Assembly (NCBI GenBank): GCA_009693245.1
Contig: SHXO01000005.1
Location: 1 to 62,084 of the forward strand
DNA from: Betaproteobacteria bacterium
GTDB lineage: Bacteria > Pseudomonadota > Gammaproteobacteria > Burkholderiales > SHXO01
Reading direction: 5' to 3'
Length of the DNA: 62,084 nucleotides
Of the stretch, positions 1-62,084 are shown in pieces (the stretch's first letter is position 1; each line of letters starts with the position of its first letter). The position numbers and the translations under genes were made by a program. The notes beneath the pieces were generated by a model, which saw only the letters and a list, made by a program, of their open reading frames with translations, had not been told where the DNA came from and made no database searches.

Positions 1-661
1 GGAGATGCATATAAGAGGGCATGGCGTACCCCAAAAGTTTTTGCAGGTAGATTTGCCGCGCGGAGGATTCCAGCAAGTCGGCGCCGCGCACGATGTGGGT
101 CATGGCGTAATCGCCGTCGTCCACGGCGGCGGCTAGTTGAAAGGAATAGACCGCGCCGCCGCGGTACAAAACGAAATCGCCTAGGTCGTGCTCGATATCT
201 CGCCGTTGCGGGCCTTGCAATTCGTCGAGGAATTCTATCGCGGGGCCGCGCGTGTCGAGGCGTAGCGCCCGCCCTCGCGCGGCGCAACCCGTGCGGCAGG
301 TGCCCGGATAGATGGGTCCCTCGGCACTGCTGCGTGCAATGCGCGCAATTTCCTTGCGAGTGCAAGCGCAGGCGTAGACCAAGCCTAATTGCCGTAGGCG
401 ATGGAGCGCGGCGTGATAGGCTGCCCGGCGCCGGCTTTGATGGATGACAGGCCCGTCCCACTGAAATCCGTAGCGTTCCAGGCAATGCAGAATCGCATCC
501 GCGGCACCTGGCTGAACGCGCGGGGGATCGATGTCGTCAATGCGCAGCCACCACTCGCCCGCGTGCCGTTTCGCTTCCAAGTAACTTCCCGTGGCGGCCA
601 CCAGAGAACCGAAGTGCAGGGGACCGGAGGGGGTGGGTGCGAACCGTCCCCGGTAGGTCAT
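1..661 (-). CDS. gluQ: glutamyl-Q tRNA(Asp) synthetase (N-terminal part; C-terminus runs off the window)
   Basis: My own reverse translation from the ATG at 661-659 gives MTYRGRFAPTPSGPLHFGSLVAATGSYLEAKRHAGEWWLRIDDIDPPR...THIVRGADLL. This has a class I aaRS HIGH-type motif and GluQRS-like sequence. It is missing from the ORF track because it is open at the window edge. Confidence 0.8.
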   Translation of the reverse strand, partial: MTYRGRFAPTPSGPLHFGSLVAATGSYLEAKRHAGEWWLRIDDIDPPRVQPGAADAILHCLERYGFQWDGPVIHQSRRRAAYHAALHRLRQLGLVYACACTRKEIARIARSSAEGPIYPGTCRTGCAARGRALRLDTRGPAIEFLDELQGPQRRDIEHDLGDFVLYRGGAVYSFQLAAAVDDGDYAMTHIVRGADLLESSARQIYLQKLLGYAMPSYMHL

Positions 662-1008
662 TGCGCTCTGAGCGAAGGGCGCGTGGCCTTGGCGTAGTAG
701 CCCGTACTCACGAGGAAGACCACGCAAAGCGCGGCTTCGATTGCCGCCAGCACATTGGATGGAAACGCGTCGGTCCACGCGCGAGTCAGACCTTCACCCA
801 GATACACGCATGCCAAGAGCGATGACCACTGGTAGGTATAGCGCCGCCCGTGCAGGATTCCCCGCAGGGGAAGGAGCAGGGGCAGCACCTTGAGTACGAG
901 CCAAGATCCGCCTGGCCGCATCGGCGCGAGCACAAGCTCCCATGCCACGAAGAGAGCAATCAAAGCGATCAATGTGACGCTGCTAACCCATTGCGCGGAA
1001 CGCATCAT
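658..1008 (-). CDS. small inner-membrane protein, DUF2069-like
   Basis: 116-aa ORF with 3-4 hydrophobic helices. It overlaps both neighbours by 4 nt. The sequence pattern (LKVLPLLLPLRGILHGRRYTYQW) recalls DUF2069. Confidence 0.55.
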   Translation of the reverse strand: MMRSAQWVSSVTLIALIALFVAWELVLAPMRPGGSWLVLKVLPLLLPLRGILHGRRYTYQWSSLLACVYLGEGLTRAWTDAFPSNVLAAIEAALCVVFLVSTGYYAKATRPSLRAQ

Positions 1009-1712
1009 TGCTCGCGGCAGTGATCCGCGAGGGCGACCAGCGCCTTGCGAGCTTCGCCCGGAGTCGTGACGGCGTTGGGAAATTCAAAGCGCAGCACGCG
1101 CTCATCCGCGCGTATGTCGAAGCCATCCTGGCCGATCCCAATCATACTTGCCGAGCGTGGCGTGTATCGATGGATGCGCCGGCAATAAAGCGTCATGGTG
1201 TCGTGGTGGTCAGAGTTCATGTGCTGCAAAATGTCCTCTTCGGCGTTGTCCAACGGCGTGGGGGGCGCCAGATAGGAATCTCCCCGCACCCAATGGATCC
1301 CGCCAAACCCTTCGATGAAACGTACCTGTAAGGGCTCGATGCGAAAGAACCTAAACCCGCCGATGGCCAGGCTGCGTTCGCCTTCCGGGTGGTAGCGCAA
1401 ATAACGCGTTTGCACTTCTTCGTGCGCGATGACGTGCGCGTGGCCTAGCAGGCTGGCGCGGCCATGGGTTTGCAAATCCGCGCCCGTTTCGGCCACCAGG
1501 AAGCTTACCTTGTCGTTCGCTTCGATGTTGTGGGTGTGTTCGGCCAAGTGGCTGATGAGAATCACCGGCCGCCCTAGGGCATCCGTCATGTGCGGTACCG
1601 CACTGCCATAGGGAAAGCCCGCGTGTTTCGCGGAGTGAGTGGACAGGACTCCGCTGAGATGCCGGCGAACAGTCTGGCGGGCGGCGCGGCCGTGAAACAC
1701 GTCAGCCCGCAT
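1005..1712 (-). CDS. HugZ / pyridoxamine 5'-phosphate oxidase-related FMN-binding family protein
   Basis: 235-aa ORF. N-terminal GVLSTHSAKHAGFPYGSAVP split-barrel signature, with a DUF2470-like C-terminal part. Confidence 0.6.
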   Translation of the reverse strand: MRADVFHGRAARQTVRRHLSGVLSTHSAKHAGFPYGSAVPHMTDALGRPVILISHLAEHTHNIEANDKVSFLVAETGADLQTHGRASLLGHAHVIAHEEVQTRYLRYHPEGERSLAIGGFRFFRIEPLQVRFIEGFGGIHWVRGDSYLAPPTPLDNAEEDILQHMNSDHHDTMTLYCRRIHRYTPRSASMIGIGQDGFDIRADERVLRFEFPNAVTTPGEARKALVALADHCREQ

Positions 1713-1955
1713 TTCTCACACGGGCGCGGGATGATGGCGCGCTCATTTCACGAATTAAGGCGAGACAGTTTTGGCTCGAACGTCTTGGCCGTATTGAACA
1801 TACGGCCAAGACGGGCATGCCGAAAATGGCCGGCATAAACGCGCCAGCACCCGCGCAGCCCTTTGCTATCCAGGAAATCGATATCGATTCAATGGTGAGC
1901 GTTGGACGAAGAATAATTGACTGCATATCGGGGCGGCTTGTGAGAAATGCGGGCT
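1704..1955. repeat. MITE-like segment bounded by perfect 17-bp inverted repeats
   Basis: AGCCCGCATTTCTCACA at 1704-1720 is the exact reverse complement of TGTGAGAAATGCGGGCT at 1939-1955. A perfect 13-bp-stem palindrome (CGTCTTGGCCGTA / TACGGCCAAGACG) lies inside at 1781-1813. Confidence 0.4.
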
Positions 1956-2072
1956 AAGTCACCACGCAGGGGCGCGCAGCGGATACACTGGACGCATTGG
2001 TATCGCCGCGAAGCGGAAAATACATGGAATTCCCAAGCTGAATATTGGCCGAAGATTATATAGAGTGCGCCC

Positions 2073-2537
2073 ATGAAGAAGATATTCCTCTGCTCGGTCC
2101 TGTCATTCCTCCTATCGTCCTTTCTTCCAGTTCTTTCGGCGGCACAAGGCTTCGTGTTGAAGGGCAGCGACGGGCGCGAGCTGCGTTTGGCGGATTTCAA
2201 GGGCAAATGGGTGGTGGTGAATTTTTGGGCGCCCTGGTGCCCGCCTTGTTTGGAGGAAATCCCTGACTTGGTGGACGCTTACGACGCAAGAAAGGATAAG
2301 GACTTGGTGGTGATCGGCGTGGCGCTGGATTACGAGGAGAAAAAAGAGGTACTGCGCTTGGCGGAATCGTTGATGGTGTCCTATCCCATCGTGCTTGACC
2401 AGCGCGCGGTCAAGACGCACTTTGGCGTCATCAAGGGATTGCCCACCACTTGGATTTACGACCCCAAGGGAAACCTTGCCAAGAAGTTCGTGGGGAGAAT
2501 TTCGCCGCGCCAATTGGCGGGAATCACCGGCGGATAG
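2073..2537 (+). CDS. TlpA-family periplasmic thiol:disulfide oxidoreductase
   Basis: 154 aa with an N-terminal signal peptide, a WAPWCPPC thioredoxin active site and a redoxin fold. Confidence 0.8.
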   Translation: MKKIFLCSVLSFLLSSFLPVLSAAQGFVLKGSDGRELRLADFKGKWVVVNFWAPWCPPCLEEIPDLVDAYDARKDKDLVVIGVALDYEEKKEVLRLAESLMVSYPIVLDQRAVKTHFGVIKGLPTTWIYDPKGNLAKKFVGRISPRQLAGITGG

Positions 2538-2546
2538 TGAAGAGAC

Positions 2547-3200
2547 TCAGGTCTCGCCCATGTACTTCACCGGCGGGCGGGGTTTCTCCTGTGCGCCTGG
2601 CTTATAGCTGTAGCGCAAGCGTTTCCATGCATTCATCACCAGATTGGGATATTCCATCTTCCCCAGGCTGCCGTTATAGCGGCCCAGGGCGCGCACCAGG
2701 TTGCCGCGTTCGATATCCAGGTAGTGGCGCAAGATGACGCAGCCGTAGCGCAAATTGGTGCGCATGTGGAAAAGGTTGTGTTGGGTTTCACCAATCACCT
2801 TGACCCAGAAGGGCATCACCTGCATGTATCCGCGCGCGCCCGCGCTCGATACGGCGTATTTGCGGAACTTGCTTTCCACGTCGATCACGCCTAATACCAA
2901 CTGCGGGTCCAACCCCGCGCGCTTGGCTTCGTATTGCACGCTCACCAGAAAATCTTCTCGGTAAGCCGCATCTGGCAAATATTTTTCCAGCCGTCGGGAC
3001 ATGTCGGCCAGCCAATGATGGGCTTGGGCTTCGGAATCGAAGACGAGCCTGGGGCTGGCTTGATCGGCGACCGTGCTGTGCAGATTGCCTTTGACGCTAT
3101 CCGATAAGGGTTCGTACTTCTGGTTGCCGCAGTGGCCGGCTGGCGCCGCGAATAATCCAATGATGAGCAGCCAGCGCCGTAGTCCTTTCTCAGCGAACAT
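2547..3200 (-). CDS. lytic transglycosylase (SLT domain)
   Basis: 217 aa with a signal or lipoprotein-like N-terminus. Catalytic region is [26 protein letters not shown]. Confidence 0.75.
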
Positions 3201-4890
3201 GCGCCTTCATGAACTCCACGGCTTGGCTCAATTCCACCGGTTGCGCCTTGGTTTCTCGCCGGCCTTGATATTCCACCTGGCCTTGCTTGAGCCCGCGTTC
3301 GCCCACGGTAATGCGATGGGGGATGCCGATCAGCTCCAGTTCCGCGAACATCACGCCGGGGCGCTCGTCGCGGTCATCTAGAAACACATCGTAACCGGCC
3401 TCGGTGAGTTCGTCGTACAGCCGGTCCGCCACTTTCTTTACTTCCACGCCGCGGCTATAGCCAATGGGTGCGATGGCAATTTGAAAGGGTGCTAGCGGAA
3501 GCGGCCAAGCGATGCCGCGCTCGTCGTTATTTTGTTCGATGGCCGCCGCCACGATGCGCGACACGCCGATGCCGTAGCAACCCATCTCCATGGCGCGGGT
3601 TTGCCCGGCCTCGTCGAGAAAAGTGCAACTCATGGCTTCGGAATACTTGGTGCGCAATTGGAAAATGTGGCCAACCTCGATGCCACGGCAAATGTCCAGA
3701 ACACCCTTGCCGTCCGGGCTCGGGTCGCCGGCTCCGGCATTGCGTATGTCCGCATATTCGCCCGGTTCCGGCAAATCGCGCCCGAAGTTGGCGCCGGTGA
3801 AATGAAAACCGTCTTCGTTGGCACCGCAGGCGAAATCGCTCATGGCTTGCGCCGATCGATCGGCCAGCACGGGGAGTTTGGCGCCCACCGGGCCGATGGA
3901 GCCGGGGCTGGCTTGGAGATGTTGCCGGATTTCCGCCTCGGAGGCGAAGCGAAAACCCGCGAGCCGCTTGGCCGTTTTCACTTCGTTCAGCATGTGATCG
4001 CCGCGTAGGAGCAGTAGGTGCGCTTGCCCGGCATCGCTGACGACCATCAGCGTTTTCAAGATGTCGCGCGGGGCAATTTTCAGCAGCGCGCTCACCTCCT
4101 CGATGGTGTGCGCCTTGGGCGTGGCGATTTTTTGCATGCTCGCGCTTGGCGCCGCGCGCGCGGTGGCGGGTACCAGGGCTTCCGCAAGTTCGACGTTGGC
4201 CGCGAAATCTGAGGTAGGACAAAAGGCAATGGCGTCCTCACCCGAATCGGCCAGGACGTGGAACTCGTGCGACCCGGATCCACCGATGGCGCCCGTATCA
4301 GCGGCCACGGCACGAAAGCCTAGGCCCAGGCGCTGAAAGATCCTCGTATAGGTGTCGTACATGTTGCGGTACTCGCGTTCCAATCCGGGGAAATCCGCAT
4401 GGAAGGAGTAACCGTCCTTCATGACGAACTCGCGCGCCCGCATGACTCCGAAGCGCGGGCGAATTTCGTCTCGAAACTTGGTTTGGATCTGATAAAAATG
4501 CACCGGCAGTTGCCGGTAACTCTTGATCTCGCGACGCGCGATGTCGGTGATGACTTCCTCGTGCGTGGGGCCGAAACAGTAATCGCGCTCATGCCGGTCC
4601 TTGATCTTGAGCATTTGCGGGCCGAACTTGTCCCAGCGCCCGGATTCTTGCCACAACTCCGCTGGCTGCACGGCAGGGAGAAACAGTTCCAGGGCGCCGC
4701 TACGATTCATCTCCTCGCGCACGATGTGCTCCACCTTTCGCAGCACACGCAATCCCAGGGGCATCCAGCTATAAAGCCCGCTGCCCAGCTTCTTGATCAA
4801 GCCCGCGCGCAGCATGAGCTTGTGGCTGGTGGTTTCCGCCTCGGAAGGGGCTTCCTTGAGGGTGGAGAGAAAGAATCGCGATGCGCGCAT
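3190..4890 (-). CDS. proS: proline--tRNA ligase
   Basis: The conserved N-terminus [19 protein letters not shown] starts at the ATG at 4890. The ORF-track start at 5094 is an upstream extension. Class II aaRS motifs and the anticodon-binding C-terminus are present. Confidence 0.95.
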
Positions 4891-4920
4891 GAAGTTTCCT
4901 GAAAAAGCCCGTATCTTACA

Positions 4921-5739
4921 ATGCGCTCTAGGGAAACTTGGGAGACCGGGATGAAGTGGATGGGGCGCCGGTCGCGCTGGAGACAAGACGAGGAGCAATT
5001 GCAACTCGACGTGAGCGAGAGCGCGGGAGTGCGTTATTTGCATTTGGGCAGCCCGACGGTGCAAAGTGCCATGCGCATTGGCCAGCCAGATCACTTGATG
5101 CTGGCCTATACCCGAACCGCCATGTCCTTCCTCCTGTTCAAACCCGAGCCCGCGCAGGTGGTGACCATTGGGCTAGGAGGCGGTTCCATGCAAAAGTGGC
5201 TGCTCCGCCGCTTGCCCAAGACGCATATTCACGCCGTCGAGCTGCATGAGGAAGTGGTGCGCGCCGCCCAGCAATATTTCGAGGTCCCCGCCAACGACGA
5301 ACGCTTGCGGATTATCGTGGGCGATGGAGCGCCTTGGATCAACACCAGAGCGGACTACGCCGACGTGCTCATGGTGGATGGCTACGACGGGCGCTCGCAG
5401 TCCGAATCCGTATGCAGCGAAATTTTCTACCGCGATGCCCTCGCGCACCTCAAGGACGATGGAATTCTGGTGGTCAATCTGTGGGGCAGCGACCGCCGCT
5501 ACGACGAATACGTGGCGCGCATCGAAGCCGCTTTCGACTCTCGCGTGCTACGAGTGCCCGCCCTCGAGAAGGGCAACGTGATCGTGCTGGCCTTCCGCAG
5601 GCCTCCTCACCCCACCGCTTGGGACGTTCTCTCCGAGCGGGCCAAGGAACTTGAAGCCAAGCACCAACTGGAATTCACCCAATTCCTGACCATGTTCCGG
5701 CGGCTGAATTTGCATACCGAGAAGAGGTTGTTGGTGTAG
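4921..5739 (+). CDS. spermidine-synthase-like SAM-dependent methyltransferase fold protein
   Basis: 272 aa with GLGGGSM and VDGYD motifs typical of the PABS/spermidine synthase family. The start codon is uncertain. Confidence 0.6.
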
Positions 5740-6000
5740 TTGAGCTTGTGGCTGATCTTCGCCATCGTTGCCCGGTCTTTGGTCGAATTTTTAAGTGGAC
5801 TCGGAGAATGGCTGGCGCCGTCAGTCCGAAGAAACGGGCGGCGCACCATTCAAATCCCCCCCGATCAACCGAAACTGCTCCAGCGCCGCCTCCAGGTCAT
5901 CGACGATCTCCTGCGCGATCACCTCGGGGGGCGGCAGATTGTCGGAGTCGGCGAGACTGTCGTCCTCCAACCAGAAGATATCGAGGCTCGCCTTGTAGTT

Positions 6001-6046
6001 CCGGCCGCCGCTTTGCGCCTTAACCTAGGCTTCGCCGAGGTTAGCC
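6001..6046 (-). repeat. 46-nt palindromic element, copy 1 (inserted in hsdM)
   Basis: The reverse complement reads GGCTAACCTCGGCGAAGCCTAGGTTAAGGCGCAAAGCGGCGGCCGG. By hand alignment it is about 80% identical to the plus-strand copy at 6564-6609. Confidence 0.6.
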
Positions 6047-6115
6047 TGCACTGAAACTTCGTTTTCGCGAGCGACGAGCTCGTCGTAGTCGTACACGCGC
6101 CAGCGTCCATTTACT

Positions 6116-6153
6116 CCCTCGCCCGCATCAGCGGGAGAGGGTTGGGGTGAGGG
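6116..6153. repeat. REP-like GC-rich hairpin element (CCCTCACCCC...CTCTCCCGC...GCGGGCGAGGG family), in frame within hsdM
   Basis: Same family as the two inverted copies at 11197-11275. It adds the residues PSPQPSPADAGEG to the HsdM reading frame. Confidence 0.55.
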
Positions 6154-6563
6154 TGCCTTTTCGTCAGTCCACGTCGGCGCACGGTCGTGGCGCCGGGCCG
6201 GGTTGTATAGGCGCACGAACTCCTCCAGGTCCTCGCGCTTCATCGGACTGGTCTTCAGCGTGAAGTGCTTGTTCGTGCGCAGGTCGTAGATCCAGAGCTT
6301 CTTCGTCCACGGCGTTTCGCTCGCGGGCTTCTTGTCGAAGAAAAGCACGTTCGCTTTCACCCCTTGCGCGTAGAAGAGGCCCGTGGGCAGGCGCAGCAGC
6401 GTGTGCACCTCGCACTCATGCAGCAGCTTCCTGCGGATCGTTTCACCCGCGCCGCCTTCGAAGGGCACGCGCATTTACGTAACTGAGCGGCACCACCACC
6501 GCCGCGCGGCCGTGGGGCTTCAACAGCGTCTTGATGTGCCGCACACAACGAAGTTGTGGCGGA

Positions 6564-6609
6564 GGCTAACGTGAGCGCAGCGAACGTTAAGGCGCGAAGC
6601 GCCGGCCGG
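6564..6609 (+). repeat. 46-nt palindromic element, copy 2 (inserted in hsdM, opposite orientation)
   Basis: GGCTAACGTGAGCGCAGCGAACGTTAAGGCGCGAAGCGCCGGCCGG. The TAACGT/ACGTTA stem corresponds to TAACCT/AGGTTA in copy 1, a compensatory pair change. Confidence 0.6.
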
Positions 6610-7663
6610 AGCCAAAGTTCAACTGCTTGTTCGAGGTCGTGGCCAAGAAATCGTCGCGCTCGATGATATCCTTCTCGGTCGTCGCCCGGCCGTCCTCGCC
6701 GAGGATCATCGTGCTCGACTTTTTCCCGAACGGCGGATTCGCGAGCACCACCTCGAAGCGCTTCCCAGGATCGGCTGCCAGCGCGCCGGATACCTTGATC
6801 GGCACGCTCTTCTCCGAGCCCGCATTTTGCAAAATGAGCGTGCAGCAGCAGATTCATCGCGCACACCCGCGCCGTGCCCTGCACCAGATCCCAACCGCGG
6901 AAAGCACTCTCCTTCAACTGGCGCTTCTCCTCGCGCGTGAGGTTCGGGTAGTGCTGCGCGATGTAGTTGTGCGCCGTGAAAAGAAAACCGCCCGTGCCGC
7001 AGGCCGGGTCGCACACCGACTCGCCGGGCTTGGGCGCGATCGCGTCCACCATCGCCTGGATCAGCGCGCGCGGCGTGAAATACTGGCCCGCACCCGACTT
7101 CGTGTCCTGCGCGTTCTTCTCCAGCAGGCCCTCGTAAGCGTCGCCCTTCACATCCGCGCCCATCGACGACCAGTCCTCCTCGTTGATGAGGTCGACGATC
7201 ACGCGCCGCAGCTTGGCCGGGTCCTGACAATCTCCACTGGAGATAAGACGCCCGCAGGGTGAGCATCGCCATAAGGCGAGGCGAATCAAACTTGTTCTGC
7301 GCCTTGTTGAAAATCAGCCCGAGGGGGCCCTTGCCGCTGCCCAACCGCTCGAGCGCATGGCGATAGTGGTCGAACAACTCGTCGCCGTCCTTCGCGAGGA
7401 GCGACGGCCATGCGTACTGCGCGGGAATCAGGCTCGTCTGGTTGTAGGGCGGCTTCGATCGCTCGTCGGCCATTTTGAGGAACAGCAGATAGGTGAGTTG
7501 ATCAGAGCCTGTCCTGAGCGAAGCCGAAGGATAATCGCCATAGGACATGCCGTCATCACGAAGCACATTGCAGTAATTCCAGAGCTTCTGGACGAGTGTT
7601 GCGGAGTTCATTTATTCGTCGTCGCGTAGGGTAAGCGTGGGTTTCTCGTGGGCGCCTGCGCTC

Positions 7664-8371
7664 TCATTTCCGCCAGCTTGCCAACAGGCCACCCAGCATG
7701 GCGGTCAGCAGCGCACGCGCATGATCGGGCTCGGCATGGTACATCTCAGCCGGAAGAAGAGCCGGTGTATGCGAGCTTGCTTGCTCCGAAAGTAGCCCGG
7801 CCACGCGCTCGATGCCTTTCTCGCCGAGCAATGTCCTCACATCGTGACCCAGCGTACGCGCACCTGCAAGCCCATAATCGAAAGCTTCTTCCCGCGTCCA
7901 GCCCACAAACTCGTCGAATAGGCGCGCCTCATTTCCAGCGCCCAAGTAGTTTCCGAGGATCAGTATAAGGTCGTGCGCATCCTTGCGCGGTGATTGGTAG
8001 TGACGGTCCTTCCAGCAAACGATCTTGAGCAACGCAAGCGCCGGCAAGGAGACCACATGCGTCCGGATATCGCCCGGGAGCCGGGTTTCGAGTGCCGTAG
8101 CCAGCGCCTCCCGAAAACCAAAGACATTCATTACCTGCTCTCCGCTCGGGGGCCAAGCAATGGTTCTTTCGGGTGTCTCTACGTTGCCGAACGGTACGAG
8201 ATCAACAGGCAAGTCGATCTGGTGTCGTAGCCGGTGCGCGGCCGCCGAGAGATCGGTGAACTTGCCTGAAGCAATCAAGCGCTGTCGCAGCGTCTCGAAC
8301 GCCGCCCAGTCTGGTACCGCGAACGCGAAATCCAGATCTTCGGTCTCGCGCCGGGTAGCGATGCCGTGTGC
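7664..8371 (-). pseudogene. nucleotidyltransferase-fold protein lacking its N-terminus (deletion-fusion remnant)
   Basis: Sensible sequence starts only at HGIATRRETEDLDFAFAV (a G...DxD minimal NTase motif). It continues as VDLVPFG...LKIVCWKDRHYQSPRKDAHDLILIL. Upstream residues of the 330-aa ORF are an out-of-frame reading of the peptidase gene. Confidence 0.45.
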
Positions 8372-8916
8372 GTGGTCTCGTGCACCACGATATCGTGCGA
8401 CAGGCAGGTATAAATGTTGTTCTTGCCGCGACCCGGAAAGTACCCGAACACCAGCCCTTCGTCGCGCCGGCTGTAGGAAGCGTTGGCGTCCATCAGCCCG
8501 TTGGGTGCCACCTTGAGTTGATGAACCTTGAAGGACCAACCCACCCGGCGTCCAAGCGCGAACTCGAAACGCGAGAGGGTTTTCATCACCAGCGCGTACG
8601 TATTCTGGGCGTGGAACCGGAAATCGGCCACGATCTTCGGATCGCCTGCCGCCCACGCCTTCGGCTCATCCTCTTGCGAATCGGGAAGCGAGTGGGAACC
8701 ATAAAAGCGACAGGCGCTTGCATCGTAGTCCACCACCTGCACGCGGTAGCCGATGGGCCCCGGCATCAAGTCCTCCGCGGGCACGTCGATCGTCGCCATG
8801 AGGATGCGATTGGCCGGCCGGCGGACGCTCGGATCCTGCGCAACCACCGTCATGCGCCTTGTCGCTGGCAGCGACATCTTGCCGTCTGTTTGGCGGCTCC
8901 GTCGTGGTTCGAACAT
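8366..8916 (-). pseudogene. N-terminal fragment of an HExxH metallopeptidase-like protein
   Basis: ATG at 8916 is preceded by GGAGG. The sequence runs to SHDIVVHETTH, then the frame breaks at about 8370 and joins the NTase frame. The C-terminal remainder is absent. Confidence 0.45.
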
Positions 8917-9190
8917 CTGTACCTCCCCACAATTCAGCAATTCATGCGAATCTACTCTTGCGACTCCCAAGTTTCCACCTTCGCGCAACCAGGTCCTCTT
9001 GGGCGCACTCCTTACCACGCGTTCTGCTCAACCAATGGTGGCACGAGCATCCAGAGGAATAGAGAATCTCAGAATCAGACTCTATACTAAGCGGGAGCCC
9101 ATTAGGCCTCACGCGGTTCCAGAACTTTCTGTCGCACGCGGCCAATTACCCGCAACAACCAAGCGGTTGTGTGCGATTAATTTCGGAACT

Positions 9191-9829
9191 CTAGACCTCG
9201 TCCTTGCTTGCGTAGACAATCACCGAAAGCATGTGGATGGGTGTTTGAACCAAGCGCTCTGGGCCGTGCGGGACATCGCCGCGAAAGGATAGGGAATCTC
9301 CCGGTGCGAGCATATAGGTTTGGCGGCCGTGGCGGTATTCGATCTTGCCTTTCAGGATGTAGATGAACTCGGTGCCGGGGTGCTCGAAGCTGGGGAACAC
9401 TTCGCTCGCGTCGTCCATGGTGATGAGAAAGGGCTCGAAACTCTTTCGCGGGCCTTTGTCGTAGGCGAGCAAGTGGTAAGTGTGGCCGCGCTTGGTGCCG
9501 CGGCGCACGACTTCCATGCCTTGGTTTGCTTTTACCAATTGCGCGCCGCCCGCGGGCGCATCGAAATCGCGAAACAGTTGCGACAGAGAAACGCCTAGCG
9601 CACCCGCGATGCGCGTCAAGGTATCGAGGCTGGTGGCGGCTTGCCCGTTCTCGATCTTCGATAGCATGCCACTGCTGATACCAGCTTGCGAGGCGACGTC
9701 GGCCAGCGTGAGATCGTTCTTGCGCCGCGATTCCCTGACTGTGTGGCCAATATATCGGTCAAGCGAACGGCTCGTGTCCTCGGCGGGCAGCGAGGGTGAT
9801 GCTGTGGGATTTTTGGGCGGTTTTTTCAA
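9191..9829 (-). CDS. XRE-family HTH transcriptional regulator with C-terminal cupin domain
   Basis: HTH region LTLADVASQAGISSGMLSKIENGQ. Cupin region HPGTEFIYILKGKIEY...GDSLSF. The likely start is the TTG at 9829, because the ORF-track ATG at 9901 overlaps the upstream gene. Confidence 0.75.
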   Translation of the reverse strand: MKKPPKNPTASPSLPAEDTSRSLDRYIGHTVRESRRKNDLTLADVASQAGISSGMLSKIENGQAATSLDTLTRIAGALGVSLSQLFRDFDAPAGGAQLVKANQGMEVVRRGTKRGHTYHLLAYDKGPRKSFEPFLITMDDASEVFPSFEHPGTEFIYILKGKIEYRHGRQTYMLAPGDSLSFRGDVPHGPERLVQTPIHMLSVIVYASKDEV

Positions 9830-9837
9830 AACGAAGT

Positions 9838-11172
9838 CTAGAAAAATTCCAGATACCGTTCCACTTCCCACTGCGAAACGTGGCGCGAATATTCCACCCA
9901 TTCCATGCGCTTCAGCTTCAAGAACTCCGCCGATAGATCCTTGCCGAGGGCATCGCGGATCACGCTATCCTTCTCCAGGGCATTCAATGCTTCGTTGAGG
10001 TTCTGCGGTAGCAAGCCGATCTTCGCCTTGGCGAGATCCTCGTTGCTCCACTCGTAGAGGTTGGTGTTGTTGGGCTCGCCGGGATCCATCTTGTTTTCCA
10101 CGCCATCCAGTCCGGCCGCGAGGATGGCGGTCGTGGCGAGATAGGGGTTGGAGGATCCATCGGGCAGCCGCATCTCCAGGCGGCCATAGGGCACGCGTAC
10201 CATGCAGGTGCGGTTGTTGTCGCCATAGGTGATATAGGCCGGTGCCCAGGTGGCTCCGGAGAGCGCGCGGCCCACGACCAGGCGCTTGTAGGAATTGATG
10301 GTGGGGGCGCAAATGGCGGTGAGCGCGCCCGCGTGATGCAGCAACCCGCCCAGGAAGTGATAGCCCATCTTCGATAAGCCGAGCTTATGCTTGTCCTTAT
10401 CGTCGTGGAACAGGTTCTTGGTCTTCGCATCGCCCATGGAGATGTGATAGTGCGAGCCTGTGCCGGTACGGTTGGAGAAGGGCTTGGGCATGAAGGTGGC
10501 GACCAAGCCCATTTGGTGCGCGATCTCGGAGGCGGCCATCTTCAGGAAGATGACGCGGTCGGCCGTGGCGAGCGCATCGCCGTAGGTGAAGTTCACCTCG
10601 AACTGGCCGTTGGCGTCTTCGTGGTCGATTTGATAAACATCGATGCCCACGGCGCGCACCGATTCGACCAGTTTCTCCAGGTAGGCGGAACTGCGCGCGA
10701 GTCCCTTGTAGTCGTAACAGGGTTTTTCGAGGGTGTCGGTCTCGTCGCACATGGCAATGCCGCCGCCATCCTTGCGCTTGAGCAGCATGAACTCCGGTTC
10801 GATGCCGGTGTACATCGTGATGCCCTTCTTGGCGAGTTTTTCCAACTGCGTTTTAAGCACGTAGCGCGAATCGTAAGGATAGGGTTTGCCCTTCACATGG
10901 CCGATGGTGGTCATGCGCGCGTAGCCTGGCATCCAGGGAATGGTATGCAGTTGCACGAGATCGCCCACCGCCATGTAGTCGGGCCCCTGCGGGCCCATGC
11001 CGAAACCCCACAATGCGAAGCCTGCGAAGCCGGCGCCATCGGTGAGCACCATGTCCAGGTGCTCGGCGGGAACCGCCTTCGCCTTCGCCGAGCCGTGGAT
11101 ATCCACGAACTGCGCGAGAATGTATTTGATGTTGTTGGCCTTGAGCCACTTCTTGGCTTCTGCTGGGGTCAT
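9838..11172 (-). CDS. type III glutamine-synthetase-family ligase (GlnT / gamma-glutamylmethylamide synthetase-like)
   Basis: 444 aa. The N-terminus [27 protein letters not shown] and the catalytic domain are GS-like. It is the last gene of the sarcosine-oxidase-like / glutamate-synthase-like cluster. Confidence 0.85.
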
Positions 11173-11196
11173 ACGCCTCTCCCTGTTGTCAGTTTT

Positions 11197-11275
11197 CCCT
11201 CATCCCAACCCTTCTCCCGCGGGGAGAAGGGCTTTTCTTCCCTCGCCCCCCGGGAGAGGGATCGAGGGTGAGGGC
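11197..11275. repeat. pair of inverted REP-like elements
   Basis: CCCTCATCCCAACCCTTCTCCCGCGGGGAGAAGGGC is followed by CCCTCGCCCCCCGGGAGAGGGATCGAGGGTGAGGG. The second is roughly the reverse complement of the first. Same family as 6116-6153. Confidence 0.55.
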
Positions 11276-11298
11276 TGGTTCATATGCTTGTCACTTGC

Positions 11299-11949
11299 TC
11301 ATTCGTCAATCTCCGGCATGAGCGATCGCAATCCAACCGCGCCGCCTCCCAATTCTCCCGCGATTTCCACGAGCGTTTCCCATAGGTACGGCGCGAAGGT
11401 GTAATCGCACCACAGCCTATAGCGCGCAAGGCCTTGATAGGGCTCCCACAGAACCAACACGCTCACGCCTGCCATGGAAGTCATGACTACGGTGTGGTCT
11501 TCTGGCTTCCACGCCCGGAAGTTTATATTGCAAACCTGTACGAGCAAATCATTCGCGCGCGCTCCGTGAAGCACCAGGGCCGCGTCTTGCCGGAGCACGG
11601 GAGTCACGCCCGATGCTGGTGCGAAATGCAGCCGGTTAATTTTCGCCGCTTTTGCGCCGTCTTCGAGAAAGAACTCGCTGCGCGCGAGCCGCGCGACCAA
11701 GGTTCCTTCCGGGGTGCGCAACCAGGTGTTGATTCCCGGTGGAACCGCGATGCCGTGGCTGATGAGCCAGGCCTCGGCCTGGGCGCCCTTGACACCAGCG
11801 CGCTGCAGGCAACTGGCATCGCTAATCCGAATGGGTTTTGCGCTTGCGTCTCCTTCCATCGCGATGGGCACGCGCATGCCATGCACCATTGCCCAGTGCG
11901 GGTTGAGTGGTTCGAAAAAATCATGCAGCGGGCTAAGGCGGTTTTCCAT
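11299..11949 (-). CDS. sarcosine oxidase gamma-subunit family protein (N-methylglutamate dehydrogenase gamma-like)
   Basis: 216 aa, abutting the stop of the alpha subunit. SoxG-like length and position. Confidence 0.75.
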   Translation of the reverse strand: MENRLSPLHDFFEPLNPHWAMVHGMRVPIAMEGDASAKPIRISDASCLQRAGVKGAQAEAWLISHGIAVPPGINTWLRTPEGTLVARLARSEFFLEDGAKAAKINRLHFAPASGVTPVLRQDAALVLHGARANDLLVQVCNINFRAWKPEDHTVVMTSMAGVSVLVLWEPYQGLARYRLWCDYTFAPYLWETLVEIAGELGGGAVGLRSLMPEIDE

Positions 11950-14829
11950 CTAAAGTTTCTGGCGCTCGCCCGAAGGATCGTAGAAGGGTAGCTTCACCAC
12001 CGTGGCTTCTGTCGTGTGCCCGCCGTCAGCGCGAATGGTGAATGCTGTGTCCTCCTTCGCCAGCTCGGGGACGATAAAGCCCAGGCCCGCGTGCCGGCCG
12101 AGGGCCTCGCTAAAGGAGATGCTCGTCACGCGCCCTGCGATTTGGCCTTGATGAATGATCAAATGGCATTCTTTCGGGGCGTCGCCCGCGAACTCCTTGG
12201 CGAGCACGAAACCCATGGCGACTTGCGTCGGTGGCCGCTGGCCAATGATTCTTAAGCTACGCTGCCCAACAAAGAATGGCTTGTCCATCTTCACCGCCCA
12301 GCCCATGGCGGCCTCGAAAGGCGTGGTCAACCCGTCGGTGTCCTGGCCGATGATGACGTGGCCTTTTTCCAGTCGCAGCAGGCGTTGCGCTTCCACGCCG
12401 AAGGGTTGAATGCCGTGAGAGTTCCCCGCCTCCATGAGGGCGTCCCACAGATGGCCCATGCACTCGGCGGGCGCATGAATCTCGTAGCCCAATTCACCGA
12501 CGAAACCCACGCGCATCAAGCGGCAGGGCACGCCCGCGACTTGCGCATTCCGAATTCCGAGATATGGAAAACCTTGCGCCGACAAGTCGTGCGCCGTGAG
12601 CTGGGAAAGCACTTCGCGCGACTTGGGGCCCGCGAGATTCACGGCGCCCATGGCGCCCGTCACGTTCACGATGCCGGTGTCCAAACCCCATTGTGCGTTC
12701 CATCGAACCAGCTCACGGTAGACGGTGGCCGAACCCGTGGTCGTGGTGGTGAAGTAAAAATGCTGCTCGGAGAGCCGGCCGACGACGCCATCGTCCATGA
12801 TGACGCCCGCTTCGTCCAGCATCACGCAGTAGCGTGTCATCCCCACCTTGATATTGGCGAAACGCCCCGTGTAGACGCGCTCCAGAAATTCCCCGGCATC
12901 CGGGCCGAAGAGATCCATTTTTCCCAGTGTCCCCACGTCGATGATGCCTATCCCATTGCGCACGGCGCGCGCTTCCGTGCGCACGCATTCGAGTTTGCTT
13001 CGGCCTTGGGCCGCGTAGTACTCCGGCCGCCACCAATTGCCCGCTTGCATCCACACCGCGCCCAGTTTCTCGTGGCGCGAGTGCAAGGGCGTTTGCCGCA
13101 TGGGATGAAAACCGCGCCCCGCCAGATGCGACATGGGCACCGGGTGATAAAACGGCCGCGCCGTCGTGGTTCCAATCTTATCGATGGGTTCGTTGCGAAT
13201 GCGCGCGAGGATGCGAACGGCATTCATGTTGGAGTGCTTGCCCTGGCTAGGGCCCATGCCCACGGTGGAATAGCGCTTGAGCAACTCGATGTTGTCGAAG
13301 CCCTCTTGCGCCGCATTGTGGAAATCCTTGAGTTGCAAGTCCTCGTCGAAATCCACGAAATTCTTGCCCGAGGGATGCGGCACGATTGGGTAGGGATGGG
13401 TAGGTTTGCGCGTTTGCTCCGGCACTTGTACCGCCGTGGCGGCGGACAGATCAAGATATCTCGCGGCCTCGGCACCCGCACGCTTGCCATCGAGGAGGCG
13501 CGCGTTCAGTTCGTACACACCATTGACACGTCCTGCCGCGAACACGCCGGGCGAGAAGGTTTCCGGGACGAACTGTTCCACGCGGGCGTCGTAGCGCATT
13601 TGGGTACCGGCTTGGTAGAGTAAGTTGGCGGCGGGCGCGAAGCCAACGCTCATTACTACTCCATCGCAACGGATGGTTTCTTTTCGATCTGCTTGCGCCG
13701 CGCCATCGCCGAAGCCGGCCACGCGCACACCGGAAACATGCTGCCCAGAGCGGATCGCTTTCACGATGCACGCGCCCTTCAACACCCGGAACGGCGTGCT
13801 TTGCGGCGTGGATGTGGGTTCGCCTTCGGCGCGCAAATCGACCACGGCGGCGACAGCGATGCCGTGACGGTGCAAATCCAGCGCCGCCTCGTATCCTTCG
13901 CGATTGGCAGTGAGCACCACCGCCTTGTTCATCGGTTTCACGGCGTAGCGGTAAATCAGCCGCTGGGCGGCAGAGGCGAACATCACGCCGGGCAGATCGT
14001 TGTTGCGGAACACGGCCGGCTGCTCGAACACGCCAGAGGTGACGATGGCCGCGCGTGCGCGCAATTTGCTCATCTTGTGCGCGCTCGTCAACGCTATCCA
14101 ATGGTCGTCGTAGTAACCCGAAGCGGTGGTGCCGTTACGGATTTCCAGATTCTTCAGTTGCCGGGCTTCATGCAAGAGCGTTTGCAGTTGCTGGTAACTG
14201 GCATCGCTTCCTCCGCGTGCATAACCCAAGCTCCCGCCGGCTTGCGTGTTCTCGTCCACGACGAGCACCGAAGCCCCCGCGCGGGCGGCCTCGATTCCCG
14301 CCGCAAGCCCCGAGGGACCGGCGCCGATCACGGCGACGTCCACGAATTCGTAGCGCTTCGCCGTGAAGACGCGCGGCAGACCGAACTTAGGGGTGCCCAG
14401 CCCCGTCATGAAACGGAAAAACCGCTCCCACTTTTGCGCGAAGCGCCCGTGGAATGCCTTGTAGTAGAAACCCACCGGCAAGAACGCAGAAAGTTTATCC
14501 AAAACCATCGCGCGATCGGCGCGCACGCCGCCAAAAGTATTGACGGCGAAAAGATCCATGCCTTCCCTGAGCGGCATCGTATCGGCCCGTAGATTGATAT
14601 GGAACTTGTCTTCCATGAGCGTATTCACGTCGTGATTCGCCATGGACAAGATGCCGCGCGGCCGGTGGTACTTGAAGCTGCGTCCCAGGAGATGGGCGCC
14701 GGAGGCCCATAGGGCCGAACTGATCACATCGCCCTCGAAGCCCATCTGAGGGCGGCCCTCGAAGCGGAAGACGAGCGGCTTCGAGCGGTCTATCCACTCG
14801 CCCTCTACTGGAGGCAGGCGTGCGCTCAC
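11950..14829 (-). CDS. sarcosine oxidase alpha-subunit family protein
   Basis: 959 aa. Has a VAVIGAGPSGLAAG dinucleotide fold and a C-terminal aminomethyltransferase/folate-binding-like domain (GYEIHAP, FVGQRSL). Confidence 0.9.
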   Translation of the reverse strand: MSARLPPVEGEWIDRSKPLVFRFEGRPQMGFEGDVISSALWASGAHLLGRSFKYHRPRGILSMANHDVNTLMEDKFHINLRADTMPLREGMDLFAVNTFGGVRADRAMVLDKLSAFLPVGFYYKAFHGRFAQKWERFFRFMTGLGTPKFGLPRVFTAKRYEFVDVAVIGAGPSGLAAGIEAARAGASVLVVDENTQAGGSLGYARGGSDASYQQLQTLLHEARQLKNLEIRNGTTASGYYDDHWIALTSAHKMSKLRARAAIVTSGVFEQPAVFRNNDLPGVMFASAAQRLIYRYAVKPMNKAVVLTANREGYEAALDLHRHGIAVAAVVDLRAEGEPTSTPQSTPFRVLKGACIVKAIRSGQHVSGVRVAGFGDGAAQADRKETIRCDGVVMSVGFAPAANLLYQAGTQMRYDARVEQFVPETFSPGVFAAGRVNGVYELNARLLDGKRAGAEAARYLDLSAATAVQVPEQTRKPTHPYPIVPHPSGKNFVDFDEDLQLKDFHNAAQEGFDNIELLKRYSTVGMGPSQGKHSNMNAVRILARIRNEPIDKIGTTTARPFYHPVPMSHLAGRGFHPMRQTPLHSRHEKLGAVWMQAGNWWRPEYYAAQGRSKLECVRTEARAVRNGIGIIDVGTLGKMDLFGPDAGEFLERVYTGRFANIKVGMTRYCVMLDEAGVIMDDGVVGRLSEQHFYFTTTTTGSATVYRELVRWNAQWGLDTGIVNVTGAMGAVNLAGPKSREVLSQLTAHDLSAQGFPYLGIRNAQVAGVPCRLMRVGFVGELGYEIHAPAECMGHLWDALMEAGNSHGIQPFGVEAQRLLRLEKGHVIIGQDTDGLTTPFEAAMGWAVKMDKPFFVGQRSLRIIGQRPPTQVAMGFVLAKEFAGDAPKECHLIIHQGQIAGRVTSISFSEALGRHAGLGFIVPELAKEDTAFTIRADGGHTTEATVVKLPFYDPSGERQKL

Positions 14830-15086
14830 TTAGGCGCCTCGCCCCACAGATAGGTGCCCAGCACGGTGTCGGCGGCGGTGTCGCGCTCGGCGATGAACCA
14901 CACGCCGCTGGGTAGGTGATACCACCACTCCTTCTTGATGCCGGGGGCACCGTTGCGGTTGAACACGTAGTCAGACCATTGCTCATCCGAGCAGGTGGAA
15001 GGGTCCGGCATGGCGCGCACTTCGCCGCCGAAGATAAATTCCGAAACGGGCCGCGGGCCGTTGATGGGGCAGGTGAGAAGTTTCAC
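14826..15086 (-). CDS. sarcosine oxidase delta-subunit family protein
   Basis: 86 aa. MKLLTCPINGPRPVSEFIFGGE is SoxD-like. It overlaps the alpha gene by 4 nt. Confidence 0.85.
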   Translation of the reverse strand: MKLLTCPINGPRPVSEFIFGGEVRAMPDPSTCSDEQWSDYVFNRNGAPGIKKEWWYHLPSGVWFIAERDTAADTVLGTYLWGEAPK

Positions 15087-15092
15087 AACGAA

Positions 15093-17639
15093 CTACGCCG
15101 CTTCTGGAATCTTATTGGTTCCGGCTAGAGGTACACCCGTGGCGCGCGCGGTGGCGAGAGTAATGGAACGCACGTCCTCGGGTTCCAGATTCTGGACGTT
15201 GGTCTTGCCCGTGCAGCGCGCCATGATGGAACATTCCTCGCGCAATGCGCGCAGGAGGGATGCGGCCTGGTCGCGCCGCTCTTCGTCCGCCACGTCGGAG
15301 TAAAACACCATGCCGTCATTCTCCACGATGCCGCCTACCGCGAAAGCCATGCAAGCCGATACCACCGCCGCCTTGCAGCCCAGGCCGACGATTTTCGCGA
15401 CGTCCGTGCCAGAGCGAATGCCGCCGAAGTACAGAAGATCGATATCTTCCTCGCGATTCATGGATCGCATGAGACGAATGGCATCGCGCATCACCGAAAG
15501 ATCGGGATGGCCGCCCAGTTCACCCCACGGATGCGCCATGTTTCCGCTCCCGGAGAGAATCATGAGATCCATCTTTCTTTCAAGCGCGAAGGGGATGGCC
15601 TTTGGGAGCTCGCGCGCTTCGACAACCAGCCCCGTGAGTTGTGCATCGTGCACTTTACGCACATCGAAAGGTACGAACCCTGCTGGCGAATAATAAACGA
15701 CGCCCAGGGCATGTTCGTTCGGCGGGTCTTTGCCCGCTTGCGCAAGCTGGAACCACGGAGTTTGGGGGTGGATACGATCCCGCCCAAGATAGGCGACCCC
15801 CGTTTCCCTCACCCCTTGCTCGATGGCTTCGCGCACCTGCTGGGCGGCCTCATCGAATCCCGCGACGAGATAAGGCAACTCGAGCTTGACGCGCTGCCCC
15901 AATTCCACGGACACCGCGCACGCATCGCGGTAAGGGTCGATCACGAGTCGCGATAAATTCGCGGGTAAGAACACGAGATCGTCCAGCGTGGCGGGCCGCT
16001 CTGGCGGGAAGGGATTGCCGCGCGTGCGCAGGCGTTTTTGCAACATGCTCGATTGCGTGGCCACGTCCAAGGGGTTGGTGCGTGCCATGACAAAGATATC
16101 TTCTCGCGTGCGCACGTCGTAGTTGGCGGTCCCGGTTTCGGCATCGCACCGGTAGCAGCGCGCGGCCTCGTCCTTGGCTTCCTTCTCCGTGTAGGTGGAT
16201 TCGATTTCGGGAAACGCCACGGGATTCTTGCCCAAGCCATGGAAAGGTTGGTGCTGGCGCTCGATGACCTCCCAGTTAGGATCCTGCGCCGGCGAGACGC
16301 GCCTTGTGCGGAAGGGCGTGCGATAGGGCACGGGATTCTCGCGGCCGTCCAGATGCGCCTTGATGCAGTAGGCGGCCCGGTGGCCGTGCTGCATGGCCAT
16401 GACGATGGTGGAACCGCCGAAGGCTCCGTCGCCGGCGGCGAACACCTTGGGATCCGCGGTGCGCATGGTTTTCCAATCGGTGCGCACCCGGTCCGCGTTC
16501 ATCAACCCCCGCGTTTCCAATTCTGCGCACTCGCCTTTCTGCCCCACGGCGAGGATCACCATGCCACAGGCGAGATCGTGTTCGCTTCCCGTGACATTCT
16601 CCGCCTGGCGGCGGCCATCCTTACCGGGCTCGCCCAATTGCGTAAGCACGCAGCGCAAGGCGAAACCTTTTTCCGTATCTAGCGCGGCCACGGGCTGCGT
16701 GTTGTAGAGGAACTCCACGCCCTCCTTGAGGGCGCCTTCGAGTTCATCCTTGCGCGCGGGGATTTCCTTGGGACCGCGGCGGTAGATCACCTTGACTTGC
16801 TTGCAACCAGGAAGGCGCAGGGCGGCACGGCAGGCATCCATGGCCACATCGCCACCTCCCACGACGATGACGGTCGCGGGCATGGCGGGGCGTTCGCCGG
16901 CATTGATGCGGCGAAGGAATCCAACGCCATCAACAATGCGCCGGTCGTCCTTGCCTTCGATGTCCATGGTTTTTCCCCACCACGAGCCGATGGTGAGCAA
17001 CACGGCGTCGTGGCGAGACTTCAATTCATCGAGCGTTACATTGCGTCCCAGCGCGGCGTTGAGATGAACCTTGATGCCCGGGCAGTGCTTGAGCATGCGG
17101 TTCATGTCTTCCTCGATAATGCCAGGTGGCAAGCGGAAAGCGGGAATGCCCCACACCATCATGCCGCCCAGGCGGTCCGTCATTTCGTAGACATTTACTT
17201 CGAACCCGGCTTCGGCGAGATCCTGAGCCGCGGTGAGTCCGGCGGGGCCAGAACCCACGATCGCGACGGTTTCCTTGCGCGTTACGGATACGGCGGGCAG
17301 GTGGAAGCTCGCCCCCAGCTTCTCCATGATGAAGCGCTTTAGATTGCGGATGGCGATGGGACCATCGCTGTCCGCCCGGCGGCAAGCGGGTTCGCACGGC
17401 GCGTCGCACACGCGCCCGCAGATGGAACTGAAGGGATTGGTGGCCGTGATGGCCTCGAAGGCTTCCTCAACCTTGCCTTCCCAGATGTAACCGATGTAGG
17501 ACGGTGCATCGGTGCCAATGGGGCAGGCTACCTGGCAGGGCGCTGGGACGAAGTTGATGTCCTGAATATCCTCGCGCAATCCTTCCGGCGTGGGGCCGGG
17601 TTCGATGCGCTGAATGTCGTAAACGTTGACGGCGCTCAT
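15093..17639 (-). CDS. fusion protein: GltD-like Fe-S/FAD-NAD(P) oxidoreductase plus glutamate-synthase FMN-domain-like C-terminus
   Basis: 848 aa. The N-terminal half has Cys clusters (CPIGTDAP, CGRVCDAPCEPAC), VAIVGSGPAGLTAAQ and VIVVGGGDVAMD. The C-terminal 350 aa or so resemble the glutamate synthase TIM barrel (LVFLPANLSRLVIDPY...YFGGIRSGTDVAK). Confidence 0.8.
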   Translation of the reverse strand: MSAVNVYDIQRIEPGPTPEGLREDIQDINFVPAPCQVACPIGTDAPSYIGYIWEGKVEEAFEAITATNPFSSICGRVCDAPCEPACRRADSDGPIAIRNLKRFIMEKLGASFHLPAVSVTRKETVAIVGSGPAGLTAAQDLAEAGFEVNVYEMTDRLGGMMVWGIPAFRLPPGIIEEDMNRMLKHCPGIKVHLNAALGRNVTLDELKSRHDAVLLTIGSWWGKTMDIEGKDDRRIVDGVGFLRRINAGERPAMPATVIVVGGGDVAMDACRAALRLPGCKQVKVIYRRGPKEIPARKDELEGALKEGVEFLYNTQPVAALDTEKGFALRCVLTQLGEPGKDGRRQAENVTGSEHDLACGMVILAVGQKGECAELETRGLMNADRVRTDWKTMRTADPKVFAAGDGAFGGSTIVMAMQHGHRAAYCIKAHLDGRENPVPYRTPFRTRRVSPAQDPNWEVIERQHQPFHGLGKNPVAFPEIESTYTEKEAKDEAARCYRCDAETGTANYDVRTREDIFVMARTNPLDVATQSSMLQKRLRTRGNPFPPERPATLDDLVFLPANLSRLVIDPYRDACAVSVELGQRVKLELPYLVAGFDEAAQQVREAIEQGVRETGVAYLGRDRIHPQTPWFQLAQAGKDPPNEHALGVVYYSPAGFVPFDVRKVHDAQLTGLVVEARELPKAIPFALERKMDLMILSGSGNMAHPWGELGGHPDLSVMRDAIRLMRSMNREEDIDLLYFGGIRSGTDVAKIVGLGCKAAVVSACMAFAVGGIVENDGMVFYSDVADEERRDQAASLLRALREECSIMARCTGKTNVQNLEPEDVRSITLATARATGVPLAGTNKIPEAA

Positions 17640-19588
17640 GATGCTTTACGGAAACGTTGCTCTTGTTCTTGCGGTACGTAGGGCAACCGGGTGATGGCGG
17701 CCGCTTCGGGGGTGAGCGCGACCAGGTCATCGCGGCTTAACTTGTGCACATCGTCGTGACCGAGGGCGCGTGTCACCGCCGCCAACTGCCAGCGCACGGA
17801 TTCCAGGTAGCGATGGATGTTCTGCGCTTCCACTGGCACGTTATAGCGCTTCTCGTGTTCGGGATCTTGCGTGGCGATGCCCACCACGCAGGAGCCCACG
17901 TGGCACTGCAAGCACGCGATGCAACCGCCCGCGATGATCGCACCCGTGCCCACCGCCACGGCGTGCGCGCCCAGCGCGATGGCCTTGGCGGCGTCCACGC
18001 CGTCCTTGATGCCGCCCATCAATACGATGGGCATCTTTCCCGTGGCGCCCAATTCGGCCAGCGCGTCCACGGCTTCCTGAATCGCGGAGAGCGTGGGGAT
18101 GCCCACGTACTCCAGCACTTCGTGCGATGCCGCGCCGGTGGAGCCTTGCAACCCATCCAGCTCGACGAAGTCCAGGCCATCCTTATAGGCGATCTTGATG
18201 TCGTCGCGCACACGGCCCGCGCCAAGTTTTACGGAAATGGGAATGCGATAACTGGTTGCTTCGCGAAACTCTTCGATCTTGATGACCAGATCGTCCGCAC
18301 CCAATACGTCGGGATGGCGCGAGGGCGAGCGCAAGTCGATGCCAGCTGGAATGCCGCGAATGCGCGCGATTTCCTTGGTGACCTTCTTCGCCATCAACTG
18401 GCCGCCGAGTCCGGGCTTGGCACCTTGGGAGATGTAGATCTCCAGGCCGTTGGCGCGGCGCATGTCGTGGATATTCCATCCCAGACGGCCGGACAAGCAT
18501 TGATAGATGATCTGGTCGGCCGCCGCGCGTTGCTCATCGGACATGCCGCCTTCCCCCGTGTTCTCCGAAACGCCGGAGAGCTTGGAGGCGATGGCGAGCG
18601 CCACCTTCGTGGATTTGGATAAGGCGCCATAGCTCATGGGCGCGATGGTGACGGGCATGCTGAGCTTGATGGGGTTGGCCCCCTTGCGCCCGCCGATTTC
18701 AGTCTTGAGGGCGACCTTGTTCACCACGTCGCGGTCGTGCTGCATGCCCGCTATGTTCTTCCGAAATCCGATGTCGCTCAGGTGCGGTAGGGCACGCGAG
18801 GCGCCATAACCGCGTATGCGGTAGCGGCCGATGCGCGAGCGGATGTAGATGTCTTCCTGCACTTTCGCGTTCCAGTAGCCGGATACGGCGCCAGACGCCA
18901 TGAAGAAAGGCACCTGCCTCGTTCGCGGCTCCGTGCGCGGATAGCGCAGCTTCTTGCCGGCATTGACGATCTTCTGCAGCACGCCCTTGAAAGGAATGCC
19001 GTAACGATCGAGAAATTGCGCGATGTCGTCCGCCTCCTCGCGCGGTAGGTCAATGAGTTGCGCATCGGTGCCCAACGATTGCAGTTTCCTCGCGATGTAA
19101 ATGGAACCACCGGTCATGTCCTGGCCCACTTGCTCCCCGGAGTTTCCCAGGATGATGATGCGCCCGCCGTACATCATGTAACCCGCCATGAAGTTGGCGT
19201 TGCCGCAACAAAGCAGCGTGCCTTCCTTCATCACCTGTCCGGCGCGTGAACCCATGTTGCCCTTGACGATGACTTCCGCGCCGCGAATGGCCACGCCTGC
19301 AATGGCGCTGGCGTTACCGCTGACGACTATGGAGCCTTTCAGCATGTTGTCCGCCAAACCCCAGCCGACGTTGGCTTCCACTTCAAAACGCGGGCCATCG
19401 GTGAGGCCGGCGCAGAAGTAGCCCGCGGAGCCGCGTATCTTTACCTTGATGGGATGCGTCAGCCCCACGCCGATGTGATGGCGCGCATCGGGATTGATGA
19501 CTTCCACGTCCTCGCCTGCCTCGCCCAGCAGGCGGAGTTTTTCGTTCGCGTCGCGAACGCTGAGTTGGGCTAGATCGAGCGTTGCCAT
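17636..19588 (-). CDS. fusion protein: GXGXG-motif domain plus FMN-binding glutamate-synthase domain (MgsB/MgsC-like)
   Basis: 650 aa. The N-terminal 230 aa or so form a repeated beta-helix (GSAGYFCAGL, GWGLADNM, GSRAGQVM, GEQVGQDMTGGSIYI). The rest is a Glu_synthase FMN domain (QGAKPGLGGQL, GGIKDGVDAAKAIALGA). Confidence 0.85.
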   Translation of the reverse strand: MATLDLAQLSVRDANEKLRLLGEAGEDVEVINPDARHHIGVGLTHPIKVKIRGSAGYFCAGLTDGPRFEVEANVGWGLADNMLKGSIVVSGNASAIAGVAIRGAEVIVKGNMGSRAGQVMKEGTLLCCGNANFMAGYMMYGGRIIILGNSGEQVGQDMTGGSIYIARKLQSLGTDAQLIDLPREEADDIAQFLDRYGIPFKGVLQKIVNAGKKLRYPRTEPRTRQVPFFMASGAVSGYWNAKVQEDIYIRSRIGRYRIRGYGASRALPHLSDIGFRKNIAGMQHDRDVVNKVALKTEIGGRKGANPIKLSMPVTIAPMSYGALSKSTKVALAIASKLSGVSENTGEGGMSDEQRAAADQIIYQCLSGRLGWNIHDMRRANGLEIYISQGAKPGLGGQLMAKKVTKEIARIRGIPAGIDLRSPSRHPDVLGADDLVIKIEEFREATSYRIPISVKLGAGRVRDDIKIAYKDGLDFVELDGLQGSTGAASHEVLEYVGIPTLSAIQEAVDALAELGATGKMPIVLMGGIKDGVDAAKAIALGAHAVAVGTGAIIAGGCIACLQCHVGSCVVGIATQDPEHEKRYNVPVEAQNIHRYLESVRWQLAAVTRALGHDDVHKLSRDDLVALTPEAAAITRLPYVPQEQEQRFRKAS

Positions 19589-20481
19589 GTGCGGAAGGTG
19601 CCGGGTGGGGGTTCGGTGGTGTTGAGCGCTTGTCCGGGGAACAGACGGTTGAGCGAAACTTCCTCGGAGGCGATGGCGATGATGTCGTCGGTCTCGTACA
19701 TCACCATGGGTTTGGCGGCAAGGCGGTCCTTGGCGAAACCGATCTCGTCCTTGGTGGAAACCAGGAAGGAGAAGGTGCCGTCGAGATCTTCGATGGATTG
19801 CGCAAGGGCTTCTTGCAACGAGCGGCCATGCGAGAGTTTGTCGGCGAGATAGACCGCGATCAACTCGCTGTCGTTGCTGGTGTTGAAGGCGAAGCCGCGC
19901 TTTTCAAGGCGGCGGCGCATCTTGTAGTAATTGGTGATCTGGCCGTTGTGCACGATGGCCACATCGGCGAATCCGGTGGCCCAGAAAGGGTGCGAGGCAT
20001 CGGGTGTCACGTCCGATTCCGTGGCGAGCCGCACGTGGCCGATGCCATGGGAGCCGTGGAAGTCGCGCACGTTGTAGACATCGTCCACGTCGTGGGCGCT
20101 GCCCGTGTCCTTGATGATGTCCAGGCTCTCGCCGATGGAGAACACCTTGGCGGCGTGCTCCATGTCGTAGGAGAACTTCTGCACGTCGCCGCCGAAGTGC
20201 ACGATGACGCTGTAGCTTGTGCCCGCGCGCTCGTCAGATAGGATCGTGGCGTTGTGATCGCGTAGCTGCGCTTTGATCTCGGCGACTTTGGCGTCCGCCT
20301 CGCTGCCAGCACCTACGAAAAAGCGCAGCCGCAACTCACCGGGATTCGCATGGTGATACAGCGCGAAGCCAGTGGAATCCGGGCCGCGGTGCTGGCAGCC
20401 ATCCAGCATGCTGATGAGAGATTTGCCCACGAGGGCGTCCGCGCCGGGGCGCTTGAACATGATTCCTGCTATTCCGCACAT
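19570..20481 (-). CDS. class II (Ntn) glutamine amidotransferase (MgsA/GlxB-like)
   Basis: 303 aa beginning MCGIAG, with the catalytic Cys at position 2. It overlaps the next gene by 19 nt. Confidence 0.85.
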   Translation of the reverse strand: MCGIAGIMFKRPGADALVGKSLISMLDGCQHRGPDSTGFALYHHANPGELRLRFFVGAGSEADAKVAEIKAQLRDHNATILSDERAGTSYSVIVHFGGDVQKFSYDMEHAAKVFSIGESLDIIKDTGSAHDVDDVYNVRDFHGSHGIGHVRLATESDVTPDASHPFWATGFADVAIVHNGQITNYYKMRRRLEKRGFAFNTSNDSELIAVYLADKLSHGRSLQEALAQSIEDLDGTFSFLVSTKDEIGFAKDRLAAKPMVMYETDDIIAIASEEVSLNRLFPGQALNTTEPPPGTFRTWQRSI

Positions 20482-20553
20482 GATGTCACCTTTAGGTCAT
20501 CGTAAGTCTACAAACAACGTCTACCACGGAGGCAAAGCGTTAGCCTTCACTGA

Positions 20554-20596
20554 AAAGGAGCCGCTTCAGTGCCCCACTGAAGCGGCTCCTTTTTCT
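20554..20596 (-). terminator. strong hairpin with flanking T/A runs between two genes of the cluster
   Basis: AAAAGGAGCCGCTTCAGTG-CCCC-CACTGAAGCGGCTCCTTTTT. The GGAGCCGCTTCAGTG arms pair perfectly (15 bp). The right arm encodes the last codons of the upstream gene. Runs on both sides give a bidirectional terminator shape. Confidence 0.5.
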
Positions 20597-21852
20597 CCCG
20601 TAAGTTGATACTGCTCGAACCGCGACAACCGAAACCCTTTGATCAAGTCGTGATCGCGGTCGTTGAACAGCGTGTAACTCATGGTCTTGCCACTCACGGG
20701 CGTTGCTTTGAATCCCCAGGTGCCCCAGCCCGCATCCAGATAGAAACCTTCCACCGGTGTCTTGCCCATGATGGGAGCGAAATCCGGAGTCATGTCCGCC
20801 AAGCCGGCCCACTGGCGAACGATCTTCGCCGTGGATAGGAAGGGGAACATATCGAGGATGTGAGCGCAGAGGCCCTCCGCGAAGTCGAGCGTGGAGCGGG
20901 TGTTCTGCACTTCGTAGGGATCCAGCGATGCACCCATCACCAGTTCGCCGCGGGCCGATTGGCTGATGTAGATGTGCAAGCTGCCCGAAACGAAAATCTC
21001 GTTGAGCCAGGGTTTCATGGGTTCGCTCACCATCGCTTGAAGGGGGTGGACGTATATGGGCGAACGCAAGCCCACCATGTTCAAGATGCGAGGCGTGAAT
21101 CCCGCCACGGCGCACAAAACCTTTTTGGTGGCCACGTAACCGCGCGTCGTGTGCACGCCTACCACCTTGCCGCCTTTTACATCGATGCCCGTTACTTCGG
21201 TCTGCTGGTGAATCTCCACCCCGCGCTGGTCCGCGCCGCGACCATAACCCCAGGCCACCGCATCGTGGCGTGCGATGGCGCCCGGCGCGTGATATAGGGC
21301 GCCGAGAATGGGGGCATGGCCCGCGCAAGTCAGATCGATGTGCGGACAGGCTTTCTTGATGAACTCGGGACCCACCACTTCGCTGTCCACGCCGAAGTGC
21401 TTGTTGACCTCCGCCCGCCAGCGGGCGGTGCGCATGGCGGAATCCGTGTGCGCCAGGGTGAAGTGCCCGCGCGTGGAGTAGAAGAGGTTCAGGTCGAAAT
21501 CCTGGGCCAGATCTTGGTAGAGCCGTACGCTCTCATCGTAAAAGGCCACGCCTTCGGGGGTTAGGTAGTTGGAGCGGATGATGGTGGTATTGCGCCCGGT
21601 GTTGCCGCCACCCAGGTAGCCCTTCTCCAGCACGGCTACATTGCTGAGTTTGTAGTCCCTGGCAAGATAGTAAGCGCTCGCCAAACCGTGCCCGCCGGCG
21701 CCGATGATCACGGCGTCGTAGGTGAGTTTGAGCCGCTCCGGGACGCGAAACATGCGCGGTTCCGGGTGCTCGCGGCTCAAGGCAAAACGCAGTAGCCCTA
21801 GGGCCATGGGGAAAGGTTGTGGGGGAAGAGAGGGGTCTATTTTCCTTGCCAC
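20566..21852 (-). CDS. sarcosine oxidase beta-subunit family FAD oxidoreductase
   Basis: 428 aa with YDAVIIGAGGHGLASAYYLA and a C-terminal GEKGAASVGH typical of SoxB. The true start may be the internal Met at about 21807. Confidence 0.9.
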   Translation of the reverse strand: MARKIDPSLPPQPFPMALGLLRFALSREHPEPRMFRVPERLKLTYDAVIIGAGGHGLASAYYLARDYKLSNVAVLEKGYLGGGNTGRNTTIIRSNYLTPEGVAFYDESVRLYQDLAQDFDLNLFYSTRGHFTLAHTDSAMRTARWRAEVNKHFGVDSEVVGPEFIKKACPHIDLTCAGHAPILGALYHAPGAIARHDAVAWGYGRGADQRGVEIHQQTEVTGIDVKGGKVVGVHTTRGYVATKKVLCAVAGFTPRILNMVGLRSPIYVHPLQAMVSEPMKPWLNEIFVSGSLHIYISQSARGELVMGASLDPYEVQNTRSTLDFAEGLCAHILDMFPFLSTAKIVRQWAGLADMTPDFAPIMGKTPVEGFYLDAGWGTWGFKATPVSGKTMSYTLFNDRDHDLIKGFRLSRFEQYQLTGEKGAASVGH

Positions 21853-21914
21853 CTGCCATGGGTGTCAAGAATGGCATTCAATAATATTTCTTAGCAGGAA
21901 ACCTGCCCAAGGCG

Positions 21915-22205
21915 CTATTTTGCCGGCAACCGGTACAAGTCCCAGCGTAAGCTGGCAATCCGGTAGGCGTCCACCAAGGAGATGACGTAGATGAACACCC
22001 CGCCGGCGTGGCGGCCAAGGAAGGACTGCGCCGACGTCGTCAGATGGTAACTCACGATGGCGAGCGAGATCACGAAGAACACGAAGACGATGGCGCGCGT
22101 TGCATTGTTGTTGAGCACTTGGCCCATGCCCGGTAGCAGCGCCGCCACGGCGAGCACCGCCCACGGATTGAGAGGAGGTTTGGGCGCGGGCGCGTTAGAG
22201 GCCAT
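21915..22205 (-). CDS. small membrane protein, unknown function
   Basis: 96 aa with 2-3 hydrophobic helices. It overlaps the upstream ORF by 11 nt. Confidence 0.4.
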   Translation of the reverse strand: MASNAPAPKPPLNPWAVLAVAALLPGMGQVLNNNATRAIVFVFFVISLAIVSYHLTTSAQSFLGRHAGGVFIYVISLVDAYRIASLRWDLYRLPAK

Positions 22206-22854
22206 GGGCGTGGATTGTATTGGCTAGCGCGCTTGCGCGCGACAGCAGGAGTTGCAGTAATGCGGTTGGCGCGCCATCGGTATCGAAATGCCCGGCGCGA
22301 AGCACCAAGTACTCCGCCCGCCGCGCTTGCGACAGTTGGTACACCAAGCGCACGCCTTTTGGCGTCACGAGAAGTTCCTTCGCGCGCGGATCGGCGAAGA
22401 ACTCGCACGCATGTTCCGATAGCGATTCCAAGGCGGCGCGCGGCGCGCTGCACTTGATGGTCAATTCCGTGGGCCACCCAGGAAGAGAATCAAGACGGTA
22501 GGGCAGCTGCCCGCCAGGCGAGTAGAACTCCGTACTTTGGCTGCGAGCGAGGATGTCCAAATGCGGAAATTCGCCTAGATCCGCCCGCAACGAAACCGTG
22601 ATCCACAGGGAGGGCACCTTACGGAAGGTGGCATCGTCACGGAACAAACTCACCTCCGCGGCCTTGCCCGCGAACCGGCCACGCAAGACCGGGAACCCGT
22701 CCCCGGCAAGGGTTTTCTCGCACTCCACAAGCGAAGAATTCTCGCAGCCAAGAACATTGGTGCGCCAGGCCTCATACCGGCGCCGGTCTCGCAGGTGCAT
22801 CCAGACCAGTACACTTCCCAATAACAGCGCGATGACCAGCAGTTCGAATTTCAT
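22195..22854 (-). CDS. hypothetical protein with N-terminal membrane anchor
   Basis: 219 aa. MKFELLVIALLLGSVLVWMHL anchor. I recognise no motif. Confidence 0.4.
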   Translation of the reverse strand: MKFELLVIALLLGSVLVWMHLRDRRRYEAWRTNVLGCENSSLVECEKTLAGDGFPVLRGRFAGKAAEVSLFRDDATFRKVPSLWITVSLRADLGEFPHLDILARSQSTEFYSPGGQLPYRLDSLPGWPTELTIKCSAPRAALESLSEHACEFFADPRAKELLVTPKGVRLVYQLSQARRAEYLVLRAGHFDTDGAPTALLQLLLSRASALANTIHAHGL

Positions 22855-23235
22855 CGGTTAATATTGCAACGTGCTATGGGCACACTGGTGCGTCCGGGGA
22901 AGCAAGAGGTGCCTGGTATTGGAGCATCGATTGGGGGCTAGATCATGAAACGATTCGAGTTAATCCAAACGCCAGACCGCCGCAAAGCCTGTACGGACAG
23001 CCGGAAAATTTCCGACCGCCGCGCAAGGAGCGAGCACCGCCGTTACATTGCGCGAATTGCTGGACGAAGCCCACGCCCGAATCCGCGCGCTGCAACGGAC
23101 CGTGGAGGCCCTAGGCGAGCCGGTCTGATAATAAATAGGGCTTTGCGGCCGTAAAGAGGCAACGCGATAACAAATCTTCAACCGCGAGAGGCACGACGCC
23201 TTGGCCGCGATGATTTCAACCAGCCCACGCTCAAG

Positions 23236-23766
23236 GTGGCCAAGCACCTGATCGGCAAGTTCATCGTGCGGCGGCATGGGCGCCATCTACTTTGCGGGAT
23301 GATCACCGAAGCCGAGGCCTACAAGGGGCCCAGGGACAGAGCGGCGCATTCCTTCGGCGGGCGGCGCACGGCGCGGGTGGAACCGCTCTACGGCGAGGGC
23401 GGCACGGTGTACGTCTACCTGATTTATGGCATGCATTGGATGCTCAACTTCAGCACCGCTGGCGCGGGTCTTCCTGAAGGTGTTTTGATTCGCGCAATCC
23501 TTGCTCGCATGGACGGAGAAGACAAATATCTCGCGGGACCAGGGCGGGTCACGAAGTATCTTGCCATCGGCAAGTCCCTTGATCGCGCGGACAGTACATC
23601 GTCGAAAAAAATCTGGATCGAGGACCGCGGTGTTCGAATTCCAAAGAAAGCGATCCAGCGCGGGCCGCGCATCGGCATCGGCTACGCCGGGGATTACTGG
23701 GCTGCCCGGCCGTGGCGGTTCTGGATCGGCGTAGTCGTGGCATCCCATGCCGCGGCGCGGATCTAA
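23236..23766 (+). CDS. mpg: DNA-3-methyladenine glycosylase (Mpg/AAG family)
   Basis: ITEAEAYKGPRDRAAHSFGGRRTARVEPLYGEGGTVYVYLIYGMHWMLN. The GTG at 23236 is the only canonical start, although family-like residues continue upstream. Confidence 0.85.
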   Translation: MAKHLIGKFIVRRHGRHLLCGMITEAEAYKGPRDRAAHSFGGRRTARVEPLYGEGGTVYVYLIYGMHWMLNFSTAGAGLPEGVLIRAILARMDGEDKYLAGPGRVTKYLAIGKSLDRADSTSSKKIWIEDRGVRIPKKAIQRGPRIGIGYAGDYWAARPWRFWIGVVVASHAAARI

Positions 23767-23807
23767 TGCCGTTATGCGAGCACCGGAAACGACTCGCTCT
23801 TCGCTCC

Positions 23808-25208
23808 TCAATATCCCTTGGGCCTTGGCCAATTCATGGTGAACTGGTCGCCCCGCTTTACGTACTTGTAGCGGTGAAACGCGAACCAGACCGAAGCCAG
23901 AATGTAGAATGCCATGATGGATAACAGCATGTCGCTGTAGCCCAGGTAGGTGGCGAAGTACACCGCCGCGCAGAGTACGAGCAAGATGATCGCTGTCCAC
24001 GGGTGGAAGGGATGCACGTAGCCACGGTGGATGGTACCCAGGGGCCAGAGCTTGCGGAAGCGCAGCATGTTGAAGGACATGAAGGTGTAGCCCAACAAGC
24101 CGGAGAGGATGGAGAAGCCGATCACGAGGTCCAGCCGGGTGTAGAACAGCAGCGCGAACACCACGGCGATGGGGATGAGGAAGATGATCGCCCGGTAGGG
24201 CGTGCGGTAGCGCGGGTGCACCGCGCCGAACCACTCGGGCATGTAACGGTCGCGGCCCATGGAGAACCAGGAGCGCGAGGCGTCGTTGATACATCCGTTG
24301 GCCGACGCCAGCGCGGCGAATAGCGTACCGACGAACATGATGGCTTGCAGCCCACCGCCGCCCGTGAGTTTCGCCGCGTCGTAGAGCGGGGTGTACGCTT
24401 GGCCGAGATACTGCCAAGGCATCAACCCGGAGGCGACATACCATGTGATGGAGGCGGCGATCAACAGGGTGATCATTCCGCTCATCGTGCCGAGGGGGAT
24501 GGAGCGTCCCGCCGAGCGTACTTCTTCCGCAGCCTGGCAGGTGCCTTCGATGCCAAGGTAGTACCACATGCCGAATTGCAACGCGCCGATGGCGCCTATC
24601 CATCCGTAGGGCAGATCGGTGAACAGCTCCTTGTGCAGCAAAACCTTGCCGGGTTGGAACGGTGACACGCTGAAGAACAGCACGATGATGGACAGGAACG
24701 CAATGGCAGTGATCACGAAGTTGACGTTGAGCGTCGCGTACACGCCACGGTAGTTGAGCCAGGCCAGCACGGCGATGGAGAGTACGATGAAGGGTTTGAC
24801 GTCGAGATCCGCGAATCCCGTCTCCCCGGCGAAGGACTTGATCAAATCCCCCACCACGATGGCGTTGCTTGCCTCCAGCATGGTGTACGCCATCACCAAG
24901 TACAAGCCTACGTTGAAGGCCATGAGCGGGCCGATGATGTGTTTCGCTTGCGTGTATTGCCCGCCCGCGGCGGCCACGGTGGAAGTGACCTCGGAGTCGA
25001 TCATGGCCACGCAGGTGTAGAGCAGGCCGATATACCAGCACGCGATGAGCGCGCCCCAAGCGCCGCCCTTGGCCAAGGAGAAATTCCAACCCGTGAACTC
25101 TCCCACCAAGACGATGCCCACGCCAAGTGCCCATACGTGAACGGGCCCCAGGACTTTTCTCAGACTTATGCGTTGCCCGCCGCCCTGCGCCGCTGTCGTT
25201 GCCGCCAT
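23808..25208 (-). CDS. APC-superfamily amino acid/amine permease (ethanolamine-permease-like)
   Basis: 466 aa with about 12 TM segments. N-terminal LRKVLGPVHVWALGVGIVLVGEFTGWNF. RBS GGGAGAAGAGG precedes it. Confidence 0.85.
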   Translation of the reverse strand: MAATTAAQGGGQRISLRKVLGPVHVWALGVGIVLVGEFTGWNFSLAKGGAWGALIACWYIGLLYTCVAMIDSEVTSTVAAAGGQYTQAKHIIGPLMAFNVGLYLVMAYTMLEASNAIVVGDLIKSFAGETGFADLDVKPFIVLSIAVLAWLNYRGVYATLNVNFVITAIAFLSIIVLFFSVSPFQPGKVLLHKELFTDLPYGWIGAIGALQFGMWYYLGIEGTCQAAEEVRSAGRSIPLGTMSGMITLLIAASITWYVASGLMPWQYLGQAYTPLYDAAKLTGGGGLQAIMFVGTLFAALASANGCINDASRSWFSMGRDRYMPEWFGAVHPRYRTPYRAIIFLIPIAVVFALLFYTRLDLVIGFSILSGLLGYTFMSFNMLRFRKLWPLGTIHRGYVHPFHPWTAIILLVLCAAVYFATYLGYSDMLLSIMAFYILASVWFAFHRYKYVKRGDQFTMNWPRPKGY

Positions 25209-25228
25209 CCTCTTCTCCCGTCTTGTGC

Positions 25229-25375
25229 CTATTCCTCGCCTTCGCGGGAACTCATTAGAAAGTCTTCCTGGTATTGCTTATTGACCGCGATGGCGTCGGC
25301 GATCATCCAGCCAAAGAGCAGGAGGGAAATGATCCACGCGGCATAGTTGAGCAAGGTCCATGGGTTCATGTTCAT
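25229..25375 (-). CDS. 48-aa single-TM protein
   Basis: MNMNPWTLLNYAAWIISLLLFGWMIADAIAV... ATGA overlap with the upstream gene. It lies 20 nt upstream of the permease start. Confidence 0.4.
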   Translation of the reverse strand: MNMNPWTLLNYAAWIISLLLFGWMIADAIAVNKQYQEDFLMSSREGEE

Positions 25376-25776
25376 TCCTTTCCAAAGCGCTCGGCGATGA
25401 CCTCCCGGTATTCGCGGTCGGAGATGCGCAGGAGAAGCAGAAAATACCCAACGATCACGATGGCGGTGATCCACAGCCAGTGGGAGCCCAGATCCTTGGC
25501 GAAATCGAATTTGGTTTCGATGAGCCCTTTTGCGTCGGCGGGTTTCTTTCCGAGTTTCTCCCATTGTTGCGCTTGCACGGTGCCTTGCCCCAGGCTTTCC
25601 CAGGTGGGTTCGGCGGGCGCGGGCTGCTCAGCGGCAGGGGGCGCGGCGGCCTGCTCCGCAGCCTGCTTCTTCTTCAGCTCGAAGGGTAGCAACAAGCATA
25701 GGAATAGCAGCGCCAGGATCAGCAAGCTGTCGGCGATTTGCCCTGCGCCGCTTTGTCTTGGGGGTCGGTATGCCAT
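25372..25776 (-). CDS. 134-aa two-TM protein with Ala/Pro/Gln-rich linker
   Basis: Hydrophobic segments LLILALLFLCLLLPF and WLWITAIVIVGYFLLLL. Tightly packed in the operon. Confidence 0.5.
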   Translation of the reverse strand: MAYRPPRQSGAGQIADSLLILALLFLCLLLPFELKKKQAAEQAAAPPAAEQPAPAEPTWESLGQGTVQAQQWEKLGKKPADAKGLIETKFDFAKDLGSHWLWITAIVIVGYFLLLLRISDREYREVIAERFGKE

Positions 25777-25777
25777 C

Positions 25778-26056
25778 TCATGCCTCCTCGTCCATGTGGC
25801 GAATATCCAGGCCGTAGATATGCTCCTTATCCTTCCGGTAATGCCGGATCATGGCGATCATGGAAGCGGTGTTGAACAAGAGCAGTAGCGCCGCCCCAAT
25901 GATGAGTACTACTCGCATGCCGGGGCTTGCGATCAACGGGGCTATGGCGAAATAGACAAACAAGATGGTGAGCCAGAGCACGACGACGAAGGCGAGTGCC
26001 ATGGCGCGGTCACGCGAGAACATGCTCTCCACGCGGGTGGATAAAGCAGGATCCAT
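25778..26056 (-). CDS. 92-aa two-TM protein
   Basis: ATG at 26056 is preceded by GGAGGAGAA. MDPALSTRVESMFSRDRAMALAFVVVLWLTILFVYFAIAPL... Confidence 0.5.
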   Translation of the reverse strand: MDPALSTRVESMFSRDRAMALAFVVVLWLTILFVYFAIAPLIASPGMRVVLIIGAALLLLFNTASMIAMIRHYRKDKEHIYGLDIRHMDEEA

Positions 26057-26198
26057 CGATTTCTCCTCCAACTTATTTATGAGCCGGGGTGAACCCCGTG
26101 CAACATTCTTTCTAGCGGAGATATATCTACGTCTCGTTCGGCGTGCTGTCAATAAAATTCGATGTTGCGGCGCGAAACGAGACGCGAGGAGCGGATGC

Positions 26199-26608
26199 TT
26201 AGAACCGAACGCTTACGCCGGTGCTGGCGGCCCAATCCGCCGCCAACTGGACACCATTGACGTGTTGGTAGAGGGGGAGTTGCAAGAAGCCGTAGAGGCG
26301 CACGTTCCTGCTCGCGGACACGCTGATGCCGGGTGAGAAGAAGACGAACTTTGCGCCCGAGTCACCGGATTCCGCTTCTTCCCCCCGGTCACTTCGCCCG
26401 GCGCAATTTTCTTGGTGCCCGCCCGCCGGTGGTCTTGATCCACGTATTCGAAGCGCAAGTCCAGCCGCGTTGTGCCATCCAGTAACACGCCTTGCGCTTC
26501 CCAGCCGGTGTTGATGGCACATACGGCTTGTCCGCAATTGGCGGCACTATGAGTGCTGAAGACGGCGGATGCGAGAAGAACGGACGAAACCAGTAACAGC
26601 CGGGGCAT
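26199..26608 (-). pseudogene. outer-membrane beta-barrel protein remnant (frameshifted and probably internally deleted)
   Basis: The signal peptide MPRLLLVSSVLLASAVFS plus LDLRFEYVDQD is in one frame. The C-terminal strands AKFVFFSPGISVSASRNVRLYGFLQLPLYQ...STGVSVRF (terminal Phe) are in another. The frames meet near a C6 run at 26381-26386. Confidence 0.5.
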
Positions 26609-26778
26609 CTGTTGTGTTCAGGAAAATTGTAGTGACGGGCATCCTAACGATTGCTGGAGCACCTGGGAATGCGATATGTTGCCACACCCCCGGAAAATGC
26701 CGCCACCACGCTCCCCGCGGCCTATGCAATGGTGCTGACCGCCATCCCCCTTGTAGCCTATTCCTTGTTAGTGGTTCG

Positions 26779-27870
26779 CTATTGTTTGGCGCCGAGGGCG
26801 ATCGCGCGAGCTTTCGCCGCGTCCGCCGCGCTTCGGTCCGCATCATTGGGCAACCAGCCTTGGAGGTTATCCCGCAGGATATTCGCCAGCGCATCGATCC
26901 ATTGCGGGCGTTCGTTCAGGCAGGGAACGTAGTGGAACTCTCCGCCGCCGGCTTTCAGGAACGCGGCTTTATTCTCCATGGCGATCTCTTCCAGGGTCTC
27001 TAAGCAATCGGAGACGAAGCCGGGGCATATCACGTCGAGGCGGTTCACCTTTTCCTTGCCCAGCTTGCGCATGGTCTCGATGGTGTAGGGCTTCAACCAC
27101 TCCGCCTTGCCGAAGCGCGACTGGAAGGTCACCAGGTAATTCTCCGGCTTCATGCCTAGGGCCTCGGCGATGAGCCGTGCTGTTTTCTGGCATTCGCAAT
27201 GGTAAGGATCGCCGCGTTCCAGGGAGAACTTCGGTAGCCCGTGAAAACTCATCAGCAGTTTTGTGGGCCGGCCGTTCGCCAACCAATAATCCTGCACGCT
27301 CTGGGCCACGGCCTCTATGTAGGCTGGGTGATCGTGAAAGTGCTTGACCCAACGCAACTCCGGCTGGTGGCGCATCTTGGAGAGCGCCGCGCTCAACGCA
27401 TCGAAAGCGCTGGCGGTGGTGCTGGCGGCATACTGAGGATAAAGCGGCATGGCGAGAATTCGCGCGCAGCCCGCCTGCTTGAGCTTGGCGAGACCTTCTT
27501 CGATGGAGGGCGTGCCATGGCGCATGCCATAAGCAACGAGAGCGGAGGGCTTGATCGTGGCCCCCAGGTTGCCCTTGACCAAGCTTACCTGCCGCTCCGT
27601 ATGGAACTTCAGAGGCGAGCCGTCCTTGGTCCAGATCTTGGCGTATTTCGAAGCCGATTCCTTGGGCCGCGTGCGCAAGATCGCGCCGTGCAAGATCATC
27701 CACCAGAGAGCGCGCGGAATTTCCACAACTCTCGGGTCCCAAAGAAATTCCGCGAGGTACTTGCGTACGGCAGGCGCCGTGGGTGCATCCGGTGTGCCGA
27801 GGTTGATCAAGAGAACGCCTAGACGCGCAACTTGGTCATGCTTGAACGCAGGTTCGGACAAGAAGGGCAC
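26779..27870 (-). CDS. hemH: ferrochelatase
   Basis: [36 protein letters not shown]. The likely start is the GTG at 27870. The ORF-track start at 28041 overlaps hrcA. Confidence 0.9.
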
Positions 27871-27872
27871 GC

Positions 27873-28925
27873 TTACTCCAGAGATCGCGCGCGCTGGCTC
27901 GCCATGGCGCTCGACAGCAGCTTGGCGGTGATCTCCACGATGGGGATCACCCGGTCGTAGGCCATGCGGGTGGGCCCGATGACGCCCACGGTTCCCAGCA
28001 CTTCGCCATCCACCGTGTAGGGCGCCGTGATGACCGCGCATTCGTCGAGCGGTACGAGACCGGATTCTCCGCCGATGTAGATCTGGATGCCTTGCGCGCG
28101 GCCGCCAGCGTCGAGCAATTGCAACAGGCCAGTGCGGTGCTCGAAGAGGTCGAAGAGCTTGCGCAGACTGGTCACGTTGGAGGAAAGATCCTGGACGTGC
28201 AGCAAATTGTGCTCGCCGGACAATACATAATCCTCGCCCTTCTGGTCGGTGGGGTCATCGCCCGCTTCCAGGGCGCTGGAGAGCAATTGGGTCATGTCGT
28301 CGCGCAAACGCTTTAATTCGCCGCGCAGGCGCAGCTTCATTTCCTCGAAGGTGAGGCCGGCGTAGTTCTGCGCCAGGAAGTTGCTGGCCTCCACCAGCTC
28401 CGAGTTGCTGTAGGCGCGCTCCGTGAGCACCACCCGGTTTTGCACGTCGCCTTCGGAGGTCACCATGATGAGCAAGATGCGCTTTTCCGCCAGCCGCAGA
28501 AACTCGATGTGGCGCACCCGCGTGTTCTTGCGTTTGGGTGTCATGACCACGCCGGCGAACTGCGTGAGCGCGGAGAGCAAATGGGAGGCGGACTGGACGA
28601 GCCTTTGCGTGCTGTCGGGCTGCAGTTGGTGCTCGAGATGGTTCAGTTCAGCACGGTCCAGCGGCTTGACGGTGAGCAGGCAGTCCACGAACAGCCGGTA
28701 CCCGCGAGGCGTGGGAATGCGGCCCGAGGAGGTGTGGGGACTCGCCACGAACCCCATCTCCTCCAGGTCCGCCATGGTGTTGCGGATGCTGGCGGCGCTC
28801 AAGTCCAGGCCGGAGAATTTGGAGAGCGTTCTGGATCCCACGGGTTCGCCCTCGGCGATGTAGCGTTCGACGAGAGTCTTCAGTAGCGCTTGGGCGCGTT
28901 CGCTTAGGAGAGCTTTGTCATTCAT
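27873..28925 (-). CDS. hrcA: heat-inducible transcriptional repressor HrcA
   Basis: 350 aa. [36 protein letters not shown]. Confidence 0.95.
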
Positions 28926-28970
28926 AATGCGGGAAATTCTACTCGTTGCGACTTAGACCATCGCATACAC

Positions 28971-29843
28971 ATGCCCAGTTCCTTCCAAACCATCGCCCTC
29001 ATTGGAAAGTATAAAAGCCCGGAGATCGCCGGGCCCTTGCTTGAACTCGCCCAGTTTCTACGCTCCCGTGGTGTTCGGGTCGTGGTGGACTCGCTGACCG
29101 CCGCCCATATCGGGCGCGACGGCATCGAGGTGATTCCCCTGGAGGAGATCGGCACGGTGGCCACGCTTGCCATCGTTATCGGGGGAGACGGTACCATGCT
29201 TAACATCGCGCGTGCGCTGGCCCCGCACGACGTGGCCTTGGTGGGCGTCAACCAGGGGCGTCTAGGGTTCTTGACGGACATTTCGATCGATTCTATGTCC
29301 GAAACCATCGCGGAGATTCTAGACGGCCACTTCGTGGTGGAACCCAGGATGCTACTGGACACCGAGGTGTTTCGAGGCGAGCAATCCTTGAACCGGTTGC
29401 TGGCCTTCAACGATGCCAGCGTGAGCAAGGGGGCCGAGGGCGGCCTCATCGAGCTGGAGGTGAGGATCGACGGCCAATTCGTCTACTACCTGCGCGCCGA
29501 CGGCCTGATCGTCGCCACTCCCACGGGGTCGACTGCCTACGCTTTGTCGGCCAGCGGGCCCATCCTTCACCCCGCGCTCAGTGTGATCGCCCTGGTTCCG
29601 GTGTGCCCGCACGCCCTTGGCAACCGGCCCATCGTCATCTCCAGCGAGAGCGTGATCGAAATCTTGATGCACCATTGCCCGGATTCGCGCGTGCATTTCG
29701 ACAGCCACTCCCACCTCGTGCTGGAACCTGGGGACCGCATCGTCTTGCGCCGTTACGAGCGCCCGGTTCGCCTGTTGCATCCGCGTGGTCATAGCTACTA
29801 TCACATGCTGCGCCAGAAGCTGCATTGGAGCGAAGTGCTGTAG
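28971..29843 (+). CDS. nadK: NAD(+) kinase
   Basis: 290 aa with the GGDGT motif (VIGGDGTMLN) and NDASVSKG. Confidence 0.95.
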   Translation: MPSSFQTIALIGKYKSPEIAGPLLELAQFLRSRGVRVVVDSLTAAHIGRDGIEVIPLEEIGTVATLAIVIGGDGTMLNIARALAPHDVALVGVNQGRLGFLTDISIDSMSETIAEILDGHFVVEPRMLLDTEVFRGEQSLNRLLAFNDASVSKGAEGGLIELEVRIDGQFVYYLRADGLIVATPTGSTAYALSASGPILHPALSVIALVPVCPHALGNRPIVISSESVIEILMHHCPDSRVHFDSHSHLVLEPGDRIVLRRYERPVRLLHPRGHSYYHMLRQKLHWSEVL

Positions 29844-29913
29844 TCTCTTGCGGATTCAGTGGTGACGGATTTGGAGAAATTTTCGATGCGCGGCACTCTG
29901 GTTTGGGGGGCTC

Positions 29914-29935
29914 AACAAGGGGATCACCCCTTGTT
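29914..29935 (+). terminator. hairpin downstream of nadK
   Basis: AACAAGGGG-ATCA-CCCCTTGTT followed by CCTTCT. A second smaller hairpin (GGGGA...TCCCC) follows at 29942-29960. Confidence 0.4.
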
Positions 29936-30030
29936 CCTTCTGGGGGATAGGGTCTCTCCCCTTGTTCGTAACATGCTTGTTGCCGAGGCGAGTGCATCCG
30001 CTTTGGTTCCGGCTCTGCCGGCTTAGGAGT

Positions 30031-31692
30031 ATGTTGCGCGCCCTGCACATTCGCGATTTCGTCATCGTAGACAAGCTCGAGCTGGGGTTTGCCGGCGGGT
30101 TTACCGTGCTCACCGGTGAAACCGGAGCTGGCAAGTCCCTATTGGTGGATGCCCTGTCCTTGGTGCTGGGCGAGCGCAGCGACACCGAGTGGGTGCGAGA
30201 AGGGGCGCAAAAGGCGGAGATCAGCGCCGAATTCGACCTTTCGCAACGGCCCCAACTGCGCGAGGCGCTCAAGGCGCAAGATCTGGACGACGGTAACCAA
30301 CTCGTTCTGCGCCGTGTGCTCGAACGCGCGGGCCGCAGCCGGGCTTATGTGAATGGCAGGCCGGGCACCTTGCAGCAACTCAAGGAAATTGGAGAATCGC
30401 TGGTGGATATTCACGGCCAGCATATGCATCAGTCGTTGCTGCGGCGCGAAGCCCAGCGCACGCTGGTGGATGGTTTCGCGGGCGCCACCAAGCTGGCGGC
30501 CGGTGTGGCTCAAGCCTATCGTTCCTGGCAGGCGCTGCGCGCCGCGCGGGATAGTTTTGAAAAGAACGCCGCCAGCTTGAAGCGCGAGCGCGAGGAAGTG
30601 GAAGACCAAGTGCTGGAACTCAAGGGCCTGAAGGTGAGCGCCACCGAGTGGGATGAACTCGATGCCGAGCACCGGCGCTTGGCGAATTGCGCGGGACTCA
30701 TCGAAACCGCGCAGGAGAGCTTATCCATCCTGTCGGAGGCAGAGGCGACCGTGCTGGGTACATTGCGCGGGGTGACGCACAAGTTGGAAGCCGCCGCGCA
30801 AATCGATCCCGCTCTGAAGCCTTCCTTGGAATTGGTGGAATCCGGGCGGATTCAACTTCAAGAGGCAGTCCACGCACTGCGGCATTATCGTGACCGTTTG
30901 GACATCGATCCGCAACGGCTGTCCGAGGTGGAGAGCCGCATTCTGGCATTGCACGCCACCGCGCGCAAATTTCGCGTGCGGCCCGCGCAACTCGCGAGCA
31001 CGCTCGTGGAGCTTGAAGAGAAATTGAGCACCCTGGCCTTGGCCGGAGATCATGAGGCGTTGGCCAAGAAGGAAGCGCAAGCCAAGGAAACCTTCACGAT
31101 TCTGGCGAAGGAACTGAGCACGAAGCGCGCGGCGGCCGCCCAACTACTCTCTCAGCGCGTGACGCAACATCTCCAGCAGCTGTCCATGGCGGGCAGTGCC
31201 ATCGAGGTGTGCTTGGAAGCGCTGGATGAGCCCGCCAGCCACGGTTTGGAGCGAATCGAATTCATGGTGGCCACGCACAGCGGCGGCACGCCGCGCAGTT
31301 TGGGAAAAGTGGCTTCGGGCGGAGAGCTATCGCGTATCAGTCTCGCGATTCAAACCGTGACCAGCCAGGTGGCCGATGTACCCACTTTGATTTTCGACGA
31401 AGTCGATGCTGGGATAGGGGGCGGTGTCGCGGAAATCGTGGGGCGCATGATGCGCGATCTTGGGGCCACGCGGCAGGTCATGTGCGTGACTCATCTGCCA
31501 CAGGTGGCGGCGGCGGCGAACACACAATGGCGGGTATTCAAGCAAGAAAGCACGAACGGAATCCGCAGCGCGGTTCAAACCCTGAGCGAGGGCGAGCGGG
31601 TGGAAGAGGTGGCGCGGATGCTGGGCGGTGTCAAGATCACCGCAACCACCCGCAAACATGCCGCGGAGATGATCGGCACGCTGGCGGGGTAG
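30031..31692 (+). CDS. recN: DNA repair protein RecN
   Basis: ATG at 30031 after AGGAG. MLRALHIRDFVIVDKLEL...GETGAGKS Walker A. SMC-like coiled coil. Confidence 0.95.
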   Translation: MLRALHIRDFVIVDKLELGFAGGFTVLTGETGAGKSLLVDALSLVLGERSDTEWVREGAQKAEISAEFDLSQRPQLREALKAQDLDDGNQLVLRRVLERAGRSRAYVNGRPGTLQQLKEIGESLVDIHGQHMHQSLLRREAQRTLVDGFAGATKLAAGVAQAYRSWQALRAARDSFEKNAASLKREREEVEDQVLELKGLKVSATEWDELDAEHRRLANCAGLIETAQESLSILSEAEATVLGTLRGVTHKLEAAAQIDPALKPSLELVESGRIQLQEAVHALRHYRDRLDIDPQRLSEVESRILALHATARKFRVRPAQLASTLVELEEKLSTLALAGDHEALAKKEAQAKETFTILAKELSTKRAAAAQLLSQRVTQHLQQLSMAGSAIEVCLEALDEPASHGLERIEFMVATHSGGTPRSLGKVASGGELSRISLAIQTVTSQVADVPTLIFDEVDAGIGGGVAEIVGRMMRDLGATRQVMCVTHLPQVAAAANTQWRVFKQESTNGIRSAVQTLSEGERVEEVARMLGGVKITATTRKHAAEMIGTLAG

Positions 31693-31712
31693 TGTAGTGC
31701 TTCGCTCACTAG

Positions 31713-32144
31713 CTACGGCTTGCGGTGGGAGCAACCGGTTTTGGTGCACGTGGCAAATATTTGCAGCGAGTGCTCCTGGATCAGAAATCCGCGGTCCTTG
31801 GCGACCTTGGTTTGGCGCTTTTCGATCTCGGCGTCGAAGAACTCTTCCACATGACCGCATTGCACGCACACCAGGTGGTCGTGGTGCCCGCCTTCGTTCA
31901 GTTCGAATACCGCCTTGCCCGCCTCGAAACGGTGGCGGATGAGGATGCCCGCATGCTCGAACTGGGTGAGCACCCGGTAGATCGTGGCCAAGCCGATGTC
32001 CACGCCCTCCTTCAGCATCAGCTTGTAAACGTCCTCCGCCGTCATATGGCGGGTGGCCGAACCCTCGAACAAATCGAGAATCTTCAACCGGGGGAGCGTG
32101 ACTTTGAGACCACTGGTCTTCAAATCGTGGGGCGGCTTGCTCAT
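31713..32144 (-). CDS. fur: ferric uptake regulator
   Basis: [26 protein letters not shown]...[11 protein letters not shown]...CTKTGC. Start at the ATG at 32144. Confidence 0.9.
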
Positions 32145-32257
32145 GGAAGCGAAAATCCGGCGGGACTGTGATTGCGTATCATAATGGGTTCTCCGCGCAA
32201 ATGCTCGCGAGATGAATTCGCGCGCGGCCGTGCTCAACTTTTTCTTGGCATCATTCC

Positions 32258-33447
<1,190 letters not shown>

Positions 33448-33517
33448 CTAAGGCTGGTCCGTTTGTCAGAGTGTCCACGCGCTGGGCGAACCAACCATAC
33501 ATAGGGAGGAGACGAGC

Positions 33518-34105
33518 ATGAAAACAGCGAGAAGATGGGCGTTATTGCTGGCCGGTATGGCCAGTTGGACGTGCGCGCAGGCAGTGGATTTGCGGCCGGT
33601 GCTGAAGGCGGGGGCCGAGTTCGGGGGAGACAAACTGTTTACGCTTGTCTTCACGGACGGTTCGACCAAGAACGTCAAGGCACACGACGGGTTTTCCTTG
33701 GGGGGAGGCGCATCCTTCCTAAACGAGAGCAAATCCTTCGAGATCGAAACCACCCTGTCTTACAAGTTCCATTTCACCAATGCCAGCAACGGCGATGTGA
33801 CGTGGAGCCGAATTCCCCTGGACGTTATGGGTTTCTACCGCTTTTCGAGAGTGCGCCTGGGAGGCAGGCTAATATGTCATCTCTCACCGAGGGCAAAAGG
33901 CAGCGGCGTTGCCAGCAACCTCGATATCCAGTTCGATAACGCGGCGGGCCTCGTCCTTCAGGCGGATTATCTTTTCTCCGGAAAGGAATCGGGGCAGGAC
34001 ATTTACTAGGGCTTGAGGTTCACTTCACTCAAGTACAAGGAGAAACTCACCGGTGTATCCGTCGATAGTAACGGCGGAGGATTGCAGGTGGGGTACAGGT
34101 TCTGA
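33518..34105 (+). pseudogene. small outer-membrane beta-barrel protein interrupted by an in-frame TAG
   Basis: Signal peptide MKTARRWALLLAGMASWTCAQA. The ORF stops at TAG 34007-34009. The same frame continues GLRFTSLKYKEKLTGVSVDSNGGGLQVGYRF and ends in a canonical OMP C-terminal beta-signal. Confidence 0.5.
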
Positions 34106-34166
34106 GCATTTACGCTGGAGAGCCTAAAGACAACCGCCGTTGAAACCCTTGCTTCCTAAACCCTCT

Positions 34167-34236
34167 GACCACGGAACACACGGAAATTTCTTGGTTGTTT
34201 TACGCCTCGTCCGTGTGTTCAGTGTATTCCGTGGTC
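34167..34236. repeat. REP-like nested hairpin
   Basis: GACCACGGAA pairs with TTCCGTGGTC. CACACGGA pairs with TCCGTGTG. The loop is 25 nt. Confidence 0.5.
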
Positions 34237-34328
34237 AATGCTTTTGACTTCCGAAATCTCTGAGGATGCAAGAGGCAAGGATTGGCCCCTACCGCGGGCC
34301 ATGATGGGCGAAGAGTAATGGGGGGGAT

Positions 34329-34619
34329 GTGATAATGACAGAACCCTCGACCCCACACCAGCCTGCCGGAATACGCACGGATCCATGCTATTACCCAGGA
34401 ATGATGCGCCGTGGTGCATTTGCATACGAATCGGAGGAAGCTGGGAGCGAACTGGAGGCGCTCGCCGACGCGGCGAAAGCCGCGGCGGAACGGTCAGGCG
34501 CGAGCATTGATGACGCGTTGGCATTCACCAAGGCTAGTAATGAGCGCATTGCCTTGATGGAGGCCCAGATCGAGCTCCTGACCTCGGCCGCTCTGGTGAA
34601 GAGGATCAGGGCCCGCTAG
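34329..34619 (+). CDS. hypothetical 96-aa protein
   Basis: ORF only, with a helical Ala/Glu-rich C-terminal half. No recognisable motif. Confidence 0.3.
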   Translation: MIMTEPSTPHQPAGIRTDPCYYPGMMRRGAFAYESEEAGSELEALADAAKAAAERSGASIDDALAFTKASNERIALMEAQIELLTSAALVKRIRAR

Positions 34620-34762
34620 CCGCGCGCCCAGTTCGGGAAGATCTCCCGCGCCGCTTGCCCTGCTCGGGCGCGGGCGGTTAGAATCCAACCTCAACCAGCG
34701 GGGCCCGTGCAAACGCGCCCCGTTTTATTACGCCCTTTGTTTTCGCCCCCTAACGAGACGCC

Positions 34763-35896
34763 TTGATTACGCACGCCCCCGCCCTCCTTGCGCTTGCCGA
34801 CGGCACGCTGTTTCGGGGTATTTCCATGGGCGCGGAAACCGCCAGCGCGGGCGAAGTGGTGTTCAACACGGCGATGACGGGTTACCAGGAGATCTTGACG
34901 GATCCGTCTTATGCCCGCCAGATCGTCACGCTGACCTATCCCCATATCGGGAACGTTGGGATTAATCCGGAGGACATGGAGGCATCCAAGGTCTACGCCG
35001 CGGGCTTGGCGATTCGGGATTTGCCGAGACGGGCGAGCAATTGGCGGATGACGCAATCCCTTTCGGAGTACCTGAAGGCTCAAGGCGTTCCTGGCATCGC
35101 GGGCATCGATACACGCAAGCTCACGCGAGTGTTGCGTGATAAGGGCGCGCAGGGCGGCTGTCTTATGACGGGGAAGGTGGACGAAACCGAGGCGCTGCGT
35201 AAGGCGCGGGGTTTTCCTGGGCTTGCGGGGATGGACTTGGCGAAAGTGGTGTCGAGCGAGTCGGCCTACGAGTGGAACGCGACGCAGTGGTCACTTGATT
35301 CCGGCTACGGTAGGCAAAGCGCCCCCAAGCACCACGTCGTAGCCTTCGACTACGGCGTCAAGCGCAATATCCTGCGCATGCTCGCATCTCGCGGTTGCCG
35401 CGTTACGGTGCTGCCCGCGCAATCCAGCGCGAAGGACGCCCTGGCGCACAAGCCTGACGGGATTTTTCTATCCAACGGCCCGGGCGACCCCGAGCCTTGC
35501 GACTACGCCATACGTGCCATCCGCGAGCTGCTTGAGCGGAACATTCCGATTTTCGGTATCTGCCTGGGCCATCAACTGCTGGGCCTCGCAAGCGGCGCTA
35601 AAACCTTGAAAATGAAGTTCGGCCATCACGGCGCGAATCATCCGGTGCAGGATCTGGACACGGGCCGTGTGATGATCACCAGCCAGAACCACGGCTTCGC
35701 GGTGGATCAAGCCACATTGCTCGCGAATGCGCGCGTCACCCACGTGTCGCTCTTCGATGGCAGCCTGCAAGGCTTCGAGCGCACCGACAAGCCGGCTTTT
35801 TGTTTCCAAGGCCACCCCGAAGCGAGCCCAGGGCCCCACGACGTCGGTTACCTCTTCGACAAGTTCGTGCGGATGATGGAGAAGAAACATGGGTGA
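34763..35896 (+). CDS. carA: carbamoyl-phosphate synthase small subunit
   Basis: 377 aa. [19 protein letters not shown] catalytic Cys, HGANHPV. Confidence 0.95.
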
Positions 35897-35942
35897 GGCG
35901 ATAGGCGATCGGAGTAGGGCCTGGCGCCGCACCGGTTTTCCG

Positions 35943-35970
35943 CCTCACGCCTCACGCCTCACGCCTCACG
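35943..35970. repeat. tandem heptamer (CCTCACG)x4
   Basis: Four perfect units ending 6 nt before the carB ATG. They are the reverse complement of the arrays at 39677 and 61114. Confidence 0.9.
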
Positions 35971-35976
35971 AATACG

Positions 35977-38900
35977 ATGCCTAGACGCACCGATCTCCAA
36001 ACCATCCTCATCATCGGCGCCGGCCCCATCGTCATCGGCCAAGCCTGCGAGTTCGACTATTCCGGAGCGCAGGCCTGCAAGGCCCTGCGGGAGGAGGGTT
36101 ACCGGATCGTTCTGGTGAATTCCAACCCGGCCACGATCATGACGGACCCCGAGACCGCCGATGCGACCTACATCGAGCCCATCACTTGGCAGATGGTGGA
36201 GCGGGTCATCGCGCAGGAGCGGCCCGATGCCGTGTTGCCCACCATGGGCGGCCAGACGGCGCTCAACTGCGCCTTGGATCTGGCGCGCAACGGCGTGCTG
36301 GAGCGCTATGGGGTGGAGATGATCGGCGCCACCAGCGAGGCCATCGACAAGGCCGAAGACCGCGAAAAATTCAAGGCGGCCATGACGCGCATCGGATTGC
36401 AGTCGCCACGTTCCATTCTGGCTCACGATATGGAGGAGGCGTCGCGGGCGCAAGCCGAACTGGGCTTTCCCGTGGTGATCCGGCCCTCTTTTACCCTCGG
36501 CGGCAGCGGCGGAGGGATCGCCTACAACAAGGAAGAGTTCGCCACCATTTGCGAACGCGGCTTCCAAGCCTCGCCCACCAAGCAGTTGCTGGTGGAAGAA
36601 TCCGTCATCGGCTGGAAAGAGTTCGAGATGGAAGTGGTGCGCGACCGCAAGGACAACTGCATCATCGTGTGCTCCATCGAGAACCTCGACGCCATGGGTG
36701 TGCATACGGGCGACTCCATCACGGTGGCGCCCGCGCAAACGCTCACCGACAAGGAATACCAGATCATGCGCGATGCTTCCATTGCGGTGCTGCGCGAGAT
36801 CGGCGTGGATACAGGGGGGTCGAACGTGCAGTTCGCCATCAACCCGCGCGACGGGCGCATGGTAGTGATCGAGATGAATCCGCGCGTGTCGCGCTCATCC
36901 GCCTTGGCCTCCAAGGCCACGGGCTTCCCCATTGCCAAGGTGGCGGCGAAGCTGGCCGTGGGTTATACGCTCGACGAATTGAAGAACGACATCACTGGCG
37001 GCGCCACACCGGCGTCCTTCGAACCCACCATCGATTACGTGGTGACCAAGGTGCCGCGCTTCGCTTTCGAGAAATTCCCGCGGGCCAACGACCGGCTCAC
37101 CACTCAGATGAAATCCGTGGGCGAGGTCATGGCCATGGGCCGCACGCTGCAAGAATCCTTGCAAAAAGCGCTGCGTGGTTTGGAAACAGGCGTGGAAGGC
37201 TTCGACGAGATGACCCAAGACCGCGATCAGATCGAGCGCGAGCTGGCCGATCCCGGACCTCACCGCCTGTGGTACGTGGGCGATGCTTTCCGCGTGGGGA
37301 TGTCCGTGGAGGAGATCCACGCCATCTCCCACATCGATCCGTGGTTCCTGGTGCAGATCGAAGAGATTATTCAAGCGGAACAGCGTCTGCGCGGAGCGCG
37401 CTTGGCGGATTTGAGCGCGGATGTCATGCGCCAATTGAAGCGCATGGGTTTCGCGGACCGGCGCTTGGCGAAATTGCTGGGTGCAGCGCAGACCGAAGTG
37501 CGGCAGCGCCGCCACGCCCTCGGTGTGCGCCCCGTCTACAAGCGCGTGGATACGTGTGCCGCGGAATTCGACACCAGCACCGCTTACATGTATTCCACCT
37601 ACGAAGAGGAATGCGAGGCGCGGCCCACGAATCGCAAGAAGATCATGGTGCTGGGCGGCGGGCCGAACCGCATCGGCCAAGGCATCGAGTTCGATTACTG
37701 CTGCGTGCACGCCGCGCTGGCGCTACGCGAAGATGGTTACGAAACCATCATGGTCAACTGCAATCCGGAAACGGTTTCCACCGACTACGATACCTCGGAC
37801 CGTTTGTATTTCGAGCCGCTGACGCTGGAAGACGTGCTGGAAATAATAGCCGTCGAGAAACCGGCGGGCGTGGTGGTGCAATACGGCGGGCAAACACCCC
37901 TCAAGCTGGCGCGCGATCTCGAAGCCAACGGTGTGCCCATCATCGGGACGACTCCGGACATGATCGACGCGGCGGAGGATCGCGAGCGTTTCCAGAAACT
38001 GCTGGTGGATCTGGACTTACGCCAGCCCCCTAACCGCACGGCGCGCAACGAGCCCGGCGCCTTGCGCATGGCCGAGGAGATCGGCTATCCCTTGGTGGTG
38101 CGGCCGAGCTACGTGCTGGGCGGGCGCGCAATGGAGATCGTGCACGAAGCGAAGGATCTCGAACGCTACATGCGCGAGGCGGTGAAAGTTTCCAACGATT
38201 CGCCCGTGTTGCTGGACCGTTACTTGAACGACGCGATAGAAGTGGATGTCGATGCGATCTGCGATGGCAAGGATGTGTTGATCGGTGGCATCATGGAGCA
38301 CATCGAGCAAGCGGGCGTGCACTCGGGAGATTCCGCCTGTTCGCTGCCGCCCTTTAGTCTGACGCCCGAGATACAGAACGAATTGCGCCGCCAGACCATC
38401 GCCATGGCGCGCGGGCTCAATGTCGTGGGCTTGATGAACGCGCAGTTCGCCATTCAGAACGGCGTGGTCTACGTGCTGGAAGTCAATCCGCGGGCTTCGC
38501 GTACCGTGCCCTTCGTTTCCAAGGCCACCGGCCTCCCGCTGGCGAAAATCGCCGCTCGCTGCATGGTAGGCAAGACGCTGGCGCAACAGGGTACGACACG
38601 CGAAGTAATCCCGCCTTATTACTGCGTGAAGGAAGCGGTGTTTCCCTTCATCAAATTCCCGGGCGTGGATACCATCCTCGGCCCCGAAATGAAATCCACG
38701 GGCGAGGTGATGGGGGTGGGACAAAACTTCGCGGAGGCCTTCTACAAATCGCAGCTGGCCGCCGGTGTGAAGTTACCCACGTCGGGAAAAGTTTTTCTGA
38801 GCGTGCGCGATGCCGACAAGGCCAAGACACTCGATGTCGCGCGCGCCTTGGTGGAATTGGGTTTTGAACTGGTGGCCACGCGCGGTACCGGCGCGGTGTT

Positions 38901-39189
38901 CGCGGGCGCGGGCCTGAAGGTCGCCATCGTGAACAAGGTGGCCGAGGGCCGGCCGCATATCGTGGACATGATCAAGAACGGCGGCATAGCCATGATCGTG
39001 AATACGGTGGAAGAGCGCAAATCCGCCGTGGAGGCTTCCTATTCCATCCGCCGTTCGGCGTTGCAAGCGCGCGTGACCTACTACACCACGGTGGCGGGTG
39101 CCAGCGCGGCTTGCCAGGGCATGCGCCACATGCAAGAACTCACCCCCTATTCCTTGCAAGCCTTGCACAAGCTGCTGGCAGTCAATTAA
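35977..39189 (+). CDS. carB: carbamoyl-phosphate synthase large subunit
   Basis: 1070 aa with duplicated ATP-grasp halves and an MGS-like C-terminus. Confidence 0.97.
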
Positions 39190-39203
39190 TCTCGGAGGAC
39201 AAG

Positions 39204-39680
39204 ATGCGCAAGATTCCACTCACGGCTCATGGCGCCAATTTGCTGCGCAAGGAGCTTCAGCAGCTCAAGTCCGTGGAGCGGCCGAAGGTGATTCAAGCCA
39301 TACAGGAGGCGCGCGCCCAAGGCGATTTGTCGGAGAACGCCGAATACGACGCCGCCAAGGAGAAGCAAAGTTTCATCGAAGGCCGCATCGCGGAAATCGA
39401 AAGCAAGCTCGCCAACGCGCAGATCATCGATCCCGCCCATTTAGATGCGGACGGCCGTTGCGTGTTTGGCTCGACGGTGGAATTGCAGGACCAAGAAAAC
39501 GAGGACATCGTCACCTACCAGATCGTGGGCGAAGACGAGGCGGACATCAAGCAGAGCAAGATTTCCATCACCTCTCCGCTAGCGCGCGCTCTGATTGGAA
39601 AATCTTCCGGCGAAGTAGCCGAGGTGGTTGCCCCTGGGGGTATCCGGTCCTATGAAATCCTGGATGTGAAGTATCTGTGA
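39204..39680 (+). CDS. greA: transcription elongation factor GreA
   Basis: ATG at 39204 after [27 protein letters not shown]...[14 protein letters not shown]. Confidence 0.95.
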
Positions 39681-39704
39681 GGCGGGAGGCGTGAGGCGTG
39701 AGGC
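39677..39704. repeat. tandem heptamer (GTGAGGC)x4, one unit degenerate
   Basis: GTGAGGC GGGAGGC GTGAGGC GTGAGGC. The first unit contains the greA TGA stop. Confidence 0.85.
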
Positions 39705-39752
39705 GAGGGAAATGTAGGTTGGGTAGAGCGCAGCGAAACCCAACGATGACTC

Positions 39753-40211
39753 ATGAGTAGATTTGCAGCCAGCTTGCATTGGATCTGCGTAACTGCCTGG
39801 GTGGGCGGCCTATGGGCCATCGGATACTTGGCCGCACCCGCGTTGTTCCATCATCTTCCGGACCGGGCCTTGGCGGGGACGCTGGCCGGGCATCTGTTTG
39901 CTTACCTCGCGTACGCGGGGCTGGCCTGCGGGCTTTATCTCATCGTGTATCGCCTGGCGGCCGTGGGCTTGAGCGCATTCCGGCAGGGATTCTTCTGGAT
40001 CGTCATCTTGATGTTGGTGCTAACCTTCGCCGGGCAATTCGGCGTTCAACCGCTACTATCGGCATTGAGGCAGCAGGCGTTGCCACGGCAAGTGATGGAG
40101 AGTTTGTTTCGAGACCGTTTCGCCATGTGGCACGGTGTGGCCAGCGTCCTTTTCCTGCTGCAAAGTCTGCTGGGGTTAGGCTTGGTGTTGCTACAGCGGC
40201 GTGTAATCTAG
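39753..40211 (+). CDS. DUF4149-like integral membrane protein
   Basis: 152 aa, 4 TM segments. MSRFAASLHWICVTAWVGGLWAIGYLAAPALF. Confidence 0.6.
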   Translation: MSRFAASLHWICVTAWVGGLWAIGYLAAPALFHHLPDRALAGTLAGHLFAYLAYAGLACGLYLIVYRLAAVGLSAFRQGFFWIVILMLVLTFAGQFGVQPLLSALRQQALPRQVMESLFRDRFAMWHGVASVLFLLQSLLGLGLVLLQRRVI

Positions 40212-40223
40212 TACGAACGCCGG

Positions 40224-40610
40224 CTAGGACGAACGCCGGCCGGCGGAGGGTTTACGCGCAGGCTTGCTGGGAACCTTGCCTTTGGTCTTGCGAGGTTTCC
40301 CGGCCTTGGGCTCGGGTTTTGGCGCCGGCACCTTCTTAGCCGGGTTTTCTCGATAAATAACCAGGGTCTTGCCGATATGTTGCACCGCTTGGGCGCCAAG
40401 ATCCGAGCAGATTTGCGCGAGCCAGCGTTCGCAGTCCGCGCGGTCCCCGCTCGCGGCCTTGATTTTCATCAATTCATGGGCTTTCAAGGAAAGATCGATT
40501 TCCTTCAAGACGGCGGGAGTCAATCCGTCGCTACCGATCAGTACCACGGGATTGAGCTGGTGGGCCTCGCCCTTGAGGTGCTGGCGTTCCGCGGGTGTGA
40601 GTGCCTTCAT
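40224..40610 (-). CDS. yhbY: ribosome assembly RNA-binding protein YhbY (CRM domain) with Lys/Pro-rich C-terminal tail
   Basis: LTPAERQHLKGEAHQLNPVVLIGSDGLTPAVLKEIDLSLKAHELMKIK. Divergent from rlmE, as in many proteobacteria. Confidence 0.85.
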   Translation of the reverse strand: MKALTPAERQHLKGEAHQLNPVVLIGSDGLTPAVLKEIDLSLKAHELMKIKAASGDRADCERWLAQICSDLGAQAVQHIGKTLVIYRENPAKKVPAPKPEPKAGKPRKTKGKVPSKPARKPSAGRRSS

Positions 40611-40626
40611 GGGGCAATTCTAGAAG

Positions 40627-41268
40627 ATGGGACGCAACAAAACTAGCAAAGCTTGGATGCACATGCACGTGACCGATGCTTTTGTGCGGCAGGCGCGCAA
40701 GGACGGTTATCGCTCGCGCGCGGTCTACAAACTCGCCGAGATCGCCGAAAAGGATCGTTTGCTCAAGCCCGGCTTGGTGGTGGTGGACTTAGGCGCCGCG
40801 CCCGGAGGGTGGTCGCAATGGCTGGTAAAACAAGTGGGCGCGGGTGGCCGTGTGATCGCAATCGATTGTCTGCCCATGGAGCCCATCATCCAGGTGGAGT
40901 TCATCCACGGGGACTTCACCCGTGATGAAGGCCTGCAATCCCTCCAACAATTACTGAACGGGGCCCGTGCGGACCTTGTTCTTTCCGATATGGCGCCCAA
41001 CATAAGCGGGGTGGAATCGGTGGACCAAGCGCGCTCCGCGCATCTGGCGGAGCTGGCCATCGAATTCGCGAAGGCACATCTTAAACCCGGAGGGGCCTTC
41101 CTGGTCAAGGTATTTCAGGGGGAACATTTCGAGGCGCTACGCAGACAAATGATGGCAACCTTCAAGACCGCAGGGGTGCGAAAGCCGAAAGCTTCGCGCT
41201 CGGAGAGCAAGGAAACCTATCTTGTCGGCCGTGGGTTACGCCAGGAGGCGCTCACGAAAATTTCCTGA
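40627..41268 (+). CDS. rlmE: 23S rRNA (uridine2552-2'-O)-methyltransferase
   Basis: YRSRAVYKLAEIAEKDRLLKPGLVVVDLGAAPGGWSQ. Confidence 0.95.
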   Translation: MGRNKTSKAWMHMHVTDAFVRQARKDGYRSRAVYKLAEIAEKDRLLKPGLVVVDLGAAPGGWSQWLVKQVGAGGRVIAIDCLPMEPIIQVEFIHGDFTRDEGLQSLQQLLNGARADLVLSDMAPNISGVESVDQARSAHLAELAIEFAKAHLKPGGAFLVKVFQGEHFEALRRQMMATFKTAGVRKPKASRSESKETYLVGRGLRQEALTKIS

Positions 41269-41344
41269 AGGCCAGTCCGGTTGAATCCGATTACAATGAA
41301 TCTGCCCTCGAATTCGTCTTTGGGCACGACATGGAGAGCTTGTC

Positions 41345-43234
41345 TTGAATAATCTCGTGAAGAATATCGCCATCTGGTTGGTCATCGCCTTGGTGCTCAT
41401 GACTGTGTTTAACCAGTTCAGCGGCCGGGCTCCCAGCCACAAGCAAATCACCTACTCCCAGTTTATCGATGAGGTGAAGCAAGGCCACGTGGATCGCGTC
41501 ACCATCGAGGGCAAGATCCTCAAATTCCAGACGACGAACGGGGAAAAGTTCGTCACCTATGCCGCCCCCGACCTGTGGATGGTGAGCGATCTTCTCAAGG
41601 CCGGGGTCAAGATCGAGGCCAAACCGGAGGAAGAGCAATCCATCTTGCTACAGATCTTCGTGTCTTGGTTCCCCATGCTGTTGCTGATCGGCGTGTGGAT
41701 ATTCTTCATGCGACAGATGCAAGGTGGCGGGCGGGGAGGTGCTTTCTCCTTCGGCAAGAGCCGGGCGCGCATGCTGGATGAATCCAACAACACTGTGACT
41801 TTCGCCGATGTTGCCGGGTGCGAAGAGGCCAAGGAGGAAGTCAAGGAATTGGTCGATTTTCTCAAGGACCCCAGCAAGTTTCAGAAGCTGGGGGGGCGAA
41901 TCCCGCGCGGGGTGTTGATGGTGGGTTCTCCCGGTACCGGTAAGACGTTGCTGGCGCGAGCCATCGCTGGCGAAGCCAAGGTTCCCTTCTTCAGCATATC
42001 CGGGTCGGATTTCGTCGAGATGTTCGTCGGAGTGGGCGCGGCGCGCGTACGCGACATGTTCGAGCAAGCCAAGAAGCAGGCTCCCTGTATCGTGTTCATC
42101 GACGAAATCGATGCCGTGGGCCGGCAGCGCGGAGCTGGGTTGGGCGGGGGTAACGACGAACGCGAGCAGACACTCAACCAGTTGCTGGTGGAGATGGATG
42201 GTTTTGAAGGTACTTCGGGCGTTATCGTGATCGCGGCCACCAACCGGCCCGATGTGCTTGACCCCGCTCTGCTTCGCCCGGGCCGCTTCGACCGGCAGGT
42301 GGTGGTGCTTCTTCCCGATATTCGCGGGCGCGAACAAATTCTCAACGTGCATATGCGCAAGGTGCCAGTTGCGCCCGACGTGCGCGCCGATCAATTGGCT
42401 CGTGGCACGCCCGGCTTTTCCGGTGCCGACCTGGCTAACTTGGTGAACGAAGCCGCGCTTTTTGCCGCCCGCGGCAATAAGCGCCTGGTGGACATGGAAG
42501 ATTTCGAGCACGCCAAGGACAAGATCATCATGGGTGCCGAGCGCCGCACCATGGTGATGGACGACGAGGAGAAGAAGAACACCGCCTATCATGAGTCTGG
42601 GCATGCCCTGGTGGGCAAGCTCCTGCCCAAGTGCGATCCGGTGCACAAGGTCACCATCATTCCCCGGGGGCGCGCCCTGGGAGTGACCATGTCGCTGCCT
42701 GAGCGGGACCGTTACAGCTATGACCGGGATTATTTGCTGCAGCGCATCTCCATGATGCTGGCGGGCCGTATCGCGGAAGAGTTATTCATGAATCAAATGA
42801 CCAACGGCGCCTCGGACGATTTCCGCAGGGCTACCGACTTGGCCCGCCGGATGGTCACCGAGTGGGGCATGTCGCCAGCTCTGGGCACCATGGTCTATGG
42901 GGAAAATGAAGGCGAGGTCTTTCTCGGCCGCTCCATCACCACCCATAAGAATGTTTCTGAAGCCACCTTGCAAAAAGTGGATTCCGAGATTCGCCGTGTG
43001 ATCGACGAGCAATACGCCCAGGCGCGCCGGCTCATCGAAGATAACCGCGACAAAGTGGAGGCGATGGCCGCCGCGCTTCTTGAGTGGGAAACCATCGATG
43101 CCGACCAAATCAACGACATCGTGGCGGGCCGTCCGCCGCGAGCGCCTAAGCCCGTGACCCCGCCTTCGCCGCCACCGGATTCCACTCCCAGTGCCAGCGC
43201 GCCGCTCGCCAGCCCGGCGCCCGAAGCGAAATAG
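41345..43234 (+). CDS. ftsH: ATP-dependent zinc metalloprotease FtsH
   Basis: 629 aa. GPPGTGKT-type Walker A ([11 protein letters not shown]), AAA domain, HESGHAL zinc site. Confidence 0.97.
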
Positions 43235-43239
43235 GATCC

Positions 43240-44136
43240 GTGGGGATGAGCAGTGAAGGGGCGGCGGTGCCGCCCCTTGTCGTTCCTGGCTCCGCTAGAA
43301 CCTTGCGCTGCGGGCGCTTCCATCTGTCTCTTGCCCAACCCCTCATCATGGGCATCGTGAATGTCACGCCCGACTCCTTTTCCGATGGCGGCAGTTATCT
43401 CGATGCGGGCAAGGCCATCGCCCATGCGCAAGAGTTGGCGAGCCAAGGGGCCGCGATCGTTGACCTGGGTGGCGAATCTTCGCGGCCCGGTGCCGAGCCC
43501 GTGCCCCTGGAAGAAGAATGGATGCGCTTGCTTCCCGTGCTCACGGGGTTGCGCGACATCGGTGTCCCCATCTCGGTGGATACCGTCAAACCCGAGATCA
43601 TGCGCCGTGCCATCGATGTAGGCGCGTCGATGATTAACGACATCAGCGCGTTGCGCACCCGCGGCACCATGGAGGCGGCCAGCAACGCTTCCGTGGCGGT
43701 ATGCCTTATGCATATGCAGGGCGATCCGCGAACCATGCAGCACGCGCCGAGTTACGACAACGTGGTGGGCGAGGTGGCCGAGTTTCTATCGGAGCGCGCC
43801 AGGGAGGCGGAGAGTGCGGGGATTGGGCACGACAGGATTGTGCTCGACCCCGGTTTTGGATTCGGTAAGCGATCACGGCACAACTTGGCGCTGTTGCGCG
43901 ATCTCGACGCAATCGCCGGTTTGGGTTATCCAGTGCTGGCGGGACTGTCGCGCAAGTCCTTGTTGGGCGCTGTCACTGGGAGGCCTCGGCCGGGACGTTT
44001 GGCGGCAAGCCTCGCGGCGGCGGTGCTGGCGGTGCAGCGAGGAGCATCCATTTTGAGAGTTCACGACATCGCTGAAACGCGCGACGCCCTATTGATGATC
44101 AAGGTTTTGGAGGACCCAGACAATTACCTCGACTAG
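43240..44136 (+). CDS. folP: dihydropteroate synthase
   Basis: [16 protein letters not shown]...[12 protein letters not shown]. Confidence 0.9.
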
Positions 44137-44158
44137 AAAATATTTCGGTACGGACGGC

Positions 44159-45490
44159 GTGCGCGGGCGCGTAGGCGAATCGCCCATCACCCCCGATTTC
44201 GTGATGCGCTTGGGTTACGCCGCCGGCAAGGTGCTGGCGAGAAAGGAAATCCGCCCGGCCGGGCAGCACTCCGCCGTGGTCATAGGCAAGGACACGCGGA
44301 TTTCGGGCTACATGCTGGAGGCGGCCTTGGAGGCAGGCCTCTCGGCGGCCGGTGTCGACGTGCACTTGGCGGGCCCGATGCCTACACCGGCCGTGGCCTA
44401 TCTGACGCGGGCCCTTAGGCTATCGGCGGGCATCGTCATCAGCGCCTCGCACAATCCCTTTGAAGACAACGGCATCAAATTCTTCTCCGCCAGCGGCGAC
44501 AAGCTTACCGACGCCGTGGAGGCCGAAATCGAGGACGGACTTTGCCAGACCCTTTCGGTGTCTCCCTCCGCGCAACTGGGAAAGGTTTGGCGCCTGCGCG
44601 ACGCCGCGGGCCGCTACATCGAATTTTGCAAGAGCACTTTCCCCTCCAACCAGAACTTGCGTGGTCTCAAGATCGTGGTGGATTGCGCCCATGGCGCCTG
44701 CTACCACATCGCACCCCACGTATTGCATGAGTTGGGGGCTGAAGTCATCGAAATTGGGACACAGCCCGATGGAATGAATATCAACCAGAATTGTGGCGCC
44801 GTGCATCCCCAGGCCATGGCAGAGGCGGTTCGCACCCATGGCGCCGATATAGGGCTAGCCTTGGATGGCGATGGCGACCGCCTGATATTCGCCGACCAGC
44901 AGGGCAAGCTCTACTATGGTGACGAATTGCTTTACATTATCGCGCGTCATCGAAAGGCCGCTGGAACCTTGAAAGGGGGCATCGTCGGGACGCTGATGAC
45001 CAACCTGGGATTCGAGCACGCCTTGGGGCGCATGGGAGTGCCCTTCAAGCGCGCCTCCGTGGGAGATCGTTATGTGCTGGAGAAACTCCACGAAGCGGGC
45101 TGGGAAGTAGGCGGGGAGAATTCCGGCCACATCATCTGCCTGGATAAACATACCACGGGCGATGGAATCGTGGCGGCCTTGCAAGTGCTGTTTGCGATGC
45201 GGGCCATGGGAACGGCCTTACCCGAACTTACAGCGGATCTCACCATGTACCCTCAGGTGCTGCTCAACGTGCGCATGGCGGTGCGCTCCGAGTTACGCAC
45301 CCATCCGCGTGTGCAGGCGGCGGTCAAGGACGCGGAAAGCCAACTCAACGGCAAAGGCAGGGTACTGCTCCGGCCCTCGGGAACAGAGCCTGTCCTACGC
45401 GTCATGGTGGAAGGCGAGCCAGGGCCTTTGGTGCGCACGCTGGCGGAAGGAATCGCCGCCACGGTCAAGGAGGTTGCTGAGGCGGCCTAA
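44159..45490 (+). CDS. glmM: phosphoglucosamine mutase
   Basis: [15 protein letters not shown]...[15 protein letters not shown] active-site Ser. The conserved RKYFGTDG residues lie upstream of the first canonical start, so the true start is probably earlier (see findings). Confidence 0.93.
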
Positions 45491-45528
45491 GCCGCCCTAG
45501 TCCTAGCCGTAGTCCTTTCGGCGCATGG

Positions 45529-45562
45529 ATGACATGAAAGTGTCACATTCGACTTCTAGAAT
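45529..45562 (+). promoter_or_regulatory. putative Pho box plus -10 element upstream of pstS
   Basis: ATGACAT-GAAA-GTGTCAC: two 7-mers at 11-bp spacing, each matching CTGTCAT at 5 of 7 positions. TAGAAT follows 10 bp downstream, about 35 nt before the pstS ATG. Confidence 0.35.
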
Positions 45563-45597
45563 CCGCCCGGTTCTATACTCTAAAGGATGGATACTCC

Positions 45598-46590
45598 ATG
45601 AAAGGTTTTCTACGAGGGATGGCCGCCACGTGCGTGCTGGCGCTCAACGCCGCCGGTGCCTATGCACAATTGGTCAAAGTGGATGGATCGAGCACCGTTT
45701 TTCCCATCACAGAGGCCGTCGCGGAAGACTTTCAGCGCGCCACCAAGGGCAAGATGCGCGTGACCGTTGGTATTTCCGGTACCGGCGGGGGATTCAAGAA
45801 ATTCTGCCGGGGTGAAACCGATATCTCGAACGCCTCGCGTCCCATCCTCAAATCCGAGATGGAAATCTGCAAGGCCGCCGGAATTGCCTATTACGAGTTG
45901 CCCGTGGCCTATGATGCTCTCACCGTGGTCATGAATCCGCGGAATGCATTCTTGAAGACCATGACGGTGGCCGAACTCAAGAAACTGTGGGAGCCCGCCG
46001 CCCAAGGCAAGATCACCAAGTGGAAGCAAATCAATCCCGCCTGGCCGGACCAGCCCATCAAGCTCTTTGGCGCCGGTGCGGACTCCGGAACCTTCGATTA
46101 CTTCACCGAGGCGGTCGTCGGCAAGGCCAAATCCAGCCGCGGAGATTACACCGCGAGCGAGGATGACAACGTCCTGGTGCAAGGCGTGTCACGGGACATC
46201 AACGCATTGGGTTACTTAGGCTACGCCTACTATGCCGAGAACCAGGACAAACTCAAGGCCGTGGCGGTTTCGCCGGCTCTCGGCAGGCCCGGTGTGGAAC
46301 CCTCTGTCGAGAGCGCGGTGAACGGCACGTATCAACCCTTGTCCCGGCCCATCTTCATCTATATCAGCGCCAAGGGCTACGAGCGGCCCGAAGTCAAGCA
46401 GTTCGTCGAGTACTACATGAAGAACGCGGTGGCCTTGGTGGCGGAGGTGAAATACGTGGCGTTACCGAAGAAGGCTTACGATTACAATATCGAACATCTC
46501 AACGGCAAGAAAGCCGGGACGAAATTCGGCGGCGAGAACAAGGTGGGCCTTACCATCGAAGATCTCATGAAGCTCGAGGCCAAGCTGTAG
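45598..46590 (+). CDS. pstS: phosphate ABC transporter substrate-binding protein
   Basis: 330 aa with a signal peptide. [18 protein letters not shown]...GTGGGFKKF (PstS/PBP family). Confidence 0.9.
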
Positions 46591-46618
46591 TTCTTTACGT
46601 TCGCCGCCCGCGAATCGG

Positions 46619-46655
46619 AGGGGCCCGAAGTCAACAGACCATGGCCCCTATTTCC
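46619..46655 (+). terminator. hairpin between pstS and pstC (possible attenuator)
   Basis: AGGGGCC-17 nt-GGCCCCT followed by ATTTCC. Confidence 0.3.
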
Positions 46656-46698
46656 CAGGCCCTAATGCCATTGGGGTCTACGCTCCGCTAAACTAACC

Positions 46699-47673
46699 GT
46701 GCGTACGCTCACCCACAACGACACTCTCGCGCCGGTTATCCCATTGCCCGCCGTCTCCTCCGCGCATTCCATCAGCCACCGCCTGGCCAGGCGCAAGAGC
46801 CGTCACATGCGCGAGACGGGGATCGAGGTACTGCTCTTTCTTTGTGCCGCTTTTTCGGTCCTGGTGACCACCGGTATCGTCTACATTCTGATTTCCGAAT
46901 CCGTTGGATTTTTCCAGAAGGTCTCGCTCTGGGATTTTATGACCGATAGCCAGTGGACCCCGCTATTCGACGATGCCCACTACGGCATCATGGTCCTGCT
47001 CTCTGGCACCTTGGTGAGTTCGGCGGTGGCGCTGTTGGTGGCCATACCCATTGGAACCATCATCGCCATCTATCTCTCGGAGTTCGCACCCTTTTCCCTG
47101 CGTGAGGCGGCGAAGCCCTTGCTGGAATTGCTGAGCGGGGTGCCCACGGTGGTGTATGGCTACTTCGCCTTGATTTTCGTCACTCCCTTGCTGCAAAAAT
47201 TTTTTCCGGGATTGCCGGGCTTCAACATGCTTTCGGCCGGGCTGGTGATGGGGATCATGATCATTCCCTACGTCAGCTCGGTGAGCGAGGATGCCATGCG
47301 CGCGGTCCCCATGAGCATGCGCGAGGGCTCCTACGCCATGGGCGCCACGCGCTTTCAGACGGCGGTGCGAGTGGTTGCGCCCGCTGCCTTGTCGGGGATC
47401 ACGGCCGCATACATTCTTGGAATATCGCGGGCAGTGGGCGAGACTATGATATTGGCGGTCGCGGCGGGCATGCAACCGAACTTGACCTGGAATCCAGCGG
47501 AGCCCGCGGCTACCATCACCTCCTATATCGTGCAGGTGGCGCTGGGCGATCTGCCTCACGGCAGCATTGGGTATCAAACCATATTTGCCGCCGGATTAAC
47601 CTTGATGTTGCTCACGCTCTTGTTCAACATGCTCGGCCACTGGCTGCGCAAGCGCTACCGCCAAGTATATTAG
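46699..47673 (+). CDS. pstC: phosphate ABC transporter permease PstC
   Basis: Multi-TM protein with an EAA-like loop (SEDAMRAVPMSMREGSYAMGAT). The start is uncertain; an internal Met at about 46807 is possible. Confidence 0.9.
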   Translation: MRTLTHNDTLAPVIPLPAVSSAHSISHRLARRKSRHMRETGIEVLLFLCAAFSVLVTTGIVYILISESVGFFQKVSLWDFMTDSQWTPLFDDAHYGIMVLLSGTLVSSAVALLVAIPIGTIIAIYLSEFAPFSLREAAKPLLELLSGVPTVVYGYFALIFVTPLLQKFFPGLPGFNMLSAGLVMGIMIIPYVSSVSEDAMRAVPMSMREGSYAMGATRFQTAVRVVAPAALSGITAAYILGISRAVGETMILAVAAGMQPNLTWNPAEPAATITSYIVQVALGDLPHGSIGYQTIFAAGLTLMLLTLLFNMLGHWLRKRYRQVY

Positions 47674-47678
47674 CCGCC

Positions 47679-48605
47679 ATGGAGCCGCAAAGAAATCTAC
47701 AAGAAATTCGCGACCTCATCGCGCGCCATAAGCGCTGGGACGTCATCTTCGCCGCCATCGGGCTGTTGTGCCTCGCCATCGCGGCCGCGACGTTCCTTGC
47801 CCTGGCCATCGAGATGGCGTCGGCGGGGGCATCGAGATTGAGCTTGGATTTCTTCACCCACTTTCCTTCGCGCCGGGCGGGACAAGCGGGGATTATGTCG
47901 GCGTGGGTGGGCACCACCCTTGTCATGCTCGTCACGGCCTGCGCCGCCGTTCCCGTGGGAGTCGCCGCCGCTGTCTACCTGGAAGAGTACGCACGCAAAC
48001 ATTGGATTACGGGGCTCATAGAAATCAACATCACGAACCTGGCGGGCGTGCCTTCCATCGTCTACGGATTGCTCGCCTTGGGCCTATTCGTTTACGCGCT
48101 CGGATTCGGCCAAAGCATCTTATCGGCGGGATTGACCTTGGCGCTCCTCATCCTACCGATCGTCATCGTGGCCACGCGCGAGGCCATCCGTTCCATTCCC
48201 TCGGCCATTCGCGAGGCGGCCTATGCCGTGGGGGCCACCAAGTGGCAGACGACGTGGGACCACGTGTTGCGCTACTCCACGCCGGGCGTGCTCACCGGCG
48301 TGATCATCGGCATGGCCAGAGCAATCGGCGAAACCGCGCCCATCCTCACCATCGGCGCGCTGACCTTCATAGCGTTCTTGCCGCCTTCGCCGGTGAAGCC
48401 AGAATTTCCTTTCCTATCCTTCGACTGGCTCTACGCACCCTTCACCGTGATGCCCATACAGATGTTCAACTGGACCTCGCGCCCCGATCCGGCCTTTCAT
48501 CAAAACGCCGCGGCGGCAGGATTAGTCTTGCTCGTCATGACGCTATCGATGAACGGTTTGGCGATCTACATTCGCTACCGTCTCAGAAAGAACATCAAGT
48601 GGTAA
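47679..48605 (+). CDS. pstA: phosphate ABC transporter permease PstA
   Basis: 308 aa, multi-TM. REAIRSIPSAIREAAYAVGATKWQT. Confidence 0.9.
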   Translation: MEPQRNLQEIRDLIARHKRWDVIFAAIGLLCLAIAAATFLALAIEMASAGASRLSLDFFTHFPSRRAGQAGIMSAWVGTTLVMLVTACAAVPVGVAAAVYLEEYARKHWITGLIEINITNLAGVPSIVYGLLALGLFVYALGFGQSILSAGLTLALLILPIVIVATREAIRSIPSAIREAAYAVGATKWQTTWDHVLRYSTPGVLTGVIIGMARAIGETAPILTIGALTFIAFLPPSPVKPEFPFLSFDWLYAPFTVMPIQMFNWTSRPDPAFHQNAAAAGLVLLVMTLSMNGLAIYIRYRLRKNIKW

Positions 48606-48608
48606 GCC

Positions 48609-49403
48609 ATGCCAAAAACGACTGAAGCAAAGAATGAAGTGCTCACGCTCAAGGCGGAAGCGAAGTCGCTGGAGTTTCACTATGGCGCTTTCCATGCCTT
48701 GAAGGGTATTTCCATGCCCTTGTACGAGAATAAAGTCACCGCCTTGATCGGGCCGTCGGGCTGCGGAAAATCCACCTATCTGCGTTGCTTCAACCGCATG
48801 CACGATCTTTACCCCGGGAACAAATACGGCGGCGAGATCCGGCTCTACCCCGACAACACCAACTTGCTTCACGCACAGGTAGATCCCATCGAAGTGCGCA
48901 TGCGCATTAGCATGGTGTTTCAAAAACCCAACCCCTTCCCCAAATCCATCTACGAAAACGTTGCCTACGGATTGCGGGTACGCGGAGAAAAGCGCGTCAC
49001 CACCTTGGACGACAAGGTGGAGCAAGCGCTGCGCGGAGCGGCTCTGTGGGAGGAGGTGAAGCACCGCTTGAAGGACCTGGCCTTCAACCTCTCCGGCGGC
49101 CAGCAACAGCGCCTGTGCATCGCGCGCGCCTTGGCGACCGATCCGGAAATTCTGCTCTTCGACGAACCCACCTCCGCGCTGGACCCCATCGCCACCGCCA
49201 GCATCGAGGAACTCATCGCCGATTTGAAGAGCAAGCTCACCATTCTCATCGTCACACACAACATGCAACAGGCCGCGCGCGTGTCGGATTTCACCGCCTA
49301 CATGTACCTGGGCGAACTCATCGAGTTCGACCGCACCGACACCATCTTCATCAAGCCCAAGCAAAAGGCGACGGAAGACTACATCACTGGCAGGTTCGGC
49401 TAG
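48609..49403 (+). CDS. pstB: phosphate ABC transporter ATP-binding protein
   Basis: GPSGCGKST Walker [15 protein letters not shown] signature, [11 protein letters not shown]. Confidence 0.95.
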
Positions 49404-49423
49404 TCCGAACCTGCCAGTGATGT
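49381..49423. repeat. perfect 19-bp inverted repeat spanning the pstB stop codon
   Basis: ACATCACTGGCAGGTTCGG-CTAGT-CCGAACCTGCCAGTGATGT. The left arm encodes the last pstB codons. No T-run follows. Confidence 0.8.
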
Positions 49424-49548
49424 AGCGGCGCAGACTAATCATCAGGTTGGCGAAAGTCGTTAGCTTGGCTCGCCACCTACCAGGCATAACCCGTAACGGG
49501 GCCGCGAGACTATACTTCAGTATCGAGTACTCAGGTTCTGAGCGAGTT

Positions 49549-49800
49549 ATGAAAGAGGACGAACTGCTTCAGCGGATTACAGTTAACCCAGAGATTTTTG
49601 GCGGCAAACCCATCATTCGCGGGAGACGGCTGGCCGTGGAACACGTGCTTAGCATGCTTTCCTTAGGCGACTCTCCTGATACGATTCTTGAAGGATATCC
49701 CTGGCTTGAGCGCGACGATATTCTTGCGTGCTTGATCTACGCCCGCAGGATCGTCGCACAAGAAAGGGTGGAACCACTGTTCGTTAGCGCGCCTGCGTGA
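49549..49800 (+). CDS. DUF433 domain protein (antitoxin-like)
   Basis: ITVNPEIFGGKPIIRGRRLAVEHVLSMLSLGDSPDTILEGYPWLERDDILACLIYA. Confidence 0.8.
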   Translation: MKEDELLQRITVNPEIFGGKPIIRGRRLAVEHVLSMLSLGDSPDTILEGYPWLERDDILACLIYARRIVAQERVEPLFVSAPA

Positions 49801-50069
49801 AGGTCTTGCTGGACGCCTGTGTTTGGGGCAAGGCAGCGCCAGCCCTAGAACAGGAGTGGCACGACGTTACTTGGGCCGTGGAATGGCCCTTCGATCCGGG
49901 TGACGAGGCCATTCTGTCAATTGCGTCCAAGGAAAACCGCGTGCTAGTTACTCTTGATAAGGACTTCGGAGAGCTAGCAATTCGGCGTGGCCAGAGTCAT
50001 TGTGGGATCGTTCGGCTGGTTGGTATACCGGCCAAGACGCAAGCAGAAGCATGCGCTCAGGTGTGCTGA
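49797..50069 (+). CDS. DUF5615 / PIN-like small nuclease-fold protein (toxin-like partner of DUF433)
   Basis: GTG start in a GTGA overlap with the DUF433 stop. MKVLLDACVW...LVTLDKDFGELA. Confidence 0.7.
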   Translation: MKVLLDACVWGKAAPALEQEWHDVTWAVEWPFDPGDEAILSIASKENRVLVTLDKDFGELAIRRGQSHCGIVRLVGIPAKTQAEACAQVC

Positions 50070-50196
50070 GCCGCTTTTCGGCCGAACTTCAACGCGGGGC
50101 ACTCATCGTTGCGGAGCTAGGCCGTGTGAGAGTGCGTCTGCCTGGCTGATTTAATGATCGTCTTTCCGTAGTTTCCACAATTGAATGAGTGAGAGC

Positions 50197-50389
50197 ATGG
50201 TTTTCTCCAGAATTACGATCGATCCCAAGCAAATGGGAGGTACGCCCTGCATACGTGCGTTTGCGGACAACATTCCAATTAAGACGCTGCCCTGTTTCTC
50301 GTAGTGTTGAATGGATTTCATATTTCGTGCCCCTGGTCTTGCGCGCGGACGCCCCTGGCGTCACGGCGTTGGTTAAATATCGTGAGTAA
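50197..50389 (+). pseudogene. degenerate second DUF433-like gene remnant
   Basis: MVFSRITIDPKQMGGTPCIR matches the DUF433 core. The remainder is readable only after a frame change. No partner gene is present. Confidence 0.3.
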
Positions 50390-50483
50390 CCTAAATCGCA
50401 GACAGAACCGAGGGCAGCAAATATGCCAGAGCAATTACGGGAGCCGTGCGCACCGGTGTGCGCAGGGGGATGCTCGCGTGAGC

Positions 50484-52256
50484 TTAGGGTTGCTTCGTCC
50501 AAGAATCGCGCAGCGTCACCGCGCGGTTAAAGACGGGCGCGCCAGGGTTGGACTCTATCCGGTCCGCAACGAAATAGCCGTGACGTTCGAATTGGAACCT
50601 GTCTTCCGGTTTCGCGTCCTTCAAGGAGGGTTCCAAGTAGCCGCTGATAATTTTCACGGAACCCGGATTGAGATCTTCCAGGAAATCCTGCTCGCTACCA
50701 GGGTGGGCGGTCTTGAACAAGCGGTCATAAAGTCGCACGCTGGCACGGTAGGCGTGCTTGCCGCAAACCCAATGGATGTTGCCCTTGACTTTGTAGGTGT
50801 CCGAACCAGGGGTGCCGGATTTGGAATCGGCGTAGTAATCGCAATGAACCGCGATGATATTTCCGCTCGCATCTTTATCCGCGCCCTTGCACTTCACCAC
50901 GAAGCCATAACGCAGACGCACCTCATTGCTGGGGAAAAGCCGGAAGTAACCCTTTGAAGGTATTTCCATGAAGTCCTCGCGCTCGATCCACAGTTCCTTG
51001 GAGAAGGGCATGGCGCGCTTACCCCAATCGGCCTTCTGTGGATGATTGGGTGCTTGCGTTTCCTCCGCTCCACTTTCGGGATAGTTGTCGATGATGAGTT
51101 TGAGCGGGTCGAGCACCGCCACGCGGCGCGGCGCACGTTCGTTCAAATCCTCCCGCATGCAGTCTTCCAGCAAGCTGTAGTCGATCCACGAATCGGATTT
51201 CGATACTCCGATACGCTCGGCGAACATGCGAAATCCTTCTGGGGTATATCCGCGCCTGCGAGCGCCGACGAGCGTGGGCATGCGTGGATCGTCCCATCCA
51301 TCCACGCGCTTTTCCTCCACCAATTGGATGAGCTTGCGCTTGGAGAGCACCACATAAGTCAAGTTGAGCCGCGAGAACTCATACTGGTTGGGCAGGGGTC
51401 GTTGCAATACCCCAAACCCAGCCAGTTTTTCCAACACCCAATCGTAGAGCGGCCGGTGATCCTCGAATTCCAGGGTGCAGACGGAGTGGGTGATGTTCTC
51501 CAGCGCATCGGATATGCAATGGGTGTAATCGTACATGGGGTAGATCGCCCATTTGTCACCCGTGCGGTGGTGATGCGCGTGGCGGATGCGGTAGATGGCG
51601 GGGTCACGCAGATTTATGTTGGGCGAGGCCATGTCGATTTTGAGCCGCAGCACGTGGGTGCCATCGGCGTGCTGGCCTGCCTTCATCTCGCGAAAGAGGC
51701 ACAGGTTTTCCTCCACGCTCCGGTCACGATAAGGGCTGTGCGTGCCTGGTTCCGTCAAGGTGCCGCGATGCGCGCGCATTTCCTCGGCGCTCAGCGAATC
51801 CACATAGGCGAGGCCGTGCATGATGAACAGCTCGGCGAAGTCGTAGAGTTCCTGGAAGTAGTCCGAAGCATAAAAGAGATGGGGTCCCCAATCGAAACCC
51901 AGCCATTTCACCGAATCGAGTATGGACTCCGCGTATTCCGAATCCTCGGTGACAGGATTGGTGTCGTCGAAGCGCATGTGACACCAGCCGCCGTAATCGC
52001 GCGCGAGGCCAAAGTTCAGGCAGATGGATTTCGCGTGCCCGATGTGCAGATAACCGTTGGGCTCCGGCGGAAAACGCGTGCGGATCTTCGCGGGATCCGC
52101 GGGTGCCCCCGCGTGAACGGTGGCGGGGCCGGGTTTTCCGCCCCAGGTGCGCGTGGCGTACTTACCCTTGGCGAGATCCTCGCCGATGATGTTGCGGATA
52201 AAGTTGGTGACGTGCGTTGGCGTTTCGGCTCCAACTTTTTTCGGCGGGGAGGACAT
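50484..52256 (-). CDS. glnS: glutamine--tRNA ligase
   Basis: 590 aa. RFPPEPNGYLHIGHAKS (HIGH) and VLSKRKL (KMSKS-like). Confidence 0.95.
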   Translation of the reverse strand: MSSPPKKVGAETPTHVTNFIRNIIGEDLAKGKYATRTWGGKPGPATVHAGAPADPAKIRTRFPPEPNGYLHIGHAKSICLNFGLARDYGGWCHMRFDDTNPVTEDSEYAESILDSVKWLGFDWGPHLFYASDYFQELYDFAELFIMHGLAYVDSLSAEEMRAHRGTLTEPGTHSPYRDRSVEENLCLFREMKAGQHADGTHVLRLKIDMASPNINLRDPAIYRIRHAHHHRTGDKWAIYPMYDYTHCISDALENITHSVCTLEFEDHRPLYDWVLEKLAGFGVLQRPLPNQYEFSRLNLTYVVLSKRKLIQLVEEKRVDGWDDPRMPTLVGARRRGYTPEGFRMFAERIGVSKSDSWIDYSLLEDCMREDLNERAPRRVAVLDPLKLIIDNYPESGAEETQAPNHPQKADWGKRAMPFSKELWIEREDFMEIPSKGYFRLFPSNEVRLRYGFVVKCKGADKDASGNIIAVHCDYYADSKSGTPGSDTYKVKGNIHWVCGKHAYRASVRLYDRLFKTAHPGSEQDFLEDLNPGSVKIISGYLEPSLKDAKPEDRFQFERHGYFVADRIESNPGAPVFNRAVTLRDSWTKQP

Positions 52257-52332
52257 TCAGGGCGATTCTTGGACCGGTGAAAGGCGCGGATTTTACAGCA
52301 GCGTTCCCCGTAGGCGCGCACCCGCCTTGCGG

Positions 52333-52835
52333 TTAGGCCGCCTTTTCCGCCAGCAATTGAGCGATAGCAGCGCCCACCGCCAGATCGGGAGCTTGCCCGA
52401 AGGCGTGGTAGCGCAAGAAACCGCCGCGGTCGATCAGAAGTAGAGTAGGGGTGCCGCGTAATTCGTAGGCGGCCATGGTGCGTGGGATGGGATCGCCATC
52501 GCCGGGCTCATCCACGCCGACCGGGAAGTTCACGCGGTACTCTTGCAGGAAGGCCTCCAGGGACACCGGTTGCATGGCTTCGTGATGTTCGAAAACGGTG
52601 TGCAATCCCACCACCGCAAGGTCTTCCGAGCCAAAGGTTTCGTGAGAATACGCTGTGTTTGGGGAATGCCATGGGATACGCAGCCGGGGCATAACATTTG
52701 GAATGCGTGCAAGACCACTACTTTTCCCCGCAAGCTCTCCAGGCTCAAAGCTGCGTCGGTGTTGAACCATCGCGTGGTGTGCCACGCGGGCGCATGCATG
52801 CGCGCGGGCGCGAGAAAGGAATTGCTGGTGTGCAT
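52333..52835 (-). pseudogene. thioredoxin-fold (redoxin/TlpA-like) protein with a frameshift
   Basis: The N-terminal part, with LRGKVVVLHAFQMLCPGCVSHGIP, is in one frame. The continuation FGSEDLAVVGLHTVFEHHEAM...ELRGTPTLLLIDRGG is in another. The shift is near 52640-52665. Confidence 0.6.
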
Positions 52836-52868
52836 CGTGAGTTGTTGGATGAAACCGCGTTTCTTTCC

Positions 52869-53639
52869 CTAACAGATTATGTCCGTGAATATAGAGGTTG
52901 CCACAAAATCTGTCATGAACTTCTGAACGCCGAAATTTGGCTCAACGACAAGCGCCCGGGCCAGCGCCTTGCCTAACGGGCGCCCGGTGGCAAGTGCGTG
53001 CAACATGGCGTGCTCGCCCGTAGTCAATGGTCTTAATTCGATCGCATGGTCACGGCGGCTCACCAGCACAAGTTGCGTCCCTTCATCGAGAGACACGGTA
53101 TCGTCTCCCGCATAGTCTGGCTGGCTCACGTGCCATATACGGGCGATGGGGTAAATGGACTCCACCAAGCGCGCGGCAGGACTCAAAGTAAAGCGCAGCG
53201 CAGGTAGCCGGTCCGCGCTGAATTCGGCGAGCCGCGACAAGTCCAGAGGTTTGGCATCGGCGGCATGGAAGACACGATGCACGGCCCACTCCAGCCGTGC
53301 AACATCGGCAAGATAGGGCAAGCCTCGCGCGGGAGGAAACGCGGCGAGGAAAGCGCCGAATTCCTCGCCATAATCATGCAAGTCTCCGGAGTCCGAGAAA
53401 GACTGTTTAGCGAAAAGCCTGGCGGCCGCGTTGAAAAATTCGTCTCCCACCAAACGCAAAATGACCGGATAGGTATCGCGCAGCGCGTTGCGATAGTTGC
53501 CCAACACGTTGTTGCGGTAAATCCCCAGGCGTGCCGAAGGGTCCAGACTCCCAGCTTCGATCACGTTCTCGATGGGCGCATCCACGCCGGAGAATAGCGC
53601 CTGCGTGAATTGCTCTTGGAGATCACGCAGCCAGAGCAT
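52869..53639 (-). CDS. bufC: DUF2063 domain protein (BufC-like partner of the MNIO enzyme)
   Basis: 256 aa. GIYRNNVLGNYRNALRDTYPV signature. It overlaps the DUF692 gene by 17 nt. Confidence 0.8.
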   Translation of the reverse strand: MLWLRDLQEQFTQALFSGVDAPIENVIEAGSLDPSARLGIYRNNVLGNYRNALRDTYPVILRLVGDEFFNAAARLFAKQSFSDSGDLHDYGEEFGAFLAAFPPARGLPYLADVARLEWAVHRVFHAADAKPLDLSRLAEFSADRLPALRFTLSPAARLVESIYPIARIWHVSQPDYAGDDTVSLDEGTQLVLVSRRDHAIELRPLTTGEHAMLHALATGRPLGKALARALVVEPNFGVQKFMTDFVATSIFTDIIC

Positions 53640-54465
53640 GCTCTTCCTCCAGGATGGCCTGCGCGCGCGCGGCTTGTTCCAGCAGCGTCGAGAGCGGCGG
53701 GAGGTCGGTGTCCCACTCGATCAACGTCGGTTTGGGCCCCATGCTCCGGATCGCGGCGCGGTACAAGTCCCATACGGCATCGCTTACCGGCGTGCCATGA
53801 GTGTCGATGAGACAAGACCCGCTCGCATCGAAACCGGATAAATGAATCTCCTGCACCGCATCGCCCGGCATGGCAGCGATGTAATCACGGGCGTCGAAAC
53901 CGTGATTGACAGCATTGACGTAGACGTTGTTCACGTCGAATAGCAAGCCGCAGCCGCTTCGGCGTGCCAGTTCGGCAACGAACTCCCACTCCGGAATGGT
54001 GGAGTGCGTGTAGCGAAGATAGCTCGACACGTTCTCCATGAGAATCCGGCGGCCGGCGGTCTCCTGCGCCTGCATCACACGCTGGCTAAGATGGGCCAGC
54101 GCCTCCTCGGTATAGGGCAGTGGCAGCAGGTCGTTGAGGTGCCTGCCGCCTGCCGCGCTCCAGCAGATATGATCGGATACGACGAAAGGATCGTAGCGCT
54201 CGATTAATCCTTTGAGCTTCTGTAGATGCGCCGAATCAAGCGGGCTGGCGGAACCTAGTCCCAAGCCCACACCGTGCAAACTGAGGGGATAGTGCTCCCG
54301 GCAGCGGCCGAGATAAAAGTGTGGCTGCCCGCCGTCGCCGAAATAATTCTCGCTATGGACTTCCAGCCAGCCCGTGGCGGGCAGCGTATCGAGCACTTCG
54401 CGGTAGTGCGGGGCGCGCAGCCCCACTCCGCACAATCGTTCCACGGGAAGACTTGGCCGAAACAT
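53623..54465 (-). CDS. bufB: DUF692 / MNIO-family (MbnB-like) iron-dependent oxidase
   Basis: 280 aa. GVGLRAPHY...WLEVHSENYF...LSLHGVGLGLGS...SDHICW...IEWD TIM-barrel pattern of UPF0276/DUF692. Confidence 0.85.
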   Translation of the reverse strand: MFRPSLPVERLCGVGLRAPHYREVLDTLPATGWLEVHSENYFGDGGQPHFYLGRCREHYPLSLHGVGLGLGSASPLDSAHLQKLKGLIERYDPFVVSDHICWSAAGGRHLNDLLPLPYTEEALAHLSQRVMQAQETAGRRILMENVSSYLRYTHSTIPEWEFVAELARRSGCGLLFDVNNVYVNAVNHGFDARDYIAAMPGDAVQEIHLSGFDASGSCLIDTHGTPVSDAVWDLYRAAIRSMGPKPTLIEWDTDLPPLSTLLEQAARAQAILEEEHALAA

Positions 54466-54501
54466 GCAGCCTCCCCGTAGTCCTTCTTGCTTCGCTAGAA
54501 C

Positions 54502-54765
54502 TTATTTCTTGACGACGACTTGGCCGCCAACGATCTTGTCGCAAGCGCCCTTGGGCACGTAGACCCACTCTTCGGCGTTGCCGTCCGTCTTGGCTTGTCC
54601 AGCGCAAGAGTGTTTGCTGGTGCTGCAATCGTTCATGCCTGCCTTGGCGATGCCGGCGCACTTCTCGTTGTCGCCCTTGGCAGCGAGCGCGCTGGTGCCG
54701 CCTGCGGTGAGGCCCAAAGCGACCAGGCCGGCGATGGCGGAACGGATCATCAATTCGTTTTTCAT
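54502..54765 (-). CDS. bufA: DUF2282 secreted Cys-containing peptide (bufferin BufA1-like RiPP precursor)
   Basis: ATG at 54765 after AAGGAGAA. Signal peptide [28 protein letters not shown], then [48 protein letters not shown] with 4 Cys. Confidence 0.85.
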
Positions 54766-54943
54766 GCTGTTCTCCTTGTGAGTTAGGGGGTGTCGAGGGA
54801 CCGGCAAGCCTAGTCACGCTCGTAAATGATACGCGACGGCCTAGCTACCGGATGCACCCGTAATTTCATATACACGGATGCGGTTCTCGGCATTTTGTCG
54901 CAAAGACTCCATGCAACCTTACACGGGAGGATTCAACCTCCCG

Positions 54944-55420
54944 TTAAGGCCCAACCTTGACAGAACCGATGGCCCAACCCGGCGAAACGCACATGGATCC
55001 CACCACGGGGCGCGTGCTCGCTCCGCTGAAATTGGCTTTCTCGAAGGCGCTCATCAGGCCGCTTTCCACTTGGTAGGAATAGATACCGGAGGCCAGTTGC
55101 GCATTGGACTTGCCCGCCTTGATGTGGTCTCCTGAACAATCTTCGGACTTGAACAACGATGCGGAAGCGCTTGCTTCCGCGCTTGGAGCCGGGGCTGCCG
55201 CGGCAGGGGCCGGCGCTTCGCAGGCCCCTTTACTGGGGAGCGTGGGGCGCCTGCACTTCAAACTGCACTTCGTTCCGGCACTACCGATGCTCGATTCATC
55301 CAGCAAGTGCTTCTTGCCGTCCTTGCATTCGCAGCAGAAGGGGTCGGCACTCGCTAGGTTGAACGCGAGCGCCAAGAGGCCGGTGGCCAGGGCAATTCCT
55401 GCCCGAGAAATAACATGCAT
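54944..55420 (-). CDS. secreted Cys-rich protein, unknown function
   Basis: 158 aa. Signal peptide ending NLASA. The mature part has 8 Cys (FCCECKDG..., KCSLKCRR, GACEAP), an Ala/Pro linker and a C-terminal globular part. Confidence 0.5.
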   Translation of the reverse strand: MHVISRAGIALATGLLALAFNLASADPFCCECKDGKKHLLDESSIGSAGTKCSLKCRRPTLPSKGACEAPAPAAAAPAPSAEASASASLFKSEDCSGDHIKAGKSNAQLASGIYSYQVESGLMSAFEKANFSGASTRPVVGSMCVSPGWAIGSVKVGP

Positions 55421-55505
55421 CAGTGTCTCCGTTCGTTTAGGCCAAAGTTCGCCGTCAGGGTATTATGCCTACCCCAAGAGTCCTGGCTGGCCGAAGAGCG
55501 CTTTC

Positions 55506-55709
55506 TTAGTTGCTTTGCACAAGTTTCCAAGCGGCCAACAGCCCGAACGCGACATTCATCAGCGCGATCATGCCGATTAGCACGAGGCCAAACGAATTCA
55601 GCGGCAGCGTGCGCATGGCCCAAGTGCATACGGAAGACAGCACGTTAAACCCCATCATCATCCAGAATAGTGGCTTACGGGGTTGCCAGAGTCTGAGTAG
55701 CTTTTTCAT
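55506..55709 (-). CDS. 67-aa two-TM membrane protein
   Basis: ORF with two hydrophobic segments. No known motif. Confidence 0.35.
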   Translation of the reverse strand: MKKLLRLWQPRKPLFWMMMGFNVLSSVCTWAMRTLPLNSFGLVLIGMIALMNVAFGLLAAWKLVQSN

Positions 55710-55748
55710 GACTCAAAACGTAGTGTAAATGCCCTAGGCGGCAGCGGG

Positions 55749-57338
55749 CTACCGCCCATCCTCAAGAATCAAATCGGCCGCCTTCTCCGCCAGCGCGATA
55801 ACGGTGGCGTTGATGTTGCCGGAGGGCACGGCCGGCATGACGGAGGCGTCCACGACTCGTAGGCATTCCACACCGTTCACGCGCAGGCGCGGGTCCACCA
55901 CGGCGCGTGCATCGGTTCCCATGCGGCAGGTGGAAGTGGGGTGGAACACGGTGTCGCCGGCCTCGCGGCAGAAGGCGAGCCAGTCTTCGTCGCTTTGCAC
56001 GCGCGGCCCGGGGAATTCCTCGGCGGCGGCATAGTCGCGCATGGGTGCCGTGGCCGCGATACGGCGGACGACCTTCAAGCCATCGACCATTACACGGCGG
56101 TCGTTCTCCGTGGCGAGGTGGTTGTAGCGGATGGATGGCATGGTGCGCGGATCGGCAGAGGCGATATGTACCGAGCCGCGCGATTCCACCTGGGTTTGCG
56201 ATACCGAGAGGGTGAATCCAGAGAAGGTATGCAGATGGCCGCCGCGTTTGGCGGTGGAGAAATTGATGTAATAGATTTGTGCGTCAGGGCGCGCAATTTC
56301 TGGCCTTGTGCGGATGAACGCCGCGGCGTAACCGGCGCTCACGGTGAGCGGGCCGCGGCGCTGTAGCAGGTACTGAAGGCCGATTTTGGCTTGGCCCCAA
56401 AAGGTGCGCATGTCGTCGTTCAGCGTGATGGGCCGGGTGCAGCGCCAGAACGTGCGGCAGTAGAAGTGGTCTTGCAGATCTTCCCCCACGCCGGGCGCAT
56501 CGTGCACTGGCGAGATACCATGACGGTCGAGCAACGCGCGCGGTCCTACCCCGGAGAGTTGCAGCAGTTGCGGTGAGTTGAAGCTGCCACCTGAAAGGAT
56601 GATTTCGCGCGCGGCGCGCACCTCGTGACGGGCCCCGCGCGCTTCGTAGATCACGCCGGTGGCGCGTTTGCCCTCGAACATGACGCGAGTGGCGAGCGCC
56701 TCGGTTTCCACGCGCAGGTTGGATCGCTTTTCCGCGGGGCGAAGATAAGCGACCGCGCTGCTACAGCGCCTTCCGTTGCTCGCGTTGGCGTGGTAGTAGC
56801 CGGTGCCCTCTTGGGTCGCGCCGTTGAAATCGTCGTTGTGGGGAACGCCGAGTGCCATGGCGGAAGCGATGAAGGCATCGCATATTTCATGTTTATCCGG
56901 AATTTCCGACACGGCCAGAGGCCCGCCCGCGCCATGCCACTCGCTGGCGCCGAGGCTATGGTTCTCGGACTTCTTGAAGTAAGGTAGCAAATCGTAGAAG
57001 GTCCATCCGGGTATGCCCCAACCGTCGTAGTCCTCGCGCTGGCCGCGAACATGCACCAAGCCGTTGATGGAAGAGGAGCCGCCCAGCACTTTGCCGCGCG
57101 GAGTGAATACGCGCCGGCCATTGAGAGTGGGCTCAGGTTCGGATTGATAGGCCCAGTTGACATCGGTGCGCGCGAACAGTTTGCCGTAGCCCAGCGGCAC
57201 GTGAATCCAGAAATTGGTATCGCGCGGGCCGGCTTCCAGTAGCAACACGCTGTCGCGGCCATTGGCGCTCAGGCGGTTCGCCAGGACACAGCCCGCCGAA
57301 CCCGCGCCGACGATTACGTAGTCGTAGGTATTACTCAA
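55749..57338 (-). CDS. GMC-family FAD oxidoreductase (choline-dehydrogenase-like)
   Basis: TTG start at 57338 gives LSNTYDYVIVGAGSAGCVLANRLS. The C-terminal part has the HPTSTCRMG GMC signature. The ORF-track start at 57656 is an extension. Confidence 0.9.
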   Translation of the reverse strand: MSNTYDYVIVGAGSAGCVLANRLSANGRDSVLLLEAGPRDTNFWIHVPLGYGKLFARTDVNWAYQSEPEPTLNGRRVFTPRGKVLGGSSSINGLVHVRGQREDYDGWGIPGWTFYDLLPYFKKSENHSLGASEWHGAGGPLAVSEIPDKHEICDAFIASAMALGVPHNDDFNGATQEGTGYYHANASNGRRCSSAVAYLRPAEKRSNLRVETEALATRVMFEGKRATGVIYEARGARHEVRAAREIILSGGSFNSPQLLQLSGVGPRALLDRHGISPVHDAPGVGEDLQDHFYCRTFWRCTRPITLNDDMRTFWGQAKIGLQYLLQRRGPLTVSAGYAAAFIRTRPEIARPDAQIYYINFSTAKRGGHLHTFSGFTLSVSQTQVESRGSVHIASADPRTMPSIRYNHLATENDRRVMVDGLKVVRRIAATAPMRDYAAAEEFPGPRVQSDEDWLAFCREAGDTVFHPTSTCRMGTDARAVVDPRLRVNGVECLRVVDASVMPAVPSGNINATVIALAEKAADLILEDGR

Positions 57339-57445
57339 AGTAGAAATTTGGGTTTGTGCTGATCTTAGTAATCTTAACCTGAACCCAATATCGCCCAGGC
57401 GAGAACGTACGTGGCCTGGCGCGTGCCCGTGTGAATCGCACTTAT

Positions 57446-58324
57446 TTACACTTTGCGCGCGGGATCTGCACTGCCCGCGATGGTTTGAACCGCGCTGAAC
57501 CTTACCGGTGCCGGGGATTTCGCGGGATTCAGAGGAGATACCAAGTTCGGCATGGTGCGAATGGCGCCTACCAAGGGATACTTGGTGGTGTCCTGGCTCG
57601 CTTCCCAGCTTGGATCGGCGATCTCGGTGAAGACTTGTTTGAGCCGTTTGCCCCACGTGGAGCGAATCATCTGGAAGTAATTATTGGATTCGTCCATGGT
57701 TGCGAAGCGGGTCACCTTGAGCATTCCCGTTTCATAGCAAAGCAAGTCCAAAGGCAGGCCGACGGAAAGATTGCTGCGCAGCGTGGAATCCATCGAGATC
57801 AACGCGCACTTGGCGGCTTCATCCAGGGGAGTGGAGGGCGTGATGACGCGGTCTAGGATAGGTTTGCCGTACTTGGATTCCCCAATCTGAAAGTAAGGGT
57901 TCTCCGCGGTGGCCTCGATAAAATTGCCGGCGGCGTAGACGTGGAACACGCGGCATGCCTCCGCGCCAATCTGGCCGCCGAAGAGGAAGTTGCAGTTGAA
58001 TTCGATGCCGAAGTCCTTCAACGCTTGGGCATCGCGCGTTTGCACCTGGCGCACGGCATCGCCCACGAGGCGCACGGCCTCGAACATGCTCGGAGCTGTC
58101 CACAGGGAGAGGCCCTCGCCGCTTTCGCGTTCCAGCAACTGTTGTTTGACGGCTTGGGTGATCGCCAGATTTCCCGCGCTCATCAGAACGAGCAATCTCT
58201 CGCCGGGGTTCTGCACCACCGTCATTTTGCGGAAGGTACTGATCTGGTCCACGCCTGCATTCGTGCGGGAGTCCGACAGAAAGACAATGCCAGCGTCGAG
58301 TTTGATTGCTACGCAATAGGTCAT
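57446..58324 (-). CDS. proteasome-type protease, Anbu (ancestral beta subunit) family
   Basis: MTYCVAIKLDAGIVFLSDSRTNAG with Thr right after the initiator Met. It has a beta-subunit-like fold pattern and a C-terminal extension of about 45 aa. Confidence 0.7.
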   Translation of the reverse strand: MTYCVAIKLDAGIVFLSDSRTNAGVDQISTFRKMTVVQNPGERLLVLMSAGNLAITQAVKQQLLERESGEGLSLWTAPSMFEAVRLVGDAVRQVQTRDAQALKDFGIEFNCNFLFGGQIGAEACRVFHVYAAGNFIEATAENPYFQIGESKYGKPILDRVITPSTPLDEAAKCALISMDSTLRSNLSVGLPLDLLCYETGMLKVTRFATMDESNNYFQMIRSTWGKRLKQVFTEIADPSWEASQDTTKYPLVGAIRTMPNLVSPLNPAKSPAPVRFSAVQTIAGSADPARKV

Positions 58325-58482
58325 GACCAGTAAGGTGAGATCGAGCCAAGCCATTCCACCGGCCAGGAACTACTGGTTGGCGTGGGAAAGCGCGGATTCG
58401 AGACGCCGGATCTGGGCTTCCATCTCCGGGCTCGCACCAAGTGCCGCAGTTGGAAGCAGGAAGAGAAAAACGAGCATCCTAA

Positions 58483-58677
58483 TCATGCTTTAGCCCTTGC
58501 CGGCGTAGTGAATTTTCCCTGCGCTCTAAGCTCGGCAAGGTACCGGCTCAAATCAGCCATTTCTTCCAGCGCTTCTAGACGTTCTCGCACTGTCAGTCGT
58601 AAGTTGCGATGGAGCTGCCCCTTCCGAACTCCCTCCCGGGTGGTGAGTGGCCAGTTAATCGCTTCGTCAGAGATCAT
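58483..58677 (-). CDS. hypothetical 64-aa protein
   Basis: ORF only, with a helical C-terminal half (RERLEALEEMADLSRYLAELRAQG). ATGA coupling to a 38-aa ORF downstream. Confidence 0.3.
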   Translation of the reverse strand: MISDEAINWPLTTREGVRKGQLHRNLRLTVRERLEALEEMADLSRYLAELRAQGKFTTPARAKA

Positions 58678-58714
58678 TTCCAGTCTTTTCGAGTTTCATT
58701 AATCCCTCGCCGGC

Positions 58715-59491
58715 TTACTTCGACCACCCCGGCTCTTCGCGGTCCAGAATCCGCTTCAACGCTGCGAAGTGCAAGGCGGACTGCTGGCGTTCGCCTTCGA
58801 TGGCGGCTGCCACGCCGGTTGCCATCTGGTCAGAAACCTGGCGCAGGAGTTTGCCGCTGCGCTGTGCCAGGCATTGCACCATGCAGGATCGCTCCAGGTA
58901 GTAAAGATCGTCGAAGGCGTAATCGATGCGTTCCCCGCACACCATCACGCCGTGGTGGGCCATGAACATGATGTCCTTGCCGCCGAGCGCATGGGCGATG
59001 CGCTCGCCCTCCTCGTTGCCCAGGGCCGGGCCGCCGAAGTCGTCGTCGTAGCCGATGCGTTCGTGGAAGCGCATGGCGTTCTGGTTGGTGCGGGTTTCCA
59101 GGCGCCCCCGTTCCAGCAACGTGAGGGAAGTGGCCCAGGGCATGTGGGTGTGCAGAACGGCTTTCTTCTTGGCCTTGAGATGCACGCCATAGTGGATGAA
59201 GAAGGCGGTGGCCTCCACCTCATGCTTGCCGTCCAATACCTTGCCGCTCTCGTGGATGACCATGAGATTGCCAGGCGTAATCTCCGACCAATGCAGGCCT
59301 TGGGGATTGATGAGGAATTTGTCCGGCTCGCCCGGCACTTCCAAACTGAAATGGTTGCAAACGCCCTCGCTCAGGCCCATGCGCGAAGCGGTGCGCAGCG
59401 CTGCCGTCAGGTCAATTCGGGCTTGCTTGATATCGTATTGTTTGGTGGCGGGGGTTTTTTTGATGATGCGCTTGATCTCGCTAATATCCAC
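58715..59491 (-). CDS. class II aldolase/adducin family protein
   Basis: GTG at 59491 after GGAGAC. NHFSLEV...LHTHMPWATSL...MAHHGVMVCG metal-binding His pattern. Confidence 0.85.
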   Translation of the reverse strand: MDISEIKRIIKKTPATKQYDIKQARIDLTAALRTASRMGLSEGVCNHFSLEVPGEPDKFLINPQGLHWSEITPGNLMVIHESGKVLDGKHEVEATAFFIHYGVHLKAKKKAVLHTHMPWATSLTLLERGRLETRTNQNAMRFHERIGYDDDFGGPALGNEEGERIAHALGGKDIMFMAHHGVMVCGERIDYAFDDLYYLERSCMVQCLAQRSGKLLRQVSDQMATGVAAAIEGERQQSALHFAALKRILDREEPGWSK

Positions 59492-59603
59492 TGCGGTCTC
59501 CTTCTGTGGTTTTGGACTGCAATCCGTCGTTTGGCAAGACTCTAACCCTTTTTCGGCGCCTGCGCGTTTACAGGTGGCAGAATCCACCCTCAAAGGAATC
59601 TCC

Positions 59604-61118
59604 ATGAAGCCATTTTCCCATCCTTCCGTGTTTCTTGTCTTGTGCATGACAAATGGTGCTTTCGCGGCGCAGACTGGCCATTCCATCACCATCTACAGCA
59701 GTGCGCAGCCCGGCGCGATTCCCGCAGAGATTTACCGGCACGGTGCGCAAGCGGGCTACGCCGTGCCGGGGTACGCATTGGTGCGTCATGACCGAGAAAT
59801 CGCTCTTGCGAGCGGGCGCAACGAAGTTCGGTTCACGGATGTGGCGGGTTTAATCGACCCGACGACCGTTTCCTTTCAGTCATTGACGGACCCGCGGGGT
59901 GCGCGTGTGATCGAGCAAAACTTTCAGTTCGATTTGGTGAGCACGGAGAAGTTAATGCGGAAGTTCGTTGACCGCGAGATTTCCGTAGAACAAACTCGCG
60001 AAGCCAAGGTGGAGACCTTCAACGGAACCCTGCTTTCCACTCAAGGAAGCATCGTGCTCCGGCAAGCCGACGGCATGGTGCGTAGCATTCCACACAACTC
60101 CGGAGTGGTCTTGCCCAACCTGCCCGGCGGGCTCATCACGCGGCCCACGCTCTTGTGGGAGGTGGCGGCACAAAAGGCTGGCGCTCACAATGTGCGCGTG
60201 TCCTACCAAACCACTGGCGTTACTTGGTGGGCTGATTACAACCTTACCTACACGGAAGGCGCGGATGCGAACTCGTGCAAGGTGGATGTGGGCGCCTGGG
60301 TGAGTATCCTCAACCAGTCGGGCGCGGGCTACCCGGAGGCAAAGATCAAGCTCATCGCCGGCGATGTACACCGGGCACCACAACCGCAAGCCACGGGCGG
60401 CTTGCGAGCCTCCATGGAAATGAAGCGTGAAGATCTGGCCGAGGCGGGGTTCCAAGAAAAGTCTTTCTTCGAGTATCACCTCTATACGTTGGGGCGGCCC
60501 AGCACTCTGCCCGACAATTCCACCAAGCAGATCGAGTTGTTCCCCTCCGTGAGTTCGGTGCCCTGCGATAAGACCCTGGTCTGCTACGGCTAGGACGGAA
60601 ACTATTTTGGCTATGGCGGCAGCCCGATCACGGACCGCAACTTCGGGCTCACTGGGAATAAGAAGGTGGACACCTACCTGAGCTTCAAGAACACGAAGGA
60701 CAACAACATGGGCGTGCCCCTCCCCTCGGGCCGGGTGCGCGTGAGTAAGCTCGATAGCGCCGATGGATCCATGGAGTTCATCGGCGAGGACCGCATCGAT
60801 CACACGCCCAAGAACGAAACCATCCTGCTAAAACTGGGCTCGGCCTTCGACGTGGTGGGGGAGCGCCGGCAAGTGGAATTCAAGATAGACACGAACCGCA
60901 ACACCATGACGGAGGAGATCGATGTCAAGATTCGCAACCGCAAGGAAGAAGCGGTGAAAGTGATCGTGAAGGAGAACCTCTACCGCTGGACGAACTGGAA
61001 GATCACCCAAGCCTCCCACGCCTTCGAGAAACAGGATGGACGCACGATTCATATTCCCGTCACCATTGGCGCGGACAAGGAAGCCGTGATCAAGTACACG
61101 GTGAGGTATTCTTGGTGA
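59604..61118 (+). pseudogene. DUF4139-domain secreted protein interrupted by an in-frame TAG
   Basis: Signal peptide MKPFSHPSVFLVLCMTNGAFAA. The frame is continuous across TAG 60591-60593 (LVCYG*DGNYFGYGG...). The C-terminal part reads GSMEFIGEDRIDHTPKNE...VRYSW. Confidence 0.6.
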
Positions 61119-61190
61119 GGCGTGAGAGGTGAGAGGTGAAAGGTGAGGCGTGAGGAGTGACGAGGGAGGAGTGAGGGGTAGGATCGAGGA
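61114..61190. repeat. degenerate heptamer array (NNGTGAG)x about 10
   Basis: GGTGAGGCGTGAGAGGTGAGAGGTGAAAGGTGAGGCGTGAGGAGTGACGAGGGAGGAGTGAGGGGTAGG. It starts at the TGA stop of the DUF4139 gene and covers the 5' end of the next ORF. Confidence 0.8.
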
Positions 61191-62073
61191 GGCTGCCGTG
61201 CGCGTGGGTTCTCGCGTGCGCAAGACGCCGGTTGCCGAGTTGGATTCGCGAACGGTGCTAAAGCTCGAATTACTTCAGCACACCGGTTCGTTCAAACCGC
61301 GCGGGGCATTTAATCGCATGCTGTCTTCCGAAATTCCTTCGGCGGGCGTGATCGCGGCGTCGGGGGGAAATCATGGGGCGGCCGTGGCGTATGCGGCGCG
61401 CGAACTGGGCGTGGCCGCCGAAATATTTGTTCCGTCGGTTACGCCCGCGACGAAGCTAGCGCGTTTGCAGGCTTATGGCGCCACCATTCATCAAGTGGGT
61501 GCAAGCTACTCAGAAGCCTTTGTTGCCATGCAAGCGCGGGCTGGCGGCACGGGTGCGCTGGTGGTCCACGCCTACGACCAGGAGGAGGTGGTGGCGGGGC
61601 AGGGCACCCTCGCTCGTGAAATGGAATTGCAGATAGGTGGGTTGGATGCGGTGTTCGTGGCCGTGGGCGGCGGCGGGCTCATTGGCGGGGTTGCGGGATG
61701 GTTCGAGAATCGCGTGCGCGTGATCGGCGTGGAACCGTCCTCTTGCGCGACGCTGCACGACGCCTTGAAGGCCGGGGAACCGGTCGATGTGCCGGTGTCT
61801 GGTATCGCGGCGGATTCGCTGGGCGCGAAGCGCATCGGAGCCATCGCCTTTTCCATTGCACGTAAGTTCGAGAGCGAGGTGATCCTCGTTTCCGGCGAAG
61901 AAATCGTGCAAGCCCAGCGTTTTCTATGGGAGCGCTTTCGCGTCGCGGCCGAGCCTGGCGGTGCCGCGGCCCTGGCGGGATTCTTGTCCGGCCGCGCGGG
62001 CCTTGAATCCGGTGCGCGCGCCGCTGTCATTGTCTGTGGCGGCAATGTAGATCCCGCGACGCTGGCTGGGTGA
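61150..62073 (+). CDS. PLP-dependent serine/threonine dehydratase family protein
   Basis: VRKTPVAELDSRTVLKLELLQHTGSFKPRGA (PLP Lys) and SGGNHGAAVAYAA. The start (GTG at 61150 or 61171) lies inside the heptamer array and is uncertain. Confidence 0.85.
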   Translation: MRSDEGGVRGRIEEAAVRVGSRVRKTPVAELDSRTVLKLELLQHTGSFKPRGAFNRMLSSEIPSAGVIAASGGNHGAAVAYAARELGVAAEIFVPSVTPATKLARLQAYGATIHQVGASYSEAFVAMQARAGGTGALVVHAYDQEEVVAGQGTLAREMELQIGGLDAVFVAVGGGGLIGGVAGWFENRVRVIGVEPSSCATLHDALKAGEPVDVPVSGIAADSLGAKRIGAIAFSIARKFESEVILVSGEEIVQAQRFLWERFRVAAEPGGAAALAGFLSGRAGLESGARAAVIVCGGNVDPATLAG

Positions 62074-62084
62074 TCGCGGCGAGG

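Follow-up and report, generated by a model that had tools for sequence, protein, structure and literature searches.

The stretch of DNA analyzed here (62,084 nucleotides, referred to below as 'the window') contains three tightly packed minus-strand open reading frames, bufA, bufB and bufC, whose positions are collected in Table 1 together with those of the neighboring features. The ORF list of the window places these genes, with their sizes and the 17-nt overlap between the bufC ATG (53639) and the bufB stop codon (53623), where an earlier note on this DNA had put them. In that list bufA appears as a 101-aa ORF with a TTG start; an internal ATG at position 54765, preceded at a distance of 6 nt by an AAGGAG ribosome-binding site, gives the 87-aa product. 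The bufA stop codon and the bufB start are separated by 36 nt. As read from the sequence, all three genes are intact, with ribosome-binding sites and translational coupling, and no paralogous buf genes were found elsewhere in the 62-kb window.

Table 1. Features of the bufABC region, in window positions.
Feature	Positions	Strand	Description
AhpC/TSA-family thioredoxin-fold gene	52333-52835	(-)	33 nt 3' of bufC, in the position of the relatives' doxX; CPGC motif, without signal peptide
bufC	52869-53639	(-)	256 aa; DUF2063/PME1 partner
bufB	53623-54465	(-)	280 aa; multinuclear non-heme iron oxidase (MNIO, formerly DUF692)
bufA	54502-54765	(-)	87 aa; Buf1/DUF2282 precursor
BufA predicted core	54505-54681	(-)	59 aa, predicted AKGDNEKC...VVVKK; carries all four Cys
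BufA predicted Sec signal peptide	54682-54765	(-)	residues 1-28; predicted cleavage between ALA and AK
ECF-sigma-type promoter-like motif	54897-54923	(-)	TGTAAGG-N16-CGAC, exact match, 157 nt upstream of the bufA ATG
GC-rich hairpin	54924-54943	(-)	CGGGAGG-TTGAAT-CCTCCCG; immediately follows the stop codon of the 158-aa gene; present in the minimum-free-energy fold

Profile-HMM searches, the check on which the earlier note had staked its reading, returned the DUF2282, DUF692 and DUF2063 assignments for the three proteins. BufA matched Pfam profile PF10048 (DUF2282, labelled BufA1 in the returned Pfam labels) over positions 1-52 of 53, with an E value of 8.4e-24 and a score of 83.8 bits (cut-off 22.4). 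The corresponding NCBIfam search gave a weak, sub-threshold match to BufA2 only, and a weak BufA2 score is what is expected for a Buf1-type precursor. The four cysteines (Cys36, Cys47, Cys54 and Cys75) lie in the contexts EKCAG, NDCS, HSCAGQ and GACDK, as had been described for a DUF2282 arrangement, and they align with four invariant cysteine columns in 72 relatives. That alignment is free of gaps, the pattern EKCxG...NDC...CAG...W..VPKGxC is common to BufA and the 72 relatives, and BufA deviates from them only at Met44, where most carry lysine.

The same peptide had also been described as Sec-exported. The signal peptide call made here is heuristic, resting on hydropathy and the AXA rule, and it describes a leader with a basic n-region (K2, R8) and a hydrophobic core at residues 9-21 (Kyte-Doolittle values up to 2.18). 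The basic, hydrophobic and A-x-A elements of this leader are kept between BufA and its relatives (72 BufA sequences). For the 59-residue core predicted to remain after cleavage, we computed a monoisotopic neutral mass of 6050.917 Da in unmodified form and 6040.84 Da in mature form.

BufB matched the full PF05114 profile (MbnB_TglH_ChrH) with an E value of 2.6e-107 and a score of 358 bits. When compared with NCBIfam models, the protein scored 382.5 bits against the MNIO_BufB equivalog (cut-off 310) and fell below the respective cut-offs of the HvfB, ApyH, MbnB and ChrH models; it therefore belongs specifically to the bufferin subfamily. Its relatives in the PDB are 3BWW, TglH and MbnB, and its conserved motifs align with those of these solved MNIOs. 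Ten residues that are each at least 97% conserved across 82 sequences (H64, H99, E144, D177, N180, H208, D221, H223, E250 and D252) are present, and BufB keeps every polar (His, Asp, Glu or Asn) residue conserved at that level. We presume that these residues are distributed among the individual iron sites as in structures of MbnB.

BufC matched PF09836 (DUF2063) with an E value of 2.7e-22 and a score of 79.3 bits (cut-off 27.2), and the NCBIfam HvfC model aligned to its residues 34-233 (covering most of the model) with a score below threshold. An AlphaFold2 model built from 93 homologues (pLDDT 92.6, pTM 0.87) displays an N-terminal helical domain followed by a C-terminal, RRE-like winged-helix domain that is composed of a beta-hairpin and three helices. 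Foldseek searches of the PDB with this model gave TglI (8HCI_A, E = 1.7e-6; the matched TglI structures are 8HCI and 8HI7, with E about 1e-6) and NGO1945/NgoC (3DEE, E = 1.7e-4) as top matches. All significant matches were MNIO partner proteins, and MbnC and the TbiB1 RRE matched more weakly.

Relatives of BufB were gathered in a scan at one genome per species, which found more than 551. The best of them (L001, 85% identical) comes from a Burkholderiales MAG, and the others belong nearly all to uncultured Beta- and Gammaproteobacteria. Among the best 80 of these more than 551 relatives, all in other genomes, bufB is adjoined by bufC in every case (80/80) and by bufA in 74, in agreement with the bufABC layout that had been proposed for this locus. 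The family matches are far beyond chance, and the locus has all of the testable defining features of a Buf1 cluster. In our judgment it is very probably a functional Buf1 (DUF2282)-type bufABC operon of an uncultured Burkholderiales bacterium, which would act through the bufferin mechanism set out below.

The promoter-like motif upstream of bufA sits directly after the hairpin that follows the next gene upstream. Of 74 loci, 30 have it upstream of bufA, with the same spacing and a variable spacer sequence; the background frequency is 0.013 per 250 nt, and the motif is enriched approximately 30-fold upstream of bufA genes. Scans for sigma-70 promoters and terminators gave nothing above shuffled expectation. 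A second match to the motif in the window (22990-23016, with one mismatch) is within chance expectation; the gene downstream of it presumably encodes a 3-methyladenine DNA glycosylase-like protein, as judged by reading its translation. The motif at bufA is similar to the sigmaF site that experiments have defined in Caulobacter, GTAACC-N16-CGAA (PMC3511200), which in that organism drives buf/DUF692 operons (PMC3511200, PMC11626156). The N16 spacing is the same, and the -35 and -10 elements read GTAAGG and CGAC in the window versus GTAACC and CGAA in C. vibrioides. ECF sigma/anti-sigma genes of the SigF/NrsF type were not found in the window by tblastn with the sigma genes that lie 3' of doxX in two related loci (L002 and L009), and we infer that bufABC is under the control of an ECF sigma factor whose gene lies elsewhere in the genome.

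The hairpin between this motif and the upstream gene has no T-run; it is a putative terminator that probably sets the buf transcription unit apart from that gene. The gene itself encodes a secreted, cysteine-rich protein of 158 amino acids with no Pfam match, and it is kept in L001 and in a second related locus, L081. Only 12 homologues were found among 5.8 billion proteins, and those below 65% identity are not beside buf genes. A role for this protein as a second substrate or partner is unsupported, given the hairpin and promoter motif that stand between its gene and bufA and the small number of homologues. The leader of approximately 150 nt folds somewhat better than shuffled sequences (z = -3.3), with hairpins for which the three orthologous sequences available give no clear support; no Rfam match to a riboswitch or known RNA was found at E<=1 in this leader or elsewhere in positions 52200-55800.

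At the other end of the operon, bufC is immediately followed by a DoxX-type gene in most relatives, the closest (L001, L005 and L013) among them. The next gene after doxX is glnS in L005 and L013, and in L001 doxX and glnS are approximately 2.9 kb apart. A tblastn search with the L001 DoxX did not find doxX anywhere in the 62-kb window, where the AhpC/TSA-family gene occupies its position. Synteny between L001 and the window is lost within the 3' end of bufC and starts again immediately upstream of glnS. The segment found only in L001 (approximately 3.3 kb) contains doxX and a second bufferin cluster, of the bufferin-2 type and in divergent orientation, which encodes two 6-Cys precursors along with an MNIO and a DUF2063 protein. 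The lack of doxX does not bar membership in the Buf1 group, because Buf1 can mature and function without DoxX and because buf2 and fon clusters have no doxX either; in view of those clusters, the layout in the window is not exceptional.

The AhpC/TSA gene is broken into two overlapping ORFs in different frames by a 2-nt TC insertion at approximately 52644-52647, which in the DNA alignment changes ATTCAC to ATTCTCAC. After repair of the frame, the product matches PF00578 over its full length and is 99% identical, also over the full length, to an intact 166-aa allele (P0001); a second intact homologue (P0002) is 83% identical. The ENA contig that carries P0001 is a second assembly covering the region from the end of bufC to the pst genes, and its synteny is the same as that of the window (bufC end, redoxin, glnS, DUF433, pstBAC). 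L081, with a redoxin that is 83% identical, has the full arrangement of 158-aa gene, bufA, bufB, bufC, redoxin and glnS. The frameshift reflects either a mutation in this strain or an error of the assembly.

A broken gene at this position, next to a missing doxX, could be read as local erosion of a decaying locus, in which bufABC is no longer expressed or needed after the loss of doxX and of a neighboring buf2 cluster. Such a history would account for the replacement in the window of the segment that holds doxX and the second bufferin cluster in the closest genome, for the frameshift in the adjacent gene and for the absence nearby of a cognate sigma factor. We consider it so improbable as to be almost negligible, however: bufA, bufB and bufC are all full length, with family-invariant residues, ribosome-binding sites, overlap coupling and promoter motif intact; L081 keeps the doxX-less arrangement with an intact redoxin gene; DoxX can be dispensed with in Buf1; and the frameshift may stem from an error of assembly or from mutation in a single strain, since the P0001 allele is nearly identical and intact.

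As a general accessory of bufferin systems the redoxin was rejected, since none of the 80 BufB-related loci (0/80) carries it. The arrangement of bufABC with redoxin is common only to the window, the P0001 contig and L081. The redoxin belongs to a large family (7,788 matches), in which homologues at 72-76% identity occur in unrelated contexts, one of them in the same MAG as L001; the adjacency of bufC and redoxin is therefore lineage-specific and does not reflect a conserved functional link. That the gene is part of the bufferin system is doubtful. Within a small Burkholderiales lineage, a cytoplasmic CPGC redoxin in the place of doxX might serve as an accessory of bufferin maturation, by keeping precursor cysteines reduced for the MNIO or by filling the redox role of DoxX. 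We regard this as very unlikely; if true, it would provide a handle on the function of the fourth bufferin gene. The neighbors of this operon had been called non-standard, which is accurate inasmuch as doxX and sigma/anti-sigma genes are absent and a redoxin gene follows bufC, but the difference is a minor one, with doxX dispensable, the redoxin frameshifted and its wider family not linked to buf genes.

The closest known system is buf1ABCD of Caulobacter vibrioides (CCNA_03363-03366), the locus of bufferin 1 (Leprevost et al. 2024, PMC11626156). The two have in common a four-Cys DUF2282 precursor with a Sec signal, an MNIO (BufB) and a DUF2063 protein (BufC) in the same gene order, as well as a putative sigmaF-like promoter architecture, and the product expected from the window would likewise be a periplasmic copper chelator with two 5-thiooxazoles and one disulfide. 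Unlike the Caulobacter locus, the window is of betaproteobacterial lineage, has neither bufD (doxX) nor an adjacent sigF-nrsF pair, and carries the unrelated AhpC/TSA gene downstream. The gig (gold-induced genes) operon of Cupriavidus metallidurans, considered here by its published description (PMC11626156, PMC12452194), is also a betaproteobacterial, Buf1-family DUF2282-DUF692-DUF2063(-DoxX) operon (PMC11626156), and its precursor, WP_011519119, is the Buf1 model in PMC12452194. It has DoxX and an associated ECF sigma factor, whereas the window has neither.

More distant comparisons are with HvfABC (oxazolin), FonABC (fontiphorin) and NgoABC (gonophorin), with which the window shares an MNIO and DUF2063/PME1 pair and, by analogy, would share 5-thiooxazole chemistry and copper binding (PMC11252979, PMC13097082); the fold of BufC matches that of NgoC (3DEE) from the last of these. 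The precursors of those systems are captophorins with EGKCG repeats, many Lys-Cys motifs and disordered copper binding (PMC11252979, PMC13097082), in contrast to the small folded DUF2282 domain encoded in the window, with its two expected modification sites. BufB is not an orthologue of HvfB, because it scores 237 bits on the HvfB model versus a cut-off of 360. Methanobactin biosynthesis (MbnABC) and the 3-thiaglutamate pathway (TglHI) resemble the window in their MNIO TIM-barrel, in its set of metal ligands and in the heterodimer that the enzyme forms with a precursor-binding partner, TglI being the best structural match to BufC. BufB is nevertheless distant from MbnB (36 bits) and TglH (73 bits), the chemistry of those pathways is different (oxazolone-thioamide formation, or excision of a beta-carbon), their precursors are leader peptides that lack a Sec signal, and they serve to acquire copper rather than to buffer it.

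In the Buf1 model system, BufB1 and BufC1 are necessary and sufficient for modification of BufA1, and DoxX is dispensable (PMC11626156). The two central cysteines of the precursor are converted to 5-thiooxazoles and the outer pair forms a disulfide, for an overall change of -10 Da; cleavage of the Sec signal peptide occurs at the predicted site, and modification does not require this peptide; and the product binds copper as Cu(I) and as Cu(II) and protects against it (PMC11626156; PMC12452194). All characterized MNIO-PME1 pairs install 5-thiooxazole, the structure of oxazolin has been revised accordingly, and the products have been grouped as 'captophorins' (PMC13097082).

Since homology supports this published pathway, its steps may be projected onto the window. 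A sigma/anti-sigma pair located elsewhere in the genome would govern transcription, which would start approximately 150 nt upstream of bufA from the sigmaF-like ECF promoter. In the cytoplasm, BufA would be bound by the RRE-like C-terminal domain of BufC and presented to BufB which, with O2, would convert Cys47 and Cys54 to 5-thiooxazoles (-4 Da each) as in C. vibrioides Buf1. The modified precursor would then be exported by Sec, its 28-residue signal peptide cut after Ala-Leu-Ala and a disulfide formed between Cys36 and Cys75. The resulting 59-residue periplasmic product would sequester excess Cu(I) and Cu(II) through its thiooxazole sulfurs and so buffer copper stress, and possibly also stress from other thiophilic metals or oxidants. 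The earlier note had expected precursor cysteines to become 5-thiooxazoles, at -4 Da per modified Cys, in a periplasmic copper chelator, which agrees with the literature on MNIO and DUF2063 partners (PMC11626156, PMC13097082); by analogy with Buf1, only Cys47 and Cys54 should be converted, with Cys36 and Cys75 in the disulfide. Both the conversion and the copper binding are predictions for this locus that draw on its homologues.

Metal specificity is not readable from sequence, and the same thiooxazole peptide might have a role other than copper buffering, directed at another thiophilic metal (Au, Cd or Hg) or at oxidative or hypochlorite defense within a stress regulon of the sigmaF/NrsF type. 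Gold induction was the property under which homologous operons (gig) were first described, Cr and Cd are among the stresses that elicit a response of the sigmaF regulon in Caulobacter (PMC3511200), hypochlorite defense in Azospira is controlled by a sigmaF/NrsF system (PMC4436054), and fusions of MerC to bufferins suggest other metals (PMC12452194); the redox-type AhpC/TSA gene downstream of bufC would fit as well. We nevertheless consider such a role unlikely. All of the bufferins and captophorins tested to date bind copper and protect against it (PMC11626156, PMC13097082), nothing in the window sets BufA apart from its copper-binding relatives, and the redoxin is neither conserved with buf genes nor intact here. 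A copper-buffering Buf1 operon is the reading that we prefer.

The earlier note had presented the class as new, with very few characterized members, and this does not hold. Bufferins are the largest group of MNIO-modified RiPPs, surveys have cataloged Buf1 precursors in the thousands and MNIO-PME1 loci numbering more than 24,000 (PMC11626156, PMC12452194, PMC13097082), and both a Pfam BufA1 and an NCBIfam BufB model exist. The operon in the window is a routine member of a family known from thousands of genomes, the sole unusual feature being the replacement of doxX by a broken redoxin gene. Its significance goes little beyond the correct annotation of one more Buf1-type operon in an uncultured Burkholderiales bacterium. 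As a natural Buf1 cluster without doxX, it is consistent with the reported dispensability of DoxX, and the GTAAGG-N16-CGAC element that it has in common with many bufA promoters from Beta- and Gammaproteobacteria could help to define the bufferin ECF regulon outside Caulobacter.

Downstream of bufC, the reading frame of the AhpC/TSA gene is split in the window by a 2-nt TC insertion at about 52644-52647. An intact allele (P0001), which comes from another metagenome assembly and has the same synteny as the window, is a 99% match to the frame-repaired window protein, and the indel therefore either arose recently by mutation or is an artifact of assembly. The DUF433 and DUF5615 genes overlap by 4 nt in an arrangement that resembles a toxin-antitoxin module; the DUF5615 ORF spans only 82 of 110 profile positions.

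Features flanking the bufferin genes (window coordinates)
Feature	Position	Strand	Remark
DUF433 / DUF5615 gene pair	49447-50069	+	between pstB and glnS
AhpC/TSA thioredoxin-fold gene	52333-52835	-	CPGC motif; reading frame split
Leader, promoter motif to bufA	54766-54896	-	about 130 nt
Secreted Cys-rich protein, 158 aa	54944-55420	-	8 Cys
Hydrophobic ORF, 67 aa	55506-55709	-	between the GMC oxidoreductase and 158-aa Cys-rich genes
ORF, 302 aa	57446-58354	-	sub-threshold proteasome subunit family match

A second cluster, of the bufferin-2 type, was observed between doxX and glnS in the locus of the closest genome (L001, positions 8166-10827). It comprises an MNIO, a DUF2063 protein and two 6-Cys precursors, one encoded on the minus strand and the other on the plus strand, and is absent from the window.

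The bufA leader is predicted to adopt a fold more stable than that of shuffled sequence (z = -3.3), and a search of Rfam returned no match to it. Comparison of the three orthologues gave no clear covariation support for the fold. Farther upstream, the 302-aa ORF may encode a bacterial proteasome-like protein, as judged from a family match of 20.2 bits (below the cut-off of 22.4). The 67-aa ORF matched no family and was found in none of the 80 BufB-related loci, L001 included.

In the 158-aa protein, an Ala/Pro linker joins a CCxC-rich N-terminal segment to a C-terminal domain. Searches of Pfam and NCBIfam gave no match, and only 12 homologues were found among 5.8 billion proteins. Among the distant homologues, one is encoded immediately after cbtB-cbtA and a second adjoins terC; these neighbors hint at a metal-related role for the protein.
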